From: an uncultured Ruminococcus sp. | GTDB taxonomy: Bacteria > Bacillota > Clostridia > Lachnospirales > Lachnospiraceae | Reading direction: 5' to 3' | DNA length: 64,000 bases | NCBI GenBank assembly: GCA_900541505.1 | Contig: UQKK01000007.1 | Location: 2,650 to 66,649 of the forward strand | In this document: piece by piece, positions 1-64,000 of the stretch | How positions within the stretch are numbered: position 1 is the stretch's first letter | Layout of the letters: every line of letters starts with the position of its first letter | Notes under the pieces: model-generated | Told to the model about the DNA's origin: nothing | The model's input: the letters and a program-made list of their open reading frames with translations, nothing else | Databases searched by the model: none | Translations under genes and position numbers: made by a program

Positions 1-580
1 AACATTCACACACATTTTTCACGAAATTATTAATCATTTTCGTGCCTTCTGCGGTGTGAAGCACCTCCGGGTGGAACTGGATTGCGTACAGCTTCTCCGC
101 CTCGTTTTCAGCCGCAGCCACCGGACAGTCCGCTGTGTGGGCGGAAATCTCAAATCCCGGAGCGGTTTGCTTGATATAATCGAAGTGACTCATCCAGCAG
201 ACGGTAGGAGTGGAAACTCCCTCAAACACTTTAGACTCTGTTTTATCGATGAGTACTTCTGTCTTTCCATATTCTCTGACATCCGCGCGGGTCACCTCGC
301 CGCCCAGCACATGCATCATAAGCTGTGCGCCGTAGCACAGTCCCAGCACGGGAATCCCAAGCTTGAACAGTTCATCTGTATAAGTCGGTGAATCTGCTTC
401 GTAGCAGCTGTTCGGACCTCCTGTAAGGATGATACCTTTTGGGTTCATTTTTTTGATGGTTTCGATGTCTGTCTTGTAGGAGTAGATTTCACAATATACA
501 TTGCACTCCCTGACACGTCTTGCGACCAATTGATTATACTGCCCGCCAAAATCAAGGACAATCACTAATTCATTCTTCAA
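1..580 (-). CDS. guaA: GMP synthase (glutamine-hydrolysing), N-terminal glutamine amidotransferase part. The gene continues beyond the window start.
   Basis: Minus-strand translation [35 protein letters not shown]...[14 protein letters not shown]...IQFHPEV is a classic GuaA class-I GATase N-terminus. TTG start at 578-580, preceded by AGGAGG at good spacing. The plus-strand ORF 56..391 is a shadow ORF. Confidence 0.85.
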
Positions 581-800
581 GGCTTTCCTCCTGTTATCCT
601 CAATATTTTCTTTTGTTTACAACGGAAATATCCCTGTCATCTCTGCCTGGCTCTCGTGTACTGACAGGACTCCTGTTCCTTTATTATAAGTGAGCCCAAG
701 CGGTTTTACAAGCTTTCTTTCCATTTCTCAAATGCTTTATCCTGCCGTTTTCTAAATGCCTCGCCCATTTGCCGCCCGGATACTGCTTTTTTACGATTTT

Positions 801-2162
801 CTATATACTCCGAATCAGCTTCCACTTTCCGTTCTTATACCGCAGGCTCATAAACAGAGCGCGCACGCACCAGTCTATGACCATGGCGACCCAGACTCCG
901 AATACGCCAAGTCCTAAGTATCCTCCCAGCACATAGCTGAAAGCGATACGGAAAATCCACATAGAAAGCAGTGCGATAATCATCGTAACCTGCGCATCTC
1001 CCGCTGCGCGTAAGGTCGCGGGAAGGGAGAATGATATGGGCCAGATAATCATACAGCTCACGCTGTGGAAATACAGGATTTTCTTTGTCATCTCTGCCGT
1101 GACATCCGACAGGTTATATGCGTGCAGGATTACCGGGAGCAGTAAGAATATAATCAGATTCACCGCCCAGATACACACATAGGTCAGTTTGATTAATTTC
1201 TTTGTAAAATACTGTGCCTGCTCGTAATCTCCTGCCCCTACGCACCTCGCAATGACCGCTGTGATGGCAAGACCGATTGCCATACCCGGCAGGATTTGAA
1301 AATTCGCTACCGCATTGCTGACCGCGTTTGCCGCAATCGCATAAGTGCCAAATGTGGAGACCAGACTCAGCACGATAATTTTTCCTAACTGAAACATGCT
1401 GTTCTCCAGACCGTTTGGAATCCCGATTCCCAGAATCCTGCGAATCATCCTCCAGTCCGGTCTGTAGCGCAGCGTTCTCTCTATATGTATCAATCTCTTT
1501 TCCTGTGCCAGCAGCGCAATGATAAGTACAGTCGCCGTGATTCTGGACACCAGTGTGGGGATAGCAACCCCTTCTGTCCCCCGGTGAAATCCATAGATTA
1601 AAATGGCATTTCCCGTGATATTGATGATATTCATGATGATAGATACCTGCATGGACACTTTGGAGTTGCCCATGACGCGGAAAATTGCCGCTCCGCCATT
1701 ATAGAGAGCGATAAATGGAATCGATGCCGTAACAATCAGCAGGTAAGTATTTGCGTGTCCCATCACGTCTGCATCAATCTGCCCGAACACCACATGCAGG
1801 ATAAACCATTTCGCCAGATAAATTCCCGCCATGATAATCAGCGATAGGATTGTGATAAACCATACCATCTGTGTCGCCGCCTTGCAGGACTCCTTCTCAT
1901 TTTTCTGTCCCAGATACTGTCCGGCGATAACCGCGCCGCCTGTCGCCAGCGCCGCAAACGCATTGATAAACAATATCATAATGTTGTCCACCAGGGAAAC
2001 CCCTGATACTGCCGCTTCCCCTACGCTGGCAACCATGATGGAATCCGCCATCCCCACAAACACCGCCAGAAGCTGTTCGATGATAAGCGGGATGATAAGC
2101 GCTGTCAGCGCCTTATTATCAAACAGCAGCTTTGACTTATCAATTTGATTCTTCCTCATCAT
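801..2162 (-). CDS. MATE family efflux transporter
   Basis: Twelve-TM-like hydrophobic protein with MATE-type motifs (IIPLIIEQLL..VGMADSIMVASVG..). Start taken at MMRKNQ, which has a GAAGGA RBS; the longer ORF has an arginine-rich, non-native-looking N-terminal extension. Confidence 0.85.
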   Translation of the reverse strand: MMRKNQIDKSKLLFDNKALTALIIPLIIEQLLAVFVGMADSIMVASVGEAAVSGVSLVDNIMILFINAFAALATGGAVIAGQYLGQKNEKESCKAATQMVWFITILSLIIMAGIYLAKWFILHVVFGQIDADVMGHANTYLLIVTASIPFIALYNGGAAIFRVMGNSKVSMQVSIIMNIINITGNAILIYGFHRGTEGVAIPTLVSRITATVLIIALLAQEKRLIHIERTLRYRPDWRMIRRILGIGIPNGLENSMFQLGKIIVLSLVSTFGTYAIAANAVSNAVANFQILPGMAIGLAITAVIARCVGAGDYEQAQYFTKKLIKLTYVCIWAVNLIIFLLLPVILHAYNLSDVTAEMTKKILYFHSVSCMIIWPISFSLPATLRAAGDAQVTMIIALLSMWIFRIAFSYVLGGYLGLGVFGVWVAMVIDWCVRALFMSLRYKNGKWKLIRSI

Positions 2163-2419
2163 TTTTCCTTCTCTCTTTATCCTTTTGATTCTGCGCCCCT
2201 GCCTGCGCAATCGCTTTAGCGACATGTTACCTCATGCGCTCGTGTGCTCTTCGTTCCACTTCGGTCGGCGCAGAACAAATGTCCCCCGGACATTTTGCGC
2301 CCCACCCGGAGGGCTTTTTATTGTATAGGAAATTCGGAATAATTTCCTATACAATAAAAAACTCCCCAACGTTTATCATACGCCGGGAAGCCTTTTTGTA
2401 CAAGCCTTACTTTGCAATG

Positions 2420-2647
2420 CTATGCCGCATATCTGGAAATTTCCTGTTTCAGTTCCTCACAGTTCTCTCCATATACCTGCAGCTCAATTATATTGTTAAT
2501 ACCAAGGTGCATGATGCCTAACAGGGATTTCGCATCTACCACGATTCTACCTTTCCTTAAGTCCATGTCGAAATCATATTTGGAAACTGTGTTTACAAAA
2601 TCAAGAATTTCCTCCGGATTTTTAAATGTAATTTTCATTTCACTCAT
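2420..2647 (-). CDS. HPr-like phosphocarrier-domain protein lacking the catalytic His15 (regulatory-Ser region retained)
   Basis: 75 aa. ...GRIVVDAKSLLGIMHLGINNIIEL resembles the HPr/Crh Ser46 region (KSIMGxMSLG). There is no GLHARP His motif. AAAGAGGAGAG RBS. Confidence 0.55.
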   Translation of the reverse strand: MSEMKITFKNPEEILDFVNTVSKYDFDMDLRKGRIVVDAKSLLGIMHLGINNIIELQVYGENCEELKQEISRYAA

Positions 2648-2673
2648 GATTCATCTCTCCTCTTTTTAACTTC

Positions 2674-2706
2674 TTCAAGACTCGCCCGCGAGTCTTGGCG
2701 CGGGAG
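2674..2706. repeat. 33-bp GC-rich hairpin repeat, copy 1 (ttcaagactcgcccgcgagtcttggcgcgggag)
   Basis: Identical 33-mer also at 28920-28952. Two overlapping, mutually exclusive inverted repeats (CAAGACTCG/CGAGTCTTG and CCCGCG/CGCGGG). Sits ~27 nt upstream of the HPr-like gene start. Confidence 0.7.
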
Positions 2707-2816
2707 TCATCTCCCTCTGATATAGTATTACGCAAGCTTTCCTCTCGAAGTTATTGGCATCATATCACAAATTTTGGAAATAAAAAGGGAGAAATTTCTA
2801 AAAAAGGGGGAATAAT

Positions 2817-4349
2817 TTAATGGACTGACTTCCGAAATTCGTTGGGAAGCACCCCCACTTCCTCTTTAAATACCTTACTCATGTACTTCGGGTCCGAGTA
2901 TCCTGAGAGCTCCGCAATCTGGTTTAATTTCAAATGTGTATTCAAAAGCAGCTCTTTGACCTTTTCAATGCGGTATCTGCGCACTGTCTCGCTGAAGCTC
3001 GCCCCGGTCTCTTTTTTAAACTGTTTGCTTAAATATTCTTCGGTCACGAAAAGGCGGTTGGCAATCTCCTCCAGGGTGATTCCTTGGTCATAATAGCGTC
3101 TTAAAAGTTTCTTTGCCTTGCGCACGAGCACACTGGTCTGTGCGTCCTCCTCTTCCTCATCTGTTCTAAACGGCAGGAGCTTAAAGAAGTTCTCCATAGC
3201 GCTCCGTATCTGTCCCCAGCTTATCGCCGCGGCGATGGTCTGCATGATTTCCTGAATCTCCAGCTCCGACTCAAGTTCTCTGATGGTCTTATAGGCGTTC
3301 ACCACCGAGAGATTATACCGGATGAGCGTCTCCTTGATTTCTCTGGGTTCATGGGGTTCTCCCTGAAAATAGTCATACAGTTTATAATAGCAGTTTGCCA
3401 GCTTCTTCGTATCAGCGCTAAGGACTGCCTGCCTCGCCTGCTCTTCCAGTTCAATCGGGTATTTCAGAGGAACCGGGCGGATAGATTCAATGTCTTCCTT
3501 GCGTATCAGAACCCCGCGGTCAAACAGAAGGTTCCACTCCCTGTCATTCTGTATGTCTTTGAGCACTTCCACCGCCTCCACCAGATGCTCTGCCTCACGC
3601 CAGATACAGATAACCGGGCATTTCAGAGAGACACACAGCATCGGGACAACGGATTTCTGGAAATACTCGAACCTGGATTTTCCGTCTGTGATACGGTACA
3701 GCACCATGATAAGCAAAGACCAGGCATCCGATTCTATGATATGTACAGAAAAATCCAGTGCATGTTCCCCCACCCTTTCTAACTGTGCCCTTACCTCCTG
3801 CTTGCAGTCATTGTACCGGTCTCCCATCCAGACAATAAAAAGCTGTGCCTTATCCTCCACGGTAAACCCGTATTTTTCCTTTGTCATCTCGTGAAATTTC
3901 TCATCCGGGTGGAGCTGTCCATTGAGGCAGCCCATGAAAATGTTATCCAGAGAGAAGGCGGACTCCTTGCTCTGCTCACGGGAACGTTTCTCTTCAATCA
4001 GAGACAAGGCATTCCTCAACTCCGCAATCTTGATGGGTTTTAACAGATAGTTTTCAATTCCCAGCTCAATTGCCTGCTTTGCGTAATTAAAGTCAGAGTA
4101 CGCAGTGAGCACCAGCACCCGGCAGTCTATTTTCTCCCGGCGCAGTTTCTCCAGCATCTGAAGTCCGTTCATCCCGGGCATCTGGATATCCAGTATCACC
4201 AGGTCGGGACATTCCTTTTTAATTAAGTCATACCCTTCTCTGCCGTCCTTTGCCGTGCCGACCACTTCATAGTCGGGATTAATCCTGGCGAGTATCTTCG
4301 CCATCCCTTCCCGGATGGGCGCCTCGTCCTCTATGACTGCGATTCGCAT
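2817..4349 (-). CDS. Two-component response regulator, REC + AraC-type HTH (YesN-like)
   Basis: N-terminal REC (MRIAVIEDEAPIREG...LVILDIQMPGMNG), C-terminal AraC HTH (IANRLFVTEEYLSKQFKKETG...). GGAAGGAGG RBS. Overlaps the upstream kinase stop. Confidence 0.85.
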   Translation of the reverse strand: MRIAVIEDEAPIREGMAKILARINPDYEVVGTAKDGREGYDLIKKECPDLVILDIQMPGMNGLQMLEKLRREKIDCRVLVLTAYSDFNYAKQAIELGIENYLLKPIKIAELRNALSLIEEKRSREQSKESAFSLDNIFMGCLNGQLHPDEKFHEMTKEKYGFTVEDKAQLFIVWMGDRYNDCKQEVRAQLERVGEHALDFSVHIIESDAWSLLIMVLYRITDGKSRFEYFQKSVVPMLCVSLKCPVICIWREAEHLVEAVEVLKDIQNDREWNLLFDRGVLIRKEDIESIRPVPLKYPIELEEQARQAVLSADTKKLANCYYKLYDYFQGEPHEPREIKETLIRYNLSVVNAYKTIRELESELEIQEIMQTIAAAISWGQIRSAMENFFKLLPFRTDEEEEDAQTSVLVRKAKKLLRRYYDQGITLEEIANRLFVTEEYLSKQFKKETGASFSETVRRYRIEKVKELLLNTHLKLNQIAELSGYSDPKYMSKVFKEEVGVLPNEFRKSVH

Positions 4350-6055
4350 GTTTCTTCCTCCTTCCCCGGAATGAACAGATGCACCTTTGTGAAACTGTCC
4401 TTTTCACTCTCAAAATAGAGCGTCGCCTGTCCTCCATAATAAAGCTTCAGACGCTTCCTCACATTTCCAACTCCCATATGCCCGTCCAGCTCGGTCTTTT
4501 CATCATTGAGCTCTGCAAGTTTCTCCGGCGGGATATGCCTGCCGCTGTTTCCTATCATAATGTGGAGCTGGTCTTCCGACTCTTTGATTTGAATCAAGAG
4601 GACATCCTGTTCTTCCTCTCCCGTAAATCCATGCCGGATGGCATTTTCCACCAGCGGCTGCAGCAATAGCTTATGGATTTTGTATCCGAGTAGCCTGTCC
4701 GGCACCTGTATCCTCACATCTATTTTTCTGCCCTTCTTCGCATCCTGGAGAAGGATGTATTCCTTCAGCCAGCTCAGTTCCTGCTGAATTGTGGTCTTTT
4801 CTCCCATGTTATACACGGTATACCTAAGGATGTCAGCCAGAGCGCCCACCATCTCGCTGATTTCATACTGTTCATTCTCAATCGCCTTCCAGTTGATAGT
4901 ATCCAGTGTATTATAGAGAAAATGAGGGTCTATCTGTGCCTCCAATGCGTAGAGTTCAGCGTTTTTCTGTTCCACGACCGCCTGCTTTACCTGCTCCATC
5001 AGCGTCTCAATGTGGGAGAGCATCTCATTAAATCCGCGCTCAATCTTTTGAATCTCCTCCGGCATTTTCTCATCTTCCCTGATTTTCACGGAGAAATCTC
5101 CATTTTCCACATTCGTCATAACAGTAAGACATTCCTCCACCACTCTGCTGTATGGTCTGGTCAGTCTGTAAATCAGTAAAACCATGGTAGAAATAGCGGC
5201 AATCGACACTAGAATCAGAAGCAGCAATTGTTTATCAAGCATTTGATGATAGACAGAAAGCGGCTGTACATTTAAAATCGTAAATCCGGTCATCTCATTT
5301 TCTGCCCCGGTATATCTGTAGTTTTTGTTGTCCGACACCTCTGACAAGTCCTTACCTATCAGAGACGTATCTGACGCGCTGATAACCGTCTCCCCATCCA
5401 GCAGATAGCTTTCCGTATTGATTCCCGCTGACAGTGCTTCCTGAATAATCTGTTCATTGATACTAAAGACCACGGTTCCCAGATTTCTGTTGATATCCCT
5501 TTCATCTATGAAATCTCTCGATATCTGAAACAGATAAATCTCCTGCCCGTTTGTCTCCACGGGAGCTGTCAGCCCCTGACAGATTTCCCCCTCTCCGTAT
5601 TCTGGAATATCCACAGCCCCTGCCCACGTACTGTCAACGGAGGATATATTCAGACGGTCATAGAAAAGGATGGTGCCGTCCGGCAGGCGCACTGTCACTC
5701 CCTCAATCCCGGAATTGCTGTTGCAGATATGGCTCATTTGCCTGCGGATAGCTGCTTTATCTTCATCAGAGAGCATACCCTGGGATTCGATTCTGTCCAA
5801 TATCATGATGACACCTTCATCTGTACAGAAATCATAGAGAAGTGTACGGTACTTGTCCACTGTCATATCAAAGCACTGATTCGAACTGAGCAGATTGCTT
5901 TCTATCTGCTGCTCTACATTTTCCCTCATTCCCATCCAGAAATTTATCTGAGAAAAAAGGGCAAATATCAAAACAGGAATCAAAGCCGCCAGCGCAAATC
6001 CCCGAATCAGTCTCTGTCTTAATGTTCTGTCTCTCTTAACTGCTCTCGTTATCAT
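4331..6055 (-). CDS. Sensor histidine kinase (YesM / LytS-type His_kinase + HATPase)
   Basis: TM segment, HAMP-like region, QIDPHFLYNTLDTI H-box (Pfam His_kinase-type), C-terminal HATPase. Start chosen at MITRAVKRDR, which has a GGTGAAAGAGG RBS; the ORF-track start at 6100 lacks an RBS. Confidence 0.8.
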   Translation of the reverse strand: MITRAVKRDRTLRQRLIRGFALAALIPVLIFALFSQINFWMGMRENVEQQIESNLLSSNQCFDMTVDKYRTLLYDFCTDEGVIMILDRIESQGMLSDEDKAAIRRQMSHICNSNSGIEGVTVRLPDGTILFYDRLNISSVDSTWAGAVDIPEYGEGEICQGLTAPVETNGQEIYLFQISRDFIDERDINRNLGTVVFSINEQIIQEALSAGINTESYLLDGETVISASDTSLIGKDLSEVSDNKNYRYTGAENEMTGFTILNVQPLSVYHQMLDKQLLLLILVSIAAISTMVLLIYRLTRPYSRVVEECLTVMTNVENGDFSVKIREDEKMPEEIQKIERGFNEMLSHIETLMEQVKQAVVEQKNAELYALEAQIDPHFLYNTLDTINWKAIENEQYEISEMVGALADILRYTVYNMGEKTTIQQELSWLKEYILLQDAKKGRKIDVRIQVPDRLLGYKIHKLLLQPLVENAIRHGFTGEEEQDVLLIQIKESEDQLHIMIGNSGRHIPPEKLAELNDEKTELDGHMGVGNVRKRLKLYYGGQATLYFESEKDSFTKVHLFIPGKEEETCESQS

Positions 6056-6282
6056 GTTTCCTCTTTCACCTTTTTGGAATCCGGTTCTGCGCCTCTTCAT
6101 TTCTTCTGTAACGCAGAACGCGGATTTTCAAACTATTTTTTGCCTGCGTTTATTATAGCATGCAATCTATCGGAAAATCACTCCTTTCGTGACAATACCG
6201 GAGGTTTTTTATTCTATAGGACAGTCCAAAGGACTTTCCTCTGAAAATAAAATAAGCCACAGCCTCCGCTGTGACTCATTTA

Positions 6283-7119
6283 TTATCCTTTTACCGCGCC
6301 TGCCGCCACGCCTTTGATGATATGTTTCTGGCAGGACAGGTAGAATATGATGACCGGTATGACCGCCAAAATCAATGCCGCCATAATTGCACCCATATCC
6401 ACGCGCCCGTAGCTTCCCTTCATATACTGGATTGCGATGGAAATTGTCTTATATTTATTCAAATCCAGCACAAGGTACGGAAGCAGGAAATCGTTCCAAA
6501 TCCACATGGTCTCCAGGATTCCCACGGAAATGTAAGTCGGCTTCATGATGGGGAGCACCACGTTGAAAAAGGTGCGCAGCGGCGTACAGCCGTCTATCAT
6601 TGCCGCCTCCTCGATTTCCAACGGTATGGATTTCACAAATCCGCAGAACATAAACACCGCCAGACCTGCTCCGAATCCCAGGTATATGATGATGATTCCC
6701 CAAGGTGTGTTGAGCCTTGTGCGGTCCGCCACCAGGGAAAGGGTGAACATTACCATCTGGAACGGTACAACCATGGAGAATACGCACAGCAGATACAGTG
6801 CCTTTGTAAATTTTGTCTTTACTCTTGTAATATACCATGCACACATGGAGGTACATACGAGAATGACCAGTACAGAGCCGACTGTGATGAACACGGTCCA
6901 TCCCACCGCGCTGAGCAGCTCATATTTGTCAATTGCCGTCAGATAGTTCTCTATGCTGTTCCAAGTCTTCTCTGTGGGCAGCGTAAACGGCTCTTTATTG
7001 ATATACACTTTTTTCTTAAAGGAGTTCATAAGTACAATCAGTATGGGCGCGATATATACCAGTCCCAGAATGGTAAACACAACTGTGCCAATCATACTCA
7101 GTCCCTGTTTCTTTTTCAT
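6283..7119 (-). CDS. Carbohydrate ABC transporter permease (MalG/AraQ-like)
   Basis: Six TM segments, EAAMIDGCTPLRTF signature (EAA loop). AGGAGGTG RBS. Confidence 0.9.
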   Translation of the reverse strand: MKKKQGLSMIGTVVFTILGLVYIAPILIVLMNSFKKKVYINKEPFTLPTEKTWNSIENYLTAIDKYELLSAVGWTVFITVGSVLVILVCTSMCAWYITRVKTKFTKALYLLCVFSMVVPFQMVMFTLSLVADRTRLNTPWGIIIIYLGFGAGLAVFMFCGFVKSIPLEIEEAAMIDGCTPLRTFFNVVLPIMKPTYISVGILETMWIWNDFLLPYLVLDLNKYKTISIAIQYMKGSYGRVDMGAIMAALILAVIPVIIFYLSCQKHIIKGVAAGAVKG

Positions 7120-7962
7120 TTACTGCTGCACCTCCTTTGAGCGTGTCGCCCGAAGCTGTATCATGCCAATAGCGACCACGATAACGAAGAAAATGACTGC
7201 CTTCGCCTGACCAACACCTTCCCATCCGGTACGCCCATAGAATGTATTAAAGATATTGAGCGCCATCAACTCTGACATCTTCGAAGGCTCTCCTGCTGTC
7301 AGAGACAGGTTCTGGTCGAACAGCTTAAATCCATTCGTGATGGACAGGAACATACATATCGTGATGGACGGCATCATCATGGGAATCGTCACCTTGAAAA
7401 GCCGCTGGATTCCGGAAGCTCCGTCAATCTGGGCTGCCTCCATCACGTCCCCCGGTATGGACTGGAGTCCGGCGATATAAATAATCATCATATATCCAAT
7501 CTGCTGCCAGCTCACCAGGATAATCAATCCCCAGAACCCGTACCACTCATTGAGACTGAGCGCTGTACTGTATTTCGCCAATACGCCGTTGAAAATCAAC
7601 TGCCAGATATAGCCCAGTACGATACCGCCAATCAGGTTCGGCATAAAGAAGATGGTTCGGAAAATATTAGTTCCGCGCATCTTCTGTGTCAGTGCCATGG
7701 CGAGCGCGAACGCAATCACATTGATGACCACAAGTGACACCACAGCAAACAGTGCCGTAAACCAGAAGGAATGTCTGAATACGGTATCTTTCAGTGCATC
7801 TACATAATTCGAGATTCCCACAAACTTTGCATCCGTGACTGTGGTAAATTTACAGAAGGACAGCCATATTCCCATAATAAACGGAATAATAAAGCCCAAA
7901 ATAAATGCGCAGAATGTAGGAAGTACAAAAATCGGCATGTAGCGCCGAATCGCTTTTTCCAT
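7120..7962 (-). CDS. Carbohydrate ABC transporter permease (MalF/AraP-like)
   Basis: EAAQIDGASGIQRLFKVTIP EAA loop, multiple TM segments. Translationally coupled to the downstream permease. Confidence 0.9.
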   Translation of the reverse strand: MEKAIRRYMPIFVLPTFCAFILGFIIPFIMGIWLSFCKFTTVTDAKFVGISNYVDALKDTVFRHSFWFTALFAVVSLVVINVIAFALAMALTQKMRGTNIFRTIFFMPNLIGGIVLGYIWQLIFNGVLAKYSTALSLNEWYGFWGLIILVSWQQIGYMMIIYIAGLQSIPGDVMEAAQIDGASGIQRLFKVTIPMMMPSITICMFLSITNGFKLFDQNLSLTAGEPSKMSELMALNIFNTFYGRTGWEGVGQAKAVIFFVIVVAIGMIQLRATRSKEVQQ

Positions 7963-8043
7963 TTCATTACCCTCTTTCTGAAAGAGCGGCGTTCAGTTCA
8001 CTCTGCCCGCCGCTCTTTAACGTCTCTACCCTCTTTGGTGCCT

Positions 8044-9345
8044 CTATTTCGCTGCCGCTGCCTCTGTTGCCCATCCGTCAACGAACGCGCTCACAACTTT
8101 ATCCCAGTTCTCGTCTGTCTGGTCTGCCGCATATGCGGTAAGTGCAGAGCCTACGCCGTTCTTCCATTCTTCGGAAGGCATAGTTGAGAATGCCCATGTT
8201 ACAGGAGTCTTCCCTTCTTCCAGATACTTGTTTGCCTCATTTACAAGGACATTTTCAGATTCCAGATTGGAGGAGAAAGGAATGACAAATCCCATTTCCT
8301 TGCACATTGCCTCTACACCTTCATCGGAAGTTACACACCAGTTCATGAAGTCCAGTGTCGCCTGAATATCATCCTCTGAAGCCTTGGCGTTTACACACCA
8401 GTAGTTCTCTGTTCCTGTGCACACGCCCTGATTTTCCTCACCTTCCACACCGATGTAGATAGGCAGGATACCCAGATTCTCATCGCCGACATCCGCGATA
8501 TTGTTGTACTCCCATGTTCCGTTCTGATAGAATACCGCTTCCTCTGTCACGAAATCTGCTGTAGCGTCATCCGCTGTCTTTGTGGAAATCTCTGTCGGTT
8601 CACAGGTCGCATTGTTGATGTACAAATCCCAAACCTGACGGTAGTTGTCAAGATATGTTCCCTTGATTGCGTCTGTATTATTGATTCCATCTGCCTGATA
8701 TTCATAGTAGATTGGAAGGTTTGCAAGGTGTGTCTTGAATCTCCAGTCAGAAGAGCCGTCCATACCTGCGGATGTAAACGCGGAGAATCCAAGCTCATCC
8801 TTTCTGTCTGTGATATCTTCCACAACCTCTTTGAAGCTGTCAAAATCTGTGATGTCATCCGCGGTATATCCTGCCTCTTTCAGAAGCGCCTTGTTATAGA
8901 TGATACCGTAGTTCTCAATGACATACGCGATACCTGCCATCTTGTCCCCATCCATCAGGGCGAAACTGTCGTCCGTCAGCTCTCCCGCGATGTCAGAACC
9001 GGACAGGTCATAGCAGTAATCTGTCCAGCTTGCCAGTCCCACCGGACCGTTTACCTGGAATAAGGTCGGCGCGTCTGTCTTTGCCATCTCAGATTTCAAT
9101 GTCTTCTCATATTCTCCGGAAGCGGCTGTCAGAACTGTCACCGGCACGCCGGTCTCATCTGTATAAGTTTCAGCCAGTTCCTGCCAGTATTCATCTGCCT
9201 CCGGTTTAAAGTTCAGATAATATACTTTTCCTTTCGCGTCTGATGAAGCTTTGCTTCCTGAATCAGAACTGCTTCCGCATCCTGCTGCCAGTCCCGCTAC
9301 CATTGTCGCGGCAAGTACCACCGATAATACTTTTTTCTTTTTCAT
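8044..9345 (-). CDS. ABC transporter extracellular solute-binding lipoprotein (family 1)
   Basis: Start MKKKKVLSVVLAATMVAGLAAGCGSS gives a lipobox signal peptide. AAAGGTGAGG RBS. SBP_bac_1-like length and composition. Confidence 0.85.
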   Translation of the reverse strand: MKKKKVLSVVLAATMVAGLAAGCGSSSDSGSKASSDAKGKVYYLNFKPEADEYWQELAETYTDETGVPVTVLTAASGEYEKTLKSEMAKTDAPTLFQVNGPVGLASWTDYCYDLSGSDIAGELTDDSFALMDGDKMAGIAYVIENYGIIYNKALLKEAGYTADDITDFDSFKEVVEDITDRKDELGFSAFTSAGMDGSSDWRFKTHLANLPIYYEYQADGINNTDAIKGTYLDNYRQVWDLYINNATCEPTEISTKTADDATADFVTEEAVFYQNGTWEYNNIADVGDENLGILPIYIGVEGEENQGVCTGTENYWCVNAKASEDDIQATLDFMNWCVTSDEGVEAMCKEMGFVIPFSSNLESENVLVNEANKYLEEGKTPVTWAFSTMPSEEWKNGVGSALTAYAADQTDENWDKVVSAFVDGWATEAAAAK

Positions 9346-9463
9346 CTTGTTCCTCACCTTTCTGAAAACCTCTGTTTTCTTTGTTTATGAGGAAATTATA
9401 ACAGTCATGGTCTTTTATCTGATAACAATTAAAAAACCATGACTGCCAAAAATCATACATCCC

Positions 9464-10771
9464 TTACTGTTCCTCTAAAAACTCCTGTATGCTCTCATCT
9501 TCCCTGACGGTAAATTCCTCCACACTCATCTTACCCTGTGCCAAATCCGGCAGTATCTCCCCCAATGTCTCCTCCTGCAAAATGGTATTCCACTTCACCT
9601 GGTAATTGGGGACAAGCTGCGGATTCTGCCTGTAAGCGGCTATGTAATCCCGCTCTGCCGGAATCATTTCCTCCGGGTCTTTTTCAAACAGTTCCTCCCT
9701 CTGTTCCATATTCATCTGGGTGCGCAGCTTCAGAAGCGCCGCCGCGCCTTCCTTTACATCGTCGCTGTAGCTGGACACCATCGCCCAGCCGAATGTCTCC
9801 GGAGAGGAAATCAGCTTATTCTCCGGGAATGCAGAGAACCGCACTTTCTCCTGAAAGTCCTCGGGAATCTGGTCCATCATCCAGTAACCGTTGGGAATCA
9901 TCGCCGCCTGCCCGGAAAAGAAATTCTCATAGGCAACATCGAAATCCACATAGAGCGCATTGTCCGTTGTATAGGAAAATAATCTCTGCAGAGTCTGCGC
10001 GATGCGCAGCCCGCTCTCATTCTGATAGGTGTCCGGATAAAATTCTTCCATAAATTCCGCGCCTTCCTCCGTGGAAGCCGCCTCCGCCGTGGCAATCAGC
10101 ATAGGAGCCCACGCTGTCCCCTCCGTGTGCAGCGCTAAAGGCGTGATACCCGCATTTTCAAGCCGCTCACAGCAGTTCCAGAACTCTTCCCACGTCTCCG
10201 GGAATGTTTCGATTCCCGCCTGGGCGAACAGCTCTTCATTCCAGAACATGCCCGAACAGGAAAATGCCGCCGTGCTGATGGGGCTTAAATAGATGCTGCC
10301 GTCCTCCTCGCTGCACGACTCAAGTACAGCGGGCTCTATCATATCCATCCACTCTTCGTCCCCGTAAATATAGTCCGTAAGCTCCTCCAGTCTGCCGTCC
10401 TGTATCATCATATAGTAAAAAGAAGGGAGCATCCTCACATCTGTGATGACTGCCGGAAGCGTGTCTGTCACATTCTGCCTCTTCAGATTCTGGCGGTATT
10501 CCTCCTCCGTCTCCATAACCCATTCCACATCTGCCTGCCATGTACCATCATACTTTTGATTGAAGGCGTTGATGACATCTTCCTCGTTGCGGATTCCGGA
10601 CGAAGAGTCCACGATGAGAACGATAGGTATGGATATCTCATCGCTGCCGCTTTCCGTTTGCACTGTCCTCTCTGCACAGCCCGCCGCTGTCAGCGCCAGG
10701 AACAGGGCGGCTGCGGCAGCCTGCAGTTTCCTCGCCTTAAGTTTTCCTATCCTTATTTTCCCCGCCTGCAT
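9464..10771 (-). CDS. Second extracellular solute-binding lipoprotein (possibly the sensing partner of the adjacent HK/RR)
   Basis: Signal peptide plus lipobox (LFLALTAAGCAE). The start is uncertain: ATG at 10771 was chosen; the longer ORF to 10849 overlaps the kinase gene and runs through a repeat tract. Confidence 0.7.
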   Translation of the reverse strand: MQAGKIRIGKLKARKLQAAAAALFLALTAAGCAERTVQTESGSDEISIPIVLIVDSSSGIRNEEDVINAFNQKYDGTWQADVEWVMETEEEYRQNLKRQNVTDTLPAVITDVRMLPSFYYMMIQDGRLEELTDYIYGDEEWMDMIEPAVLESCSEEDGSIYLSPISTAAFSCSGMFWNEELFAQAGIETFPETWEEFWNCCERLENAGITPLALHTEGTAWAPMLIATAEAASTEEGAEFMEEFYPDTYQNESGLRIAQTLQRLFSYTTDNALYVDFDVAYENFFSGQAAMIPNGYWMMDQIPEDFQEKVRFSAFPENKLISSPETFGWAMVSSYSDDVKEGAAALLKLRTQMNMEQREELFEKDPEEMIPAERDYIAAYRQNPQLVPNYQVKWNTILQEETLGEILPDLAQGKMSVEEFTVREDESIQEFLEEQ

Positions 10772-10817
10772 GTTTCGCCCCTGCAAGTTTCCTGCCCCCG
10801 TTTTTCCCGCTCTTCGT

Positions 10818-12614
10818 TTATGCCTGTCCTTTATCATCATTGCGCCCACTCCTTCCGGGAATCTTTATCGTGCACGTCGTCCCCTCTTTATCCGCCTCAC
10901 AGGTAAATGACGCCCCATCTCCGTATTTCAGGCGCAGCCTGGTGAGGACATTGACCACACCATACCCGTGCTTTTTATCCGGGAAATACTCTTTCAATGC
11001 TGAGACCGGAACATCGTTCATCCCATTGATTTTCTTCACCATTTCTTCCTGCATCGGCGTGCCGTTGTTGAACACACGCAAATATAAGTCTCCTGCTTCT
11101 TCTGTCACTGAAATGAAGATTCTGCCGCCCTCAAAGATATCCTGAAATCCGTATTTGACCGCATTTTCCACAAGGGGCTGCAAAATCAGTTTGAGAACGC
11201 TGGTGCCTGCCGCATCCACCTTACAGTCTATCTCATAGGTAAAAAGATTTTCATTGCGAATCTGCTGAATCTCCATATAGCTTTTGGCGTTTTCCAGTTC
11301 CTCCTCCACTGTCACGATGTCGCTGCCTTTGCTCAGACACAGACGCAAATATTTCGAAAGAGCCTGAATCATGCGCATGGTCGTTTCCTCCCCGTTGATA
11401 CGGGCGAGCATATAAATGGTATCCAGCGTATTGTAGAGAAAATGTGGATTAATCTGACTGATAAGCATATTGAGCTCTGTCGTCCGCAGTTCCTTTTCTT
11501 GGTCCTTGATTTCATTCAGCAGCCGCTCGATGTTCTTAAGCATCTCATTGTAGGAGTGTCCAATCTCATCCAGTTCTGTATTTGTGTGCAAATCAATGGT
11601 CCGGTCAAAGTTTGTTCCGTTGAACCCCGTCATCGCCTCCCTGATGGTCTCTATGGGGCTTGTAAATCTGCGGGAGAAATAAATACTCAAGACCACCGCC
11701 ACAACTGCCACAAACAGATAGATTCCCGCCAGCACGAGAAAAATCGGCACAATCCCCTGATTGAGGACCCGGTCAGGCACAAAGGAAAAGACCGTCAGAC
11801 CACTGTTTTCGTCCCGGTACGCGGACAAAACTCCGCCTTTTACCTTTTCCCCTGCAAGCACCATCCCCGCCGCCTGCTTCTGCGCCACTCGCCACGAAAT
11901 ATCGTCCGGCACGCTCTCCCCCTTCTCAAAGTCTTCCGGCGCATAAGACAGGCAAATTTGACCTTCCCCGTCTATGATACCCACCGCCGCCTCATCGGAG
12001 AGCTCCGGGCTCATGCCCGCGATTTCCTTAAGGAATCCGTCCTCCATTTTAAAAAACAACATCCCCGGCTCATGGGCGTACTCCAGACTTCTCACATAAC
12101 GTCCGATAAACAGCGCGTCATCTCCGGTTCCAAACAGTGTGTCCTTCGTCCAGAACCACTCTGTCTTGGCATAGCCCTCTTCCAGATATTTTTCAAATCC
12201 GCTTTCTTTTATCGTCTCATAGGACACATCGGAATAAGACTTGCTGTATACATTTCCCTTATTGTCCACATAACAGTAATCCGCCACATAATCTAAGTCA
12301 AGATAGGCAAAATACTTGCTCAGGGCAATGTGCCTGAAATCTTCCAATCCCTGCGTCTGCAGACTCTGCTGTACCTCCTCGTACAAAATACATTCCGCGG
12401 TCGCCTCGTCTGTCTTGCGAAAGGTATTTTCCAGGGCAATCCCCATCCGCTCTGTCATAAACTCGTATTTGTCAACTGTAGAGCGTGTCAGTCTGTCCCG
12501 CACACTTATGACAACGCCCAGGCTTGACAGAAGGAGGGCGAGCCCCAGAAGGACGCCCGTATATTTTAAATATCTGCGCTGTATACCCGACCTCTTTTTA
12601 CCGTTTTTCGTCAT
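10818..12614 (-). CDS. Sensor histidine kinase (YesM-type)
   Basis: N-terminal TM, large extracytoplasmic domain, second TM, HAMP, H-box (NPHFLYNTLDTIYMLARI), HATPase_c. Confidence 0.85.
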   Translation of the reverse strand: MTKNGKKRSGIQRRYLKYTGVLLGLALLLSSLGVVISVRDRLTRSTVDKYEFMTERMGIALENTFRKTDEATAECILYEEVQQSLQTQGLEDFRHIALSKYFAYLDLDYVADYCYVDNKGNVYSKSYSDVSYETIKESGFEKYLEEGYAKTEWFWTKDTLFGTGDDALFIGRYVRSLEYAHEPGMLFFKMEDGFLKEIAGMSPELSDEAAVGIIDGEGQICLSYAPEDFEKGESVPDDISWRVAQKQAAGMVLAGEKVKGGVLSAYRDENSGLTVFSFVPDRVLNQGIVPIFLVLAGIYLFVAVVAVVLSIYFSRRFTSPIETIREAMTGFNGTNFDRTIDLHTNTELDEIGHSYNEMLKNIERLLNEIKDQEKELRTTELNMLISQINPHFLYNTLDTIYMLARINGEETTMRMIQALSKYLRLCLSKGSDIVTVEEELENAKSYMEIQQIRNENLFTYEIDCKVDAAGTSVLKLILQPLVENAVKYGFQDIFEGGRIFISVTEEAGDLYLRVFNNGTPMQEEMVKKINGMNDVPVSALKEYFPDKKHGYGVVNVLTRLRLKYGDGASFTCEADKEGTTCTIKIPGRSGRNDDKGQA

Positions 12615-12712
12615 TTTTTGTACCTTTTACGATACCCTCTCTGTACAAGCGCATACACGCTCGATAACGAGTAAATTTTGAGACGTGTGTGCCTTGTAAA
12701 GAGAGGGTGCTG

Positions 12713-14305
12713 TTACCCTTCATATTCTTTTCTGTAATCGCTTGGCAGTTTTCCTGTATACTGCTTAAACAGATGAGAGAAATAGGAGGGATTGTGGATT
12801 CCCACCGCATCGCAGATATCCGCGATGCTCCCCTGTCCTGACTCCAACAATGCTTTCGCCTTTTCCATCCTCTGCTGCATCAGATATTTTTTAAAAGTCA
12901 TGTGAAATGTATTTTTAAAAACTCTCCCGAAATAGACCGGATTCAGATAAATATGTGCTGCCACAGACACAATCGACAAGTTTTCATCCTGCAGATGTTC
13001 TTCTATGTAAGCCACCGACTCTGACATATACTCCTTAAAATAGCCTGTCTCATCCTTCTCCGTTTCTTTCTCCCTCGTCTCAATGGCGTTGCACAGAATT
13101 TTATAGCACACATCCACTGACTTCGCGGCACTCAGATTTTCCAGATTATAATAATATCCGCGGAACTTGTCCTGAATCTCCTCCGTCAGCCCATAGGAAT
13201 CCCTCAGCATAAATTCCACCTTGAGCATAGCGCGGTGCAGATATCTGCACTGCTCCTCCTCTTTGTCCGGGAGGTTGTAAATGAGCTGGATGAAAGCCTC
13301 CTTTAATTCTTTTGTGCTGTTCCTGCGCACTGCGTTCACAATGATGTTGTCCATATCCGCGCCGGACTCTTCCGCCGGCGGTATTTCCGTCTCCCCCGAA
13401 GCCGTAAACGCGCTTGCCCCGGATATACTCGCCACCCCGAACAGGCGGCGTGCTTCCATGTAGCTCCGCTTGATACCGTCAATCTTCTTGTACGGTTTGG
13501 AAATAGCTGCCACCACCGGGCTCTTCTCATCCTTTTTCACATGCTCCAAAAGCTGCTTTAATTTTCTGACAGCCTCCTTGTCTTGTGTGCGGATGATAAA
13601 TGCGCTCCCCGACTCTTCCTCCTCTATCCGCCAGCAGAAGAACTCCCTGCCTACCACCTCTTCCAGCTTTTTCATAAGGGCAAACCGGGAAGCCTCGTAA
13701 TCCAGAGAGTTGGTAATCTTGTACGCCAGGTCAATACCTACGTACACCGTGATAAACCTGTCTTCATTTCCCGGCATGTCCCCGAATGTATGGAACACTT
13801 CCTCTACCTTCTCTTCCGGAATCCGGTTCTGTACATATTTCTGGACTACCACCTGCACAAAGCTGTCGCTGTCTTTTACCAGCAGTTTCTCCCAGCTCTC
13901 ATATTTTTCTTCACTCTCCATACGCTCCATGCAGGTCTGATAAGCTCCCTGCATCGTCTCCTTAAGCTTGTCATCCTCAATGGGCTTAAGCAGATAAGCG
14001 TACGCTCCCAAGTCACACGCCTGCTGCGCATAGTCAAACTCCCTGTACGCACTCAGCACAATAAACAGGCACTCCAAATCGGTCTTCTGAATCTCTTCCA
14101 TGACCATAAGTCCTGTAATCTGCTTCATCCTGATATCTGTCAGCACTACGTGCGGCTTCACTTCTTTGATGACCTCAATCGCCTGCTCTCCGCTTTGCGC
14201 GAATCCCGCAACCTCGAAGCCCATGTCCTCCCAGTCATAAGTATTTAAAAGTCCCTGCAGCAAAATCGGTTCGTCATCCACGATAACCAGCTTTAATAAT
14301 CTCAT
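12713..14305 (-). CDS. Response regulator, REC + AraC-type HTH (YesN-like)
   Basis: REC domain (LVIVDDEPILLQGL...LTDIRMKQITGL), C-terminal AraC HTH. ATG at 14305 with a GGAGAAGAG RBS; the ORF-track start at 14317 is a TTG. Confidence 0.85.
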   Translation of the reverse strand: MRLLKLVIVDDEPILLQGLLNTYDWEDMGFEVAGFAQSGEQAIEVIKEVKPHVVLTDIRMKQITGLMVMEEIQKTDLECLFIVLSAYREFDYAQQACDLGAYAYLLKPIEDDKLKETMQGAYQTCMERMESEEKYESWEKLLVKDSDSFVQVVVQKYVQNRIPEEKVEEVFHTFGDMPGNEDRFITVYVGIDLAYKITNSLDYEASRFALMKKLEEVVGREFFCWRIEEEESGSAFIIRTQDKEAVRKLKQLLEHVKKDEKSPVVAAISKPYKKIDGIKRSYMEARRLFGVASISGASAFTASGETEIPPAEESGADMDNIIVNAVRRNSTKELKEAFIQLIYNLPDKEEEQCRYLHRAMLKVEFMLRDSYGLTEEIQDKFRGYYYNLENLSAAKSVDVCYKILCNAIETREKETEKDETGYFKEYMSESVAYIEEHLQDENLSIVSVAAHIYLNPVYFGRVFKNTFHMTFKKYLMQQRMEKAKALLESGQGSIADICDAVGIHNPSYFSHLFKQYTGKLPSDYRKEYEG

Positions 14306-14454
14306 ACTCTTCTCCAATTCAGGACCCGCCGCCCGGAGGCGGAAGTCTTCTAGTGTCTGATATATACACTCATTCTATTTTAACATATTACCTGTATATT
14401 TTAACGGAGTAATTGGAGCAGACTGTAACAAAAAGCATACCTCACATGCCAAAA

Positions 14455-14500
14455 AACAAACTCCTGCGGAATTGCACTTGAAAAGCAGGAGCAGCCGTAT
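14455..14500 (-). terminator. Rho-independent terminator downstream of spoIIID
   Basis: Minus strand CTCCTGC-loop-GCAGGAG followed by TTTGTTTTTT. Confidence 0.5.
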
Positions 14501-14539
14501 CTTAATTCAAGACTCGCTTACTCCTGCTTTTCACTCTTT

Positions 14540-14794
14540 TTATCCATGCTGATGGAGGTATTTCTCTCTCGTAGCAAGTCCGCCCCGTATATGGCGCTCT
14601 GATTTGTTGGTATCCAGAATCTTCCTCGCTTCCCCCGCCAGCGACGGATTTATCAGAAGAAGACGTTCTGTCACATCTTTATGTACCGTAGACTTGGAAA
14701 TTCCAAATTTCTTAGCTGTCTGCCTCACGGTTGCGCTGTTTTCTATAATATAATTTGCAATCTCCACGGCTCTTTCCTCAATATAATCTTTCAA
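14540..14794 (-). CDS. spoIIID: Stage III sporulation transcriptional regulator SpoIIID
   Basis: MKDYIEERAVEIANYIIENSATVRQTAKKFGISKSTVHKDVTERL... is closely collinear with B. subtilis SpoIIID (MHDYIKERTIKIGKYIVETKKTVRVIAKEFGVSKSTVHKDLTERL). Confidence 0.85.
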   Translation of the reverse strand: MKDYIEERAVEIANYIIENSATVRQTAKKFGISKSTVHKDVTERLLLINPSLAGEARKILDTNKSERHIRGGLATREKYLHQHG

Positions 14795-15005
14795 AAAAAT
14801 CCCCCTGAAAACATTGTTTTTACAATGTATGCAAGGAAAGGAAAAGTCATTCTTTATACGGGACAGATTCGGGGATTTTTATATTTTCACCAGCGCAGAA
14901 TAGAATATAATTTATTTTCTATACTTTATAGTGCGAAACCCGCCATCCCGGAGGGAATGGGGTTACGGTGTGCCCTTTAGGGTATGCTTTATCCATGAAT
15001 ACTTT

Positions 15006-15899
15006 TCATGATTGAATTAAATAATCTATCGCATATTTAATTTGCGCCTCTAATTGTTCTACATTCCAAATCGCAACGGTTATATTATTTGTCGGCACAG
15101 TGTTTCTATCAGTACTGATTAAACTTATCTTTTCTTCATATTCATTATAATAAAACCTGTGTTCTTGATTCAGATAGTCATAAAAACCAAGCTCTAGTTC
15201 TCGTGTATTAGACACAACGATGTCTTCACCTGTTTTTTCAGATACATAATTTTTTAAATTTTCAAAAGCAATATCTTTATTAAATACTGCTGTCTTAGGT
15301 TCAAATATCAGTCTACTGTTATCACTGTTAAGATTATATTGATTATTTTGTTCACGATAGATTGCAACTAGACTAATTTCATATGCTTCTCCTTTATACT
15401 GGAAATTGTACCTTTCATAACTATTAAATGTCACATATGACGCCATCCCTTTTTCATTTACAATTTCATATCCATCTCTGTAAGGCTTAATACTCAATAA
15501 AGGGGCTGTTTCTCTATCTTCTATTTCAACCTGTTGCTTTGCTATTTCATTTGACTGAACAGTCATAGAAGTTGTTACCATTGACACTAATACGATTGAT
15601 GTCAAAAGGGTATTGATTGTACCCTTTTTTTGAACTTTATCTATGAATTGACTCAACCTTTCACTTCTAAAGCAATTCACTATGTACATGAGCATTATAT
15701 AGAGCACTAATATAACTATAAGGAAATTATCCTTTAATATTCTTATAAATTTGTTTTCTCCAACAGTAAGAAAATATATGATGGCTATTGTTGTTAAAGC
15801 TGTAGAAATAATTCCTTTTACATTCCAGATAATATTATATCTTTTATCATTGCATTGCATTTTCTCTTTTGTATTCACAAAACTTTTCCTCCTAAACAT
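15006..15899 (-). CDS. Hypothetical membrane protein: three N-terminal TM helices plus a ~190-aa soluble domain, in an AT-rich island
   Basis: Long ORF in a conspicuously AT-rich stretch. Three hydrophobic helices. No recognisable family. Adjacent to a TA pair. Confidence 0.55.
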   Translation of the reverse strand: MFRRKSFVNTKEKMQCNDKRYNIIWNVKGIISTALTTIAIIYFLTVGENKFIRILKDNFLIVILVLYIMLMYIVNCFRSERLSQFIDKVQKKGTINTLLTSIVLVSMVTTSMTVQSNEIAKQQVEIEDRETAPLLSIKPYRDGYEIVNEKGMASYVTFNSYERYNFQYKGEAYEISLVAIYREQNNQYNLNSDNSRLIFEPKTAVFNKDIAFENLKNYVSEKTGEDIVVSNTRELELGFYDYLNQEHRFYYNEYEEKISLISTDRNTVPTNNITVAIWNVEQLEAQIKYAIDYLIQS

Positions 15900-15947
15900 G
15901 AAAAATGGCTATATTGTCCGCATACAATATAACCACATCTTTCATTT

Positions 15948-16259
15948 TTATAAATATTTCTCTGTATCTCTCGCACCATAAAGAAATCTACGCACTTCCA
16001 TCACATCTCCGATAACCACATAATAAATCACATAATTTCTTATATAAATTCGATAATAAGGATATTTTCTTTTTTTCACAGACGGGTATGGTTCAAATGC
16101 CAATGGATTGTTCAATCGTTCCAGTATTGCTGTCTCTACATCATTTATAAGTTTCTCTGCCGCATCTGGATTTTTCAGCACATTGGTAATGTAACTCACG
16201 GTCTGCACAATATCCTGTTCAAACAGTGGCAAATACCGAAGTTTGTATTTTCTATTCAT
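15948..16259 (-). CDS. Type II toxin, RelE/ParE family
   Basis: 103 aa, C-terminal YYRIYIRNYVIYYVVIGDVMEVRRFLYGARD is typical of ParE/RelE. Overlaps the antitoxin gene by 8 nt. Confidence 0.8.
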   Translation of the reverse strand: MNRKYKLRYLPLFEQDIVQTVSYITNVLKNPDAAEKLINDVETAILERLNNPLAFEPYPSVKKRKYPYYRIYIRNYVIYYVVIGDVMEVRRFLYGARDTEKYL

Positions 16260-16512
16260 TATGAACTACACTCCTCACATTTCGGAACACATTCTCATGG
16301 CTTAATCTTTCTTCGGTCGTTTCCGCCACCCTGTCTGCTTCATCCAGTTTCATTTCTACATTATCTACGAGACTCGCATATTCTTGCAGACTTAACACCA
16401 CCATTGCTCCATATCCATTTTTGGTCAAATATACAGGTTGTCCCTCATTGACGAGCATCTCAATCTCAGGAAACTTATTTCTTAAGTCTGAAACAGGTCT
16501 AATCTGTATCAT
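16252..16512 (-). CDS. Type II antitoxin, Phd/YefM family
   Basis: 86 aa, MIQIRPVSDLRNKFPEIEMLVNEGQPVYLTKNGYGAMVVLSLQEY is a Phd/YefM fold signature. Located upstream of and overlapping the toxin. Confidence 0.8.
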   Translation of the reverse strand: MIQIRPVSDLRNKFPEIEMLVNEGQPVYLTKNGYGAMVVLSLQEYASLVDNVEMKLDEADRVAETTEERLSHENVFRNVRSVVHNE

Positions 16513-16748
16513 CTTATTTCGCTCCTTTCTTCTATATATTATCTTAATTTTATCATTATTTTATCATATGTGCAACTCTATATAAAATATCAGGTTTTAT
16601 GGCCTACAGCTTAAGGATACCCTTGTGCTTAGAGAACTTCTCCCGGGTATCTCCTATACTTACGGGCTGGAGTACAATAACCATCTCACCCGCAGCGAGG
16701 AAACCTTTGTCCGTTTCATTCGCCGCAAATTCAGCCAGCTAAAAAACT

Positions 16749-17681
16749 CTACAAAAGTTTTTTGATGTCATCCAGTACTTCCTGATATTTTTTGGAGATT
16801 GCCTTCGGGTTCCTTCTTAAAACCTTTGCAATCCGCTTAAATTCTTTTGTCCCTCTCTCGCTCATCCTGAGCCTCTCAGCGCGGATTCCGTCTCTAAGCT
16901 CCTGCAAATCCGGGAGACCGGCTCCCGCTTCTTTCATTGTCTCTGTCTTGCTCCACAGTTCTTCCAAAAGGCGCTCCTTCGCCTCTCTCAATGCTGCCAG
17001 ATTCTCGGCGAAACGCTCCCGTCTGTTTGATTTCTTCTCTTCTCTCTGTACAAGGTACTGCTGGTATTCATCCGCCGCAACCGCGGAAAGCACATCCAGA
17101 CGTTTCTGCATTCTGCGGATATAGTCCTTGCTCTCCTGCAGTTTTTCCAGTATATCCCGCATATCCATAGCAGCACGGAAAGAAAACGCCGTATCTACGC
17201 CCATATACGCCGTAAATATAAACGCCGCGCCTTCTCCTGCCACCGGGTGCAGGGCGAGCACTGCATATTCCACCGGAATGTGGATTCCCTTTATCATCGC
17301 CACGGAAAACAGCCCCCATCCAATGGACGCCATGGGGCAGATATATCCGTTGAGGTTAAAAGGCTGCCTGCTGTAGTCCCAGTATTTCACCTTGAAAAGC
17401 TTCTCCATGCCCCAGCCGGTAAAATACTCCAGAACCGTTGCCCCCGTCATACCGAAAACAAAAATAAGCACCACATTATCTCTGACCGGAATCGTGCTGA
17501 TAAGGACTGCAAGCGCTCCACATCCATAGATTGGCAGGAACGGACCATTTAAAAATCCCCGGTTTACCCAGCGGTGTTTCTGCACTGACACATAACAGCA
17601 CTCCCAAATCCAACCTATGAAACTGTAAATATAGAAAAACAGCAGCCACTGCCATAATGTATATATCATAAAGCTCTCCAT
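16749..17681 (-). CDS. CmpB-like membrane protein (putative ABC-transporter type IV, PF06541-like) with a ~150-aa C-terminal coiled-coil extension
   Basis: N-terminal YIYSFIGWIWE motif and four hydrophobic segments. C-terminal charged heptad-rich tail (QESKDYIRRMQKRLDVL...LREAKERLLEELW). Confidence 0.55.
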   Translation of the reverse strand: MESFMIYTLWQWLLFFYIYSFIGWIWECCYVSVQKHRWVNRGFLNGPFLPIYGCGALAVLISTIPVRDNVVLIFVFGMTGATVLEYFTGWGMEKLFKVKYWDYSRQPFNLNGYICPMASIGWGLFSVAMIKGIHIPVEYAVLALHPVAGEGAAFIFTAYMGVDTAFSFRAAMDMRDILEKLQESKDYIRRMQKRLDVLSAVAADEYQQYLVQREEKKSNRRERFAENLAALREAKERLLEELWSKTETMKEAGAGLPDLQELRDGIRAERLRMSERGTKEFKRIAKVLRRNPKAISKKYQEVLDDIKKLL

Positions 17682-17738
17682 TCCGCCGCCTCTGTACCTG
17701 CGGCAATGCTCTTTTTAGATTTATCCGCAAATTTCTGC

Positions 17739-18992
17739 CTACATCTCAAGACTATCTTCCTTCAGCAGAAAATCATATACACTCATCGTTGTGATTCCGT
17801 TTTCATCCCGCATTACATTCATTACATCTTTCACCAGAATCATTTTCTTAAAAGAATCTTTTACCTGGAGCAAAGACATTTTCTCCTGCCTTTGTTTTTC
17901 CTCTGTCGGCATGGAGAAAGCGGACTGAATGTAGTATCTCTGGCTTCCCCGATTTGCCACAAAATCTATCTCCAACTGTTTTCTTTCCGACTTTCCCGCT
18001 AAATTCAGTCCCCTCTTTTCTACCAGTCCCACATCTACGGAATACCCCCGGCTGCGAAGTTCATTATAAATAACATTTTCCATAAGATGATTCTCTTCCA
18101 CCTGGCGAAATCCGAGTCTGGCGTTTCTAAGTCCCACGTCTTCAAAATAATACTTCATGGGTGTCCCAATATATTTTCTTCCTTTCACATTATAACGGTT
18201 TGCTTTATGGATGATAAAAGCATCTTCCAAATACTCGATATATTGGCGGATGGTATTTCCACTTATCTTGGATTTAAGCACGCTCTTAAATGTTGCCTCA
18301 ATCTTCGGAACATTCGTAAGAGAACCGACAGCAGAAGCAAGGACATTGACTAAATCTTCCAGTTCCTGTGTCTTTTCGATGCGATGCCGCTCTATGATAT
18401 CTTTCAGATATGTCTCCTCAAACAGCCGGGTCAGATAAGAAATCTTCTGTTCCTCTGTCTTCATCATGGACACAAGGGGAAGACCGCCGTACAGCATATA
18501 ATCCGCCCATCCGTGATATATATCCCCCTCATATACCTGCATAAATTCGCGGAACGTCAGGGGAAAGATATGAATCTCGTCACCCCGCCCCCGGAATTCC
18601 GTAATTACATCCTTCGATAAAAACCGGGAATTACTTCCGGTTACATACACATCCGCATTGTCAATATGCAGCAGAGAATTCAGTACCTCTTCAAATTCGC
18701 TTAAAAGCTGAATCTCATCCAAAAGAATATAATATGGCTCATCATCCTCTATGCATGATTCAATATATTCCAAAATCACATCCGGATTCCGATATTTTCT
18801 GTGTTTCCTTTGGTCGAGCTCAATACTGATGATATGAGACTGCGGAGTTCCCTGTTCCAGCAGATATTTTTGAAAAATGTGAAAAATCAGATAGGATTTT
18901 CCCGACCTCCTGATACCAGTTACTACTTTAATCAGGCGATTATGCATCCGGTCAATCAAATCCTGTAAATATTTATCCCGTTTTATTTCCAT
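17739..18992 (-). CDS. AAA+ ATPase (AAA_14-like) with C-terminal DUF4143 (COG1373-type)
   Basis: Walker A GIRRSGKSY, Walker B ILLDEIQ, C-terminal DUF4143-like region. Start at MEIKRDKY with an AGGAGGG RBS. Confidence 0.75.
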   Translation of the reverse strand: MEIKRDKYLQDLIDRMHNRLIKVVTGIRRSGKSYLIFHIFQKYLLEQGTPQSHIISIELDQRKHRKYRNPDVILEYIESCIEDDEPYYILLDEIQLLSEFEEVLNSLLHIDNADVYVTGSNSRFLSKDVITEFRGRGDEIHIFPLTFREFMQVYEGDIYHGWADYMLYGGLPLVSMMKTEEQKISYLTRLFEETYLKDIIERHRIEKTQELEDLVNVLASAVGSLTNVPKIEATFKSVLKSKISGNTIRQYIEYLEDAFIIHKANRYNVKGRKYIGTPMKYYFEDVGLRNARLGFRQVEENHLMENVIYNELRSRGYSVDVGLVEKRGLNLAGKSERKQLEIDFVANRGSQRYYIQSAFSMPTEEKQRQEKMSLLQVKDSFKKMILVKDVMNVMRDENGITTMSVYDFLLKEDSLEM

Positions 18993-19324
18993 ATCGCCCT
19001 CCTGCATTGTTACTATTCACAGCACCCCACCTATATTGAATATTTTTGACATAATTACCACTTTTATTCAATATCATTATATACTCTCATGATGTATTTC
19101 ACAACCTGTTGTTGTGTGTTGATGTCATCCTTTTCGTAACAGTTCAGCCCGCGCCATTCGTAAAACCGCACTGCGTGCTAACTGCGGCTACCGCCGCTGT
19201 TTTACTCATGAACAGGCGCTCACCTCATACAGATGTCCACTCGCAAAAACATGCAAGCATGTTTGCTTCCTGTACACTGTATGGCTGAACTGTAACCCAT
19301 TTTTCCCTTCCCGCATATTTTTTT

Positions 19325-19354
19325 ATTGACAGCCAACATTTTGAGTGGTAACAT
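19325..19354 (+). promoter_or_regulatory. Putative sigma-A promoter for the trp leader
   Basis: TTGACA, 17 nt, TGgTAACAT (extended -10-like). Confidence 0.4.
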
Positions 19355-19359
19355 TGCTT

Positions 19360-19667
19360 TATAAATTTTAATTTGATATTGCTTTAAACCGATGAAGCGG
19401 AGATAAAAGCAGTCATGCGCGCACAGAGAGTCCGGGAAGGTGAGAGCCGGGTGGAAATGCAGTCTGCTAAATGGACCGCGGAGGGCGCAGTCAAAGGGCT
19501 TTTGCCTGAGTATTCTGCGACGTGTGGGCATACGTCAGTTGCCGGAGATATGTTGGTATCTCGCAGAGCGCGCGGAAACGATATGTTTACGTGAATCAAG
19601 GTGGCACCGCGGAAAATTTGATTTTACCGTCCTTGACAGAAGATGATTCTGTCAGGGACTTTTTTTG
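19360..19667 (+). promoter_or_regulatory. T-box riboswitch leader (tRNA-Trp; UGG specifier) with terminator
   Basis: AGAGA/GGUGAGA stem-I elements. Specifier-loop context ctaaaTGGa. T-box sequence AATCAAGGTGGCACCGCGG (~19594-19612). Terminator hairpin GTCCTTGACAGA/TCTGTCAGGGAC + TTTTTTT (19629-19667), immediately upstream of trpE. Confidence 0.75.
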
Positions 19668-19740
19668 TTCTACAGGAAATTTCCTCGCAGAACCGACAGT
19701 TTCAGACACAAATTCACCAACCAGGGAAGGAGGCATTTTC

Positions 19741-21240
19741 ATGGAACACACACTGGATATGATTAAGCAGTACGCCAAAAGCGGGGAATACCGCCGAGTC
19801 CCCATCAGCCGGGAGCTCTACGCGGATGCGTTTACCCCTATCGAGGTCATGCGCACCTTAAGGGCAGCCAGCAGACACTGCTATCTGCTGGAGAGCGCGG
19901 AGGATAAACAGCAGTGGGGCAGATACTCCTTTCTCGGATACGCGCCCACAATGGAAATCACCTGTACCAACGGAAGTCTAACCATCCGCGCCGGAAAAGA
20001 GGAGGAAGAAAAATCCGAGCAGGTCATTGAGACCCGTACCCCGGAAACTTTCATCCGACAGATTTTAGACGAATACAAAAGTCCCCGGTTGGACGCCATG
20101 CCTCCATTTACCGGCGGGCTGGTGGGATATTTCTCCTACGACTACATCAAATACGCAGAACCCGTCCTTCGCCCTCTGCTGGAGGAGGACACGGGAAGCC
20201 GGGAGTTTAGGGACATCGACCTGATGCTGTTTGACCGGGTCATCGTCTTCGACCACTACCGGCAGAAGCTCATCCTCATCATCGGGGTCAGCTTATCCGG
20301 CAGCCTGGAAGAAAACTATCAAAACGCGCTGGAAGAGCTCTCCGAGATGGAGCGTCTCATCCGCAGCGGGGCGAAGGCGGACTTTAAGCCCCTTGCACTG
20401 GAAGAAGCGTTCTCCCCCTGTATTCCCCAAGCGGATTACTGCCAAATAGTGGAGAAGGCAAAGAACTACATTTACGAGGGAGACATTTTTCAGGTGGTGC
20501 TCTCCAATCCCCTGACCGCAAAGGCGAAAGGAAGTCTTTTCGATACGTACCGGGTACTTAGAACGAGCAATCCTTCGCCCTACATGTTCTACTTCTCCAG
20601 CGATGACATTGAGGTGGCAGGCGCTTCCCCGGAAACACTGGTGAAGCTGGATAACGGGAAGCTTACCACCTTCCCCCTCGCCGGAACCCGCCCACGCGGA
20701 AAGACAGACGAGGAGGACAAAAGGCTGGAGGCGGAGCTGCTCTCAGACGAAAAAGAATGTGCGGAACACAACATGCTTGTGGATTTGGGACGCAACGATT
20801 TGGGGAAAATCAGTTTGCCGGGCAGTGTCCGCGTGGATAAATATATGGCGATTGAGCGTTTCTCTCATGTCATGCACATCGGCTCCACCGTTTCCGGCCG
20901 TCTCGCCCCTGACAAGGATGCGCTGGACGCCATACGTTCTGTCCTTCCCGCCGGAACCTTATCCGGCGCCCCGAAAATCCGCGCCTGCGAAATCATCGCC
21001 GAGCTGGAAGAACGCAAACGCGGCATCTATGGCGGCGCTATCGGTTACCTGGATTTCACGGGAAATATGGACACCTGCATTTCCATCCGGCTCGCCTATA
21101 AAAAGAACGGCATTGTTTGTGTTCAGTCCGGAGCAGGAATCGTGGCGGACAGCATCCCGGAAAACGAATTTCAGGAATGTCAAAACAAAGCCGGCGCAGT
21201 CATACAGGCGTTAAAGACAGCGGAAGGAGGACTGAAATGA
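19741..21240 (+). CDS. trpE: Anthranilate synthase component I
   Basis: MEHTLDMIKQYAKSGEYRRVPISREL...LSGAPKIRA...; GGAAGGAGG RBS. ATG at 19741; the ORF-track 5' extension covers the T-box. Confidence 0.9.
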   Translation: MEHTLDMIKQYAKSGEYRRVPISRELYADAFTPIEVMRTLRAASRHCYLLESAEDKQQWGRYSFLGYAPTMEITCTNGSLTIRAGKEEEEKSEQVIETRTPETFIRQILDEYKSPRLDAMPPFTGGLVGYFSYDYIKYAEPVLRPLLEEDTGSREFRDIDLMLFDRVIVFDHYRQKLILIIGVSLSGSLEENYQNALEELSEMERLIRSGAKADFKPLALEEAFSPCIPQADYCQIVEKAKNYIYEGDIFQVVLSNPLTAKAKGSLFDTYRVLRTSNPSPYMFYFSSDDIEVAGASPETLVKLDNGKLTTFPLAGTRPRGKTDEEDKRLEAELLSDEKECAEHNMLVDLGRNDLGKISLPGSVRVDKYMAIERFSHVMHIGSTVSGRLAPDKDALDAIRSVLPAGTLSGAPKIRACEIIAELEERKRGIYGGAIGYLDFTGNMDTCISIRLAYKKNGIVCVQSGAGIVADSIPENEFQECQNKAGAVIQALKTAEGGLK

Positions 21241-21812
21241 TACTCTTTATCGACAATTACGACAGCTTCGTATACAACCTTTACCAGGCGGCAGCCCAGG
21301 TGGACCCCGACATCCGGGTCGTGCGAAACGATGAAATTACAGTGGAAGAAGCCCTGGCGCTTTCTCCTGATTCCATCATCCTTTCCCCCGGTCCCGGAAG
21401 ACCGGAACAGGCAGGTATCTGTATCGACCTCATCCGCGCGGCGAAAGGGCGCATCCCTATCTTAGGCATTTGCCTTGGACATCAGGCAATCGCCTGCGCC
21501 TTTGGAGCAACGGTGGGGCACGCGAAGGAACTCATGCACGGAAAGACCTCTTTTCTCACCGATGTAAAAGAGGATTTGATTTTTCATGGGATTTCCGCTC
21601 CCATCCAGGTGGCACGGTACCATTCCCTCTCCATTGAGGAGGGCTCGCTGCCGGAGGAACTTTATGTCACCGCCCGCACAGAGGACGGCGAAATCATGGC
21701 AGTTTCGCATAAGGGCTATCCTATTTACGGACTCCAGTTTCACCCCGAATCCGTCATGACACCGGAGGGATTTGCTATGATAAAAAATTTCATCACACAC
21801 TTCCAAAAATGA
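21237..21812 (+). CDS. trpG: Anthranilate synthase component II (glutamine amidotransferase)
   Basis: MILFIDNYDSFVYNLYQ...GICLGHQAI...LQFHPES. ATGA overlap with the trpE stop. Confidence 0.9.
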   Translation: MILFIDNYDSFVYNLYQAAAQVDPDIRVVRNDEITVEEALALSPDSIILSPGPGRPEQAGICIDLIRAAKGRIPILGICLGHQAIACAFGATVGHAKELMHGKTSFLTDVKEDLIFHGISAPIQVARYHSLSIEEGSLPEELYVTARTEDGEIMAVSHKGYPIYGLQFHPESVMTPEGFAMIKNFITHFQK

Positions 21813-21827
21813 CAGGAGGTTTTTCAT

Positions 21828-22838
21828 ATGATTAAAGAAGCAATTATCAAACTTTCACAGAAACAGGATTTGACTTACCAGGAGGCAGAGCAGGTCATGG
21901 ATGAAATCATGGAAGGGCAGGCGACTGATGTACAGAAATCTGCCTACTTGACTGCTCTCTCCCTTAAAGGGGAGACCATCGATGAGATTACCGCCTCTGC
22001 CGCCGGTATGCGCTCCCACTGCATCAAATTACTCCACAACATGGATGTGCTGGAAATCGTGGGAACAGGCGGCGACGGAGCCAATTCCTTCAACATCTCC
22101 ACCACCTCCGCGATGGTCATTGCCGCGGCAGGCGTTCCGGTGGCAAAGCACGGCAACCGCGCCGCTTCCTCCAAATCAGGAGCCGCTGACGTGCTGGAGG
22201 CTCTGGGTGTGAAGATTGATTTGGTCCCGGAAAAGAGCGCCTCCCTTTTGAAAGATATCAACATCTGCTTTTTATTCGCACAGAACTATCATATTGCCAT
22301 GAAATATGTGGCGCCTATCCGCAAAGAGTTGGGAATCCGCACCGTGTTCAACATTTTAGGACCTCTCTCCAACCCGGCGGGCGCTAACATGGAACTCATG
22401 GGCGTGTACGAAAAAGATTTGGTGGAGCCTTTGGCGCAGGTCATGACAAAGCTCGGCGTTGTCCGCGGCATGGTCGTATACGGAGAAGACAAACTGGATG
22501 AGATTTCCATGAGCGCTCCCACCTTCGTCTGCGAGATTCGGGACGGATGGTTCCAGTCCTACGAAATCACCCCGGAGCAATTCGGGTATACCCGCTGCGA
22601 TAAGAGCGAGCTGACCGGAGGTTCCCCGGAGGAAAACGCCGCCATCACCCGCGCCATCTTAAACGGGGAGGAACGGGGAGCGAAACGCTGCGCCGTATGT
22701 TTAAACGCCGGAGCCGCCATCTACATCGCCGGAAAAGCAGCCAGCATGGAAGAGGGTGTGCGTATGGCGGAGCGCATCATAGACGAAGGACTTGCCGCGA
22801 AAAAATTAGAGCAGTTTATTGAGGAGAGCCATAAATGA
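21828..22838 (+). CDS. trpD: Anthranilate phosphoribosyltransferase
   Basis: [44 protein letters not shown] motif. AGGAGG RBS. Confidence 0.9.
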
Positions 22839-23791
22839 ACATACTGGAAACCATCACAGAACGCACAAGAGAACGCATTGCCGAAGAAAAGCGAAACATC
22901 CCGCTGACAGAAATCCGGACGCGCGCGGAGCAAGCCGCACAGACAGAAACCCGCAAGCGAGCGGAGCAAGCCGCGCAGACGGAAACCCGCAAGCGAGCGG
23001 AGCAAGCCGCGCAGGTGACGCAGAAATCAGCCGCGAAAAAGGAGCCGCCCTGCGCGAAACACTGTGAAGCAGACTTATCCGCTTTTCTTCCCTTTGAGGC
23101 TGCTTTGCGTGCGCCGGGACTTTCCTTCATCTGTGAGGTGAAGAAGGCGTCCCCCTCCAAAGGACTCATTGCCCCGGATTTCCCCTATCTGAACATTGCG
23201 CGGGACTATGAGGCGGCGGGAGCTGCCGCCATCTCCTGTCTCACAGAGCCCTACTGGTTCAAAGGAAGCGACCGCTATCTGGAGGAAATCGTCTCACAGG
23301 TCTCCATCCCCGTACTGCGGAAGGATTTCACCTATGACGAGTACATGATTTACCAGGCGAAAGCCCTGGGTGCCTCCGCCATCCTGCTCATTTGTTCTGT
23401 GCTGGATGACGCACAGCTTAAGGCATTTCACAGTCTCGCTTGGGAGCTTGGCTTAAGCGCTCTGGTGGAGACGCACAGCGAGGAGGAGATTGAACGGGCG
23501 CAGAGAATCGGCGCCTCCATCATCGGAGTCAACAACCGGAATCTCAAAGATTTCACTGTGGATATCCAAAACAGCATCCGCTTGAGGAAACTGGTGGACA
23601 GCGATACCGTATTTGTTTCCGAGAGCGGAATCACAGGCGCAAAAGACATGCGCGCCCTATATGAAAACGGCACCGACGCGGTGTTGATTGGGGAACTGCT
23701 CATGCGCTCCGGTGACCGCAGGGCAGCGCTTGCAGCATTAAAAATGGATGTAGATTTAAACACAGATGTAGATATGGGGAAAATGGAATGA
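22835..23791 (+). CDS. trpC: Indole-3-glycerol-phosphate synthase with a repeat-encoded N-terminal insertion
   Basis: C-terminal ~250 aa is a typical IGPS ([12 protein letters not shown]...[14 protein letters not shown]). N-terminal region contains ~2.6 copies of a 12-aa repeat ([12 protein letters not shown]). Confidence 0.85.
22925..23020 (+). repeat. In-frame 36-bp tandem repeat (~2.6 units) inside trpC
   Basis: gcggagcaagccgcacagacagaaacccgcaagcga / gcggagcaagccgcgcagacggaaacccgcaagcga / gcggagcaagccgcgcaggtgacg. Confidence 0.85.
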
Positions 23792-24432
23792 CAGAAAACA
23801 GAAAAACAAAGATTAAAATCTGTGGTCTGAGCCGCGCGGAGGACATCGAATATGTCAACAAATCGTTGCCCGACTATTGCGGATTCATCATCGAAGTGCC
23901 TTTCAGCCGGCGCAGCGTCACCGTTTCCGGACTCCGGGAACTGAAATCCCTGCTCTGCCCGCAGATTCAGGCGGTGGGCGTCTTTGTCAACGCCCCGGAA
24001 AGCCTGGTGATTGATTTGCTGAACGAAGGGGTCATTGACATCGCCCAGCTTCACGGTCAGGAAACGGAAAACTATATAAGCCGTATCCGCGAAAAATCAA
24101 AAGCGCCCATCTGGAAGGCATTTTCCATCTCCGATGAGGAGGACTGTCTGGCGGCGCTTCAAAGCAGCGCAGACATGGTTATTTTGGACCATGGCAGAGG
24201 AGGCACCGGCTCCGCATTTGACTGGGATATCCTAAAAAGGACCTTTCAAGATAAGGGACGCAGGCGTCCTTTCATCCTCGCCGGAGGACTGACCGCAGAA
24301 AATATCCCTCACGTTATACAGACATACCATCCCTGGAGTATTGACTTGAGCAGTTCTGTGGAAACGGACGGGAAAAAAGATAAAGATAAAATAATGGCAG
24401 CGGTAGCTGCAGTAAGGAGTGCCAGCATATGA
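23788..24432 (+). CDS. trpF: Phosphoribosylanthranilate isomerase
   Basis: [15 protein letters not shown]...GVFVNAPE...ILAGGL. ATGA overlap with trpC. Confidence 0.85.
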
Positions 24433-25613
24433 CAAAAGGAAGATATGGCGTGCACGGGGGACAGTATATACCGGAGACCCTGATGAACGCAGTAAATGAA
24501 TTGGAGGAAGCCTATCGCTTCTACAAAAATGACAAAGCCTTTCAGGAGGAATTAAACACTCTGCTCAATGAATACGCGGGGAGACCGTCCCGCCTCTATT
24601 TCGCCAGGCGGATGACGGAGGATTTGGGCGGAGCAAAAATTTACCTGAAACGGGAGGATTTGAACCACACCGGAGCACACAAAATCAACAACGTCTTAGG
24701 ACAGGTGCTCCTGGCAAAGAAAATGGGAAAGACCCGCGTCATCGCCGAGACGGGCGCCGGGCAGCACGGCGTCGCCACTGCCACTGCCGCGGCGCTGATG
24801 GGGATGGAATGTGAAGTCTTCATGGGAAAAGAGGACACCGAGCGTCAGGCGCTCAACGTCTACCGTATGAGGCTTTTAGGAGCCACTGTCCATGCGGTCA
24901 CCTCCGGCACCGCCACCTTGAAGGACGCGGTTTCCGAGACCATGCGGGAGTGGACGAGACGGATTGACGACACCCACTATGTGCTCGGCTCCTGCATGGG
25001 TCCCCACCCCTTCCCGGAAATCGTCCGCGACTTCCAGGCGGTCATTTCCAAAGAAATCAAGGAGCAGCTCATGGAAAAAGAGGGGAAGCTCCCCGATGCC
25101 GTGCTCGCCTGCGTGGGCGGCGGCTCCAATGCCATCGGCGCTTTCTATCATTTCATAGAAGATAAAAGCGTACGCCTCATCGGATGCGAGGCGGCAGGAC
25201 GGGGCATTGACACAGCGGAGACGGCGGCGACCATCGCCACCGGAAAGCTGGGAATCTTCCACGGCATGAAATCTTATTTCTGCCAGGACGAATACGGACA
25301 GATTGCTCCCGTCTACTCCATCTCCGCTGGGCTGGATTATCCGGGAATCGGACCGGAACACGCCCATCTCTACGATACCGGACGGGCAGAATACGTGGCG
25401 GTCACGGACGATGAGGCGGTGGACGCTTTCGAGTATCTCTCCCGGATGGAGGGCGTCATCCCGGCAATCGAGAGCGCCCATGCGGTGGCATACGCCCGTC
25501 AGCTGGCGCCGCAGATGGGAAAAGACCAGATACTCGTCATCAATATTTCCGGCAGGGGCGACAAAGACTGCGCCGCCATTGCAAGATACAGAGGGGAGGA
25601 TATCTATGAGTAA
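24429..25613 (+). CDS. trpB: Tryptophan synthase beta chain
   Basis: [10 protein letters not shown]...HTGAHKINN...[13 protein letters not shown]-enzyme motifs. Confidence 0.9.
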
Positions 25614-26376
25614 CATACAGAAAGCATTTGAAAAGGGCAAGGCGTTCATTCCGTTTATCACCTGCGGGGACCCGGACCTTGCCGCCACAGAACAGCTCGT
25701 ATACGCCATGGAGGAGGCAGGCGCTTCCCTCATCGAACTGGGGATTCCCTTCTCCGACCCCACTGCCGAGGGACCGGTCATCCAGGGAGCAAATCTCCGG
25801 GCATTGTCCGGCGGTGTCACCACAGATTCTATTTTTGAGATGGTGGAACGGATTCGCAGACGCACGCAGATTCCTCTGGTCTTCATGACCTATGCAAATG
25901 TAGTCTTCTCCTACGGCACCGAGAAATTTATCCGCAGGGCGGCGGAGTGCGGAATGGATGGGCTCATTCTGCCCGATGTCCCCTTTGAGGAAAAGGAAGA
26001 ATTTGCCCCTGTGTGTGAAACATACGGACTGGATTTTATTTCCCTCATCGCGCCCACATCCCACGAGAGAATCCGCATGATAGCCGAGAAAGCCTCCGGC
26101 TTTGTGTACTGCGTCTCCTCCCTGGGCGTCACCGGAACGAGAAGCGCCATCACCACAGACATCGGTTCCATGGTCTCCCTTGTGAGAAAATACACGGAAG
26201 TCCCCTGCGCTGTGGGCTTTGGCATCTCCACCCCGGAACAGGCGGCGAAAATTGGCGCGGACTGTGACGGTGTCATTGTAGGGAGCGCTATCGTCAAGCT
26301 GTGCGCGAAATATGGAAAAGACTGCGTACCGCATGTGGCGCAGTATGTAAAAGAAATGACCGACAGCCTGAAATGA
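25606..26376 (+). CDS. trpA: Tryptophan synthase alpha chain
   Basis: [25 protein letters not shown]...[17 protein letters not shown]. 8-nt overlap with trpB. The ORF-track 5' extension lies inside trpB. Confidence 0.9.
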
Positions 26377-26389
26377 CAGCCTAATGGCA

Positions 26390-26482
26390 AAAATCCCCCG
26401 GCAGGACAGTGCAGACTCAATACCCCTTGCTGCAAGGGTATGTATCCTGCAAAGTCCCGCCGGGGGATTCTTTTTCTGTTTT
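26390..26482 (+). terminator. Rho-independent terminator after the trp operon (compound hairpin)
   Basis: AATCCCCCGGC...GCCGGGGGATT stem with an inner CCCTTGC/GCAAGGG hairpin, followed by CTTTTTCTGTTTT. Confidence 0.6.
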
Positions 26483-26577
26483 ATAAGGGCACTGTTTTTC
26501 GCAGACAGTGCCCTGTGCAGGGAGCAGCACGCCGCTCCCTTTGACAATCTATATCCTGAAAATAGAAATCGTCCGTT

Positions 26578-28677
26578 TTAGAAGATGTGGTAATTTACTA
26601 CCAGAGCCGCAAATACGATGGATACCATCGAAAGCAGCTTAATCAGGATGTTGATGGACGGTCCTGACGTATCTTTGAACGGGTCTCCAACGGTATCGCC
26701 TACGACAGCCGCCTTGTGGCTCTCGCTTCCCTTACCGCCGTAAGCGCCGCCCTCAATATATTTCTTCGCGTTATCCCACGCGCCGCCGGCATTGGACATA
26801 AAGACTGCCATCAAAAATCCGGTGGATGTGGAACCTGCCAGCATACCGATAACTCCATTGTACCCCAGAACAAGTCCGGTGATGACCGGTGTGATGATTG
26901 CCAGCAGAGTCGGTGTCACCATCTCTTTTAAGCTTGCCTTTGTACAGATGTCCACGCATGTCTCATAGTCTGCTTCTGCCTTTCCTTCCATCAGCCCTGT
27001 AATCTCGTGGAACTGACGCCTTACCTCCACAACGATGCTCTGCGCCGCACGTCCTACGGAGGACATGGTGAGCGCCGCAAATACAAACGGCAGACACGCT
27101 CCGATAAAGATACCTACCAGAACAGTCGGGTTCATAACGCTCATGTCAAGGTCACTTGCCTTAACGCCCACTTCCTGTATCTTTTCCACATAGGAAGCAA
27201 TCAGCGCGAGGGCGGTCAATGCCGCAGAACCGATAGCAAACCCTTTTCCGGTCGCTGCGGTTGTATTTCCGAGAGAATCCAGGGCGTCTGTACGCTTTCT
27301 GACTTCCGGCTCAAGTCCCGCCATCTCCGCAATACCGCCGGCATTGTCTGCGATAGGACCGTATGCGTCCGTTGCCAGTGTAATACCCAGCGTGGAGAGC
27401 ATGCCGACTGCCGCCAGCGCGATTCCGTAAAGTCCTCTTGTGGCCTCAATAAATCCGCCGGAAAGTGCGTATGCAGCCATAACGCACACTGCGATGATGA
27501 TAATCGGGATTGCTGTGGACAGCATACCCAGGCTCAGCCCGCCGATGATAATCGTCGCGGAACCTGTCTCTGATTTTGCCGCCAGATTCTTGGTCGGGTT
27601 ATACGTATCAGAAGTAAAGTACTCTGTGAAGAATCCAATCAGTACACCTGCCAGGAGTCCTCCCAGGATTGCGAAATAAAATCCGATGAAATCTTTCCCT
27701 AAGATGAACCATACAAGCGGGAAAGCAACCACTGCGATAATGACCGCACTGGTATTTGTTCCTCTTCTGAGCGCTTTTAACAGTGTGCTCTGGTCTGTAC
27801 TCTCACCCGTCTTAACGAGCAGGGAGCCCAGAATAGAAGCAAGCACGCCGACTGCTGCCAGAATCATAGGGATAACGACCGCATTGACACGGTCCACTGC
27901 CTCAATCTTGTTGAACGCGATAACGCCCAGTGCGCACGCTGACAAAATAGAACCAACATAGGACTCATACAGGTCTGCACCCATTCCGGCAACGTCCCCC
28001 ACATTATCTCCTACGTTGTCCGCAATAACTGCCGGGTTTCTGGGGTCATCCTCCGGGATTCCCGCCTCTACCTTTCCGACCAGGTCAGCGCCCACGTCCG
28101 CTGCCTTCGTGTAGATTCCGCCTCCGACACGGGCAAAGAGCGCCATCGAAGATGCACCCATTCCGAAGGTAAGCATGGTGCTTGTGATGTCCTCGATTGG
28201 AAGGTCAAACACAAGACGAAGCAGCAGATACCATATCGAGATATCCAAAAGCCCCAGACCTACCACTGTAAAGCCCATGACAGAACCTGCGGAAAACGCG
28301 ACTCTCAGTCCTTTGTTCAGTCCGCTCTGGCATGCCGCAGCCGTTCTCGCGTTCGCCCTTGTCGCAATCTGCATCCCGACAAATCCGGAAAGACCTGAGA
28401 AGAATCCGCCGGTGATAAACGCGAATGGTACGAACCATGTCAGAAGGTCCAGCGCCGCCATCACCGTCAGGATGACAAACATCCCCGCAAAGAAGATAAT
28501 CAGTATCCGATACTGTCTCTTCAGATACGCCATCGCTCCTCTGTGGATGGATGCGGAAATCTTCTTCATTACATCCGTCCCTTCCGGGAAGCGCAGTACC
28601 TTCTGCGCTCGCGATGCCGCGAACAGAAGCGCGATGATGGAACCGCATAGTGTCAGTAGTGCCAATTGATTGTCCAT
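26578..28677 (-). CDS. hppA: Membrane-bound proton/sodium-translocating pyrophosphatase
   Basis: 699 aa polytopic protein with H+-PPase motifs ([39 protein letters not shown]). Confidence 0.9.
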
Positions 28678-28877
28678 TTCAATCTTCCTCCATTCCTTTT
28701 TTATATTTAGACCTACGTCATTTATTGTACCACTTTAGAGAGCTAAAGGATAGATTTTCTGAAAACATTTTGATTATTTTTTTATTTTTAGCGAAATCTT
28801 TATCCGCATTTTTTAGGCAGCAGCAAATGTTCACTTTTTTATTCCGGCAAATATATTGGTTTCCGGCGCTTGTATCC

Positions 28878-28907
28878 TTGTCAACTGCGGGGAAATTATT
28901 TTATAAT
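28878..28907 (+). promoter_or_regulatory. Putative sigma-A promoter of rpoN
   Basis: TTGTCA, 18 nt, TATAAT. The 33-bp repeat element begins ~13 nt downstream of the -10. Confidence 0.45.
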
Positions 28908-28919
28908 AGAGTTTAGGCA

Positions 28920-28952
28920 TTCAAGACTCGCCCGCGAGTCTTGGCGCGGGAG
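28920..28952. repeat. 33-bp GC-rich hairpin repeat, copy 2, at the rpoN transcription start region
   Basis: Exact 33/33 match to 2674-2706. Located between the rpoN -10 element and the rpoN RBS. Confidence 0.7.
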
Positions 28953-29023
28953 AAAACGACAGAGATTCCTTTTCATTTGCTTGCCTTCCCTCAATGAAGA
29001 TAGAATACGAAAGTGGTGTTTTT

Positions 29024-30403
29024 ATGGCTTTAGAACTTACATTACAGCAGAAACAGCAATTGTCACAGTCTCAGATTCAGTCTCTGGAAATCCTGTCCAT
29101 GGACAGTCTGGAGCTGAACCAGTTTTTAAAAAATGAATATCTGGAGAATCCTCTGATGGAGCACACCGAAGGCGGCGCAGAGAGCGAACCGGAAAACAGC
29201 GCAGAGCATGAGGCGAATGGCGGTTCCGAAAGCCCACAGGCAGAGCCTTTGACTTCCTATTATGAACCGGGGAATGGCTCTTACCTGTCCACAGACGATG
29301 ACGACAACAGCAGGCGCCGGGATTTCTCAGCGCCTAAAGAGAACAGTCTGCGGGATTACCTGCTCTCCCAGCTCGACAGCCGGCTCTACTCCCGTCAGGA
29401 ATGGGATTTATTCATCTACATGACAGGCTGCCTGGATGACAGCGGCTTCTTCACCATGCCGGTCAGTGAGGTGGCAGAGAAGAACGATGTTCCCGAGGAG
29501 CTCGTCAACCGCTGTCTCTACACCCTGCAGCAGTTGGAGCCGTACGGAATCTTCGCGGCAAACTTACAGGAATGTCTGCTCCATCAATTAGAGGCGCTGG
29601 ATTTGAACAACGAAACACTGACGCAGATGATTCTCTGTCATTTAGACGACATCGCCGGCGGAAAAATCAGCAATATCTCCCGCGCGCTCCACATCTCCAC
29701 AGCGGAAGTGCGCAGGAATATCGAGGTCATCACCCGGCTGAACCCCCGTCCCTTGTCCGGATTCGGCAGCGGAACCAACACCTACATCATACCCGATATC
29801 ATTTTCCAGAAGGAGCACGATGACTGGAGCATCCGGCTCAACGACTCCTGGGTGGAGAACTACCACCTCAACGATTATTACATAAAAATGATGCAGACCT
29901 CCTCCGATGAGGAACTCATTGCCTATTTTAAAGAAAAACTCCGCCGCGTCCAGTTTATCTTAAGCTGCATTGAGCAGCGGCGGCAGACGATTCTCTCCAT
30001 CTCGCGAATTATTCTTGACATTCAGCGGGATTTCTTCGAGAACCGCTCCGCCCTCGTTCCCATGACCATGGCGGACGTCGCCTCCCGCGCCGGAATCCAC
30101 ACCTCCACCGTGAGCCGTGCCATCAAGGGGAAATATCTGCAGTATACCGGGGGCAGTATCTTTGTGAAAAGTCTCTTCAGCGCATCGGTCTCCTCCCACG
30201 ATACGGGAAGTGTCACACCGATGATGGTGAAGCAGTATATCAAGGAGTTTATTGAATCCGAGAATCGGCAAAAGCCTTACAGCGACCAGGCATTGACAAA
30301 ACTTTTGGAAGAAAAGAATATCCATGTGTCCAGAAGAGTCATCGCGAAATACAGAGAAGAGATGGGGATAAAAGGAAGCTTTGACAGAAAGATGCTGATT
30401 TGA
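29024..30403 (+). CDS. rpoN: RNA polymerase sigma-54 factor
   Basis: N-terminal LTLQQKQQLSQSQIQSLEILSM (region I), core-binding and HTH regions, C-terminal RpoN box HVSRRVIAKYREEMGI. Start at MALEL with an AAAGTGGTG RBS. Confidence 0.9.
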   Translation: MALELTLQQKQQLSQSQIQSLEILSMDSLELNQFLKNEYLENPLMEHTEGGAESEPENSAEHEANGGSESPQAEPLTSYYEPGNGSYLSTDDDDNSRRRDFSAPKENSLRDYLLSQLDSRLYSRQEWDLFIYMTGCLDDSGFFTMPVSEVAEKNDVPEELVNRCLYTLQQLEPYGIFAANLQECLLHQLEALDLNNETLTQMILCHLDDIAGGKISNISRALHISTAEVRRNIEVITRLNPRPLSGFGSGTNTYIIPDIIFQKEHDDWSIRLNDSWVENYHLNDYYIKMMQTSSDEELIAYFKEKLRRVQFILSCIEQRRQTILSISRIILDIQRDFFENRSALVPMTMADVASRAGIHTSTVSRAIKGKYLQYTGGSIFVKSLFSASVSSHDTGSVTPMMVKQYIKEFIESENRQKPYSDQALTKLLEEKNIHVSRRVIAKYREEMGIKGSFDRKMLI

Positions 30404-30451
30404 GACAAGAACGGGACTAGCAGCCCTATCATTTAACGGCATGGTCGATTG

Positions 30452-30540
30452 TTGACAACACAGTAGATAAGAGGGTATCGCTTCATTTGACCAATATGCT
30501 CCCTTGGGGCAGACTAGATGATTTTGCGATACCCTCCTTA
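30452..30540. terminator. Convergent hairpin between rpoN and the YheO-like gene
   Basis: GAGGGTATCGC ... GCGATACCCTC long inverted repeat. Confidence 0.4.
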
Positions 30541-30542
30541 CT

Positions 30543-31193
30543 TTATTCTTCATTCATTGATTTCTTTACAATCTCAAGGTAACTGTAGATAGTAACTTTC
30601 GCCGTGCCAAGCCTCTCTGCCACCATATCCACGGTGCCTTTGATGAGGAAGATTCCCTTTTCATTCATAAACCGGATAATCCGAATCTTATCCTCACGGC
30701 TCAATTTTCTTCCCTGATATTCCTGTAAAATATGGTCGATGACATCCTCCGCGATGGAGAGTACGTTTTCTTCTTCGTCATGCTTTTTCCCCTTCTTCAT
30801 GAGAAGCTGAACCTCCGAGTCTCCCGCCAAATCCAGAAGGAGCTGCATCGCCTCATCCCTCCCGGTGATGTCCTTCATGATACACAGACAGCCTGCCACC
30901 CTGCCATTTTCGTCTCTTAAGAACTGCACGTTTACTTTGACCCTTTTCCCGTCCGGCAGTGTCTTAATTTTGTTGCAGTTACGGTCTCCCTCATACTCGC
31001 CGAGTCCCAGAGATTCAAAGATATTGGAGAAGGAATCTCCCACCTTTTTGCCGCTGATTCCCGGATTGGCTATGTAGATGATGGACTCTTTGGGACGCGA
31101 AAAGTCCTGAAGGAGAATCTCATACTTCTCCCCCAGAACTTCACCTAAAAATTCAACAACAGGTATATAACTCTCTATCTTATTATGTCCCAT
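30543..31193 (-). CDS. YheO-like transcriptional regulator (PAS_6 + HTH_22)
   Basis: N-terminal YheO-like PAS region, C-terminal IFLIKGTVDMVAERLGTAKVTIYSYLEIV HTH. Confidence 0.55.
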   Translation of the reverse strand: MGHNKIESYIPVVEFLGEVLGEKYEILLQDFSRPKESIIYIANPGISGKKVGDSFSNIFESLGLGEYEGDRNCNKIKTLPDGKRVKVNVQFLRDENGRVAGCLCIMKDITGRDEAMQLLLDLAGDSEVQLLMKKGKKHDEEENVLSIAEDVIDHILQEYQGRKLSREDKIRIIRFMNEKGIFLIKGTVDMVAERLGTAKVTIYSYLEIVKKSMNEE

Positions 31194-31239
31194 CCTGCCG
31201 CCACCTCACTGCTTTTTTATGTCTTTTATCATATCAAAA

Positions 31240-32430
31240 TCAAGTTTTCACTTCAATAGCGTACTTCCGATTTCTAAAAGACTCAAAACATCCAAGCAGC
31301 AGACACCAGATAACCCAGGCAAGAAACTCCTCTCCGTAAGTGTGGATAACGCCTGTACTCCACAATGTCTTCATCCATATCCCGGACAAAAACTGTCCCG
31401 CGAAGGTGGCGATGATAACCATGGAAATAATTCTGCCTCGTACTTCCGCAGACTGCGCACCCGCTTTTGCGTACAGATAAATACTCGGATAAATAAGACT
31501 ATAACTGCCTCCCACGACAGATGCCCCTGCCAGAATCATAACAGAGGATGTGTGTCTCCACAAAAGGAGATAGCCGATTCCCATCAGCATATATCCCAAA
31601 AACAGAACCAATTTCTCTGCGCGCCTGCGGATTTTCTCATATATGACCCCCATCAGAAATCCCACCAGCATAAAGCAGGCATTGACACAGGAAGCAAAGA
31701 CACTATCGTCTCTCCCGGTCTCGCCTAAAAACAGAGATAAATTCGTAGTCAATCCATAAAATGCCATATTGGCAAAACACATTTCCAGCACAATCAGCCA
31801 GGTCTTTCCCGAAATTCCTCTTATTTCCGGGTTCCTGATATTCTTTCTGCTTCCGTCATTTTCCGGGATATTACTCTTTTTCTCCATTGCGGGAAGAAAA
31901 AGATACACAGCGATTCCAATCACTATGCCGATTCCATAGATGAGAAATGCCATCCTCCACCTTTCCGACGGCAGTACTGCAATAAGAAGCGAAGTAAAAA
32001 TACCGCTCAAATAAGTCATGGCTGCTGTAAGCCCGGTAAGTCGTACCGCTATTTTCCCGCTGAAAAGTTCTGTGATGAGGAGCTGCGCAAAGGGCATCAC
32101 CAAACCGCAGCCAATCCCCAATAGCATCCTCACTGTGATAAGCTGCCAGTACGCCGTACACCATATACCTCCCACTCCACCCACTGTATAGAGTAAAAGC
32201 CCGGTAAGCAGCAGAGATTTCTGCCTGAATCTTGCCATAAGCCCAGGCATACAGATATTCACTGCCATAATACAAAATGGTGGCAACAATACCACCATTT
32301 GTATTCCCATATCGGAAACCGAGGGAAATTCCTCGCGGATTGAGCCCAGAAGAGGCGCGATTGCCTGGGAGCAAAGGACGGTGAGCATGGACAGAGATAA
32401 CACCGTCGCCGCCTTTATTCTCTCTCTCAT
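31240..32430 (-). CDS. MFS transporter
   Basis: Twelve predicted TM helices, MFS-type loop motifs. Start at MRERIK with a GGAGAAGG RBS. Confidence 0.8.
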   Translation of the reverse strand: MRERIKAATVLSLSMLTVLCSQAIAPLLGSIREEFPSVSDMGIQMVVLLPPFCIMAVNICMPGLMARFRQKSLLLTGLLLYTVGGVGGIWCTAYWQLITVRMLLGIGCGLVMPFAQLLITELFSGKIAVRLTGLTAAMTYLSGIFTSLLIAVLPSERWRMAFLIYGIGIVIGIAVYLFLPAMEKKSNIPENDGSRKNIRNPEIRGISGKTWLIVLEMCFANMAFYGLTTNLSLFLGETGRDDSVFASCVNACFMLVGFLMGVIYEKIRRRAEKLVLFLGYMLMGIGYLLLWRHTSSVMILAGASVVGGSYSLIYPSIYLYAKAGAQSAEVRGRIISMVIIATFAGQFLSGIWMKTLWSTGVIHTYGEEFLAWVIWCLLLGCFESFRNRKYAIEVKT

Positions 32431-33467
32431 CTGCCTTCTCCTATACCACTTTGTAGATGAAATTCCGGACATATTCTGCCAATCACATCTCCCTGGTTAT
32501 TATATATCTTTTCATCGAACAGTTCATCCAAACGCTTTTCCAGCATTGGATTTACATAACCAATCTGCCGGAACAGCTCTTTGACAACAGCGGGCATTGT
32601 ATGCTCGCTTCCGTCTTCTATTTTGATGGCAATACCCATCTTCTCTTTTTTCATACCAATTCCAAGGACACCCTGGGAGCCGTCTTTTACTATGAGGTTT
32701 TTATCCTCATTGAGCACAGAGCAGATGTGACCGGTCCGGCGTACCAGTACGGGATTCTCATTCATCGCAGTCTGGATTCTCATCACACCTTCGCGCCATT
32801 TGGCGCCTTCCTTTCCCATCCCCTGAAATGCCTCCTGAGGGGCTGCCAGTTTTTGGTAAGCCGATGCAATTGCGTAGAAGGGCACTGCAAAAACCGGAAC
32901 GCCGCATCCGTCTATCCCCAATTTGATATCCTGAGGCGGTATCCTACAGAATTTACTGATATACTTAAGGATGCACTGCTGTGCCGCAGCCTCTGTTTTC
33001 CAGTATCCTGCCGTATCATTTGTCAAATATTTCTGTAATATCATGGCTGCAAGATGCTTCCCCGCGCAGAGATGATAGAGGCTGCGCATCTGTCCGCCGC
33101 TGCGCAGCACTTCTTCCCGTGCCGTTGTTTCCTCCGGCAGACAGGGCTTTATGATGAAATCTTCTTCTCGGAATCCCGTCTTTTTCAAGATACTTTCCAA
33201 CACTTCGATGTGTTCCGGCTCCCCTCCCTGGGAACCGGACATCACGGCAATCTCTTTTTTATTCAGATGGTATGCTGCATCCAGTCCTTCTACCAGGAGA
33301 GGAAGCACCTGGACAGGCTTTGACGCAGAGCGAAAATAGGTGACCGCCTCTATCTCATCTGTATGCCACAGCAATCTGCCACCTTCTCCGACTACCGCAA
33401 TCCTGCCTCTGTGTATACACTCTTTCAATTCATTTCTGTACTCAACAGTCAAACATTCCATTTCCAT
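32427..33467 (-). CDS. Asparaginase_II-family (PF06089-like) protein
   Basis: ~346 aa soluble protein whose length and GCGVP / glycine-rich motifs fit the Asparaginase_II family. Co-oriented with the transporter and M20 hydrolase genes. Confidence 0.5.
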   Translation of the reverse strand: MEMECLTVEYRNELKECIHRGRIAVVGEGGRLLWHTDEIEAVTYFRSASKPVQVLPLLVEGLDAAYHLNKKEIAVMSGSQGGEPEHIEVLESILKKTGFREEDFIIKPCLPEETTAREEVLRSGGQMRSLYHLCAGKHLAAMILQKYLTNDTAGYWKTEAAAQQCILKYISKFCRIPPQDIKLGIDGCGVPVFAVPFYAIASAYQKLAAPQEAFQGMGKEGAKWREGVMRIQTAMNENPVLVRRTGHICSVLNEDKNLIVKDGSQGVLGIGMKKEKMGIAIKIEDGSEHTMPAVVKELFRQIGYVNPMLEKRLDELFDEKIYNNQGDVIGRICPEFHLQSGIGEGR

Positions 33468-33534
33468 CTTTCCTTTTTCTATGGTATCATCGCATTTATT
33501 TTCTTACTTAAATGCTATTGCTACAATCACTTCT

Positions 33535-34719
33535 TTATTTAAATATCATCGGCGCAATCACTGCGGCAATCATGGCAGAGGTGATGCTGACGGAAACAAC
33601 TGCGGCAATAATCATCTTCGGCATAAGATGTCCTGTAAGCCTTTCTTCTCCTGTCTCATCCAGATTGTGCTCTGCCACCGCCACACGGATTGCTTCCTGT
33701 GTCAGGGCGTAGTTCAGAGGATAGCCCGCCATGCAGGTGATACAGACAGCAGTGGAAAGGTAAGGTGTCCATTTGAACACTTTTCCCAGGATGATTGCGA
33801 AAATGGAGCAGGCAACCGCTCCCAGCAGGAGCAACCCAATAATTGGCACCAGCATTTTCAAGAGTTCCTGGAACGGGAACTGTAAGAAACTTGCCAGAAC
33901 CGCTACAAAGGACCCCAGCAGAACCAGACCTTCCGCTCCCGCTTTTTTCAGACTTCCCTTCTCCAGGAAACCAATCTGCGCAAAGATAAATCCCATGAGC
34001 AGGAAACTGATTGTGTTTAAAAGTCCTGTCACATTTGTGACAACTTCCGCTAAAAGTGCAACCAACGCCATCTTACACATATAGATATTGGCAGTCTGGT
34101 ACTGTTTCGGCATATCCGGGATAAACTTAATGTTAAATTTGCTCTTCTTCTCCTCCGCCTTCACTAAAAATTCCGGTGATGCAGTAAAACGCTTAGATTC
34201 TTTTCTCAGACAGAAGGAGGCAATCGGAATACCAATCAGATTCTGTATGGACATCATCGTTGTGACAAACGCCACGATGTCCGCTCTTCCATAACTATTT
34301 GCGACTTCCGTTGTCACCAGTGTCGCCGGAAGCCCTCCGCAGATAATCGCAATGGAACTCAATCCGTACTCTCTGCCGAAAATGGCAGAACCGATGGTGA
34401 AGCCCATGATTACAATGCCCACCATGGAAAACAGGACAAGGACGATTGTCTTCCACTCATTGATAAGTTCTCTTGTATTCAGAGAGGAACCGATATTTAC
34501 AAACACCAGAGCAAGCCCATAAGTTCCCAGGATATTGCCGAGACCGGATACGTCAATCATATCCGCCGGCAGGATTCCCATCGCTCCTCCAAAAACAGAA
34601 AATATAATAATCGCTACAATCATTGCCGATACGATTCCTTTTGTTTTTAAAGAAATCACATCGCCAAGCGCAAATATAACCAATATCACCGCAAATGCTA
34701 CAACAGGCGTCCAACTCAT
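33535..34719 (-). CDS. Polytopic membrane transporter (family uncertain)
   Basis: ~394 aa, more than ten hydrophobic helices with an internal duplication-like architecture. ATG at 34719 with an AGGAGGG RBS; the ORF-track start is a TTG six nt upstream. Confidence 0.55.
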   Translation of the reverse strand: MSWTPVVAFAVILVIFALGDVISLKTKGIVSAMIVAIIIFSVFGGAMGILPADMIDVSGLGNILGTYGLALVFVNIGSSLNTRELINEWKTIVLVLFSMVGIVIMGFTIGSAIFGREYGLSSIAIICGGLPATLVTTEVANSYGRADIVAFVTTMMSIQNLIGIPIASFCLRKESKRFTASPEFLVKAEEKKSKFNIKFIPDMPKQYQTANIYMCKMALVALLAEVVTNVTGLLNTISFLLMGFIFAQIGFLEKGSLKKAGAEGLVLLGSFVAVLASFLQFPFQELLKMLVPIIGLLLLGAVACSIFAIILGKVFKWTPYLSTAVCITCMAGYPLNYALTQEAIRVAVAEHNLDETGEERLTGHLMPKMIIAAVVSVSITSAMIAAVIAPMIFK

Positions 34720-34734
34720 ACTCAAACCCTCCTC

Positions 34735-36171
34735 TTATTTCTTATAGGGGCAGCAGTCTTTCGGAAGAATCGACTGGTATCTTATCCCCTTTGTGCGTCT
34801 CTCAAATTCCTCTTTTATCTCTTTTAATTTCTCCGGATTTTCCAACAGTTCGATGGCAGACATCCCCATAATCTTCCCCGCATGAACAGCAGATTTTTTC
34901 ATAAGGGGCGTCTTGCCCTGCAGCGTCACCATCCAGGAATGATTTGTAGTACCCGCTGCCCTGCCTGCAGTACTGATTTGCGCTGTCGGCGCCACTTGAC
35001 TGACATCGCCCACATCTGTGGACCCAAACAGGAGCCCTGCCGGTTCGTGATAAGGAAGTATCGTATCCTGTATCACTTTATCTTTCATGTGGGCTGCCAT
35101 TTCCTCTGTAACCTGCTCTCCGTAGAGCGCAACCATCCTCTTAAAGTCGGAATCCTTCTCCTCATCTGTGAGAATCTCTCTGACCTTCTCCGCAAAGACC
35201 AAATCTTCCTCATCAATGGGAAACATCCCTATTTCCTCAAATGTTTTATGTATGAGACGTTCCAGTGTATAATTGGGAAGCAAATCCGCCACTGCAGTGT
35301 CAATCTTTACTTCCACTTCTGTTTCCGTCATCATCGCAGCGCCCTGCGCGATTTTTTCAATACGCGCTAAGAGCTGCCTGCATTCCTCCATCTTCGGCGC
35401 CCGAAGCTGATACAGCATTTTCGTGTGGTCCTGCACGACATTGGCGTACTCGCCGCCCGCATCTAAAAACGCATAGTGAATCCTGGCATTGGAACTCATA
35501 TGTTCTCTCAAAAAGTTTGCTCCCACATTCATCAGTTCTGCCGCATCCAGCGCGCTTCTGCCCTTATCTGGTTCCAGCGCGGCATGTGCGGGCTTCCCCT
35601 TAAATGTTACATGAATCAAAATGGTCGCCAGCAGTGCCGCGGGAGCGATATAATTCATATTGTCCGGATGCCACGCGAGCACGGCGTCTACATCCTCAAA
35701 TTTTCCATCCCGCACAAGAAACGCCTTGCTGAATCCGCCTTCCTCCGCAGGACAACCGTATAGTCTCACCGTACCGCTGTGCCCTGTCTTTTCCAGATAG
35801 TCCTTCAGCACCAGCGCTCCCGCATAGGAACCCATTCCCAGCGCATTGTGGCTGCATCCATGCCCGCTGGTATTCTCGTCATGTCGTTTCTTTGTCAGAC
35901 ATCCAGCCTCTTGTCCCAGATTCGGCAGCGCATCATATTCTGCCAGAAATGCAATCACCGGACTGCCGGAACCATATTCCGCCAAAAACGCTGTGGGAAT
36001 CTCACTGTAATTTCTTTCTACTTCAAAGCCATCCTCTTCCAAACATTTACAGAAATATTCTGCCGACTGTGTCTCCTGATAGTTTGTTTCCGCAAATTCC
36101 CAGATAGCATCATTCAAATCATAGAGCTTCTGCTGCTTTTCCTCTAAAATCTTAAAATATCGGGTGTCCAC
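34735..36171 (-). CDS. M20 family amidohydrolase (AbgB / hippurate-hydrolase-like)
   Basis: M20D metal-binding region ...SGHGCSHNALGMGS...GCPAEEGG. GTG start with a GGAGGTG RBS. Confidence 0.8.
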   Translation of the reverse strand: MDTRYFKILEEKQQKLYDLNDAIWEFAETNYQETQSAEYFCKCLEEDGFEVERNYSEIPTAFLAEYGSGSPVIAFLAEYDALPNLGQEAGCLTKKRHDENTSGHGCSHNALGMGSYAGALVLKDYLEKTGHSGTVRLYGCPAEEGGFSKAFLVRDGKFEDVDAVLAWHPDNMNYIAPAALLATILIHVTFKGKPAHAALEPDKGRSALDAAELMNVGANFLREHMSSNARIHYAFLDAGGEYANVVQDHTKMLYQLRAPKMEECRQLLARIEKIAQGAAMMTETEVEVKIDTAVADLLPNYTLERLIHKTFEEIGMFPIDEEDLVFAEKVREILTDEEKDSDFKRMVALYGEQVTEEMAAHMKDKVIQDTILPYHEPAGLLFGSTDVGDVSQVAPTAQISTAGRAAGTTNHSWMVTLQGKTPLMKKSAVHAGKIMGMSAIELLENPEKLKEIKEEFERRTKGIRYQSILPKDCCPYKK

Positions 36172-36357
36172 TTTTTCACCTCCGCATTCTTAATTTATAA
36201 ATATAACCGCGCGATTTATATTTTTTTATATATTTTTAAATTTATATATAATTTTTTCTAAATTCCTTGTTATAATTATACTATCGGATGATAAATACCG
36301 GAAATATATAATTTTTATGGAAATAGATAGAAATTTTAATTAAGGGGGTTTTTCATC

Positions 36358-37293
36358 ATGAAAATGGAACAATTGCAGCATTTAATAGAAATTTCCAGAA
36401 CAGGGTCATTTAGTCAGGCTGCCCGCAATCTTTATATCTCCCAGCCAAACTTAAGCCACTCCGTCAAACAGATAGAAACCGAACTGGGACATCCTGTCTT
36501 TGAGCGGACTCCCAGCGGGATTATGACTACAGAATTTGGAAAAAATATCATTTCTTACGCCGCCACACTGCAAAAACAGTATGAGGATTTTCAATATTAC
36601 TGCGAACACGTATCCCGAAAACCGGGGATTTCGCTTCGCATAGCCTCTTTAAACTTAAACTCCGCAACCCCTGCTTTCCTGGAACTTATCAAAGAATACA
36701 CCGGGGATTCCACCCATTTTTCCTACCTGCATTTTCTGTCTCTGGACCAGATTATTGAGCAGATTTCCACTTTTCAGGCAGATTTGGCGGTCATCGGGAT
36801 TCTCTCCCCTTTTCAGAAGAGCAGCCTTGTAAAGCTTTCCAATCATCTGATGGAATACCATCCTCTTATGAAGACCGGGATAGCCGCCATTGTAGGGAAA
36901 CAGCACCCTCTCTATGAGACAGAGGCAGATGCCATTTTGCTGGAAGATATTCTGAACCAGAGAATCATCTTCTGTGGTGACTCTGCCAGCGACCCCAGTT
37001 TTTCCATGCCTATGGCGCTTGGTATCTATAACCGGGCATCCAGCCATATCCGCGTAAACAGCCTGTCCATGTTTTATAAAATATTGGAACAGACTGCCGC
37101 TGTGGGATTGTTGACATGTAATCTGGATATGGTGGGAAAAAGCCACACCGAAGGCAGAGAATTACGCCTTTTGCCGATAAAAGACACTTCCATCCACGGC
37201 GAGATAGGCTGGATAAAATTGCAGCAGTTTCGCTTACCGGAACCGGCATATGCTTTTCTGGAAAAGTTAAAAGAATTGTATGGAAGTGAATAG
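36358..37293 (+). CDS. LysR family transcriptional regulator, divergent from the M20/transporter/asparaginase cluster
   Basis: N-terminal HTH MEQLQHLIEISRTGSFSQAARNLYISQPNLSHSVKQIE. C-terminal LysR substrate-binding domain. AT-rich divergent promoter region. Confidence 0.85.
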   Translation: MKMEQLQHLIEISRTGSFSQAARNLYISQPNLSHSVKQIETELGHPVFERTPSGIMTTEFGKNIISYAATLQKQYEDFQYYCEHVSRKPGISLRIASLNLNSATPAFLELIKEYTGDSTHFSYLHFLSLDQIIEQISTFQADLAVIGILSPFQKSSLVKLSNHLMEYHPLMKTGIAAIVGKQHPLYETEADAILLEDILNQRIIFCGDSASDPSFSMPMALGIYNRASSHIRVNSLSMFYKILEQTAAVGLLTCNLDMVGKSHTEGRELRLLPIKDTSIHGEIGWIKLQQFRLPEPAYAFLEKLKELYGSE

Positions 37294-37316
37294 AGCAATC
37301 CATACTTTCACATTAC

Positions 37317-37391
37317 CAAAAAGGAACCCTTATGACCTTTGATGCGTCCCTTAGCTTTTGGAGACACTTCTGTCAATGGGTTCCTTTTTTA
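37317..37391. terminator. Bidirectional rho-independent terminator between LysR and glgB
   Basis: AAAAAGGAACCC ... GGGTTCCTTTTTT, with A/T runs on both flanks. Confidence 0.65.
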
Positions 37392-37431
37392 TACCATTTC
37401 AGAGTTTCAATCTCTTATTCTTAATTTCTTT

Positions 37432-39357
37432 CTAAAATTCAAATACTGCCACGCCATACGCGGGAAGCGGATACGCAAAGGAATATTTCCTGCCGTCACA
37501 CTCCTGTTTGACAGCCTTGTACACCTGCGGTCTCTCCTCGCCCTTGCCGCCGTATTTTACATCATCACTGTTCAATATCAGCTTATACTGCTTTCTCCTC
37601 GGCACGCCCACGCGGTAATCCTCCCGCTCCATAGGCGTAAAATTGCAGACAAAGAGGAGATTCTTCTTTCCGTCCTTAGAATGTCTGACAAAGCTGTAAA
37701 TGCTGCGGAACCCGTCATTGGGGTTAATCCACTCGAAGCCTTCCGGCTCGTTATCCAGCTCATACATCGCCTTATTCTTCCTGTATAAATGAAGCAAATC
37801 GCGGTACCATGCCTGTATCTGCTGGTGCGGCTCTTCCGCCAGCAAGAACCAGTCCAGCTCTCTCTCCTCGCTCCATTCCCGAAGCTGCGCGAACTCCTGT
37901 CCCATGAACAAAAGCTTCTTGCCGGGATGTCCCATCATGAAAGCGTAACCTGCTTTCAGATTGGCGAACTTGTCAAACCCAAGCCCCGGCATCTTATTTA
38001 TCATAGAGCATTTCAGATGCACGACCTCATCATGAGAGAGCACCAGGATATAATTCTCACTGTACGCGTAGGACATGGCGAATGTCATCATATGGTGAGC
38101 GTTCTTGCGGAACAGCGGGTCTAATTTCATATATTCTGTGAAATCATGCATCCAGCCCATGTTCCACTTCAGGCTGAAGCCCAGCCCGTCATCCTCCGGC
38201 GCCCCTGTCACCTTGGGCCATGCGGTGGACTCTTCCGCAATCATCACACAGCCATGGTTTCGTCCCAGGACTACGGAATTTAAGTGCTTGAAGAAAGCGA
38301 TGGCTTCCAGATTCTCATTGCCGCCGTATTTGTTCGCCACCCACTGTCCGTCCTGCTTGCCATAGTCCAGATACAGCATAGAAGCGACCGCATCCACGCG
38401 CAGCCCGTCCACATGGTAGTGCTCAATCCAGAACAGGGCATTGGCAATGAGGAAGTTCTGCACCTCCGGTTTCCCGTAGTCGAAAATCTTCGTTCCCCAG
38501 TCAGGGTGTTCTCCCATCCTGGGGTCTGCGTATTCAAATGTCGGTGTACCGTCAAAATCAGCCAGTCCGTGTGCATCCCTCGGGAAATGTGCGGGTACCC
38601 AGTCCAGTATGACGCCTATCTTATTTCTGTGAAGGTAATTAATCATATAGGCAAAGTCTTCCGGCGTCCCGTATCTGGAAGTGGGCGCATAGTATCCGGT
38701 TACCTGATAACCCCAGGAACCGTCAAAGGGATGTTCTGCCATTCCCATCAATTCTACGTGGGTATATCCCATCTCTTTCACATATTTTGTGATTGCCTTC
38801 GCGAACTCGCGGTAAGTATAAAATCCCTCGTCCTCTCTGCCGGGGTGACGCATCCAGGAGCCCAAGTGTACTTCATAGATGGACATGGGATTCTTCTTAT
38901 TGTCCCATTCCTTGCGCGCTTCCATCCAGGCGCTGTCTGTCCACTTCAAATTGGAGATATCCGTAATCCTCGAAGCAGTCCCCGGTCTTAACTCCGCGTA
39001 ATTGGCGAAGGGGTCTGCCTTGAAAATCCGGCTGCCCTTCTTCGTCTCAATGCAGAATTTGTAGAGGTCACCTTCTTTCACACCGGGAATGAAGCAGGTA
39101 TAGATTCCCACCGGCTCCTGCCGCTCCATATAATCCGCCTCAAAATCCCAGTTATTAAAGTCTCCCACCACGGAAACTCTTCTCGCATGGGGCGCCCACA
39201 CGGCAAAGTACACGCCTTCCTTTTTGTTCTTTACCGCCTTGTGCGCTCCCATTTTCTGATAGATTTCATAGTGTGTCCCCTGCCCGAAAAGATACTGGTC
39301 AAGCTCTCCTATCTCGAAGGGGAGGACTTTCTTTTTTTTGGTTGTTTTCTTTCCCAT
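37432..39357 (-). CDS. glgB: 1,4-alpha-glucan branching enzyme
   Basis: 641 aa GH13 with N-terminal CBM48, catalytic motifs (GVILDWVPAHF, GLRVDAV), C-terminal alpha-amylase_C. Confidence 0.9.
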   Translation of the reverse strand: MGKKTTKKKKVLPFEIGELDQYLFGQGTHYEIYQKMGAHKAVKNKKEGVYFAVWAPHARRVSVVGDFNNWDFEADYMERQEPVGIYTCFIPGVKEGDLYKFCIETKKGSRIFKADPFANYAELRPGTASRITDISNLKWTDSAWMEARKEWDNKKNPMSIYEVHLGSWMRHPGREDEGFYTYREFAKAITKYVKEMGYTHVELMGMAEHPFDGSWGYQVTGYYAPTSRYGTPEDFAYMINYLHRNKIGVILDWVPAHFPRDAHGLADFDGTPTFEYADPRMGEHPDWGTKIFDYGKPEVQNFLIANALFWIEHYHVDGLRVDAVASMLYLDYGKQDGQWVANKYGGNENLEAIAFFKHLNSVVLGRNHGCVMIAEESTAWPKVTGAPEDDGLGFSLKWNMGWMHDFTEYMKLDPLFRKNAHHMMTFAMSYAYSENYILVLSHDEVVHLKCSMINKMPGLGFDKFANLKAGYAFMMGHPGKKLLFMGQEFAQLREWSEERELDWFLLAEEPHQQIQAWYRDLLHLYRKNKAMYELDNEPEGFEWINPNDGFRSIYSFVRHSKDGKKNLLFVCNFTPMEREDYRVGVPRRKQYKLILNSDDVKYGGKGEERPQVYKAVKQECDGRKYSFAYPLPAYGVAVFEF

Positions 39358-39476
39358 AAGTCCACCTCACAGCTCGTTTTTATATATCCCCATTATACTT
39401 GATATGCAGGAAAAATAAAAGGATAAAACAATACCATGAGCAAAAATAGACATACACATTTTATCCGTCCAATATA

Positions 39477-41141
39477 TTACGCTTTATACCATACCATTGT
39501 CTCATATGGTCTCAATTTCCATACGCCGTTTTCCGGTTTTTCCGTGTTTTCATAATTTTTCAGGATACACTCATAGCCTTCCAAATCTGTACTGTATTTC
39601 CACTCATACTCCGTACCGTAGAAGTTCGCCGCCACAATCATCTCCTGTCCCTCATAGGTCCTCCTGTAGGCGAATACTTTCGCATCGTTAAAGGCGAGCG
39701 GCTCAATGGAGCCGAAAGCGATGATATCCATCTCTTTTCTGAGGGCAACCAGCTTCTTATAGTAACGGAAAATGGAATCCTCCTCATCAACCTGTGACTT
39801 GGCATTGATAACTGTATGATTCTGATTTACAGCAATCCAGGGCTTTTCCCCTCCTTCTGCAGTAAAGCCTGCATATTTCGACTCATCCCACTGCATGGGG
39901 GTGCGCCCGTTGTCGCGGGAATGAACCTGCACGATACGCAAGGCGTCAGACGCGCACATTCCTTTTTCCTGCAAAATACGGTAATGGTTCAGACTCTCCA
40001 CATCCCGGTATTGAGAAATATCGTGAAAGTCAGCATTTGTCATGCCAATCTCCTCCCCCTGGTAGATGTAGGGAGTTCCCCGCATAAGATGCATGATTGT
40101 GGCAAGCATTTTCGCGGATTCCTTCCAGTACTTCCCTTCATCCCCGAAACGGGATACCACTCTGGGCTGGTCGTGATTGCACCAGAACAGGGCATTCCAC
40201 GCGCGGTGCTCCTGCATTTTCGTCTGCCACTCAAACAGGATACGTTTCAGTTTCCCGAAATCCGCCGGAACAAGTACCCATTTCTCATTTCCCATGAAAT
40301 CCACTTTCAGATGGTGGAAACTGAAAACCATGGAAAGCTCCCCGGTATCCTCGCCGGCATATTTATAGCAGTTCTCAATGGATGTGCTGGACATCTCGCC
40401 CACTGTGACAATCCTGGCATCCGTTCCAAATGTCATATCGTGCAGTTCTTTTAAATACTGGTGAATCTTCGGTCCGTCCGTATAATATTTCCTGCCGTCG
40501 CCTGTCTCATCGTCCTCGAACACACTCTTGCTGATGAGGTTAATGACATCAAAGCGGAATCCTTTGACCCCTTTGTCCATCCAGAATCTGACGATTTTCT
40601 GTATCTCCCGGCGGACATTTTCATTCTCCCAGTTCAAATCCGCCTGTGTCACATCGAAAAGATGGAGATAGTACTCATCGAATTTCTCCACATACTCCCA
40701 TGCATTTCCTCCGAACTTGCTCTCCCAGTTGGTGGGCGGTTCCCCGTTCTCTTTTCCCTTGCGGAAAAAGAAGAAATCCTTATAGTAAGGGTCGCCCTCC
40801 ATCGCCTTTTTAAACCACTCATTCTCGGTAGATACGTGGTTGAACACCATGTCGAACATCAGCCCCATGCCGCGCTTATCCGCCTCTGCAATCAACTCCT
40901 CCACGTCCTCCATAGTACCGTAACGGGGGTCGATGCGGTAATAGTCCGCCACATCATACCCGTTGTCGTTCTGGGGAGAAACATAAAATGGCGTCAGCCA
41001 GATATAGTCAGCCCCCAGTTCCTTTATATAATCCAGTTTGGAGATAACTCCCCGCAAATCTCCGAATCCATCCTGATTGCTGTCGCAGAATGATTTGGGG
41101 TAAACCTGGTACACTGTGCTCTTGCGAAAATCTCTTTCCAT
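39477..41141 (-). CDS. treC: GH13 alpha,alpha-phosphotrehalase / oligo-1,6-glucosidase family enzyme (likely trehalose-6-phosphate hydrolase)
   Basis: YQVYPKSFCDSNQDGFGDLRGV...GADYIWLTP, GH13_29/31-like motifs. Immediately downstream of the PTS EIIBCA gene and with a divergent GntR/TreR gene nearby. Confidence 0.75.
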   Translation of the reverse strand: MERDFRKSTVYQVYPKSFCDSNQDGFGDLRGVISKLDYIKELGADYIWLTPFYVSPQNDNGYDVADYYRIDPRYGTMEDVEELIAEADKRGMGLMFDMVFNHVSTENEWFKKAMEGDPYYKDFFFFRKGKENGEPPTNWESKFGGNAWEYVEKFDEYYLHLFDVTQADLNWENENVRREIQKIVRFWMDKGVKGFRFDVINLISKSVFEDDETGDGRKYYTDGPKIHQYLKELHDMTFGTDARIVTVGEMSSTSIENCYKYAGEDTGELSMVFSFHHLKVDFMGNEKWVLVPADFGKLKRILFEWQTKMQEHRAWNALFWCNHDQPRVVSRFGDEGKYWKESAKMLATIMHLMRGTPYIYQGEEIGMTNADFHDISQYRDVESLNHYRILQEKGMCASDALRIVQVHSRDNGRTPMQWDESKYAGFTAEGGEKPWIAVNQNHTVINAKSQVDEEDSIFRYYKKLVALRKEMDIIAFGSIEPLAFNDAKVFAYRRTYEGQEMIVAANFYGTEYEWKYSTDLEGYECILKNYENTEKPENGVWKLRPYETMVWYKA

Positions 41142-41188
41142 TGATATTGTCCTTTCTGTATTGCCAAACTCGTCTCCTACCCGGAGGC

Positions 41189-43231
41189 TTATTTATAGGA
41201 AATAACGGTTGTCTCGCCGGCGATTGCATCGATACCTGCGTGCATACTAACTTCAGAAGTATTTCCTTCTGCTGTGACAATCAGCATGGTCGTGCAAGGA
41301 TGTCCTGCCGCCTTAATCTTCTCCGGGTCAAACTCTATCAGCGGCGCGCCGCATTTCACACGGTCGCCCTCTTTTACGAGCAGTTTAAATCCGTCTCCGT
41401 TCATATCCACGGTATCCACACCTACATGGATGAGGAGCTCCAGTCCGTTGTCCAGGGTCAGACCGCATGCGTGACCTGTCTCCGCCATCACCACACTGAC
41501 CTCTACATCCGCCGGAGCCGTCACAACGGTATTTTCCGGCTCAAACGCGATTCCATCGCCCATAATCTTCTGAGAAAATACATCGTCCGGCACTTCCTCG
41601 ATAGGGATGACCTTACCTGTCAAAATTGCTTTCAGTTCCCCGGCGGAAGCCGCTGCTTTCTCCTCTGCTGCCCCACTGTTTGTTTCCGCTGCCCCACTGT
41701 CATCTGCTCCTGCCGCCGCGCTGCTGACTGTACCTGCCGCATTGCCGTCTGTCAGGGCTGCGCCTTCTGCTGTTTCTTTTGTATCAGCCGCCTGGTCTTT
41801 TCCGAATCTGTCTGCTGCGGACAGTTTGATTCTACCCACGATAAATGTGAGGATAAACGGAATCACAATCGCCACTGCCATGGCAAGCAGGAAAATTCCA
41901 TAGTAGCTTGATTTAATGGAAAGGATACCTGGCAGACCGCCCACGCCGATACTCAGCGCCTCAACGCCGAATCCGACGGAGATGACAGCCGCGCACGCGG
42001 AACCTATCATACCGCAAATGAGCGGGAATCCGTATTTTAAGTTGACACCGAACAGCGCCGGCTCTGTGACGCCCAGGTAACAGGAGATACATGCCGGAAC
42101 ATTTACCTGCTGCGCGCGTTCGTTTTTCTTCTGCAATACACTCATCGCCAGCACACTGGAGCCCTGCGCGATATTGGACAGCGCAATCATGGGCCAGAGG
42201 ATGGTGCTCTTAGCCGGAAGCGCGAGCATCTGGGAATCAATGGCATTGGTCATATGGTGCAGACCTGTCATAACGACCGGAGCATACAAAAGACCGAATA
42301 CACCCGCGAATATAAATCTGTAATTAGAGGTAAGTCCTGCATATACAACATCAGCAATCGCATTTCCCACTGTCCAGCCAATGGGTCCGACTACCATGTG
42401 CGCGATAAATACAGCGGGAACCAATGAACAGAACGGTACAACAATCATGCTGATAACTGCCGGGCAGATTTTCCGGAAAAATTTCTCCAGATAAACGAGC
42501 ACGAAGCCTGCCATCATCGCCGCGATGACCTGTCCCTGATACCCAATCATCTCCACCTTCGCAAACCCGAAATCCCACACCGGTATCTCGCCTGCCGGGG
42601 TGCTGGATACGTCAAATCCGTTTAAAAGCTGGGAGGATACAAGAGTAAGACCCAGGATGATACCTAAAATCTGCGTGGTACCCATTTTCTTCGTGATGGA
42701 CCAGACAATTCCCACCGGGAGCAGCCAGAACACGGCTTCTCCGATAAGCCAGAGGAAGCTGTCTACCCCTGCCCAGAACTGGGAAATCTCAATCAGTGTC
42801 TTGGTTCCGTCCTCAAAAAACTTAATCCCGTCAATCACATTGCGGAAACCCAGGACAAGACCGCCGCAGATGAGCGCAGGGATGATGGGCGCGAATATCT
42901 CACCCAAATTGCTCATAATCTTCTGGATGACATTCTGGTTATTCTTCGCCGCCTGTTTTGCCGCATCCTTGCTCACACCTTCAATACCCGCATATGCCGT
43001 AAATTCATTGTAGAAGGTAGACACGTCGTTTCCGATAATTACCTGATACTGTCCTGCCTGTGTAAATGTCCCCTTGACGCTGGGCAGTTCTTCAATCGCC
43101 TTTTCATCTGCCTTCTTCGCATCCACAAGGACAAAACGCATTCTCGTCATGCAGTGGGAAACTGCCTGGATATTTTCTTTCCCTCCGACGAGTGTCAGCA
43201 GACGCTGTACATCATTCTCATACTTTCCCAT
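41189..43231 (-). CDS. treP: PTS EIIBCA component, glucose/trehalose family (EIIB-EIIC-Ala-rich linker-EIIA)
   Basis: EIIB CMTRMRF-type cysteine motif, EIIC, C-terminal EIIA-Glc domain (GDGIAFEP...HVGVDTV). Start MGKYEND with a GAAAGGAAGG RBS. The linker DNA contains short GCTGCCCCACTGT repeats (~41640-41700). Confidence 0.85.
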   Translation of the reverse strand: MGKYENDVQRLLTLVGGKENIQAVSHCMTRMRFVLVDAKKADEKAIEELPSVKGTFTQAGQYQVIIGNDVSTFYNEFTAYAGIEGVSKDAAKQAAKNNQNVIQKIMSNLGEIFAPIIPALICGGLVLGFRNVIDGIKFFEDGTKTLIEISQFWAGVDSFLWLIGEAVFWLLPVGIVWSITKKMGTTQILGIILGLTLVSSQLLNGFDVSSTPAGEIPVWDFGFAKVEMIGYQGQVIAAMMAGFVLVYLEKFFRKICPAVISMIVVPFCSLVPAVFIAHMVVGPIGWTVGNAIADVVYAGLTSNYRFIFAGVFGLLYAPVVMTGLHHMTNAIDSQMLALPAKSTILWPMIALSNIAQGSSVLAMSVLQKKNERAQQVNVPACISCYLGVTEPALFGVNLKYGFPLICGMIGSACAAVISVGFGVEALSIGVGGLPGILSIKSSYYGIFLLAMAVAIVIPFILTFIVGRIKLSAADRFGKDQAADTKETAEGAALTDGNAAGTVSSAAAGADDSGAAETNSGAAEEKAAASAGELKAILTGKVIPIEEVPDDVFSQKIMGDGIAFEPENTVVTAPADVEVSVVMAETGHACGLTLDNGLELLIHVGVDTVDMNGDGFKLLVKEGDRVKCGAPLIEFDPEKIKAAGHPCTTMLIVTAEGNTSEVSMHAGIDAIAGETTVISYK

Positions 43232-43405
43232 CGTATTGCCTTCCTTTCTCATTTTCCTTTTCCATGTTATTCCAACTTGTTTGAACAACTTAAATATACC
43301 ACGCTTGTTTAAACATGTCAATAAAAAAGTAACAAATTGCTTGCATTTTACAATTGACATTTATATAATGTCCTTAAGATGTTTAAACAAGAAGAGGTGG
43401 GGAAG

Positions 43406-44131
43406 ATGCCCAAAGCAAAGTACGACCATATTTATAAGGATTTGAAGGAAAAGATTGAGACAGAGTTCTACCTTTACCAGGAACTGCTGCCCTCAGAAAA
43501 TACACTGATAAAGGAATATGACTGTTCCCGCAACACCGTGCGCCGGGCAATCGCCGGGCTGACAGCGGACGGTTATGTCAAGCCCATGCACGGCAAAGGC
43601 GTGCGCAATATTTTCCGTCCAATCGAGCAGACTGCATTTACTGTAGGCGGGATTGAGTCCTTTCAGGAGTCCGCCGTGAGGAACAATCAGAGACCCTTTA
43701 CAAAAGTACTGCAGTTCTCCGAAATCACCGCGGATGCCAAGGTGGAGAAAAGAACCGGTTTCCGGCAGGGGGACGTTCTCTATTATATCCAGCGCCTCCG
43801 GTATTTAGACGGGGAACCGCTGATTCTGGACCACAATTATTTTTTGAAGGAAATGACTCCGGGACTGACAAGGGAGATTGCAGAGCACTCCGTCTATGAT
43901 TTTCTGGAAAATACACTGAATATCACCATTTCCACGAGCAAACGGACCCTGACTGTGGAAAAGATGACGCAGGTAGATGAAGCCTACCTGGATATGAAAG
44001 ATTACAACTGCATGGCTGTGATATCAAGCCAGACCTATGATGACAACGGGATTCAGTTCGAGTATACCCAGTCCCGCCACCGCCCCGATTACTTCCGTTT
44101 CCAGGACGTGGCATCGAGAAAACACCTCTAA
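43406..44131 (+). CDS. treR: GntR family regulator with UTRA domain (TreR-like)
   Basis: HTH ...LPSENTLIKEYDCSRNTVRRAIAGL..., UbiC/UTRA C-terminal domain. Divergent from the PTS operon. GAGGTGGGG RBS. Confidence 0.8.
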   Translation: MPKAKYDHIYKDLKEKIETEFYLYQELLPSENTLIKEYDCSRNTVRRAIAGLTADGYVKPMHGKGVRNIFRPIEQTAFTVGGIESFQESAVRNNQRPFTKVLQFSEITADAKVEKRTGFRQGDVLYYIQRLRYLDGEPLILDHNYFLKEMTPGLTREIAEHSVYDFLENTLNITISTSKRTLTVEKMTQVDEAYLDMKDYNCMAVISSQTYDDNGIQFEYTQSRHRPDYFRFQDVASRKHL

Positions 44132-44200
44132 ACAAAGATGGCGGACATTGCATAAGACAGGCAGGGATTACATGAAACGAGCGGGATTGCGTGAAACAAG

Positions 44201-44285
44201 CAGGAATTGTACGAAACGAGCGGGTATTGCTTCTCCTTCTCCGGCTGTACCGGAATTTCAGGGGAAGCAATACCCGCCCGTTTTC
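44201..44285. terminator. Convergent terminator between treR and metG
   Basis: GAAACGAGCGGGTATTGCTTC ... GAAGCAATACCCGCCCGTTTTCTT. Preceded by three 20-bp tandem repeats (44161-44220). Confidence 0.6.
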
Positions 44286-44328
44286 TTATGTCTGTCTCAT
44301 CTTCTCAGTTTGTCTATCTCCTATCCGC

Positions 44329-46230
44329 CTAGCAGATTTCCGCTCCCGCCGGCATATCCTTTTCCGGTGTGACAAGTGCCAGATTTCCCTTGTCATCCTC
44401 CGCGCAGAGGAGCATACCTTCTGACAAGACTCCCGCCAGCTTCGCAGGTTTTAAATTTACCAGTACCATGACTTTTTTGCCTACCATCTCTTCCGGAGTG
44501 TAGTGGGCTTTGATACCGGACACAATCTGTTTTACCTGACTGCCAATCTTTACCTGGGAGCAGAGCAGTTTTTTCGATTTTTTCACTTCCTCGCAGGCGA
44601 TAATCTCTCCTACCTGGAACTGCATTGCCCCGAACTGCTCAAATGTAATTTCCGGCTTCGCCTCGATATCAATGACCGGACCTTCCTCTTTTTCTTCTTC
44701 CACCGGAGGATGGAGTTCTTCTACCTTTTTCAGCACTTCTTCTACGTCCAGTCTCTGGAACAGAATCTCCGGCTTCTCTGTCACATGTCCGTCTCCGAGC
44801 TGCTCCGCGATTTTCTCACTGGTGGACGGCATGAAGGACTCCAGAAGTTTTGCTCCCGCAGAAATTCCCTGTATCAGATTCCAGAGAACTGTCTCCAGAC
44901 GGTCCTTTTTCGCCTCGTCTTTTGCCAGTACCCACGGCATCGTCTCGTCAATATATTTGTTGCAGCGTTTGAACAGGTTGAAGATTTCTGTGATGGCATC
45001 TGCCACGCGCAGTTCCTCCATCTTCGCCTCCACCGCTTTGGGAGTCTCCTCGATAACGCGCTTCAAATCCGCGTCCACTTCCTCGGCTGCGCCTTTATCT
45101 GTCACGGTTCCGCCGAAATATTTGTTTGTCATGGATACCGTACGGTTTACCAGGTTTCCGAGGGTATTCGCCAAGTCGGAATTTAAACGCTCTACCATCA
45201 GTTCCCAGGAAATAACCCCGTCATTCTCAAAGGGCATCTCATGGAGTACGAAATAACGCACCGCATCCACTCCGAAGAAATCTACCAGCTCATCCGCATA
45301 CAGTACATTTCCTTTGGATTTGCTCATCTTGCCGTCCCCCTGCAAAAGCCACGGATGTCCGAAGACCTGTTTCGGCAGAGGCAGTCCCAGTGCCATCAGG
45401 AAAATTGGCCAGTAAATCGTATGGAAACGGATGATGTCTTTTCCAATCAAATGCAAATCCGCCGGCCACAGCTTGTTGAACTGCTCTGTACTGCCGCCCT
45501 CACAGTCATACCCGATTCCTGTGATATAGTTTGTCAGCGCATCCAGCCATACATAAATCACGTGTTTATCGTCAAAATCCACCGGGATTCCCCATTTGAA
45601 GGAGGTTCTGGATACACAGAGGTCCTGCAGACCCGGCAGAAGGAAGTTATTCATCATTTCGTTCTTGCGGGAAACAGGCTGTATAAATTCCGGGTGGGTG
45701 TTGATATGCTCAATCAGTCTGTCCGCATATTTGCTCATTTTAAAGAAATAAGCCTCTTCTTTGGCAGGCTGAACCTCCCGCCCGCAGTCCGGACATTTGC
45801 CGTCCACAAGCTGGGACTCTGTAAAGAAGGATTCACAGGGAGTACAGTACATTCCCTCGTAGTACCCTTTGTAGATATCCCCCTGCTCATACAGCTTTTT
45901 GAAAATCTTCTGCACCTGCTTCTCATGGTCGTCGTCCGTTGTACGGATGAATTTGTCATAGGAGGTATCCATCAAATCCCAGATTCTCTTAATCTCCGCA
46001 GATACATTGTCTACAAATTCCTTTGGCGTGATTCCCGCTTCCTCCGCCTTTAATTCAATCTTCTGCCCGTGTTCATCCGTCCCTGTCTGGAAGAATACAT
46101 CGTATCCCTGACTCCTCTTGTAACGTGCAATCGCATCGGCGAGCACAATCTCGTATGTGTTCCCGATATGCGGTTTGCCGGATGTGTAGGCAATCGCCGT
46201 TGTGATATAATATTTTGGTTTCTCTGACAT
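44329..46230 (-). CDS. metG: Methionyl-tRNA synthetase with C-terminal tRNA-binding (EMAP/Trbp111-like) domain
   Basis: MSEKPKYYITTAIAYTSGKPHIGN (HIGH), KMSKS, Zn knuckle CPDCG, C-terminal ...FGAMQFQVGEIIACEEV. Start at 46230 with an AAGGAGAG RBS; the ORF-track 5' extension is leader sequence. Confidence 0.9.
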   Translation of the reverse strand: MSEKPKYYITTAIAYTSGKPHIGNTYEIVLADAIARYKRSQGYDVFFQTGTDEHGQKIELKAEEAGITPKEFVDNVSAEIKRIWDLMDTSYDKFIRTTDDDHEKQVQKIFKKLYEQGDIYKGYYEGMYCTPCESFFTESQLVDGKCPDCGREVQPAKEEAYFFKMSKYADRLIEHINTHPEFIQPVSRKNEMMNNFLLPGLQDLCVSRTSFKWGIPVDFDDKHVIYVWLDALTNYITGIGYDCEGGSTEQFNKLWPADLHLIGKDIIRFHTIYWPIFLMALGLPLPKQVFGHPWLLQGDGKMSKSKGNVLYADELVDFFGVDAVRYFVLHEMPFENDGVISWELMVERLNSDLANTLGNLVNRTVSMTNKYFGGTVTDKGAAEEVDADLKRVIEETPKAVEAKMEELRVADAITEIFNLFKRCNKYIDETMPWVLAKDEAKKDRLETVLWNLIQGISAGAKLLESFMPSTSEKIAEQLGDGHVTEKPEILFQRLDVEEVLKKVEELHPPVEEEKEEGPVIDIEAKPEITFEQFGAMQFQVGEIIACEEVKKSKKLLCSQVKIGSQVKQIVSGIKAHYTPEEMVGKKVMVLVNLKPAKLAGVLSEGMLLCAEDDKGNLALVTPEKDMPAGAEIC

Positions 46231-46249
46231 ACTTCTCTCTCCTTTGAAT

Positions 46250-46380
46250 CTAAAATAAATCGTTCCGTTTACGGAACTTTCGCGCCGGGCGCGGTCGCTT
46301 CGGCGACACCTTTTCCTCTTCGCGCCCGTGCGCATCGCACGGATTTTTTATTCAATGGGGAACGAAGTTTCCCATTGAAT
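46250..46380 (-). promoter_or_regulatory. Unclassified conserved structured 5'UTR element, copy A (between the metG T-box terminator and the metG RBS)
   Basis: ~125 nt with 4-5 hairpins. Collinear at nucleotide level with 52378-52500, including compensatory changes in hairpin 1. Confidence 0.5.
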
Positions 46381-46722
46381 AAAAAAATCCCGTCTTCTAT
46401 AAAGAAGACGGGTCATAACCGTGGTACCACTTCTTGGTTCATCCCTGCCTCTCGGCAGAGACCTCAGTAAGTGCCTGAACACTTGCCGCTGTAATGGGCG
46501 GACCCATCACATACTTACATGGAAAATTCACATGTGCAGAACTCTCTGCTGCTTTTCGTTCCTTTCCAGCTCGTATGTGCTGCTCAAAAGCCATCTTCCG
46601 CCAGTCTCCATACATCCCCTCTCACCTGCCGGGATTCTCTGTGATATATCCAAAGGCGTACTCTCTTTTTCATCGCTTTTCGTTATTGTAGTGAAAATCG
46701 TAACACAAAAAACTTTCGTTTG
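46381..46722 (-). promoter_or_regulatory. T-box riboswitch leader (tRNA-Met; AUG specifier) with its promoter
   Basis: Minus strand: promoter TTGACA-17-TACGAT (~46722-46690). AGAGA/GGUGAGAGG stem I. Specifier context gcggaagATGg. T-box GTGGTACCACGG (~46419-46431). Terminator GACCCGTCTTC/GAAGACGGG + TTTTTTT (46381-46413). Confidence 0.7.
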
Positions 46723-46811
46723 TCAAGCCCAAAGGCAGCCCCTATTTCAAATCCGTATTTTGAAGTCTTCGTATCAGCAGACGCAAAACGCCGCTGTGAA
46801 CTTTCAAAATT

Positions 46812-47963
46812 CTAAATCCGCATTTTAAAGTCCTCATACCCGAAGCGCTTCACAACTTCAAAGCTTCCGTCCCCTTTTTCCAGAACGATGTCGGGAAGTT
46901 TCATACCGTTAAAGGTATTATTCTTCACCATCGTATAAATCGCCATATCCTGAAATTCCAGCCGGTCGCCGCATTTTAGAGGAGCGGCAAACGCATAGTC
47001 CCCGATTACGTCCCCTGCCAGGCAGGTGGGACCTGCCAGCCGGTATACATAGGGCTTGTCTTTCATGCTCTCTTTTTCCGCCGGGTTTCCGGAACCTTTT
47101 AGAGGCGGACGATACGGCATCTCCAGCACGTCGGGCATATGGCAGGCTGCGGAGGCATCCAGGATGGCAATGGAAATGTCGTTTTCCACTATCTCCATCA
47201 CTTCTGTCAGCAGGATTCCCGCATTTAAGGCAACCGCCTCCCCCGGCTCCAGATAGACGGAAACGCCGTAAGTATCCTGCATATGCCGGATACATGTTTT
47301 CAGCAATTCCTTGTCATACCCTTCTCTGGTGATATGGTGCCCGCCGCCGAAATTCAGCCATTTCATCTGGCGCAGCCAGCCGCCGAACTTTTCTTCCACC
47401 GCATCCAGCGTGGTTTTTAAGTCATCCGCGTCCTGCTCGCAGAGGGTATGGAAATGCAGTCCATCTACCCCCTCCAGCAGCTCGTCTGTTATCTGTTCCG
47501 CCGTTGTTCCCAGGCGCGAACCCGGAGCGCAGGGGTCATAAATGGCATGCCCCTCCTGGGTGGAGCATTGGGGATTGATGCGCAGCCCCACGCTCTTTCC
47601 CGCGCTTAAGACTCTCTCTTTATATTTCTGAAGCTGTCCCGGAGAATTGAAAATAATATGGTCACAGTAACGGATGATATCATCCATTTCCTCCTCCCGG
47701 TATGACGGAGAGAAGATATGATTTTCCTTTCCCATCTCCTCAAATCCCAGCCGCGCTTCATAAAGCCCGCTGGCTGTCGTACCGTCCAGATACTCTCCAA
47801 TCAGAGGGTACAGGCTGTACATGGAAAATGCTTTCTGCGCCAGCAGAATCTTACATCCGGTCTCCCGGCAGATTTCCTGAAGCTGTCTTACATTCTCCCG
47901 GATTTTTGCTTCCTGTATGATATAGCAGGGCGTGCGCAGCCCGCTCTTTGTCAGTACGCTCAT
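46812..47963 (-). CDS. nspC: Carboxynorspermidine / carboxyspermidine decarboxylase
   Basis: PLP-dependent fold III decarboxylase with an NspC-like N-terminus (TPCYIIQEAKIRENV). ATG at 47963 with a GGTGGAG RBS; the upstream GTG gives an alternative longer form. Confidence 0.8.
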   Translation of the reverse strand: MSVLTKSGLRTPCYIIQEAKIRENVRQLQEICRETGCKILLAQKAFSMYSLYPLIGEYLDGTTASGLYEARLGFEEMGKENHIFSPSYREEEMDDIIRYCDHIIFNSPGQLQKYKERVLSAGKSVGLRINPQCSTQEGHAIYDPCAPGSRLGTTAEQITDELLEGVDGLHFHTLCEQDADDLKTTLDAVEEKFGGWLRQMKWLNFGGGHHITREGYDKELLKTCIRHMQDTYGVSVYLEPGEAVALNAGILLTEVMEIVENDISIAILDASAACHMPDVLEMPYRPPLKGSGNPAEKESMKDKPYVYRLAGPTCLAGDVIGDYAFAAPLKCGDRLEFQDMAIYTMVKNNTFNGMKLPDIVLEKGDGSFEVVKRFGYEDFKMRI

Positions 47964-47967
47964 ATGA

Positions 47968-49170
47968 TTACTCCACCAAGTCAGGATTTTCACTGATTTC
48001 CCAGGGCAGTCCCCAGCGATTCAGGGCATCCATGAACGGGTCGGGGTCGAATTCTTCCATGTTGTAGACGCCCGGCTTTTTCCATGTCCCGGTCATCACC
48101 ATCATTGCCCCAATCATCGCCGGCACTCCAGTCGTGTACGCCACTGCCTGGGAGCCGACTTCCTTATAGCACTCCTGGTGGTCGCATGTATTGTAAATGT
48201 AGAGCTTCTTTTCCTGTCCGTCTTTCTTTCCGATGAAAATACATCCAATGTTTGTCTTACCCTTTGTGCGCGGACCAAGTGATGACGGGTCCGGGAGCAC
48301 TGCCTTTAAAAACTGCAAAGGCACGATTTCCTGTCCGTTGTACATGATAGGCTCGATAGAGGTCATTCCCACATTCTCCAGACAGCGCAGATGGGTCAGA
48401 TAGCTCTCCCCGAATGTCATGAAGAAACGGATTCTCTTGATTCCCGGAATATTGAGAGCGAGTGATTCTATCTCCTCGTGATGGAGCAGATACATATCCT
48501 TTTCCCCGATTTCCGGGAAATCATAGACTCTCTTGATTTCCATGGGCTTTGTCTCCACCCAGTGCCCGTCCTCCCAGTAGGAGCCGTTTGCCGACACTTC
48601 CCGGATGTTAATTTCCGGGTTGAAATTGGTGGCGAAGGGATAGCCATGGTCTCCTGCATTGCAGTCCAGGATATCAATATAGTTTATTTCGTCAAAATAA
48701 TGTTTCAGCGCATAGGCGGAGAAAACACTCGTTACCCCTGGGTCAAATCCACTGCCGAGCAGCGCCGTAAGCCCTGCTTTCTCGAATTTCTCCCGGTAAG
48801 CCCACTGCCATTTATACTCAAATTTCGCCGTATCCTCCGGCTCGTAATTCGCCGTGTCAATATAATGCACTCCCGCAGCAAGGCAGGCATCCATAATCGT
48901 CAAATCCTGATAGGGGAGCGCCAGATTCAGCACTACTTCCGGTTTCTCTCGTTTTATCAGCTCTGTGAGTTCCTCTGCATTGTCCGCATCTACCTGCGCG
49001 GTCGTAATCTTTGTCTTTGTACTTCCCTGAAGCTTCTCCTTGAGCGCGTCACATTTTGACACGGTTCTGCTGGCAATGCACAGCTCTGAAAACACCTCAT
49101 CATTCTGACAAATCTTATGAATCGCCACACTCGCTACGCCGCCGCAGCCAATCACCATAACTTTTCCCAT
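47968..49170 (-). CDS. Carboxynorspermidine dehydrogenase (saccharopine dehydrogenase family)
   Basis: MGKVMVIGCGGVASVAIHKI Rossmann fold, Sacchrp_dh N- and C-terminal domains. GAAGGAG RBS. Confidence 0.8.
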   Translation of the reverse strand: MGKVMVIGCGGVASVAIHKICQNDEVFSELCIASRTVSKCDALKEKLQGSTKTKITTAQVDADNAEELTELIKREKPEVVLNLALPYQDLTIMDACLAAGVHYIDTANYEPEDTAKFEYKWQWAYREKFEKAGLTALLGSGFDPGVTSVFSAYALKHYFDEINYIDILDCNAGDHGYPFATNFNPEINIREVSANGSYWEDGHWVETKPMEIKRVYDFPEIGEKDMYLLHHEEIESLALNIPGIKRIRFFMTFGESYLTHLRCLENVGMTSIEPIMYNGQEIVPLQFLKAVLPDPSSLGPRTKGKTNIGCIFIGKKDGQEKKLYIYNTCDHQECYKEVGSQAVAYTTGVPAMIGAMMVMTGTWKKPGVYNMEEFDPDPFMDALNRWGLPWEISENPDLVE

Positions 49171-49192
49171 ATTTTCCACTCCTTCTTCATTT

Positions 49193-50050
49193 TTATATTG
49201 CTATCAGCATTTCCCGGATAATCTTACACGCCACCGCTGTCGATACCCCGCTCTGGTCATAGGGCGGACACAGCTCGTTGACATCGCAGCCAATCAGATG
49301 ACACTGGCTTACCACTTTTGTCACCGCATGCATAAGGCTCATGAAGCTGACTCCGCCCGGTTCCGGCGTCCCTGTGCCGGGGAAAAAGGACGGGTCCAGC
49401 ACATCCAAATCCACAGTAAAATACACCGGAACATGTTCTTTCTTCAATGCAGCAAGGGTATCCTCCAGCCCTTCCAGACAAAACGGATGGAAGTCGGTGT
49501 GTCCTGCCTTCGCCCACTCAAACTCCTCTTTCTCACCGGAACGGATTCCAAACTGATGGATACGCCCGTCCCCCAAAATGTCCCAGCAGCGGCGAAGTAC
49601 ACATGCATGGGAGAGTTCCACGCCCAGATAGTCTTGCCGCAAATCAGTATGCGCATCAAAATGGATGATGTGCATGTCCGGATATTTCTCTGCCGCCGCG
49701 CGCACGCTTCCCAGTGTCACCAGATGTTCCCCGCCAATCATAAAGGGGAGCTTTTCATCTTTCAGAATCTGCGCGGTGCACGCCTCAATCTCTTTTAACA
49801 CCAGCGAAGAGTCCCCGATAGCCAGTTCCAAATCTCCGCAGTCAAAAATTCTTTTCTCTGTCAAATCCGCATCCTGGTAGGGACTGTATGTCTCTAATCC
49901 ATAAGAGTCGCTGCGGATGGACTGCCCGGCAAAACGGGTTCCCGGACGGAAGGATGTGGTTGAGTCAAAGGGCGCTCCGAACAGCACAATATCCGCCTCC
50001 TCATATTCCGCATCACATCCCATAAAGTTTGTAATATTCTTATTCCACAT
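49193..50050 (-). CDS. speB: Agmatinase
   Basis: Ureohydrolase motifs GGEHLVT, DAHTDL, DLDVLDP. Confidence 0.85.
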   Translation of the reverse strand: MWNKNITNFMGCDAEYEEADIVLFGAPFDSTTSFRPGTRFAGQSIRSDSYGLETYSPYQDADLTEKRIFDCGDLELAIGDSSLVLKEIEACTAQILKDEKLPFMIGGEHLVTLGSVRAAAEKYPDMHIIHFDAHTDLRQDYLGVELSHACVLRRCWDILGDGRIHQFGIRSGEKEEFEWAKAGHTDFHPFCLEGLEDTLAALKKEHVPVYFTVDLDVLDPSFFPGTGTPEPGGVSFMSLMHAVTKVVSQCHLIGCDVNELCPPYDQSGVSTAVACKIIREMLIAI

Positions 50051-50891
50051 CTCTTAACAATTCCTCCACATACACAGGCAGGGCGAACACGCCCGCATGG
50101 AGCCTGGGTTCATAGTATCTCGTCTTAATGCCCAGCAGCTTCCACTCCACCTTCTTCAAATCATCCAGGGGATGATAGACCTTCGAGGCAAAACCAAACA
50201 GCCAGTGTCCCGATGGATAGGAAGGCAGATGCGCCTGATACACCCGGCAAATCGGGAAGGTACTCACAATCCGCTTGTGCATGCGCTGGCACTGGTATGC
50301 CTCCTCCTCATAGAAGGGGCTTTCATTCTGATTTATCATGATACCGTCTTCCCGCAGCGCATTGTAGCAGTTCCCGTAAAATTCCTTGGTAAACAAGCCC
50401 TCGCCCGCGCCGAATGGGTTGGGGGAATCAATAATAATCAAGTCATAGCTGTCCGCTTTGGAGCGGATGTAGCGCACCCCGTCCTCGTGGAAAATGCTCA
50501 CGCGGCTGTCCGTGAGACTGTTGGCAATCTCCGGCAGATATTTCCGGCAGACCTCCACCAAGAGCGGGTCAATCTCTACCACATCAATGGTGCGAACGGA
50601 ATCATACTTGATGAGTTCCCTCACAACGCCGCCGTCTCCTCCGCCCATGACAAGTACGTCCTTAATCTCCGGGTTTACGGCAAAGGGTACATGGGTAATC
50701 ATCTCGTGGTAGATGAACTCGTCCTTCTCCGTGAGCATCAAATCCCCGTCCACCACCAGTATTTTTCCAAATTCTTTCGACTCCAGCACGTCAATCCTCT
50801 GAAACTCACTCTGCGCGCTGAATAACTGTTCCTCAATACGGATGGAGAGCTTCACCCCGTCCGTATGCATGTCTGAAAACCACATTTCCAT
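50040..50891 (-). CDS. speE: Spermidine synthase
   Basis: VLVMGGGDGGVVREL...IIDSPNPFG. Start MEMWFSD with a GAGGGT RBS. Confidence 0.85.
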   Translation of the reverse strand: MEMWFSDMHTDGVKLSIRIEEQLFSAQSEFQRIDVLESKEFGKILVVDGDLMLTEKDEFIYHEMITHVPFAVNPEIKDVLVMGGGDGGVVRELIKYDSVRTIDVVEIDPLLVEVCRKYLPEIANSLTDSRVSIFHEDGVRYIRSKADSYDLIIIDSPNPFGAGEGLFTKEFYGNCYNALREDGIMINQNESPFYEEEAYQCQRMHKRIVSTFPICRVYQAHLPSYPSGHWLFGFASKVYHPLDDLKKVEWKLLGIKTRYYEPRLHAGVFALPVYVEELLRDVE

Positions 50892-50896
50892 AATTC

Positions 50897-52348
50897 TTAC
50901 CCTCTTACTACATTCAAACACTCTATTTTTTCATCTTCCGGTCCGGTCAGGGAACATCCCTTCTCCTTGGCGTAGAGGATGTAGTCGATGATTTCATCTG
51001 TAATCTCCTCCCCCGGCGCCAGAATCGGGATTCCAGGCGGATAACACATGACAAACTCACTGCAGACACGCCCCTTGGCTTCCCGGATAGGAAGCGCTTC
51101 CTTCTGTGCGTAAAAGGACTCCTGAGGTGTCATCACCACTTTCGGAGAAATATATTCCTGAGAGAGCATACCCGTCTTATCCTTCTGATATCTGCGCCGC
51201 AAATCCGCTAAGGCACTCACCAGACGCTCCACCTCCAGCTTCCTGTCCCCAATGGAAAGGTAAGCCAGCACATTTCCCAAATCTCCGAACTCAATCTGGA
51301 TGTCGTACTCATCCCGCAGAATGTCGTAAACCTCAATCCCGGCAAGTCCGATGTCCAGCGTGTGAATGGACAGCTTGGTGGGGTCAAAATCATAGATACT
51401 GTCACCGTTTATCAGTTCTCTGCCAAAGGCATAATAATTCTCAATCTGGTTAATCTCCATCCGGGCGTACTCCGCAAGATTTACCACCCGCTCAAAGGAC
51501 TCCTCCCCCCGGAGCGCTAAGTTTCTCCTGGAAATATCCAGACTGGATAAAAGCAGGTAAGAACCGCTGGTGGTCTGTGTCAAGTTGATAATCTGCCGCA
51601 CATAGCCCGGATTCATGCCATTTCCTGTCAGCAAAAAGGAACTCTGGGTGAGACTTCCGCCCGATTTATGCATGCTCACCGACGCCATATCCGCCCCCGC
51701 TTCCATTGCGGACACCGGCAGATTTTTTCCGAAATAAAAATGCGTCCCGTGCGCCTCGTCCACCAGCACCTTCATGCCCTTCTCATGAGCTTTCTTTACA
51801 ATCGCCTTTAAGTTAGAACAGATTCCGTAATAGGTGGGATTGTTGACAAATACCGCCACCGCATCAGGATTTTCCTCGATGGCGCGCTCCACCGCGTCCA
51901 TCTTCATCCCCAGCGAGATTCCCAGCTTCTGGTCCACATCCGGGTTCACGTAAATCGGTTTCGCGCCGCAGAGCACCAGCGCATTGATGGCGCTGCGGTG
52001 TACATTCCTGGGCAGGATGATTTTATCGTCCTTCTTACAGCACCCTAAAATCATGGACTGTACCGACGAGGTGGTTCCCCCTACCATCAAAAAGGCGTGC
52101 TCCGCGCCAAACGCTTCCGCCGCCAGTTCCTCCGCCTCCTTGATGACAGAGATGGGATGACAGAGATTGTCCAGCGGTTTCATGGAATTGACGTCAATAC
52201 TGACGCACCGCTCCCCCAAAAGCCCTACCAGCTCCGGGTTCCCCCTGCCGTGTTTATGTCCCGGAACGTCAAAAGGTACGACCCGGTTTCTCCTGAATTT
52301 TTCCAATGCCTCATAGATTGGGGCGCTTTTCTGTGATAATTTTGCCAT
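50897..52348 (-). CDS. speA: Orn/Lys/Arg decarboxylase family I enzyme (SpeA-type arginine decarboxylase by operon context)
   Basis: OKR_DC_1 major domain (PLP Lys in SMHKSGGSLTQSS). First gene of the speE-speB-CANSDH-nspC operon. GGGAGGAG RBS. Confidence 0.8.
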   Translation of the reverse strand: MAKLSQKSAPIYEALEKFRRNRVVPFDVPGHKHGRGNPELVGLLGERCVSIDVNSMKPLDNLCHPISVIKEAEELAAEAFGAEHAFLMVGGTTSSVQSMILGCCKKDDKIILPRNVHRSAINALVLCGAKPIYVNPDVDQKLGISLGMKMDAVERAIEENPDAVAVFVNNPTYYGICSNLKAIVKKAHEKGMKVLVDEAHGTHFYFGKNLPVSAMEAGADMASVSMHKSGGSLTQSSFLLTGNGMNPGYVRQIINLTQTTSGSYLLLSSLDISRRNLALRGEESFERVVNLAEYARMEINQIENYYAFGRELINGDSIYDFDPTKLSIHTLDIGLAGIEVYDILRDEYDIQIEFGDLGNVLAYLSIGDRKLEVERLVSALADLRRRYQKDKTGMLSQEYISPKVVMTPQESFYAQKEALPIREAKGRVCSEFVMCYPPGIPILAPGEEITDEIIDYILYAKEKGCSLTGPEDEKIECLNVVRG

Positions 52349-52377
52349 GTTTCTCCTCCCAGAGGTTTCCTATGAAT

Positions 52378-52500
52378 AAAGAGTTCCGCTTGCGGAACTC
52401 TCGCGCCGAGCGCGGTCGCTTTAGCGACAAACTTCCACTGCGCGCGAGTGCGCATCAGCGGAGCGTTTTATTTAATAGGGAACGAAGTTTCCTATTAAGT
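52378..52500 (-). promoter_or_regulatory. Unclassified conserved structured 5'UTR element, copy B (between the speA leader terminator and the speA RBS)
   Basis: See copy A. Shared blocks: GGAAACTTCGTTCC hairpin, GATGCGCAC..GCGCG, GTCGCNNAAGCGACCGCGCYCGGCGCGARAGTTCCGYAARCGGAAC. Confidence 0.5.
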
Positions 52501-52551
52501 AAAAAACACAGGTGAGTCAGCTTACGCTTCGTGCCGCTTCACCTGTGTTTA
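52501..52551 (-). terminator. Intrinsic terminator inside the speA leader
   Basis: Minus strand AACACAGGTGA-loop-TCACCTGTGTT + TTTTT. Confidence 0.65.
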
Positions 52552-52819
52552 TATCCTGTATCATTCTTCGTTTTATTCCTACGGATGTAACAGATATTGG
52601 ACTTAGAGTCTATATAGCAAATATTTTTACTTTTACTACTCTTATTGACCGTTTCACAAGCTTCGTTTGTCACGAATATAGCGCCGGGATACACCGGCGA
52701 TACCGGTTATAAAGTAACCAACTTATAAAATCTGAGTTCCTCACTCAATCAATAATGCAGCTTGCGCCGCGTAAAATATTTGCATGGAGAACTTTCCAAC
52801 TACCTGCTTTCCATACATT

Positions 52820-52855
52820 CTGTATAGTAGCACAGAAAATCATAAAATTCAAGAA
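52820..52855 (-). promoter_or_regulatory. Putative sigma-A promoter of the speA operon
   Basis: Minus strand TTGAAT, 17 nt, TACTAT. This gives a ~465-nt 5'UTR. Confidence 0.5.
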
Positions 52856-53040
52856 GTTTTACTGCTGTTTTTATACATGTTACAGTTCGCAGGTACCTGC
52901 GAACTGTAACGATTTCAGCCCATTTAAAATGCATCTTCGATGCATGGGGCTGAAATCCTGCGATTCGCCATACTGGCGCATAGCTTGACAGCTAGTGTCA
53001 AGCTTGCGAGTGAACAGTACCCATCTTTCCCTTCCCTGCG

Positions 53041-55629
53041 TCACTCTGCTTTGGGAAAGATGACTTCCACTTTAAACAAATCCCCATCCAGATAGAGATT
53101 CATCTCTCCGCCCTGGAGTTTTGTGAGGCTCTGGGCGATGGAAAGTCCCAGACCGCTGCCTTCGGTGCTCCGTGAGAGGTCTCCCCGGATAAAGCGTTCC
53201 GTCAGTTCATCGGCGGAAATGTTAAGCTGCTGCTCGGAAATGTTTTTCAGGGAGAAGCGGACATGTTTCTCATCCGTCATTAAATCCGCATAAACTCTGG
53301 TGCCCGGCATAGCATATTTTGCCGCGTTGCCGAAAATATTTTCCAGCACCCTCCAAAGTCTCCTGCCGTCTGCGTACACAACCGCCTTTTCTTCGGGAAG
53401 TGTGGTTATCATGGTCAGGTTTCTCGCTGCGAATTTTTCTTCAAATTCTCCTTCTGTCTGCTGTACCATCTCCACCAAATCAACATTCATAAGCTCCAGA
53501 CTGATATTGCCGCTGCTGACTTTGGACGCTTCCACCACATCCTCTGTCAGTATCTTTAAGCGCTGCGCCTTCGCCTCCAAAATCTCCAGGTATCCGCGTA
53601 TCTTCTCATCCTGAAAATTCTCCCTCTTTAAAAGGTCCACATAGTTGATGATAGAAGTCAGCGGTGTCTTGATATCATGAGATACATTGGTAATCAAATC
53701 GGTTTTCAGGCGTTCGCTCTTTACGCTCTCCTCCACCGCGCGGTTCAAACCATTTCCGATATCATTTACTCGCTCTGCCAGCTCCCGGTTGACCCCTCTC
53801 AATCCCTGAGTAGAAATCTGATAGTTCAAATCACCTGAAGCAATCTTTTCAATCCCCTTCTTGAGGCGGTTCTTTGCCACGGCGTTTGTCACAACATAAT
53901 AGATAACTGCCAAATCCGCCGCAATTGCCGGAATCACGAAAAATGGATGCCATCCCGTGGCGACACACATGAAATGCAGTGCGAACAGCCCCGCTAATGC
54001 CACAACCTCTCTCCAAGTGACAGAACGATTCCTCCAGAACAGTGCAAGGAATTTTATCATCAAGCGGAGCAGGCTGTCCTTCCACAGCGACCTTGCCTTG
54101 ATTCTCCTGACAAGACTCAAATACCCTGCCAGGAAGCAGCATCCGGTGATAAATCCATATATACTCAGCACAATAACATCTCCCGTATCTGCATAGATTG
54201 TGGAAAGTCCACTGAAATACACATAAGGTCCGTGATTATAAACATTATCGGGATAATAATAGTTCATCGAGGAAATCCCTGTCCAGGCTGAGGACAGCAG
54301 TGCCGTAAAGCCCAGCCATATACCGATAACGACCGCAGCAGCGATTTCCGTTTTCCATCTGTCAAAACCATTCAGATGTACTTCTTCATCCTCCGCTCTT
54401 CTCCCGGCGATACATGTCAGCCATACGAGGCTTAAGATAAGACCAGACACCGCCGCGATTTCCAGAAGCAGGCTCGCCTTCAAGTAGGGAAGATTCTGCT
54501 CATAGCTTTTTTTGAGGTTGTAAAATTCATCCTGTATGGGGAAATCAGTATCCACCCATGCGGCAAATACAAAGTTGTCGTCCTTCGCCCCATCTCCGAT
54601 ATAGTGTTCCGCCATATCATGATAAGTGCCCGCAGAGATTGCTGTATTTGTCTGGAAATCCACGAGTTTCGGGTAGATGACCACATACTTGTTGTTCTCC
54701 GCCGCCATCATCTCCTCAATATGTTTCTCTGCCTGTGCATAATCCTGATACTCTGCTCTGTTGGTAAACACCTGCTTCGTATCTGTCTTCACATACATAT
54801 AAGTAAAGTTTGTATTGCCTTCCTCGTAAACCTCGGAATTATTCAGATACGTATAGAGTGGACTGTATAAGGTATAAAGTGCGTTGTCCAACATCTGGTA
54901 TATATCTGTCAGCCTTCCGTTGAGAGCCGGCGTCTCATTTACAATATCCAGCAGATTTTCTGCTCCTATGGGAGCATACTCCTCCTTTAAGGAAGACCCG
55001 AAGTTCCAGCAGTCCGTATATAATACTTTCCCTTCAGAATCCTCCACACGGATTTCCCCATATCCGGGAGATGTGCGGTATCCGTTTTTCAGTTCTTCCA
55101 GAACTTCCCCCAGAGGTTCTCCATCTGACACAATGCGGATTGCCCCCGCCTCTGTCATTTCCATAAATTCGTCCAGATAATAATAGTAGTAGCCTCCCTC
55201 TGGTTTTTCGCAGACAATGACGCCGGTCTCTGTATAAAGAGGGTCGGAAGAATTCACGTATTTCTTGCCCCAGTCGTATAAATCCCCCAGATAATACGCC
55301 ACTTTGGATTCATTTTCCCCTGAAATGGTCCCCTCCTCCGCATACTCCATGATATCTACGATTTTCTTCTCATCATATTTTCCGTCTGTCTCAAAATTCT
55401 CTTTCCAATACTGCTGGTCCAGTATTGTATATATGGCGTTTTCCATCGCGTTCTGAAAGTCTGCGGATTCCTCATATTCCGGCTTGTTAAGACTCCATGT
55501 CTCTTTCTGGAACAGATTGCCGGAAAACGCCGCCAGCAAAACAGTGCTTATCATCAGCATCGTCACACTCGCAATTGCCAGCAATACAAGCACTGTTTTT
55601 ATAAGAGGTTTTCTATACCACTTTTTCAT
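53041..55629 (-). CDS. Sensor histidine kinase with large N-terminal extracellular domain and multi-TM region (HisKA + HATPase_c)
   Basis: 862 aa. H-box NVSHDIKTPLTSIINYVDLL. G-boxes GSGLGLSIAQSL. AAAGGAG RBS. Confidence 0.85.
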   Translation of the reverse strand: MKKWYRKPLIKTVLVLLAIASVTMLMISTVLLAAFSGNLFQKETWSLNKPEYEESADFQNAMENAIYTILDQQYWKENFETDGKYDEKKIVDIMEYAEEGTISGENESKVAYYLGDLYDWGKKYVNSSDPLYTETGVIVCEKPEGGYYYYYLDEFMEMTEAGAIRIVSDGEPLGEVLEELKNGYRTSPGYGEIRVEDSEGKVLYTDCWNFGSSLKEEYAPIGAENLLDIVNETPALNGRLTDIYQMLDNALYTLYSPLYTYLNNSEVYEEGNTNFTYMYVKTDTKQVFTNRAEYQDYAQAEKHIEEMMAAENNKYVVIYPKLVDFQTNTAISAGTYHDMAEHYIGDGAKDDNFVFAAWVDTDFPIQDEFYNLKKSYEQNLPYLKASLLLEIAAVSGLILSLVWLTCIAGRRAEDEEVHLNGFDRWKTEIAAAVVIGIWLGFTALLSSAWTGISSMNYYYPDNVYNHGPYVYFSGLSTIYADTGDVIVLSIYGFITGCCFLAGYLSLVRRIKARSLWKDSLLRLMIKFLALFWRNRSVTWREVVALAGLFALHFMCVATGWHPFFVIPAIAADLAVIYYVVTNAVAKNRLKKGIEKIASGDLNYQISTQGLRGVNRELAERVNDIGNGLNRAVEESVKSERLKTDLITNVSHDIKTPLTSIINYVDLLKRENFQDEKIRGYLEILEAKAQRLKILTEDVVEASKVSSGNISLELMNVDLVEMVQQTEGEFEEKFAARNLTMITTLPEEKAVVYADGRRLWRVLENIFGNAAKYAMPGTRVYADLMTDEKHVRFSLKNISEQQLNISADELTERFIRGDLSRSTEGSGLGLSIAQSLTKLQGGEMNLYLDGDLFKVEVIFPKAE

Positions 55630-55650
55630 AATGCTCCTTTCCGGGAGATG

Positions 55651-56346
55651 TTATATCTTTTCTATCTTATATCCGACTCCCCAGACCACTTTTAAATATC
55701 TGGGCTCTTTCGGATTGATTTCTATCTTTTCCCGTATATGCCGGATGTGCACGGCTACCGTGTTGTCCGCGCCTATGGCATCTTCATTCCAGATAGATTC
55801 GTAAATCTGATTGATGGAAAAGACTCTCCCCTGGTTTTTCATCAATAACAGTAAAATATTGTATTCAATCGGCGTCAGCTTTACCGGCTCTCCGTCAACC
55901 GTCACTTCCTTCAAATCATCGTTGATTCGTAAGCCTCCGGTCTCATATACCGTGTCTTCATTTTCCTTTTTGCTTCCGCCAAGCTGGTTGTAACGCCGAA
56001 GCTGTGACTTCACGCGCGCTACCAGTTCCAGCGGGTTAAAGGGCTTTGTCACGTAGTCGTCCGCTCCGATATTCAGTCCCAGAATCTTATCCGCATCCTC
56101 TGACTTCGCCGACAAGATAATAATCGGGATACTGTTCTTTTCCCGGATTTTCAGCGTTGCCCGGATTCCGTCAAGACGAGGCATCATCACGTCCAGAATC
56201 AGGAGATTGACCTCCTCCTTCTCCAGAACTTCCAAAGCCTCGATTCCGTCATATGCCTTCAGGATGTGATACCCTTCCTGGGATAAATATATCTCAATCG
56301 CCTCGACGATTTCTTTGTCATCGTCACATACCAAAATATTATACAT
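55651..56346 (-). CDS. OmpR-family response regulator
   Basis: REC (ILVCDDDKEIVE...LLILDVMMPRLDG) + winged-helix trans_reg_C (VDGEPVKLTPIEYNILLLLMKNQGRVFS). ATG at 56346 with a GGGAGGTG RBS. Confidence 0.85.
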   Translation of the reverse strand: MYNILVCDDDKEIVEAIEIYLSQEGYHILKAYDGIEALEVLEKEEVNLLILDVMMPRLDGIRATLKIREKNSIPIIILSAKSEDADKILGLNIGADDYVTKPFNPLELVARVKSQLRRYNQLGGSKKENEDTVYETGGLRINDDLKEVTVDGEPVKLTPIEYNILLLLMKNQGRVFSINQIYESIWNEDAIGADNTVAVHIRHIREKIEINPKEPRYLKVVWGVGYKIEKI

Positions 56347-56729
56347 TTTCATCACCTCCCTTACAGTATACATGATACGGGAGATTTTTTAAGGTCTGAT
56401 TGGGGAAAATCTTATGAAATTATTAATTATGGAATAGAACCGCCAAAAATCATATTATGGCACCAGTCAAAAACGGCGTATTTACGGACTTTTCTGCATG
56501 GTGTGTACCATTGATATCGGCATTGGTTTTCTCTACTAGTATCACGATAGTGACATTTTTGGACGCTTTTACTAGTGACATTTTACTAGTGTCACTGGAA
56601 AGCCCGGAACCTCTCCGATTCGATAGGTCAAAGGTCGCGTTTTTCTGCTCCTTCTACTCCTCTTTAGTCTGTCTGCTCGCCTAATTGCCTTCCCCGCGGT
56701 CATGTCTGTATATCCTTCATGGTTCTTCA

Positions 56730-57620
56730 TCATAAACATCCCAGCTCCTTCTCCGCCCATCTCAATGCTTCTCTTTCTACCTCACTTGTCCATGTCTCAT
56801 TGAATCGCTGTACTCCTATATGACGAACAGAGGCAGAAGAAAGATATTCCTCATAGTATCGGCGGTATTTATATCTGTGTGAGCGCTGTTTAAGCGTCCG
56901 CACAGCTTTGTCTTGAATCTTCTTTACATTCTGTAGGCTTATTCCGAAACGCTCACCCGTCTCTTTCAACGTCTTCCCTTCCTGGTATCTCAACCGGATA
57001 ACAGCGGGCTGATTGTTTGGCAGACCATCCACAGCAAGCCATAACTCCCGCTTCATTTCCTCTGTATCCATTGCTTCGATAACATTCTCCTCTATTTCCA
57101 CATCCGATGAAATGGTGTCCCCTATGGTAACATCTTCATCCATTCCCGGCATAGGTTCATCAAGGCTGCGTATCTGCCTCATATGAGCCACTTTCTTAAT
57201 CTGGTCGAGTTTTTCCTCACTGACACCTAAAAGTGTGCTCATTTCACTGTCTGTGGCTTCATGACCGTAATACTTGCAATATTCTCCGGCAATCTTCTTA
57301 TATCGCTGCGCCTCGTCCACAGCATGAGAAGGAAGTCGCACCATCCGGCAGCAATTATCTACATAGCGCCGCATACGCTGCTTTATCCAAAAGGCAGCAT
57401 AATTGATGAACAAAATCCCTTTATCTGCCTCATAATGGCGAGCAGCTTCATAAAGTCCGATGAATCCCTCTTGCTGTAAGTCCTCCATTTCTGCAATTGA
57501 GGAATACCTTCGGGCAATCATGGCTACAAACGCCTTATTTTTCTCCCAAAGATTCAGCATGTCCTCCGAGCTCTGTCCCTCTGATTTTATTCTGGCAACC
57601 AATTGTTCATTGTCCATCAT
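56730..57620 (-). CDS. Sigma-70 family RNA polymerase sigma factor (regions 2 and 4) with a ~60-aa C-terminal extension, carried by the satellite element
   Basis: Region 2 FIGLYEAARHYEADKGILFINYAAFWIKQRMRRYV. Region 4 LPNNQPAVIRLRYQEGKTLKETGERFGISLQNVKKIQDKAVRTLK. ATG ATG start with a GAAAGGTGG RBS; the ORF-track start is a GTG. Confidence 0.75.
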   Translation of the reverse strand: MMDNEQLVARIKSEGQSSEDMLNLWEKNKAFVAMIARRYSSIAEMEDLQQEGFIGLYEAARHYEADKGILFINYAAFWIKQRMRRYVDNCCRMVRLPSHAVDEAQRYKKIAGEYCKYYGHEATDSEMSTLLGVSEEKLDQIKKVAHMRQIRSLDEPMPGMDEDVTIGDTISSDVEIEENVIEAMDTEEMKRELWLAVDGLPNNQPAVIRLRYQEGKTLKETGERFGISLQNVKKIQDKAVRTLKQRSHRYKYRRYYEEYLSSASVRHIGVQRFNETWTSEVEREALRWAEKELGCL

Positions 57621-57647
57621 ACAGACCACCTTTCAAAAAATGCCCCA

Positions 57648-57700
57648 GGCGCAAGGAGAAAAAACGCCCAGGGCACTCTTATTCGATTTTCAGCGTGTGT
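57648..57700 (-). terminator. Terminator between the capsid gene and the sigma factor gene
   Basis: Minus strand TGCCCTGGGCG-loop-CGCCTGGGGCA + TTTTTT. Confidence 0.45.
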
Positions 57701-57788
57701 TTTTTTTCGCAGTGACGGCGGGTAGGGCGATTTCATCCGTGGTGGGGGAGGTATGCCCCCTATTGTTCAACGGATTCACAACCTCCGC

Positions 57789-58649
57789 CTATGCTTCTGT
57801 CCCTGTCGGGTAGTAGTAGATACCCTTCTTTTTATTATCCATTACAAAACAGTCGTAGCAGATACGCCCTGTCACAATCGTCCCACTTGACAGCGGTGTG
57901 TCGTTATGAGTCCCATAGTCCTCTAATTTTACGGGTGCCACTGTCGCGCTGGGGTGCGCAATCATAAAACCAAAATATTTAGGTAATCTGTTTGCCGGAA
58001 CCTTCACGACTTGGCAGCCGTCAATTGTCCCCACTACACCCAGCTTCCTCATTTCCGCTGCTACTTCTGTATTGTCGAATACATCCGCTTGCTTTAGCAG
58101 CTTATAACTTGCGGGTGGGACTACAATAACTCTGTCTGTGTCCGGGACTTCTGCGTCATCCAGCGTCTCACTTCCTGCAAGGATGGCATCGTAGATGTTC
58201 GACTTTGTAAGTGCTGCCGCTGTTGCTGTGGTTCCTGCACCTGCAACCATCTTTGCATACACATAAGTATCTACCTCTGGAATGACTACCTCCCTTAATT
58301 CTCTGGAAAGAGCGGAAGCTGCCGCTACCTGTCCCTCTGTCTCATCCTCATCCAACTTATCCACATTAAAGATAAAACTGCGGTCTTTGGAAAGTACCAT
58401 TTCTTCTGTCTGCGCGCTTAAATCCTTCAGTACGCCATACCGTGAAATGCTCTCGGTCTCGCTGTCATCCCCGCTGCGGTTCCTTGAATAATCATTGAGT
58501 CCTACTGTACTAATCTTCCAAATGGCTACTGTGTGAGCCCCTGTCCAATCAAAATCCTGGTTCGTCAATAATGACGTTTTACTCTCTTCTTTAAATGCTT
58601 CATCTGTATATGGTGCGAATTTTTTTGCTAATTCTATAGACAATGTCAA
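57789..58649 (-). CDS. Putative phage major capsid protein
   Basis: 286 aa, immediately downstream of a DUF4355 scaffold gene (canonical scaffold-capsid order). Composition and size resemble small HK97-fold / N4-gp56-type capsid proteins. TTG start with AGGAGG only 2 nt upstream. Confidence 0.5.
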   Translation of the reverse strand: MTLSIELAKKFAPYTDEAFKEESKTSLLTNQDFDWTGAHTVAIWKISTVGLNDYSRNRSGDDSETESISRYGVLKDLSAQTEEMVLSKDRSFIFNVDKLDEDETEGQVAAASALSRELREVVIPEVDTYVYAKMVAGAGTTATAAALTKSNIYDAILAGSETLDDAEVPDTDRVIVVPPASYKLLKQADVFDNTEVAAEMRKLGVVGTIDGCQVVKVPANRLPKYFGFMIAHPSATVAPVKLEDYGTHNDTPLSSGTIVTGRICYDCFVMDNKKKGIYYYPTGTEA

Positions 58650-58655
58650 AACCTC

Positions 58656-59129
58656 CTATTCATCATCGCCCAGTATTTCATAGGGCTTAGGCTTATGTTT
58701 CGGATTGCGGAAAGCGCTTGCGACTGCACCCTCGCCGTACATGTTCGGCTCTGTTGAAGCCAACGGCGCACTCTGATGACCGTACCCTTTGAATACCTCC
58801 ATCACTCGCCCCGCCTTTTCCTGAAACGCCTTGCTGTCATCTGTATCAATTACATCCAGAAGCTCCACAGGCAAACCTTTGTCCAACAGGTACTCTTTAC
58901 AGTCCAGCCTGCTCTCTTTCCGTCTTATGCCCGTCTCCATTTCAGCAAGTTCTTGAGCCCTGGCTTCATTTTCACTGTTCTTCTCCGCTGCCGCTGTTGC
59001 CTTCTGACGGCTCAATCGTTCTCTGACAATCCGATCAACGTCTGCCTGTGTGAATTTCTTTTCATCAGCGCCCTGCGGCTCATTTTTAGATTCAACCTGT
59101 TCTTCTGTCACATTCTGTCTTTCTTCCAT
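58656..59129 (-). CDS. Phage capsid scaffolding protein (DUF4355-like)
   Basis: FTQADVDRIVRERLSRQKA motif is typical of DUF4355 scaffolding proteins. Acidic/coiled composition. Confidence 0.6.
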   Translation of the reverse strand: MEERQNVTEEQVESKNEPQGADEKKFTQADVDRIVRERLSRQKATAAAEKNSENEARAQELAEMETGIRRKESRLDCKEYLLDKGLPVELLDVIDTDDSKAFQEKAGRVMEVFKGYGHQSAPLASTEPNMYGEGAVASAFRNPKHKPKPYEILGDDE

Positions 59130-59558
59130 CTTTTCTCTCCTCCATTTTTCCGTTCGAGTTACGTGTTACCAATACAAAAGGCGCGGAAACAATCGCAGTC
59201 ATGGCACACTGCAATCATTCCCACGCCCTAAGGCTTACACTATCAAAGCAAGGAGTTAAGCTTCTTTAGTGCGGTCTCTGTATTGTTACATAAATTATAC
59301 AACACCTATATCTTTATTGCAATCTCTTTGTTTCGATATATGCCCTTTTATACTGTCCCTTCTGGGGCTGTAGCTTCCAGGACTTCACTACAGGGAGCAG
59401 CAGCCGAATCACTTTCGCCAGTTCTTTATCTTCTGTATAGGATATCCTTATTTTTACGCTCACACTCTTCCTCCTCTTCATCCAGCAGCATAATATACGC
59501 TGTATCTTCGTCCACTCCGTAAATATCCATGATTTCATACAATCTGAATCTTCTTACT

Positions 59559-59810
59559 TCATTCATGCATCTGCCCCTTCCTTCTTGCGCGCTCTGCTCG
59601 CTTACCGTATATATAGCCAAGCACAAAAATGTCACTCGCTGCAGCTAATGTGAACGAATACGGTCTTGCTTCGCTAATCTGTCGAACCTGTTTTCTCGCT
59701 TCATCATTCAGCCAAAAGATTTCAGAGCCGCGCTGCTCTCCCAACAGTCTCATTGTATCGTTCTTCTGATAAAGGCTCGGCGGGAGTTCTCTTCCATATA
59801 CATCTTTCAT
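59559..59810 (-). CDS. Small hypothetical protein of the satellite element
   Basis: 83 aa ORF with an AGAGGAAAT RBS. Followed by an overlapping 46-aa acidic ORF (59426-59566, ATGCATGAATGA overlap). Confidence 0.35.
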   Translation of the reverse strand: MKDVYGRELPPSLYQKNDTMRLLGEQRGSEIFWLNDEARKQVRQISEARPYSFTLAAASDIFVLGYIYGKRAERARRKGQMHE

Positions 59811-59896
59811 ATTTCCTCTTGCTCCTCTCCTCAAATTTCTGTTATTATGTAGCTGTATCCTTTCTAATGCCCTGCCCGGCTTTAGGGATATATCAC

Positions 59897-59935
59897 CCTG
59901 TAGGAAGTTATTGCTCCCTACAGGGCTTTTTTTTA
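59897..59935 (+). terminator. Hairpin + T8 (CCCTGTAGG-loop-CCTACAGGG TTTTTTTT)
   Basis: Perfect 9-bp stem followed by eight T on the plus strand. Lies just beyond the iteron block. Confidence 0.4.
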
Positions 59936-59989
59936 CGTTTAACTACATACATTGTAAACTTTATAGTTTACTCTTACTCGTCAACCACT

Positions 59990-60165
59990 CCTATATACAG
60001 TGGAGAAACCGTCCAGTACGGTGCAAACCCTTGTAAATACTGGGCTTCATTTACTCGGCGGTCACCGTCCAGTACGGTAACTTGTACTTGCGTACTCGGC
60101 GGTCACCGTCTAGTACGGTAACCCCTTGTAAAATAAGGCTTTTAACCGTACTCGGCGGTTTTCCC
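59990..60165. repeat. Iteron array (putative replication origin of the satellite)
   Basis: At least three direct repeats of ACTCGGCGGTCACCGTC(C/T)AGTACGGTAAC plus partial copies (CCGTCCAGTACGGTGCAAACCCTTGTAAATA / ...GTAACCCCTTGTAAAATA). Immediately 3' of the Rep ATPase gene. Confidence 0.6.
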
Positions 60166-61152
60166 AGTGTCTTTAAGAGCAATGATAAATTTCTTGGGTT
60201 TAAATCCTACAGACCACACCCTAGTGACATCATCTTTCTTCAATGCCGTTTTTGCGTCTTTTAATGCATGTTTACTGATACTGTTCGCCGCTGCCAATTC
60301 GTCCAGCTCTGAAACCTCCATTTCTTTGTGCTCCGTGAGTGTCTCAATGATAAACTCTTTCGCGTCTTCCACTACTGGACGAGTATTCCGATTCCGCACG
60401 TCCTCCTCTATAAACTCCCGGTCTTTCTTCGGTGTATAGGCTTTGAATACCGGGACGCACTCGTCAAGTTCGTACAAAACAGACCTCTCCAGTCTTCCCC
60501 AGTTTGATTTTTCATGCGATATATAGCGAATGTCACTGTCCTGTGTTATTCCAGTCATCAAGACCGACCTGGAAGAATCCCATATATCCGAGCTATCCGC
60601 TATCCGCTTCCTTCCCCACACACCAGACTGCTTATTTGCGTGCGCTATAATGATTGTTGTAAGTCCATACTTCTCACCGTAGCCTATCAGAGGGGAAAAG
60701 CACTTCCTCATGGCGTTTCTGTCTCCCATGCGTAAATTCGCAGGGACGAACGCCTGTAATGGGTCAAATACGATGACTCCCGGCTTATGCGTTTCGACAA
60801 TCTCCCGCAGCAGCTCCCCGTCAAAATTGAGGTCAACAAACCTGTCATCTTCTGGAGATATAAAACTGATACGCTCCAAGTCTGCGCCGTTCACCTCAAG
60901 CCTTGCCCGCAAAACATACGACCAGGAGTCTTCTGCTGATAACACAAGAACGTCCTCCGGCTCACTATTGAAGGGGACTTGTCCACCAAGGAGGAACGAC
61001 GGTCTCCCTGTCGTTATGCTCGCCACAAGAGAGCACCATATTGATGTCTTCCCTACACCGCCCTCGCCCGCTATGGTGGTGATTCCGTATCTGGGGATGT
61101 ACCCAGGTATGAGCCATTCCGGTTCTTTTATGCTTACTGCACTGGCTTTCAC
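60142..61152 (-). CDS. AAA_25 / RecA-like ATPase (plasmid/PICI RepA-type replication protein)
   Basis: Walker A TIAGEGGVGKTS, Walker B GVIVFDPLQA, AAA_25-like core. Upstream of the iterons. Confidence 0.7.
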   Translation of the reverse strand: MKASAVSIKEPEWLIPGYIPRYGITTIAGEGGVGKTSIWCSLVASITTGRPSFLLGGQVPFNSEPEDVLVLSAEDSWSYVLRARLEVNGADLERISFISPEDDRFVDLNFDGELLREIVETHKPGVIVFDPLQAFVPANLRMGDRNAMRKCFSPLIGYGEKYGLTTIIIAHANKQSGVWGRKRIADSSDIWDSSRSVLMTGITQDSDIRYISHEKSNWGRLERSVLYELDECVPVFKAYTPKKDREFIEEDVRNRNTRPVVEDAKEFIIETLTEHKEMEVSELDELAAANSISKHALKDAKTALKKDDVTRVWSVGFKPKKFIIALKDTGKTAEYG

Positions 61153-61169
61153 AATTGTCGGCGGCTTCT

Positions 61170-61697
61170 TTAGTTGTCTGGCTTTTCCTTTGTCGCAGAC
61201 AATGCCGTTTTTTTCTGCTTCAATAATTCTAATTTCTTGTTCAATAGCTTCAATTTCTTCGTCGATAGTCCCGATAGTCCCGTTTCTTGTTGCTTCCGTG
61301 ACTCATTCACCACCTTTCTTTTCAGATTTTCAAATTCCTTCACACATTGCCCTCTGTACCACTGTGCAGCACTCTTCATTTCCTTGTCATGCTCTTCCTG
61401 CCACTCTGACCGGACAGCCTCGTAATGTTTCCATGCCCTACGACACCCAAGACTTTCGAGCCGTGTGAGTGCGCCCTCTGCGAATCCCGGCGTTGTAATT
61501 TCATAACCGAGGATTTTCTTAAATGTACTCTTATAGAGCTTCATTCCAGGCACCAAGGACTCTATGAATGTTTCCGCATTTGTCTGACTGTCTGGTGCGC
61601 GAGGTTTCCACTCAAACATCTCCTCCAGTTTCCCGGACTGCTCCAGCATGTCCATTTCTGCGCAGATTTGAGCGAAAACATCGTTAGACACTCTCAT
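61170..61697 (-). CDS. Hypothetical protein (satellite replication/regulation module)
   Basis: 175 aa, no recognisable family, lysine-rich coiled C-terminus. Translationally coupled to the upstream HTH gene (ATGA). Confidence 0.45.
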   Translation of the reverse strand: MRVSNDVFAQICAEMDMLEQSGKLEEMFEWKPRAPDSQTNAETFIESLVPGMKLYKSTFKKILGYEITTPGFAEGALTRLESLGCRRAWKHYEAVRSEWQEEHDKEMKSAAQWYRGQCVKEFENLKRKVVNESRKQQETGLSGLSTKKLKLLNKKLELLKQKKTALSATKEKPDN

Positions 61698-61927
61698 GAC
61701 CTGCTCCTCTCTTTAAATGCTCTCATGCGCTCATGGTCGATGGCGTCCTCCGGCTTGAGCCCTAAAGCCCGGCAGACCTTCCCGAATCGCTCCATCTTAA
61801 CCATATATCCCTTGCGTACCCGGTACACAATACTGACAGATACCCCGGCTTTGTCCGCAATCTCCTGCGGAGACATGCAGGACGCCACCATTGCATTAAT
61901 AATCACTTCTACTCTTCCGCATACCAT
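61694..61927 (-). CDS. Small HTH DNA-binding protein (excisionase / regulator-like)
   Basis: 77 aa, SPQEIADKAGVSVSIVYRVRKG HTH. Confidence 0.5.
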   Translation of the reverse strand: MVCGRVEVIINAMVASCMSPQEIADKAGVSVSIVYRVRKGYMVKMERFGKVCRALGLKPEDAIDHERMRAFKERSRS

Positions 61928-62109
61928 GTTGTTTCCTCCTCTCTCATGCCAATGTCAGTGCAACCTTCATGACTCAACTGGTTAATAATGCCCCATGCTT
62001 GAAAATCACTGTATGCTGTCCGGGTGATTTTCCTGCCCTTATACTTCGCCGTTATAATATGTTTCATGTCCTGCTCCTTTCAAAAAATCCATGCCCTACG
62101 TGAGGATTT

Positions 62110-62331
62110 TTAATCTGAATCGGTTTCTTTGGTAACTTCTCCGCTTTTTGGTCTATGCCCGTGTCTATACGCATAAAGAGGGCACTTTTTCACAGTGCAT
62201 AGCCTAACTTCTCTTGTCTGCCCGTTACAGCAATCAAGGCACTTCGCCCGAATTGCTTTCATTGGTGTAAGCTTTGTCACATCCTGCTCCTTTCTGTTGC
62301 GATGTCGCAACAACTCATCTTCTGACCTCAT
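62110..62331 (-). CDS. Small zinc-ribbon protein
   Basis: 73 aa, CLDCC...CTVKKCPLYAYRHG four-Cys cluster. Start lies inside a 25-bp repeat (MRSEDE...). Confidence 0.45.
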   Translation of the reverse strand: MRSEDELLRHRNRKEQDVTKLTPMKAIRAKCLDCCNGQTREVRLCTVKKCPLYAYRHGHRPKSGEVTKETDSD

Positions 62332-62346
62332 GCCCTGCCCGCTATG

Positions 62347-62544
62347 TCAGATTTCTGTGTCAATAATTTCCGTTACATCTACGCCGAGAGCCTTGGCAAT
62401 CTTTCCGGCTGTCTCTGGTCTAATTCCTTTGCCTCCTATCGCGCTGCAAAGCGTTCCTTTTGCTATTCCAGCCGCCTCAAGGTCTTTCTGTCCCATGCAC
62501 GCCCTTGCTCTAGCAAGCTCATACTTCTGTCTATTGATTTTCAT
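62347..62544 (-). CDS. XRE-family HTH regulator (Cro-like), divergent from the cI-like gene
   Basis: MKINRQKYELARARACMGQKDLEAAGIAKGTLCSAIGGKGIRPETAGKIAKALGVDVTEII HTH_3. AGAGGTGA RBS. Confidence 0.6.
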   Translation of the reverse strand: MKINRQKYELARARACMGQKDLEAAGIAKGTLCSAIGGKGIRPETAGKIAKALGVDVTEIIDTEI

Positions 62545-62694
62545 TTTATTTTTTTCACCTCTCTTCTCTAACACACACTTTTGATTGTTACAATAACATT
62601 CTAACACCTTCATTTGATTGTGTCAACACGCAAACACAAACTTTTGATTGCGTTTCATAGGTCTGGATGTTATACTTATTTTGAGGTGAATAAA

Positions 62695-63171
62695 ATGGAG
62701 AACGGAAAAAATATAAAAGCTGCCCGCATTTACAGAGGACTAACACAACAAAAGTTGGGTGAGCTCTGCGGACTCGCAACCGGCACGATACAACAATATG
62801 AATTAAACAAACGAAATCCTAAAATTGAACAAGTTGCAAAAATAGCAGACGCGCTAAATCTGGCGTATAATATTTCAGGACATGGCGCAATATCTTTTTA
62901 TGACTTTGTAGATACAACCAACCCAGACTCAAAAGCCGTTGATTTCAATAATCAACAATTATCTTCTGCACCTGCTACCAAAGAAAAAAAAGAAGCTATG
63001 CAAAAAGAAATGCAAGAAATAATACGGAATGGCATTTCGATGGATTTGACAGCTAAAGAACTCAGTATTGTCAATAAAATGAAGGAGCTGAATGACGCCG
63101 GACAGGATAAGGCTGTTGAACAGGTGGAAATGCTTGCCAAAATCCCTGAATACCGCAAAGACGCCGAATAA
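62695..63171 (+). CDS. XRE-family repressor (CI-like)
   Basis: MENGKNIKAARIYRGLTQQKLGELCGLATGTIQQYELNKRNPKIEQVAKIADAL HTH_3 + ~100-aa C-terminal domain. GAGGTGAA RBS. Divergent from the Cro-like gene. Confidence 0.65.
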   Translation: MENGKNIKAARIYRGLTQQKLGELCGLATGTIQQYELNKRNPKIEQVAKIADALNLAYNISGHGAISFYDFVDTTNPDSKAVDFNNQQLSSAPATKEKKEAMQKEMQEIIRNGISMDLTAKELSIVNKMKELNDAGQDKAVEQVEMLAKIPEYRKDAE

Positions 63172-63232
63172 CCGCACCAATTTCATCTTCTGACCTCATG
63201 CCCTGCCCGGTAGAGAAAAGGAGAATGATAAC

Positions 63233-64000
63233 ATGGCACTGATAACATGCCCGGAGTGCTCCGGGAAGGTGTCTGATAAGGCATATTCTTGCCCTCATTG
63301 CGGTTATCCCATGAAAGACGGGATAAGCTCACCCTCACAACTGAAACGCCCAGGAAAGAGGCGTAAGAACGGTACAGGGACAATAGTAAAGTTATCCGGC
63401 AAGAGACGGAATCCCTTCCAGGTGCGTGTAAATACTCGCATTGATGAGTGGGGATATCCCCGGTATGATGTGCTGGGGACCTTCCCGGACCGTGTATCTG
63501 CGGACATTGCTCTCGCGGAGTACAATAAGAGCCCTTATGATGTCGGCAATAGAAAAAAGACGTTTGAAGAGGTCTTCCGCGAATGGTATAAGTGGAAGTA
63601 CAAGAAGTCTGTGGATACTCCAAGCAGAAAGACAAACTCTCAATACTGCTGCATAGCTGCTTATAAACACTGTGAGGCTTTGCACCATCGCAAATTGTCC
63701 GAGCTCACCGTTCTGGAGCTTCAAGCGACACTCGACCAGTACAACCTCTCACACTCTATGCTTGAGCACATTAAAACTCTGCTAAATCAGATGTACAAAT
63801 ATGCTCTGCAGTTTGAGATTGTGGATAAGAATCGCGCAGAGTTCGTCCAGATTACCAAAGAGGATGATACAGAGAAAGGCGTCCCTTTCACGAAGGAAGA
63901 ACGTCAAAAGTTATGGAATCACAAGGACGAGCCTTTTGTAGACACCATCCTAATTTACATTTATTCTGGCTGGCGTATCAATGAATTGGCAAGGATGCCG
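63233..64000 (+). CDS. int: Tyrosine-type site-specific integrase (3' end beyond the window). Missing from the ORF track because it is open at the edge.
   Basis: MALITCPECSGKVSDKAYSCPHCGYP (Zn ribbon) ...KRPGKRRKNGTGTIVKLSGKRRNPFQVRV (AP2-like N-terminal DNA-binding), then SAM-like core-binding region (...LQATLDQYNLSHSMLEHIKTLLNQMYKYAL). AAGGAG RBS. Confidence 0.75.
   Translation, partial: MALITCPECSGKVSDKAYSCPHCGYPMKDGISSPSQLKRPGKRRKNGTGTIVKLSGKRRNPFQVRVNTRIDEWGYPRYDVLGTFPDRVSADIALAEYNKSPYDVGNRKKTFEEVFREWYKWKYKKSVDTPSRKTNSQYCCIAAYKHCEALHHRKLSELTVLELQATLDQYNLSHSMLEHIKTLLNQMYKYALQFEIVDKNRAEFVQITKEDDTEKGVPFTKEERQKLWNHKDEPFVDTILIYIYSGWRINELARMP

What the first reader, a model, noticed from the sequence alone, without database searches (positions are those of the whole stretch)
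2674..2706. Identical 33-bp GC-rich element with two mutually exclusive hairpins at the rpoN transcription start and upstream of an HPr-like gene
ttcaagactcgcccgcgagtcttggcgcgggag is present twice: at 2674-2706 (about 27 nt upstream of the HPr-like ORF on the minus strand) and at 28920-28952 (between the rpoN -10 element and the rpoN RBS on the plus strand). A 12-bp partial copy (ttcaagactcgc) is at ~14505. It can fold either as CAAGACTCG-CCCG-CGAGTCTTG or as CCCGCG-AGTCTTGG-CGCGGG, and the two stems share nucleotides, so it behaves like a bistable element. Both host genes belong to the sigma-54 / PTS regulatory world: sigma-54 itself, and an HPr-like protein lacking His15 but retaining the Crh-like regulatory Ser region. 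A shared operator or RNA switch co-regulating them would be new. Alternatively it is a small REP-like repeat.
Basis: seen in the sequence. Interest (0 to 1): 0.6.

Follow-up and report, generated by a model that had tools for sequence, protein, structure and literature searches.

The report
Dispersed hairpin repeat, not a regulator
The identical 33-base sequence near rpoN and an HPr-like gene is the end piece of a hairpin-rich repeat scattered between unrelated genes across Lachnospiraceae gut bacteria, present in some strains and absent in others, so it is not a shared switch for these two genes.

Summary
The 33-mer occurs exactly twice (2674-2706, 28920-28952), and the 12-base piece at 14506 is a true relic.

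The interpretation does not hold. The 33-mer is the terminal hairpin plus GC clamp of a modular, multi-hairpin intergenic repeat family. Full forms are about 135-220 nt and mini forms about 50 nt. The family turned up in more than 160 loci from many Lachnospiraceae genera, next to unrelated genes. It has strong stem covariation and matches no Rfam family.

The window holds seven family pieces, all on the minus strand. They lie upstream of metG (after its T-box), a polyamine operon, MatE, the HPr-like gene and a response regulator, inside the spoIIID terminator, and in the PPase/rpoN spacer.

Conspecific strains lack or partly delete the HPr, spoIIID and polyamine-operon copies. One close relative has rpoN with no element. 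Another lineage carries two stem-breaking substitutions.

The second "bistable" hairpin is specific to this variant and shows no covariation.

Best reading: a REP/BIME/ERIC-like non-autonomous repeat that is co-transcribed and decays by microhomology deletions. How it moves is unknown.

The parts
2674..2706 (-). 33-mer copy 1: terminal hairpin hp1 (CAAGACTCG-CGGG-CGAGTCTTG on the minus strand), a 5' GC clamp CTCCCGCGC and 3' AA. It lies 26 nt upstream of the HPr-like ATG, in the family's usual sense orientation.
2674..2724 (-). Whole 51-nt mini-element TATATCAGAGGGAGATGACTCCCGCGCC-hp1-AA: the family's left-end motif fused to its right end. Positions 2678-2719 (42 nt) are absent in strains L168/L175. 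A 33-nt internal piece is deleted in L169 and L171-173.
28920..28952 (-). 33-mer copy 2: a 5'-truncated fragment of the same module in the divergent H+-PPase/rpoN spacer. It is sense to the PPase gene (243 nt upstream of its ATG) and antisense to rpoN, about +7 to +40 of the putative rpoN transcript.
14506..14518 (-). Relic AGCGAGTCTTGAA (3' half of hp1) inside the loop of the spoIIID terminator hairpin. Other strains have the complete mini-element here. The window allele has a 45-nt deletion between AGCG repeats.
14318..14364 (-). Decayed mini-element (TATATCAGACACTAGAAGACTTCCGCCTCCGGGCGGCGGGTCCTGAA) immediately upstream of the RBS of the AraC-type response regulator. Other strains keep the consensus end CGAGTCTTGAA.
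2175..2365 (-). Diverged full-length family member between the HPr-like stop and the MatE start. It contains a 53-nt hairpin module (2248-2300) identical to one inserted in the polyamine-operon element of strain L203.
46255..46391 (-). Full-length family member with different stems but the same conserved core and architecture, lying between the T-box terminator and the metG RBS.
52378..52511 (-). Full-length family member just upstream of the RBS of the Orn/Arg decarboxylase gene (first gene of a polyamine operon). The 128-nt unit is absent in strain L205 and carries an extra 53-nt module in L203.
28878..28907 (+). Promoter-like TTGTCA-18-TATAAT upstream of rpoN. This is context only, not part of the repeat.
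   Evidence: hexamers conserved in diverged lineage

Best explanation
The 33-mer is the 3'-terminal module (a 9-bp GC-rich hairpin plus half of a GC clamp) of a non-coding, multi-hairpin, modular repeat family dispersed in intergenic DNA throughout the Lachnospiraceae.

Full-length members are about 135 nt, or about 220 nt with an extra module. They have four parts: a long AT-rich hairpin, a conserved core (AAACGCTCCGCGAGGATGCGCA), a long clamp stem enclosing a second small hairpin, and the terminal hairpin. Mini forms keep only the left-end motif and the terminal hairpin. The HPr-side copy is such a mini form, and the rpoN-side copy is a 5'-truncated fragment of one.

Shown here:
- multi-copy dispersal next to unrelated genes
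- stems kept by compensatory changes
- modules gained or lost between strains
- decay by deletions between 3-9-nt direct repeats
- location in transcribed leaders, with a roughly 3:1 bias for one orientation relative to local transcription and GC skew

Inferred, not shown: the family spreads as a non-autonomous element whose hairpin ends are recognised in trans by an enzyme encoded elsewhere, by analogy with REP/RAYT or IS200/IS605 ends.

At the two loci the element is a passenger. At most it adds a stable hairpin to the 5' leaders of the HPr-like mRNA (sense) and the rpoN mRNA (antisense copy). It does not couple the two genes.
For: - Dispersal. The scan for the CGGG-loop form CAAGACTCGCGGGCGAGTCTTG found 49 more in metagenomes. 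Flanking genes are all different, and no transposase cluster recurs.
- Common extended architecture.
- Covariation. 97.9% of cells paired and 17 of 29 pairs compensatory, against 0 of 500 shuffles and slid controls of 7 or fewer. The model also finds copies with compensatory hp1 variants that the seed pattern would not match.
- The window holds seven pieces, all on the minus strand, before unrelated genes.
- One full copy lies between a T-box (90 bits, E = 3e-20) and the metG RBS, so it is transcribed in sense.
- Strain polymorphism. There are three alleles at the HPr locus. A 128-nt unit is absent and a 53-nt module is added at the polyamine locus. The spoIIID site carries either a full mini-element or the relic.
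- The rpoN-side copy is absent in L200 and carries two non-compensatory substitutions in L196-199.
- Orientation. The forward strand is the G-rich strand in 111 of 151 cases. In co-directional spacers the ratio is 37 forward to 11 reverse.
- Logan k=31 contigs end inside the 33-mer.
Against: - No mobilising enzyme, clear terminal inverted repeats or consistent target-site duplication was found.
- All 'empty' alleles can also be read as deletion derivatives, so a new insertion was never directly seen.
- Copy number per complete genome could not be counted.
- Sequence conservation of the terminal hairpin across genera is higher than usual for REP elements. Together with the frequent position 15-50 nt before an RBS, this leaves room for a host-level function.
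- The seed pattern biases the sample towards one hairpin sequence.
Confidence: 0.85

Rival explanations
1. The family, including the 33-mer, is a host-serving cis-acting RNA module. Placed just 5' of ribosome-binding sites, its stable hairpins would protect the downstream mRNA from 5' exonucleolytic decay or insulate the RBS from upstream structure. Its dispersal would then reflect recruitment rather than selfish spread. This overlaps with the best explanation rather than excluding it.
For: - Roughly 3:1 sense-orientation bias relative to local coding direction.
- Many copies end 15-50 nt before an RBS and ATG.
- A full copy is tolerated between the T-box and the RBS of essential metG, and is fixed in all strains seen.
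- Stems are kept by compensatory changes, and there is a conserved unpaired core.
- The terminal hairpin sequence is conserved across genera.
Against: - G.T and A.C mismatches in stems are equally frequent (23 vs 25), so there is no sign of selection on one RNA strand.
- Copies are lost or truncated between conspecific strains and accumulate stem-breaking substitutions.
- About a quarter of copies are antisense or sit after stop codons.
- The orientation bias is confounded with replication direction.
Confidence: 0.2
2. One reading: the 33-mer is a shared operator or bistable RNA switch that co-regulates rpoN (sigma-54) and the HPr-like gene.
For: - Exact identity of 33 nt at two loci.
- Both copies probably lie in 5' leaders.
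- Two mutually exclusive hairpins within 1.7 kcal/mol of each other.
Against: - The copies have opposite orientation relative to the two genes.
- The same module sits next to more than 160 unrelated genes and five other sites in the window.
- The element is absent or deleted in conspecific strains at the HPr locus.
- A relative has rpoN without the element.
- The hairpin is degraded in another lineage.
- The alternative hairpin has no covariation, with 75.3% paired against 74.8% in shuffles. It is impossible in the commonest subfamily, at +7.6 kcal/mol.
Confidence: 0.03
3. The two direct 33-bp repeats are attL/attR-type junctions of a 26-kb integrated island.
For: The two copies are in direct orientation, 26,246 bp apart.
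Against: - The interval holds housekeeping genes: two-component systems, ABC sugar transport, spoIIID, the trp operon and H+-PPase. No integrase was found.
- The copies vary independently between strains.
- The repeat is a member of a dispersed family.
Confidence: 0.01

Closest known systems
REP / BIME elements of Enterobacteria and Pseudomonas (REPINs mobilised by RAYT transposases)
   Same: - Short GC-rich imperfect palindromes dispersed in extragenic, transcribed DNA.
- Combined with other motifs into mosaic units.
- Stems kept while sequences differ between subfamilies.
- Non-coding, with many copies per genome.
   Different: - No sequence similarity and no conserved GTAG-type tetranucleotide.
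- The host is Firmicutes (Lachnospiraceae).
- No RAYT gene was seen.
- The unit is a fixed series of four different hairpins rather than inverted REP doublets.
- Many copies lie just 5' of an RBS rather than 3' of genes.
ERIC (IRU) sequences of Enterobacteria and BOX elements of Streptococcus pneumoniae
   Same: - Units of about 130 nt with extensive secondary structure in transcribed intergenic regions.
- Modular build, with longer forms made by internal insertions and shorter forms by deletions.
- Unknown mobilising enzyme.
- Presence/absence polymorphism between strains.
   Different: - Unrelated sequence.
- A different phylum from ERIC.
- The comparison with ERIC and BOX rests on general knowledge, not on a test run here.
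Non-autonomous derivatives of IS200/IS605-family elements (PATEs)
   Same: - Hairpins at both ends, with no evident terminal inverted repeats and no consistent target duplication.
- Orientation correlated with the G-rich (leading) strand.
- Mini forms retain both ends.
   Different: - No autonomous IS with matching ends, and no TnpA/TnpB gene near any of 167 loci.
- No conserved target tetranucleotide at the left flank.
Riboswitch / attenuator type RNA switches
   Same: - Located in 5' leaders.
- Two mutually exclusive hairpins can be drawn in this one variant.
   Different: - No conserved aptamer and no Rfam match.
- The alternative pairing is not conserved.
- No functional coherence among the downstream genes.

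Membership tests
REP/BIME (RAYT-associated) | Short (20-40 nt) GC-rich imperfect palindrome able to form a stable hairpin | tested here: met
   A 9-bp stem with a 4-nt loop, -13.6 kcal/mol as RNA.
REP/BIME (RAYT-associated) | Many dispersed extragenic copies within one genome | tested here: inconclusive
   Seven pieces in this 64-kb window. At least six separate loci of E. oxidoreducens appear among the 80 listed rows of a truncated scan. No complete genome could be counted.
REP/BIME (RAYT-associated) | A single-copy RAYT (Y1 HUH transposase) gene flanked by the repeats | tested here: inconclusive
   No transposase domain in any window ORF searched, and no recurrent protein cluster next to 167 loci. 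Only a small part of any genome was seen.
REP/BIME (RAYT-associated) | Conserved tetranucleotide (GTAG-type) next to the palindrome | tested here: not met
   The flanks of hp1 are CGCG/GCGC on one side and AA/AC on the other, with no GTAG.
MITE | Terminal inverted repeats | tested here: inconclusive
   Read by eye. The left end TTTAACTCAG/TATATCAG and the right end ...GAGTCTTGAA share at most TCA(A)GA. No dedicated test was run.
MITE | Target-site duplication of fixed length | tested here: inconclusive
   A 9-nt direct repeat ATAGGAAAC flanks the 128-nt unit at the polyamine locus. The HPr locus has none beyond 1 nt. The repeats may equally be deletion substrates.
MITE | Small, non-coding, multi-copy, with related autonomous IS | tested here: inconclusive
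   Small, non-coding and multi-copy: met. No related autonomous element was found. Viral contigs gave 1 hit and plasmids gave none.
Riboswitch / bistable RNA switch | Alternative pairings both supported by conservation or covariation | tested here: not met
   The alternative hairpin is 75.3% paired against a shuffle mean of 74.8% (202/500), with 1 compensatory pair. Its energy is -8.9 or +7.6 kcal/mol in the consensus variants.
Riboswitch / bistable RNA switch | Fixed orientation and position relative to functionally related genes | tested here: not met
   The copy is antisense to rpoN and sense to the HPr-like gene. Downstream genes across loci are unrelated.
Transcription-factor operator shared by rpoN and HPr-like gene | Conserved at the orthologous promoters of close relatives | tested here: not met
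   Absent or deleted at the HPr locus in 6 of 10 conspecific contigs shown, absent upstream of rpoN in L200, and mutated in L196-199.
Intrinsic terminator | GC-rich hairpin followed by a U run | tested here: not met
   No T run follows the hairpin on either strand, and the terminator scan reports nothing at either copy.
Any Rfam 15 family | Match to a curated covariance model | tested here: not met
   No hit at gathering score in the window. No credible hit at E<=1-10 on loci with full elements.

The most novel reading that the evidence does not exclude
The repeat family as a whole is an undescribed, Lachnospiraceae-wide class of structured element. It has a conserved core and interchangeable hairpin cassettes, and it is preferentially kept in sense orientation immediately 5' of ribosome-binding sites, even between a T-box and metG. 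It could be a new kind of leader module that shapes mRNA stability or translation, or a new class of hairpin-ended mobile DNA with an unknown enzyme.
Probability: 0.25. Interest if true: 0.6.

Novelty: new member of a known kind. Interest (0 to 1): 0.33.

Why it matters
For the finding as stated, the result is deflating. There is no sigma-54/PTS co-regulatory switch here, only a passenger repeat.

The family itself seems not to be catalogued. It has no Rfam match, and the searchable papers gave no description of it. It is common in Lachnospiraceae, a dominant group of gut bacteria.

- It breaks short-read assemblies: k=31 contigs end inside it.
- It creates strain-level indels in 5' leaders and terminators.
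- It can mislead motif or regulon searches, as it did here.

A census of the family, and identification of what moves it, would help genome annotation and strain typing in gut metagenomes. It would also test whether such hairpin cassettes influence expression of the genes they precede.

Tried and rejected
- **att sites of a 26-kb island.** Rejected, because the interval is housekeeping.
- **Known RNA family.** Rfam found nothing for the element at gathering score or at relaxed E-values. It only uncovered a T-box next to one copy.
- **Literature.** Searches for REP, MITE or structured repeats in Lachnospiraceae or Clostridiales found nothing relevant.
- **Phage or plasmid origin.** One hit in 2.9 million viral contigs and none in plasmids.
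- **Adjacent mobilising gene.** All-against-all clustering of ORFs from 167 loci found only ordinary families such as ABC ATPases. ORFs ending 101 nt upstream turned out to be different host genes whose TAA stop lies in the element's TTTAA end.
- **Outward promoter from the TTGAC/TTGAA end.** Spacing to the RBS is too short, and only a weak 9/12 match appears at the PPase side.
- **Strand test for RNA-level selection.** G.T versus A.C gave 23 vs 25, which is uninformative or negative.
- **Separating transcription-linked from replication-linked orientation bias.** The two are confounded, with only 4 discordant loci.
- **Exact 33-mer outside this species.** The metagenome search for the CGGG-loop hairpin returned no copy with the full 33-mer, and among all fetched loci it occurs only in conspecific ones.
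- **Species name.** The cluster look-up returned no names.

Full report
**1. Observation**

The 33-mer TTCAAGACTCGCCCGCGAGTCTTGGCGCGGGAG occurs exactly twice, at 2674-2706 and 28920-28952, both on the + strand. There are no further matches at up to three mismatches and none in shuffled sequence.

The first copy ends 26 nt before the ATG of a 75-aa minus-strand ORF. That ORF matches Pfam PTS-HPr (E = 2e-7) but falls below the NCBIfam cut-off. In an alignment with B. subtilis HPr and Crh (sequences recalled from memory), it lacks the segment around His15 and keeps the Lys-Ser of the Ser46 region.

The second copy lies in the 316-nt divergent spacer between an H+-pyrophosphatase gene (minus strand) and rpoN (TIGR02395, 373 bits). 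It sits 13 nt downstream of a promoter-like TTGTCA-18-TATAAT. The 12-mer TTCAAGACTCGC is at 14506-14517.

**2. The 33-mer belongs to a large repeat family**

All came from Lachnospiraceae or unclassified Eubacteriales. The genera include Lachnospira, Eubacterium oxidoreducens, Anaerostipes, Blautia, Mediterraneibacter, Hespellia, Catenibacillus, Butyrivibrio and Lachnoanaerobaculum, often with several loci per genome. The CGGG-loop variant found 49 more stretches in metagenomes.

Printing the flanks showed that the hairpin is the end of a longer conserved unit. On the strand I call forward, the unit reads as follows:
- a long AT-rich hairpin (for example TTTAACTCAGTCGGAG-TACAA-GCTCCGACTGAGTTAAA)
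- a conserved core, ACGCTCCGCGAGGATGCGCA
- a clamp stem (CGGATTCGG ... CCGAATCCG, flanked by GCGC) enclosing a small hairpin (GTCTGC-TGAA-GCAGAC)
- the terminal hairpin, followed by AA or AC

A 220-nt form carries an extra module. Mini forms join the left-end motif directly to the terminal hairpin.

Loop sequence and the GC-rich flank define the element's orientation consistently: 48:1 for loop CGAG and 44:3 for loop CTCG.

In the window, the HPr-side copy read on the minus strand is TATATCAGAGGGAGATGACTCCCGCGCC-CAAGACTCGCGGGCGAGTCTTG-AA. That is a 51-nt mini-element, with the left end of one subfamily fused to the right end. The rpoN-side copy shares only the last 33 nt.

**3. Structure**

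I aligned 23 diverse family members with two further window copies that have entirely different stems: 46255-46391 and 52378-52511, both on the minus strand. The alignment shows the same architecture and the same core throughout.

RNAalifold predicts the small GNRA-type hairpin, the clamp stem with its inner hairpin, and the terminal hairpin. Of 29 pairs, 17 have compensatory changes. Counting on the named structure gives 97.9% of cells paired, a value reached by 0 of 500 shuffles. The slid controls reach at most 7 compensatory pairs.

A covariance model built from this alignment recovers additional copies in the fetched loci. Their terminal hairpins differ from the seed pattern in a compensatory way, for example CAAGTCTCG...CGAGACTTG and CAAAACTCG...CGAGTTTTG.

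G.T and A.C mismatches in the stems are equally frequent (23 vs 25). So there is no sign that one RNA strand is under selection.

No Rfam family matches the element.

**4. The 'bistable' idea**

As RNA, the 9-bp hairpin has -13.6 kcal/mol and the alternative CCCGCG/CGCGGG hairpin has -11.9. The ensemble is about 97:3.

The alternative depends on the unusual CCCG loop of this variant. With the common CTCG loop it drops to -8.9 kcal/mol. In the commonest subfamily it cannot form at all (+7.6).

Across the family alignment, its pairs are no better than shuffled (75.3% vs 74.8%; 202 of 500 shuffles reach it), with one compensatory pair.

In full-length members, the GCGCGGG segment is instead the 3' half of the clamp stem. 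The second hairpin is therefore a by-product of truncation, not a conserved feature.

**5. Other copies in the window**

I found seven family pieces, all forward on the minus strand. That strand is the G-rich, main coding strand here.

- A diverged full copy lies between the HPr-like stop and the MatE start (about 2175-2365). It contains a 53-nt module identical to one found in another strain's polyamine-operon element.
- The HPr mini-element.
- A decayed mini copy at 14318-14364, just before the RBS of an AraC-type response regulator.
- The relic at 14506-14518, inside the spoIIID terminator loop.
- The PPase/rpoN fragment.
- A full copy between a T-box leader (RF00230, 90 bits, E = 3e-20, just under the gathering score) and the metG RBS.
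- A full copy before the Orn/Arg decarboxylase gene of a polyamine operon.

The downstream genes have nothing in common. The metG case shows that the element is transcribed in sense as part of a leader, without blocking an essential gene.

**6. Variation between strains**

Contigs carrying the identical HPr-like protein show three alleles of its leader:
- the full mini-element
- an internal 33-nt deletion between ACT repeats that leaves half of the hairpin
- an allele lacking 42 nt (GTAATACTATAT|TGGAGAAG)

At the polyamine operon, strain L205 lacks exactly the 128-nt unit. In filled alleles that unit is flanked by the direct repeat ATAGGAAAC. Strain L203 carries an extra 53-nt hairpin module inside the element.

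At the spoIIID terminator, four of the ten contigs shown carry a complete mini-element. It is nearly the same as the HPr one, with loop CGAG. The window instead has a 45-nt deletion between AGCG repeats.

The rpoN-side copy is identical in close strains. In a lineage whose spacer is about 8% diverged, it has two substitutions that break or weaken the 9-bp stem. Contig L200 has an rpoN in the same 90% protein cluster but a different upstream gene. It has no element at all, and homology starts only at the RBS for the ATG equivalent to window 29024.

Logan contigs (k=31) end inside the 33-mer, as expected for a repeat.

**7. Position and orientation**

With crude gene calls, the terminal hairpin faces a gene start in 64 cases and a gene end in 36. 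The other side faces an end in 60 cases and a start in 23. In co-directional spacers the ratio is 37 forward to 11 reverse.

Many copies end 15-50 nt before an RBS and ATG. In several loci the upstream gene's TAA stop is the element's own TTTAA end, so the element fills the whole spacer.

The forward strand is the G-rich strand in 111 of 151 cases. Coding is mostly forward in 61 cases and mostly reverse in 17. These two biases are confounded and could not be separated.

No transposase-like protein recurs near the 167 loci, and none was found among the window ORFs searched. The hairpin is almost absent from viral contigs (1 hit) and the full element is absent from plasmids.

**8. Interpretation**

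The data fit a non-autonomous, hairpin-ended, mosaic repeat of the REP/BIME, ERIC or BOX kind.

Dispersal, structural constraint, modular gain and loss, co-transcription, and decay through deletions between short direct repeats are all shown here.

The means of spread is only inferred. Recognition of the hairpin ends by an enzyme encoded elsewhere, as for REP/RAYT or IS200/IS605, would explain three things:
- mini forms that keep both ends
- compensatory stem changes between subfamilies
- the strand bias

However, every 'empty' allele seen can also be a deletion product, and no enzyme, inverted terminal repeats or consistent target duplication was found.

A host-level RNA role, such as a leader hairpin that stabilises or insulates the mRNA, remains possible for the family. 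I give it about 0.2. The evidence against it is the symmetric mismatch spectrum and the ready loss of copies.

Its fallback, a REP-like repeat, is.

**9. Novelty and score**

The kind of element is well known. This particular family appears not to be catalogued, with no Rfam match and nothing in the searchable literature. I classify it as a new member of a known kind.

As a finding about rpoN and HPr it is ordinary. As a repeat family of a major gut clade it has moderate descriptive interest.

Noticed in passing
window 46401-46682 (-): T-box leader upstream of metG scores 90 bits (E = 2.9e-20), just under Rfam's gathering score of 93. It is therefore missed in a gathering-threshold scan. The repeat element is wedged between its terminator and the metG RBS.
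   Followed up: partly
window 44147-44224: Two tandem 39-nt repeats in the convergent spacer between metG and a GntR/UTRA regulator gene. Conspecific contigs differ by exactly 78 nt there (spacer 197 vs 119 nt).
   Followed up: partly
window 28994 vs 29024: The longest rpoN ORF starts at 28994, and that 469-aa form is what public gene calls carry. Homology with a relative that has a different upstream region begins only at the RBS AAGGTGGTG for ATG 29024, so the 459-aa form is probably the real protein. Other strains are called at 465, 475 or 495 aa.
   Followed up: partly
window 15001-16300: Low-GC patch (0.30 against about 0.48) holding a ParE-family toxin ORF (15948-16259, minus) and a 297-aa ORF with no Pfam match (15006-15899, minus).
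   Followed up: no
window 22902-23014: Three tandem 36-nt repeats (83-100% identical) at the junction of the trpD-like and trpC-like ORFs inside the trp operon.
   Followed up: no
window 58656-63635: Phage-like patch: a DUF4355 scaffolding-type protein, an AAA_25 protein, an HTH_3 repressor-like protein, several ORFs with no Pfam match, and short near-exact repeats (60052-60081 / 60093-60122 and 62315-62344 / 63183-63212).
   Followed up: no
L155 (metagenome contig JABLTR010025758.1), just upstream of the hairpin at 2373-2394 (-): A truncated family element (starting in the middle of the inner hairpin) directly abuts the CCA end of a tRNA gene.
   Followed up: no
window 14479-14533 and 14540-14794 (-): An 84-aa SpoIIID gene whose terminator hairpin has an unusually large loop. 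The loop is the remains of a repeat-element insertion.
   Followed up: yes
window 2248-2300 (-) and L203 (polyamine-operon leader): The same 53-nt hairpin module occurs in two different family elements in different strains, so single hairpin cassettes move or recombine between elements.
   Followed up: partly

Follow-up and report, generated by a model that had tools for sequence, protein, structure and literature searches.

Two leader elements of a Lachnospiraceae genome probably belong to a large family of small, modular repeats lodged 3' of intrinsic terminators

INTRODUCTION

In the window (i.e., the whole 64-kb stretch of DNA that was analyzed), a similar structured element occurs twice, once in the leader of the methionyl-tRNA synthetase gene (metG) and once in that of a polyamine operon. 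Do these two copies, here called A and B, regulate the genes that they precede, or are they members of a repeat family? A preliminary description had proposed a second cis-regulatory layer common to metG and the polyamine operon, with an "orientation-specific small repeat that colonises 5'UTRs" as its fallback. We find that the element is a widespread repeat, present in some strains and absent from others, and is therefore not a dedicated regulator of metG or of the polyamine operon. Copies A and B probably belong to a large family of small, modular, non-coding DNA repeats of Lachnospiraceae that are lodged 3' of intrinsic terminators.

RESULTS

Two collinear copies of one structured element

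As the preliminary description had it, two collinear look-alike elements lie on the minus strand, each directly 3' of a leader terminator and followed by a ribosome-binding site (RBS). Its borders were slightly too narrow; those drawn from a family alignment (Table 1) include the T-tract that is common to the element and the host terminator. The metG T-box upstream of copy A scores just below the 93-bit gathering score of Rfam, and the T-tract of its terminator (46379-46388) is also part of hairpin 1 of copy A, on whose 3' side the RBS of the methionyl-tRNA synthetase gene follows. Copy B stands behind a 12-bp hairpin with T6 and ahead of an operon for an Orn/Lys/Arg decarboxylase, a spermidine synthase, and an agmatinase. 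In a pairwise alignment, the copies are 83% identical, flanks included, and the identity ends at the element borders.

The sub-motifs reported earlier are all present. In hairpin 1, the copies have the same ACTTCG loop and differ in the stem by compensatory changes; GATGCGCAC(G/T)(G/C)GCGCG occurs in both, as do GTCGC(CG/TA)AAGCGAC, CGCGC(C/T)CGGCGCG, and GTTCCG(T/C)AA(A/G)CGGAAC. Two core motifs of 14-16 nt, which were derived from copies A and B themselves, each had exactly 2 matches in the 64-kb window, as against 0.32 and 0.44 expected from shuffles. Compared with shuffles, folding reached z = -7.6 for the A region and z = -7.2 for the B region, in folds that take in the upstream terminators as well.

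Table 1. Coordinates of the two copies, their parts, their context, and their relatives in the window
Feature	Position	Strand	Evidence or remark
Modular relative: same hairpin 1 and hairpin 2, extra 52-nt module (2248-2300)	2187..2361	-	
Solo hairpin 1 and hairpin 2 module, no core after it	6198..6252	-	
Copy A, right flank GATTCAAAGGAGAGAGAAGT	46231..46250	-	Carries the metG RBS
Copy A, whole element (T-tract/hairpin 1 to T-rich tail)	46251..46387	-	CM R1 85.5 bits, E=2e-18; family alignment
Copy A, tail GATTTATTTTA	46251..46261	-	
Copy A, terminal hairpin GTTCCGTAAACGGAAC	46262..46277	-	6-bp stem, -6.7 kcal/mol
Copy A, GC-rich core	46281..46333	-	MFE fold
Copy A, hairpin 1, 20-bp palindrome TTTTTTTATTCAATGGGAAAC / GTTCCCCATTGAATAAAAAA, takes in the terminator T-tract	46344..46387	-	Inverted repeat, 95% complementary
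metG T-box terminator hairpin, 10-bp stem then ATTTTTTTAT	46389..46412	-	Terminator scan
T-box leader of metG (context, outside the element)	46401..46682	-	Rfam RF00230, 90 bits, E=3e-19
Second copy of the hairpin 1 left arm TTCATAGGAAAC, directly 3' of copy B	52365..52376	-	
Copy B, whole element	52374..52506	-	CM R1 106 bits, E=2e-23
122 nt of copy B with no counterpart in strain contig L137	52375..52496	-	Alignment; borders ambiguous within the direct repeat TT(A/C)ATAGGAAAC
Polyamine-operon leader terminator hairpin (context), followed by T-tract 52499-52506	52504..52550	-	MFE fold; conserved in other strains and species

Two modular relatives, missing from the preliminary description, lie elsewhere in the window, both on the minus strand. 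The longer one has a variant core (GCGCA..GTCGCTAAAGCGAT..TGCGC) followed by the RBS of a MATE transporter gene, and Logan short-read contigs break inside it. The solo module lies directly 3' of the terminator of an ABC permease gene (6258-6273); a protein look-up for the histidine kinase gene beside it returned no record.

A conserved core between variable hairpins

Across the family, the order from 5' to 3' is host T-tract, hairpin 1, hairpin 2, GC-rich core, and terminal hairpin with a T-tract. Hairpin 1 is a long A/T-flanked palindrome (..TTTTTAT-nnn-ATAGGAAA / TTTCCTAT-nnn-ATAAAA..) with an outer stem built from the host T-tract and an A-tract, and hairpin 2 is short. It is the internal core, not the ends, that is most conserved, being near-invariant across genera; inside a long-range helix (GCGC-A-CUC-GCGCG / CGCGC-UCG-GCGC) lie a purine-rich bulge and the hairpin GUCGC-AA-GCGAC. 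In copy A, the core runs from a left strand GCGCACGGGCGCG through a purine-rich linker AAGAGGAAAAGGT and a hairpin GTCGCCGAAGCGAC to a right strand CGCGCCCGGCGCG; the two strands pair as the long-range helix in the MFE fold, and a GG/CC change closes the UC/UC mismatch of the family consensus. Reading this region as separate local hairpins (GCGC-ACUC-GCGC and CGCGC-UCG-GCGCG) is disfavored, since their "loop" positions change jointly to Watson-Crick pairs (GG/CC in copy A, UG/CA in variant 2, and UC/GA in L079b and a common metagenome variant).

Compensatory changes keep the core helices in four or five core variants, including v2-v4 and the GAG-ACGCC variant. Hairpin 2 and the terminal hairpin together have 8 pairs with double changes and a covariation score of 0.211 (shuffles, 0.081; slid controls, 0.084 or less), much of it owing to a small number of inherited subtypes. 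The outer 4-5 bp of hairpin 1 covary from copy to copy within the genome JAUNWP. Among the mismatches in hairpin 1 and the terminal hairpin, 19 are G·T and 26 are A·C, so that G·T is not in excess and nothing hints at selection on a single RNA strand. The same locus-specific left-arm sequence is found three times (direct, inverted, direct) at L039, L092, and L080 and in both window copies; in copy A, the right flank repeats part of it (ATTCAA..GG.A). In addition, the left arm, the sequence 3' of the element, and, in some subfamilies, the core bulge contain a recurrent ATAGGAA-like motif.

The element had been called structured and non-coding, which our analysis bears out. A leader peptide or small ORF was considered for the NTG that follows an SD-like bulge (..AGGAAGT ATG TCG C..) and was rejected; N can be A, T, C, or G, and the hp3 loop varies in length by 1-2 nt, so a reading frame is not kept. 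A dif/Xer-like reading of hairpin 1 was rejected as well, because the spacer between its arms ranges from 3 to ~40 nt.

Most copies close with a structure that resembles a terminator: 75 of 93 (81%) end in a hairpin (median 9 bp, -12 kcal/mol) with a tail of at least 5 T in 8 nt, of which the terminal hairpin of copy A is a weakened form. This hairpin is unrelated to the one at the left end, and its sequence is not conserved but falls into at least 5 types; on visual inspection, the right-end sequence follows the element subtype more closely than the left T-tract. Many copies start with ..TTTTTAT and end with ..CTTTnTTnT. On the opposite strand, hairpin 2 with the T-tract is terminator-like. 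The family is also modular, in that sub-modules are swapped, tandem arrays occur (L112, L090, L004, L018, and L145), copies are truncated or internally deleted, and one bears a 64-nt nested insertion. The left-core scan returned no cargo-bearing version, only truncated copies and this nested insert.

Copies abut intrinsic terminators of unrelated genes

A stable hairpin ends at the T-tract in 74% of 54 copies, compared with 20% of 421 control T5+ runs, and the median MFE upstream of the T-tract is -15.3 kcal/mol for copies vs -5.9 kcal/mol for the control runs (p=1e-20). The terminators concerned are those of T-boxes (L039, L077, L083, and window copy A), SAM riboswitches (L018, L085, and L111), 6S RNA (L051), a tRNA (L104), and many protein genes. 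Orientation relative to the T-tract is always fixed, and the left junction always reads ..TTTT(T)(A/G)(T/C).. at the copies. Copies abut terminators of any gene type, in the orientation of the terminator, and the two in the window lie in leaders because the terminators there happen to be attenuators. The placement is thus non-random, as had been claimed. The fallback quoted above comes close, except that what is colonized is the 3' side of intrinsic terminators rather than 5' UTRs as such.

The gene downstream is co-oriented for 59 copies, convergent for 18 (i.e., 18 of 83, ~22%), and absent for 6; 16 copies lie at most 40 nt upstream of a start codon. Beside or between copies are housekeeping genes of unrelated function, including those for an amylase, an aconitase, a MutS2-like protein, an RNase H, a deaminase, a MATE transporter, a histidine kinase, and an ABC permease. 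A cis-regulatory leader would be expected in the 5' UTRs of a coherent gene set and to be kept wherever the gene is regulated; here, the genes are unrelated, 18 of 83 copies face convergent genes, and the element is dispensable between strains. Neither a transposase nor a recombinase partner was found among the neighbors scanned in 8-kb stretches around copies, and no IS with element-like ends was seen in these loci. No promoter-like site lies within or before the element.

Filled and empty sites in strains and close species

At the copy B site, all strain contigs compared encode a 100% identical SpeA-like protein, and they differ in the element. One (L137) lacks 122 nt, two (L134 and L138) carry the element as the window does, and three (L135, L136, and L139) carry it with the 52-nt module found at 2248-2300 of the window. 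The "empty" L137 allele keeps a single left arm TTCATAGGAAAC; because this element-like arm is retained, the allele may be a deletion scar rather than a virgin target. In a pair of sister species, the polyamine-operon site is vacant in L143 and occupied by another subtype in L142. In the metG leader, L133, from a related species, is empty, with the terminator followed by TTTTTTAT and then the RBS (the empty site reads TTTTTTATGAAGGAGAGAAG); L131 and L132 have a decayed orthologous copy, L129 and L130 have an unrelated insert, and the metG copy is absent from L133 and from L126-L130. A gapped anchor pattern for the empty allele of copy A gave no match in JGI metagenomes. Homologous filled and empty sites, a property of MITEs, are therefore seen in three pairs (L137/window, L143/L142, and L133/window at metG), and the element has been gained or lost at the same site between strains and close species.

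A 12-nt direct repeat, TT(A/C)ATAGGAAAC, accompanies copy B, and a 16-nt repeat accompanies L039. The repeat looks element-derived rather than target-derived, because the virgin-looking L143 site does not have it. A permutation test of left arm against right flank gave p=0.10 overall, and a narrower test on the variable 6 nt gave p=0.006, with the motif present in 19 of 54 copies. With the signal confined to this subset, we do not claim a general target-site duplication.

A family spread across Lachnospiraceae

A 19-base core pattern matched at least 119 stretches; at least 94 of them are true copies, in at least ~60 Lachnospiraceae assemblies. Among the matches listed, the carriers include Roseburia, Coprococcus, Blautia, Dorea, Mediterraneibacter, Sellimonas, Anaerobutyricum, and others, and the top assemblies hold at least 6, 5, and 4 copies. 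A second pattern, for the left core, gave 120 further loci, mostly from human gut and many at contig ends, with about 100 additional copies in gut metagenomes. Copies within one genome share a subtype (e.g., one hairpin 1 is common to 5 copies in JAFTJD). Between species, orthologous copies have been kept, and their hairpin 1 has changed in a compensatory way (L030/L094). In being ~125-135 nt long, non-coding, and multi-copy, the element has the dimensions of a classical MITE (<~400 bp).

No true copy was found among the 2.9 million viral contigs of IMG/VR, which returned only two chance GC-rich matches. Nine unannotated fecal "Bacteriophage sp." contigs in INPHARED match at 74-80% identity, and in PLSDB one region of a C. 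perfringens plasmid matches, beside MobC/relaxase genes. Rfam 15, whose families include Clostridiales-1, ribozymes, and the group II intron, detected no family at gathering thresholds in the window; the preliminary description had likewise not recognized the element as a T-box, S-box, L-box, ykkC, or raiA RNA. At E<=10, copies A and B and two consensus-type copies yielded only far-sub-threshold hairpin matches (miRNA precursors and similar); the T-box match lies upstream of the element, outside its borders. The core sequences were not found in the literature searched, and keyword searches for a Lachnospiraceae terminator-associated repeat retrieved nothing relevant. The family is widespread in Lachnospiraceae genomes and, apparently, undescribed so far.

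DISCUSSION

The best reading of these data is a non-autonomous, modular, terminator-associated repeat akin to SPRITE, BOX, and bcr1. We postulate that the element spreads, or spread, as DNA through an activity acting in trans, with a terminator hairpin and its T-tract as the landing site. Each copy would rebuild a terminator-like 3' end behind which further copies could land, which would account for the arrays. Recombination between repeated left-arm/T-tract sequences may then change the copy number at a site, and this would account for the solitary left arm that the empty allele retains. On this reading, the window copies are simply carried along in transcripts of the metG and polyamine leaders when the attenuator ahead of them is read through. 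What they do there is probably incidental, adding structure and perhaps some termination or RNase III-type processing, and they are probably not a designed regulatory layer.

Several observations sit uneasily with a mobile repeat. There is no transposase or recombinase partner, and the neighbors of copies are housekeeping genes; classical terminal inverted repeats are lacking, and the repeat between left arm and right flank is significant in a subset only. A conserved core with compensatory changes is a pattern met more often in functional folded nucleic acids than in decaying selfish repeats, orthologous copies have been retained in different species, and the lack of a true copy in IMG/VR is unexpected for a promiscuous mobile element. 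Moreover, L137 retains a left arm and may be a deletion scar rather than a virgin target.

An alternative is that the element is a structured module under host selection, working as RNA or as DNA, that is kept behind terminators for its usefulness and copied mainly by recombination or gene conversion rather than by transposition. Candidate roles are a back-up or bidirectional termination insulator that separates adjacent operons, a module for RNA stability or RNase processing at 3' or 5' ends, and a platform for an abundant RNA- or DNA-binding protein. The near-invariant core with peripheral stems that vary by compensatory change, the long-range helix and hp3 kept in variant cores, the orthologous copies retained across species, and the recurrent ATAGGAA-like motif fit such a module, as do terminator-like structures on both strands (the 3' hairpin in 81% of copies and, on the opposite strand, hairpin 2 with the T-tract) and the lack of nearby transposases and of phage copies in IMG/VR. 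We nevertheless consider it unlikely, as the element is dispensable at the strain level next to an identical downstream protein, many copies are truncated, internally deleted, or decayed, 16 copies stand at most 40 nt before a start codon, where an added terminator should harm, stems show no excess of G·T over A·C, and there is no promoter.

A bolder possibility, which we regard as rather improbable, is a new kind of terminator-homing mobile element. Its folded core would be recognized by, or cooperate with, an enzyme that belongs to the host or is unlinked; the site would be chosen by pairing of the A-tract and right arm with the terminator T-tract and flank; and the rebuilt 3' terminator would permit arrays. 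The covariation of the hairpin 1 outer stem in JAUNWP, the three-fold left-arm sequence, and the absence of terminal inverted repeats fit such a mechanism, guided by structure or by pairing. If true, the element would be a functional analogue of class C group II introns or guide-directed IS at one-tenth the size.

It is very doubtful that the copies form a multi-copy family of trans-acting sRNA genes, each giving an sRNA of ~130 nt that ends at the terminal hairpin and T-tract and arises from an unrecognized promoter or by processing of read-through transcripts. The size, the series of hairpins with a canonical terminator-like 3' end, the conserved core with its single-stranded purine-rich bulge, and the strong predicted folding would suit an sRNA. 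Against this, no promoter-like site lies in or before the element, which starts inside the T-tract of another terminator; several copies sit inside 5' leaders, a few nucleotides from the RBS; half-copies and arrays occur; and there is no G·U excess.

Least credible of all is the idea that metG and the polyamine operon are specifically coupled by a second, dedicated cis-regulatory layer, a reading suggested by the common slot of the window copies (attenuator terminator, element, Shine-Dalgarno) and by other copies between a T-box or SAM-riboswitch terminator and the regulated gene, and largely refuted by the distribution, given that most copies lie behind ordinary gene-end terminators, tRNA, or 6S RNA, ~22% face a convergent gene, neighboring functions are unrelated, the polyamine copy is missing from L137 and L143 (the former with a 100% identical SpeA-like protein), and the metG copy is missing from L133 and L126-L130.

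Several known systems resemble a terminator-associated repeat in part. Among mobile elements that home 3' of intrinsic terminators in the terminator's orientation, class C group II introns are the best known. They are ~0.7-2.5-kb six-domain ribozymes (with a domain V), usually with a reverse-transcriptase ORF; the Lachnospiraceae repeat obeys the same rule of position and orientation, but it is ~135 nt, has no ORF, and has no Rfam group II match. Correia/ERIC-type MITEs form long hairpins that are co-transcribed into mRNAs, where cleavage by RNase III or RNase E can alter mRNA stability. By analogy, hairpin 1, as a 15-23-bp perfect stem in a 5' leader, could behave in the same way, although Correia/ERIC elements have terminal inverted repeats, TA or other duplications, and no terminator specificity. 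Unlike a classical MITE, the repeat has a self-palindrome at its left end and a different hairpin at its right end, with no terminal inverted repeats that match a parent IS. The IS200/IS605-derived PATE have sub-terminal hairpins at both ends, no terminal inverted repeat, and strand-specific insertion 3' of a short target; hairpins at both ends and a fixed orientation are found here too, but the end hairpins are mutually unrelated. REP/BIME and REPIN sequences are extragenic palindromes, often just after genes, that can terminate or stabilize mRNA and form mosaics and arrays. REPs are 20-40 nt long, have a GTAG/CGTC head, and are mobilized by RAYT transposases (PMC3733652), whereas the Lachnospiraceae repeat is ~135 nt, has four distinct hairpins, and has no conserved GTAG/CGTC end tag.

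The likeness extends further for SPRITE, BOX, and bcr1. SPRITE is a small, non-coding, interspersed repeat of a Firmicute with a Rho-independent-terminator-like motif and a bias to gene 3' ends (PMC3184786). The Lachnospiraceae repeat, likened to it by description and not by sequence, is also located at gene 3' ends with a terminator-like end in 81% of copies; it differs in abutting a pre-existing host terminator whose T-tract it shares and in having a GC-rich core and a modular, family-wide character. Pneumococcal BOX (boxA-boxB(n)-boxC) is modular with variable sub-modules, structured, co-transcribed, non-autonomous, and strain-variable (PMC3184786). Likewise, modules are gained or lost between strains in the Lachnospiraceae repeat, and hairpin 1 and hairpin 2 occur as solo modules; the sequence is different, BOX is not reported to be tied to terminator T-tracts, and the repeat is without a candidate mobilizing IS. 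The ~155-bp bcr1 of the Bacillus cereus group is intergenic and strain-variable in position, with TTTAT flanking repeats and compensatory changes that keep a double hairpin (PMC3184786). The ..TTTTTAT starts and ..CTTTnTTnT ends of many Lachnospiraceae copies recall bcr1, but terminator association and a GC-rich core are not bcr1 features, and a clean 5-bp duplication was not seen for our repeat.

The hosts of this repeat family (Roseburia, Coprococcus, Blautia, Dorea, Mediterraneibacter, and others) are among the most abundant bacteria of the human gut, and the consequences are in part practical. Contigs break at the repeat in assembly; in annotation, it yields false N-terminal extensions, such as a 668-aa "MetG" ORF; and in ncRNA discovery, it looks like a conserved motif of 5' UTRs behind T-boxes and riboswitches. 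When the same element is met in two leaders, a genome-wide census of copies is needed before a regulator is named. Copies vary in presence and in module content, which makes them ready-made strain markers. Gene expression may be affected too, as leaders with the repeat gain a hairpin of 15-23 bp and a second one that resembles a terminator. Should the terminator specificity result from active targeting, the family would offer a compact new system in which to study how mobile DNA recognizes terminators.

Two structured copies in the window

The window carries two copies of a hairpin-rich element of ~125 to 135 nt, and every motif quoted for them in the preliminary description was recovered at both sites, confirming the original observation. 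Within the 64 kb, the diagnostic motifs are present at copies A and B only. Pairwise alignment revealed 83% identity between the copies, with the similarity stopping at the element borders, and both regions fold far better than shuffled sequences. The gene behind copy A is metG according to its Pfam families and source names, while copy B heads an operon in which the decarboxylase gene is followed by spermidine synthase, agmatinase, saccharopine dehydrogenase, and carboxynorspermidine-decarboxylase-type genes. The terminal hairpin of copy A is weak (6-bp stem, -6.7 kcal/mol), which would fit a need for read-through into metG.

Features in the window and, where a locus handle is given, in contigs from other genomes
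Feature	Position	Strand	Remarks
Copy A	46251-46387	minus	Between T-box leader terminator and RBS of methionyl-tRNA synthetase gene
T-box leader RF00230	46401-46682	minus	90 bits vs gathering score 93, E=3e-19
T-box terminator	46389-46412	minus	Upstream of copy A
Copy B	52374-52506	minus	Between 12-bp hairpin + T6 and RBS of Orn/Lys/Arg-decarboxylase gene
Segment missing in L137	52375-52496		122 nt
Polyamine-operon leader	52507-52860	minus	~350 nt; its 3' end forms the terminator preceding copy B
Palindrome	52879-52910		Perfect, 16+16 nt; just upstream of polyamine-operon promoter region
Strain-variable 78-nt block	44132-44328	minus	Just 3' of metG terminator
Longest metG ORF	44329-46335	minus	Mechanical call
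Longest MATE ORF	801-2225	minus	Mechanical call
Modular relative	2187-2361	minus	Upstream of MATE gene
52-nt module	2248-2300		Also in L135, L136, L139
Unrelated insert	L129/L130 1350-1490		~150 nt, between T-box terminator and metG RBS
Apparent tandem T-box 3' half	L133 1000-1640		GCA_029782595.1; upstream of metG
Plasmid units	L145 52.6-52.9 kb		p21-D-5b, NZ_CP119189.1

Family size and distribution

The element is a large family. Scanning one genome per species with the core pattern AAGCGACCGCGCNCGGCGCG yielded at least 119 stretches, at least 94 of which were retained as copies once chance matches in GC-rich genomes had been removed. Among the matches listed, nearly all 94 came from Lachnospiraceae of many genera, and single assemblies held at least 6, 5, 4, 3, 3, and 3 copies. 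Another 120 stretches, mostly from human-gut metagenomes and many at contig ends, came from a further scan that used the left half of the core as its anchor. Searching with a covariance model trained on 74 copies recovered no full copies in the window other than A and B and gave 105 matches in the fetched loci. In addition, short-read contigs with the window's MATE gene all break ~79 nt upstream of it, inside the modular relative, which is the effect that a dispersed repeat has on assemblies.

No known RNA family was recovered at either stringency used: no Rfam 15 family matches it at gathering thresholds across the whole window, and a comparison at E<=10 of copies A and B and two consensus-type copies from other genomes gave nothing meaningful. 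The core sequences were not found in any paper of the literature searched, and as far as searches can tell the element is undescribed.

Anatomy and covariation

Anatomy was derived from an 87-copy (A2) and a 74-copy (A4) alignment. Hairpin 1 is a palindrome of 15-23 bp with a loop of 3 to ~40 nt; in its outer stem the host terminator's downstream T-tract pairs with an A-tract (TTTTTTAT...ATAAAAAA), and the inner stem usually reads ..ATAGGAAA / TTTCCTAT.. The short hairpin 2 (CGC-UCC-GCG, CCC-UCC-GGG, or GGCAC-UAAC-GUGCC) is followed by the core, which comprises GGAUGCGCACUCGCGCG, a purine-rich stretch of 11-13 nt (AAGAGGAAGUAU and variants), GUCGC-AA-GCGAC (hp3), and CGCGCUCGGCGCGAGA. The terminal hairpin occurs in several sequence types (e.g., GAAUGUGCC/GGCACAUUC, GAGUUCCGC/GCGGAACUC, and GAGUUCUGC/GCAGAACUC) and precedes a T-rich tail.

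Covariation is seen in hairpin 2 and the terminal hairpin, with double changes at 8 pairs (score 0.211 vs 0.081 for shuffles and <=0.084 for slid controls), much of this being due to a few inherited subtypes. In the core, the GC-rich strands pair with each other in a long-range helix that encloses the bulge and hp3, in preference to two local hairpins; the consensus UC/UC mismatch turns Watson-Crick in several variants. It becomes GG/CC in copy A, UC/GA in L079b and a common metagenome variant, and UG/CA in variant 2, where CGGCGG/CCGCCG also takes the place of GCGCG/CGCGC. In variants 3 and 4, GCGCG/CGCGC is replaced by GCGCA/UGCGC and GGCGC/GCGCC, and hp3 by GUCGC/GCGAU and GUUGCC/GGCAAC. 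Since the hp3 loop differs in length by 1-2 nt, the alignment contains no conserved reading frame within the element.

Placement behind terminators

Of 54 well-defined copies, 74% show a stable hairpin reaching exactly to the T-tract, compared with 20% of the remaining T5+ runs in these loci; the median MFE upstream of the T-tract is -15.3 and -5.9 kcal/mol, respectively (Mann-Whitney p=1e-20). The host terminators include those of ordinary protein genes, with the stop codon a median 107 nt upstream, as well as those of T-box leaders (L039, L077, L083), SAM riboswitches (L018, L085, L111), a 6S RNA gene (L051), and a tRNA (L104). The downstream gene is co-oriented for 59 copies, convergent for 18, and not called for 6, and 16 copies end <=40 nt ahead of a start codon. 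Given these mixed hosts and convergent genes, the rule is that copies lie behind a terminator and share its orientation, rather than that they occupy 5' UTRs. Of the earlier suggestion of an orientation-specific repeat colonizing 5' UTRs, the fixed orientation thus stands, whereas the 5' UTR preference does not. The genes neighboring the copies are functionally unrelated, and no transposase was seen among them. Together with absence at the strain level, these unrelated neighbors leave the first proposal, a regulatory role at metG and the polyamine operon, unsupported.

Element ends and tandem arrays

The left arm of hairpin 1 often recurs just 3' of the element (16 nt in L039, 12 nt at copy B, ATTCAA..GG at copy A). 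The left-arm motif follows 19 of 54 copies, its variable 6 nt being closer to the copy's own left arm than to those of others (p=0.006); over all copies, the signal of a repeat between left arm and right flank is weak (p=0.10). Because the virgin-looking site L143 is without ATAGGAAAC, the repeat is probably carried by the element, as either a terminal direct repeat or the remnant of a further tandem unit. Among the copies of one genome (JAUNWP), hairpin 1 differs in its outer 4-5 bp, and these positions covary; in a second genome (WRAQ), the left arm varies against a constant right arm. Either these outer stems are target-derived and then copied or corrected across the palindrome, or their covariation reflects fast compensatory change.

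At the 3' end, 75 of 93 copies have a hairpin and a tail in which 5 or more of 8 nt are T (median stem 9 bp, -12 kcal/mol), and on the opposite strand hairpin 2 followed by a T-tract is also terminator-like. An element that lands behind terminators and rebuilds one with its own 3' end would be expected to form arrays, and tandem arrays occur in L112 (period 145), L090, L004, L018, and L145.

Gain, loss, and decay

At the copy B site of one species, contigs whose SpeA-like protein is 100% identical carry three alleles. The element alone is found in the window, L134, and L138; L135, L136, and L139 have an additional 52-nt module (GCGCAAAATGTCCGGGGGACATTTGTTCTGCGCCGACCGAAGTGGAACGAAGA) between hairpin 2 and the core; and L137 lacks the element, keeping only ..TTTTTTACTTCATAGGAAAC abutting CTCTGGG. 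Rather than a pristine target, L137 is probably the product of recombination between the repeats, going from one unit to zero. The 52-nt module itself resembles a second small unit of helix-hairpin-helix plus purine-rich tail, with GCGCA repeats at its borders. In a sister species pair, the same site is empty in L143 (..GTGTTTTTTATATAAAATTTGGGGAGG..) and holds, in L142, a copy that belongs to another subtype and has a decayed core.

Among metG leaders, L133 (MetG 86% identical) passes from the T-box terminator directly to TTTTTTAT-GAAGGAGAG-ATG, L131 and L132 hold a decayed orthologous copy, and L126-L128 have no T-box at all. In L133, the T-box 3' half with terminator and RBS apparently occurs twice, either a real duplication or an assembly artifact. 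The insert in L129/L130 (Ca. Mediterraneibacter caccogallinarum) contains repeated GGGACA(G/C)(G/A)G(C/T)AAACT.. units and a hairpin; therefore, a second kind of small repeat uses the same metG-leader slot.

Decayed copies include 5'-truncated, 3'-truncated, and internally deleted forms. Three human-gut metagenome contigs (L163, L174, L179) have a doubly hairpinned 64-nt insertion (ATTGTCGTACATTTGCAGAGCAAATGTACGGCGCAATAACCTGCGTAGCAGGTTATAGAAAATT) nested in hp3, another mini-element using the element as target. Copies within one genome share a subtype (e.g., five JAFTJD copies with identical hairpin 1), which points to within-genome amplification or homogenization. The C. perfringens plasmid L145 holds one decayed and one intact unit of the fourth core variant, in an unannotated gap adjoining MobC/relaxase and IS21 genes whose protein accessions are common to gut Clostridia; evidently, the element can ride on mobilizable DNA outside Lachnospiraceae chromosomes.

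Neighboring features and gene calls

The polyamine-operon leader is near-invariant even where the SpeA-like proteins of different species share only 92% identity (alignment A6), has no Rfam match, and possibly contains a short leader ORF (ATGTATGGAAAGCAGG...). It is a candidate for an undescribed leader of the attenuator or riboswitch-like kind, acting in polyamine biosynthesis. The nearby palindrome (GTTACAGTTCGCAGGT/ACCTGCGAACTGTAAC), kept in other strains with one or two changes, may be an operator. The 78-nt block after metG bears no relation to the element. Built from approximately four degenerate tandem units of ~20 nt (CCCGCTCGTTTCGTACAATT-like), it was found in the window, L120, and L122-L124 but not in L121 or L125, despite 100% identical MetG proteins.

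The longest metG and MATE ORFs start at ATGs inside elements (GATGCGCAC.., ATGTCGC..) and continue in frame into the genes. Several database homologs are 20-47 aa longer at the N-terminus (e.g., P0010, P0040, P0062); the P0010 extension comes from L133, the element-free locus with the apparently duplicated T-box half. Gene calls may be over-extended at the N-terminus by these elements. In the 3'-truncated metagenome copies L167 and L171, the purine-rich bulge (AAGAGGAGAAAAGTT ATG.., AAGAAGAAAC ATG..) directly precedes an apparent coding sequence, so its SD-like stretch may have been co-opted as a candidate RBS.

Nature of the element

The helices of the element are clearly maintained. A structure selected solely as RNA of one strand would tolerate G·U far above A·C, whereas hairpin 1 and the terminal hairpin have 19 G·T and 26 A·C mismatches, i.e., no G·T excess. 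An RNA-level constraint had been proposed in place of a leader peptide; the lack of a conserved frame agrees with the rejection of a leader peptide, and these counts do not point to selection on a single RNA strand. No promoter was found in the element. Since half-copies also occur and the element is dispensable between strains, we favor a DNA repeat with palindromes kept as DNA or recently generated over a dedicated RNA. It is unlikely, though worth retaining given the conserved and covarying core (the main argument for function), that the folded nucleic acid is a module useful to the host. That the element hides a compact terminator-homing mechanism is more doubtful still.

Class C group II introns are positioned behind intrinsic terminators in terminator orientation; the element follows the same positional rule but has none of their defining parts. 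It does not qualify as a classical MITE, having no TIRs and having shown no clean TSD across the family, and it was rejected as a REP on the tests that define that class. As a DNA repeat, it behaves like the small interspersed repeats of Firmicutes, namely SPRITE (terminator-like, 3'-end bias), BOX (modular, strain-variable), and bcr1 (T-rich junctions, compensatory changes) (PMC3184786). Collectively, the element is a bacterial non-autonomous structured intergenic repeat whose strict abutment to terminator T-tracts is unusual and well supported, and it is relevant to genome annotation and assembly and to ncRNA screening in gut Lachnospiraceae.

Follow-up and report, generated by a model that had tools for sequence, protein, structure and literature searches.

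A candidate polyamine-responsive transcription attenuator of the ldcC motif family in the speA leader of an uncultured Ruminococcus

Polyamines are made by almost all cells, and the polyamines of gut bacteria reach the host. To our knowledge, polyamine regulation in Clostridia is largely unknown, and the only validated polyamine riboswitch that we know of is a rare variant of SAM-I. This spermidine riboswitch keeps the four-way-junction fold of SAM-I, is known from 13 examples, all in Bacilli, and controls speE, speB, speD, and ldcC (Salvail et al. 2023, PMC10853860). It is an OFF switch that acts through transcription termination, and it sets a precedent for the direct sensing of polyamines by RNA (PMC10853860).

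A second RNA linked to polyamine genes is the ldcC motif, which is widespread in Firmicutes and was drawn as a bulged hairpin that may also form a pseudoknot (Weinberg et al. 2017, PMC5737381). It sits in the 5' UTRs of genes for arginine/ornithine/SAM decarboxylases, PotA, and C39A peptidases, and its function may concern polyamine homeostasis (PMC5737381). Weinberg et al. judged the hairpin alone too simple for certainty about a riboswitch, and in 2017 the motif stood as an orphan cis-regulatory candidate (PMC5737381). Rfam covers it with a 54-nt model, RF02440, named "SpF59_sRNA (ldcC RNA)". Our literature search returned no report of a ligand test on the ldcC motif, nor of a validated polyamine riboswitch with a fold such as the one we describe below.

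The speA leader of the window

The window (the whole 64,000-nt stretch of DNA that was analyzed) carries a polyamine operon on its minus strand. The first gene, at 50897..52348, encodes a SpeA-like Orn/Lys/Arg decarboxylase with Pfam and NCBIfam matches. By Pfam, it is followed by speE (spermidine synthase), speB (agmatinase), and the genes for carboxynorspermidine dehydrogenase (CANSDH) and carboxynorspermidine decarboxylase (CANSDC), down to position 46812; metG comes next, behind a leader of its own. Upstream, also on the minus strand, a histidine kinase gene ends at 53041 and is separated from the speA-like gene by an intergenic region of 692 nt. An earlier note on this DNA, made from its letters, had placed in this region a promoter, a long speA leader, a terminator, and a repeat element, all on the minus strand. 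All are present, with small corrections to the coordinates.

The sigma-70-type promoter (52824..52852, minus strand) was found where it had been read: a -35 element TTGAAT at 52852-52847, a 17-nt spacer with an extended TGn, and a -10 element TACTAT at 52829-52824. A consensus scanner gave no call, because only 8 of the promoter's 12 positions follow the consensus, but its location is kept in relatives. Wherever a relative has no ldcC hairpin, a -10 element of sigma-70 type ends 7 nt before an invariant GUAUGGA, and this conserved spacing supports the promoter predicted here. Transcription would then start near 52817, just before GUAUGGA (52816-52810), to give a leader of about 469 nt that extends to the ATG at 52348.

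The leader folds far more strongly than shuffled sequence (z = -8.4; none of 100 shuffles equaled it). Two big palindromes first counted among its hairpins, however, do not belong to the leader transcript, since both lie 5' of the promoter: a 32-nt palindrome at 52910-52879, one base away from the 52880-52911 first given for it, and the GATTTCAGCCC...GGGCTGAAATC hairpin at 52957-52911.

An intrinsic terminator occupies 52501..52549 on the minus strand, 2 nt shorter than the 52551-52501 first proposed. Its 11-bp RNA stem, AACACAGGUGA/UCACCUGUGUU, is encoded by AACACAGGTGA (52549-52539) and TCACCTGTGTT (52515-52505), followed by T6 (52506-52501). The hairpin, with a U6 tract and a 23-nt loop that holds a small inner hairpin, has a predicted energy of -24.7 kcal/mol; the size of this loop explains why a terminator scanner overlooked it.

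Behind the terminator lies copy B of a repeat element (52375-52506, minus strand), as had been noted. It is a mosaic of short GC-rich hairpins, about 130 nt long, that runs from the terminator U-tract to a point about 15 nt short of the Shine-Dalgarno sequence. A hairpin (ACUUAAUAGGAAAC / GUUCCCUAUUAAAU) is extended by the U-tract together with an A-tract further downstream, and three or four short GC-rich hairpins follow. Copy B is 85-88% identical to copy A (46254-46386), which occupies the same position behind the terminator of the metG T-box and is present in 10 of 10 strain contigs. Among strain contigs, L004 lacks copy B, whereas in L002, L003, and L006 the element is longer by a 52-nt module; weak relatives of the element occur at the same place in L080, L086, and L034. 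We conclude that copy B is dispensable for the attenuator proposed below. We also considered whether copy B might be a transposon-like insertion. The L004 junction falls at a 9-nt direct repeat, ATAGGAAAC, at which insertion and deletion are indistinguishable; copy A shows no duplication of this 9-nt type, and we saw no terminal inverted repeats on the element. This candidate was rejected.

Does the leader belong to a known class of regulatory RNA? The whole window reached no Rfam 15 family at gathering scores, and a cmscan of 52250-53100 at E <= 10 returned no credible family: the hits were noise (snoRNA, CyVA-1, and lncRNA), and none came from the SAM-clan families. The Rfam scan that had been proposed as a check on the leader thus matched no known riboswitch class, and the earlier view, against a T-box, S-box, L-box, or purine element, was borne out. 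As a positive control, the T-box model scored 90 bits on the metG leader (T-box at 46401-46682); as the gathering score is 93, this hit narrowly failed to appear in the scan of the whole window.

That T-box, only 6 kb away, raises the question of whether the speA leader might be a divergent T-box or another tRNA-sensing element. The speA leader, too, is long and carries a terminator, and its host is a Firmicute. However, RF00230 gave nothing in the speA leader at E <= 10, compared to 90 bits at metG. We saw neither T-box sequence nor specifier-loop features in the speA leader, and its gene set is unrelated to aminoacylation. We rejected a T-box identity on the silence of the model at E <= 10, and we give a tRNA-sensing role of any kind almost no credence.

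Structure and distribution of the upstream domain

We compared speA leaders across genomes, as had been proposed, and the comparison revealed a conserved, covarying RNA. Among the speA loci of the 80 species listed, a sample seeded with SpeA, BLASTN and nhmmer searches with the window leader as the query picked out a ~150-nt core (window 52761-52604) 5' of speA, on the same strand, in 69. The hosts include Lachnospiraceae, Oscillospiraceae, Sharpea, Acidaminococcus, and one metagenome-assembled Synergistaceae genome; the organism of the window is itself one of the Lachnospiraceae and resembles Mediterraneibacter. A second, independent sample comprised the metagenome matches listed for a 29-base core pattern. 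From alignment A2 we built a covariance model, R1, of 146 positions and 37 pairs in seven helices (hp1, Pa, Pb, Pd, Pe, Pc, and Pf). R1 matches the window at 52773-52602 on the minus strand over the full length of the model (126.6 bits, E = 5.9e-23). Exactly one match was found in each of the 69 genome loci among those listed and one in each of 100 metagenome contigs among those listed, and a search of 853 kb, including the window and the 5-kb flanks, found no second copy of the core.

Read 5' to 3' on the minus strand, the core in the window begins with hairpin hp1 (52770-52757). Pa (52755-52749 with 52648-42) follows and closes a junction that contains Pb (52748-52732) and Pd (52724-52720 with 52662-52658). 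The Pd arm holds Pe (52719-52705) and the Pc region (52699-52662), which is atypical in the window in that it forms two hairpins. The invariant CUUGUGAAACGG (52660-52649) comes next, then Pf (52640-36 with 52620-16) and the core tail AUAUAGACUCU (52615-52605). Near-invariant blocks, UUAUUGAUUGAGU, GCUCAAAUUUUAUAAGUUGGUUACUUUAUAACC, ACUUGUGAAACGGUCAAUAAGAGUAGUAAAAGU, and UUGCUAUAUAGACUCU, alternate with hairpins of variable length and sequence, a pattern that, as far as an alignment can tell, is typical of structured RNA.

Conserved blocks might also encode a leader peptide or small protein. This was ruled out: the blocks hold stop codons in all three frames, the hairpin loops differ in length by non-multiples of three, and the AUG in GUAUGGA opens a 4-codon ORF in the window but a 29-codon ORF in L058.

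The predicted pairs are preserved across the family. In the genome sample, 94.3% of cells in the R1 alignment are paired, compared to 27-41% when partners are slid by 1-3 columns, and 18 pairs show two-sided changes, in 146 cells. These measures were not reached by any of 500 shuffles, although an alignment fitted to the model inflates pairing. The metagenome sample, aligned in the same model-fitted way, replicated the result, with 96.1% of cells paired versus 23-44% in slid controls, 14 two-sided pairs, and again 0 of 500 shuffles. Compensatory changes fall mostly in hp1, Pc, and Pb, and few are in Pe and Pf. Pa and Pd are nearly invariant, so covariation neither backs nor opposes them. Pd is supported instead by natural deletions: the predicted arm is reduced to a simple AAG...CUU hairpin in L075 and L053. 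Eight places in metagenome contigs encode an identical SpeA protein and have an identical upstream domain; these strains of one species thus contribute no covariation signal. We conclude from the alignments that the upstream domain is, by all comparative signs, a real and widely conserved folded RNA and not a set of chance hairpins.

Beyond the core, the two ends of the RNA are predicted to pair. In the minimum-free-energy fold, the P0 5' strand (UAUGGA, AGCAGGUA, UUGGA; 52795..52815, minus strand) pairs with 52601-52580, the P0 3' strand (UCCAA, UAUCUGUU, UCCGUA; 52580..52601, minus strand), which is also assigned from duplex energies. The 5' end of the RNA would therefore pair just 3' of AUAGACUCU. 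The P0 duplex has a predicted energy of -20.1 kcal/mol in the window, and in 22 relatives the mean for each leader paired with itself is -16.6, compared with -9.0 +/- 3.3 when the 3' strands are shuffled; we used duplex energies here and not pair counts, since the MAFFT alignment of full-length variants (A4) is poorly registered in P0. The group of L030 retains P0 with unrelated sequences. Inside P0, a helix P1 (AGAGUCU/AGACUCU) is degenerate in the window and has a compensatory AAGU/ACUU in L037. Also inside P0 is P(-1), GCAAAUAUUUU/AAAAUAUUUGC (52783-52773 with 52627-52617, minus strand), located where most relatives carry the RF02440 hairpin; compensatory GCAAUUA/UAAUUGC pairing occurs in L085 and L072. 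One UUGCU is shared by the predicted helices Pf and P(-1), which would compete for it. Folding and energy calculations thus depict the window RNA as an end-closed structure of about 235 nt, from 52816 to 52580, which is the form without the RF02440 hairpin.

How, then, does this RNA relate to the ldcC motif? In a gathering-score scan of 13 related loci, RF02440 was found in 7, at 61-74 bits against a gathering score of 37.2, and no Rfam family covered the core itself. The RF02440 matches end 1-7 nt before the R1 core matches, immediately 5' of hp1. The canonical hairpin is present in ~36 of the 69 genome loci among those listed (about half) and in ~102 of the 120 metagenome loci among those listed (about 85%). 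Leaders that bear it score 85-162 bits with R1, a range that includes the 126.6 bits of the window, and the surrounding leaders are therefore homologous. Since the RF02440 hairpin occurs inside the same leader and before the same list of genes, we regard the core and the ldcC hairpin as parts of one leader family.

The window itself has no match to RF02440 at E <= 10 (cmscan of 52250-53100). RF02440 describes a 54-nt hairpin with a 20-nt 3' bulge containing GGAGUUAAGGCCAUACGGACAGCCGGGUC, a feature absent from the window, where the only remnant is ...GUUCUCCAUGCAAAUA, which aligns with GGAGUUAAGGCCAUACGGACA. It is because the hairpin is missing that Rfam reports nothing here. The earlier description of the leader as being of unknown class accordingly needs amending, as most relatives carry the RF02440 ldcC hairpin in this same leader. 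The window leader is a variant of the ldcC family that lacks the hairpin and keeps a larger domain for which Rfam has no model.

Leaders of the ldcC type also bring their ends together: that same 3' tail pairs with the 45 nt that precede the RF02440 hairpin, and over 123 loci the duplex averages -20.4 kcal/mol, compared with -11.9 +/- 3.3 kcal/mol for shuffled strands. Hence, the RF02440 hairpin is a domain that the end-closed RNA, 230-280 nt long, may carry internally or do without.

Termination, readthrough, and downstream genes

In 52 of the 54 loci examined, the core is succeeded by a homologous terminator made of a strong hairpin and a U-tract; the 5' arm of this terminator almost always starts C-R-C-A-R-G. 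When the whole upstream leader is searched for the best partner of this arm, the site overlaps the invariant CUUGUG, located among the 3' strands of Pc and Pd, in 32 of 54 loci, whereas shuffled arms choose it in 45 of 1080 cases (4%). Over 115 distinct leaders, the duplex between the arm and the Pc strand is stronger when both come from the same species (-12.3 kcal/mol) than when they come from different species (-10.3 kcal/mol; Wilcoxon p = 9e-11). A striking example is L091, in which GUGCAGACUUGUG faces CGCAAGUCUGCAC at -22.5 kcal/mol. In potA-type leaders, complementarity between the terminator and the antiterminator strand is poor.

In the window, a candidate antiterminator strand, GCUUGUGAAACGG... 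(52644..52661, minus strand), can pair with the terminator 5' arm, CACAGGUG. This canonical pairing, of CACAGGUG with AGCUUGUG, is weak (-8.8 kcal/mol, with two G-U pairs), and an alternative site at 52700-52683, in the two-hairpin Pc region, is stronger (-12.3 kcal/mol). Because the canonical pairing is weak, the antiterminator at this locus is assigned by analogy with the family. Family-wide, the antiterminator is conserved, and the predicted pairings imply that a folded core corresponds to termination and an opened Pc/Pd arm to readthrough.

We propose that the speA leader acts in cis as a transcription attenuator built on the end-closed RNA. The ends of the RNA would pair through P0 and P(-1) and enclose hp1 and the junction closed by Pa; this junction would carry Pb and the Pd arm, which branches into Pe and Pc. 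A folded core would lock away the 3' strands of Pc and Pd (...CUUGUG); the terminator at 52549-52501 would form, and transcription would stop short of speA. If nothing keeps the core closed, the terminator's 5' arm would be free to pair with the Pc/Pd strand as an antiterminator, and polymerase would read into speA-speE-speB and the carboxynorspermidine genes. We consider it very probable that the leader is an attenuator.

Which genes does this RNA precede elsewhere? In the 120 metagenome loci listed, the first gene downstream encodes a SpeA-like decarboxylase in 65, PotA in 16, SpeD in 11, a C39-like peptidase in 4, and a PotD-like protein in 2; of the remaining 22, 21 are too short, and one has an unidentified first ORF. 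NCBIfam confirmed PotA (551 bits) and SpeD (400 bits). A speD-speA pair comes after the leader in L058 and L061. The genes found under the core, among them those for synthesis (speA/speD) and uptake (potA/potD), match the published ldcC list. Across the family, the comparisons show a conserved predicted structure, a conserved terminator, and a conserved candidate helix that competes with it, all in cis to polyamine genes.

Might the main product be the terminated RNA itself, a molecule of about 315 nt that acts in trans as a small RNA? Rfam does file the ldcC hairpin under a Streptococcus sRNA, SpF59, and so strong a terminator would release a stable, structured RNA. However, among the loci listed, the element always lies directly 5' of a polyamine gene on the same strand, in 69 of 69 genome loci (SpeA-seeded) and in 98 of 98 assignable metagenome loci, and complementarity between terminator and antiterminator makes sense only for control in cis. 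We consider a main role in trans to be very improbable and retain the cis-acting attenuator.

Candidate signals and comparison with known systems

The earlier note had suggested attenuation by a metabolite or a protein, with a polyamine, arginine, or a SAM-related compound as the signal. A leader-terminator attenuator tied to polyamine genes stands; arginine and SAM now look less favored, as the gene set and the logic of the terminator-antiterminator platform point more to an end-product polyamine. One element that precedes genes for both synthesis and uptake fits end-product repression. Likewise, a folded core that leads to termination gives the logic of an OFF switch, which fits feedback by polyamines. 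The signal would be spermidine or a close relative, which may bind the RNA directly and stabilize its fold, making the leader an OFF riboswitch. For this full statement, an attenuator that senses a polyamine directly, we estimate a probability of roughly 60%.

Other signals have to be weighed against a polyamine. The switch could be ON or OFF and its signal arginine, agmatine, SAM, or dcSAM, or else the general level of Mg2+ and polyamine cations. The genes speA and speD, whose products are the first to act on arginine and SAM, do belong to the regulon, and polyamines bind RNA nonspecifically. Nevertheless, the uptake genes potA and potD fit an end-product signal better than a precursor, and the geometry of the platform, in which a folded core means termination, suits feedback repression. 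Another small molecule or the reverse polarity therefore seems distinctly improbable.

Alternatively, the same attenuator could be worked by a protein or other trans factor, with a polyamine-responsive RNA-binding protein occupying the conserved single-stranded blocks of the core. The long, near-invariant blocks ACUUGUGAAACGGUCAAUAAGAGUAGUAAAAGU and UUGCUAUAUAGACUCU would be typical of protein-binding sites as well, and our literature search found no ligand for an RNA of the ldcC type. Against this, no candidate gene for an RNA-binding protein travels with the leader in the 69 and 120 loci listed, where the neighbors vary, and a multihelix junction with conserved joining strands resembles an aptamer. 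A protein sensor is thus unlikely, if less so than a different small molecule, and we prefer direct sensing of a polyamine by the RNA.

By these comparisons, the orphan ldcC candidate is one small part of a far larger covarying RNA that has a clear terminator/antiterminator platform, and this one RNA would control genes for synthesis as well as for uptake. Variants that occur in nature, that of the window among them, carry the core without the published hairpin, and the Rfam model overlooks a sizeable fraction of family members, the window included. With the RNA to be tested now defined, an eight-year-old orphan becomes a directly testable riboswitch hypothesis. We can go one step further and suggest, tentatively and at slightly less than even odds, that the true aptamer is the end-closed RNA of about 235 nt, and that it stands for a widespread class of polyamine riboswitch with a fold of its own, which governs speA/speD and potABCD in Clostridia and neighboring Firmicutes and to which the 54-nt ldcC hairpin is an optional accessory. 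Were this true, it could explain why the ldcC motif has stayed an orphan, and the window variant would be the minimal natural form and the best construct for a ligand search.

Four known systems bear comparison with this locus. By description, copy B resembles intergenic mosaic repeats of the REP/BIME type: it is intergenic, is built from short, modular, GC-rich palindromic units, is present or absent between strains, and gains modules. It differs in that only two copies were seen, both directly after attenuator terminators, and in that no transposase-like end signatures were found. T-box leaders (RF00230) resemble the speA leader in being long Firmicute leaders with a terminator and a competing antiterminator, the latter a candidate in the speA leader, and the metG T-box lies in the same window and has a copy of the same repeat after its terminator. 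The speA leader, in contrast, has no match to a T-box in sequence or structure, and nothing in it points to tRNA.

The ldcC motif is the closest relative. Like it, the window leader lies in the 5' UTR of polyamine genes drawn from the same list, but the RF02440 hairpin is absent and the longer P(-1) helix stands in its place. The published motif and its Rfam model cover 54 nt, whereas the 146-nt core and the end-closing helices fall outside that model. The spermidine riboswitch, finally, resembles the speA leader in serving polyamine-synthesis genes in Firmicutes. The architecture of the speA-leader RNA is nevertheless unrelated: its core blocks bear no relation to the SAM-I four-stem junction consensus as described in PMC10853860, it has no match to a SAM family in Rfam, and it is far more widespread in Clostridia.

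Palindromes and the metG T-box

Upstream of the speA promoter, after the stop codon of the histidine-kinase gene, the minus strand carries two large adjoining palindromes (52879-52957), one of 47 nt and a perfect one of 32 nt, with minor differences from strain to strain. Neither is followed by a U-tract. They could represent an unusual terminator or an operator.

The metG leader (46401-46682, minus strand) is a T-box, with a score of 90.0 bits against the Rfam model. Because this falls slightly under the gathering score of 93, a standard Rfam scan of the window returns zero RNA families.

Repeats behind the attenuators and elsewhere

We found a mosaic of short hairpins, about 130 nt long, in two copies on the minus strand. 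Copy A (46254-46386) comes after the metG T-box and copy B (52375-52506) behind the terminator of the speA leader; each is placed immediately 3' of an attenuator terminator and 5' of a ribosome-binding site. Among strain contigs L001-L008, one lacks copy B and three carry a version of it extended by 52 nt. Copy A, in contrast to this, was fixed in the 10 strain contigs examined (L209-L218). The final hairpin of the element, together with UUUAUU, resembles a weak second terminator.

Other repeats are also present in the window. Downstream of metG, a 39-nt tandem repeat (44147-44224) varies in copy number by strain, with a 78-nt length difference between strain contigs L209 and L210. A 36-nt tandem repeat occurs in three copies (22902-23014), and a perfect 33-nt repeat at two sites 26 kb apart (2674-2706 and 28920-28952).

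Leader variants and associated genes

One metagenome copy of the leader core (locus L149, 224-355) carries an insert of about 150 nt in the Pe hairpin (52719-52705 in the window) and retains the flanking blocks, which suggests that the Pe loop can accommodate large insertions. In the potA-type leaders (L094 and L107), the terminator arm is poorly complementary to the core strand; these leaders may act by regulating translation instead.

Among the matches listed, a gene for a secreted C39-like peptidase lies downstream of the ldcC-family leader at L095, L118 and two more metagenome loci. An NCBIfam search of this leader-associated peptidase gave no match. An odd association of the ldcC motif with "endopeptidase C39A" had already been noted in 2017 (PMC5737381), and it parallels the C39-like peptidase genes that we observed behind the leader.
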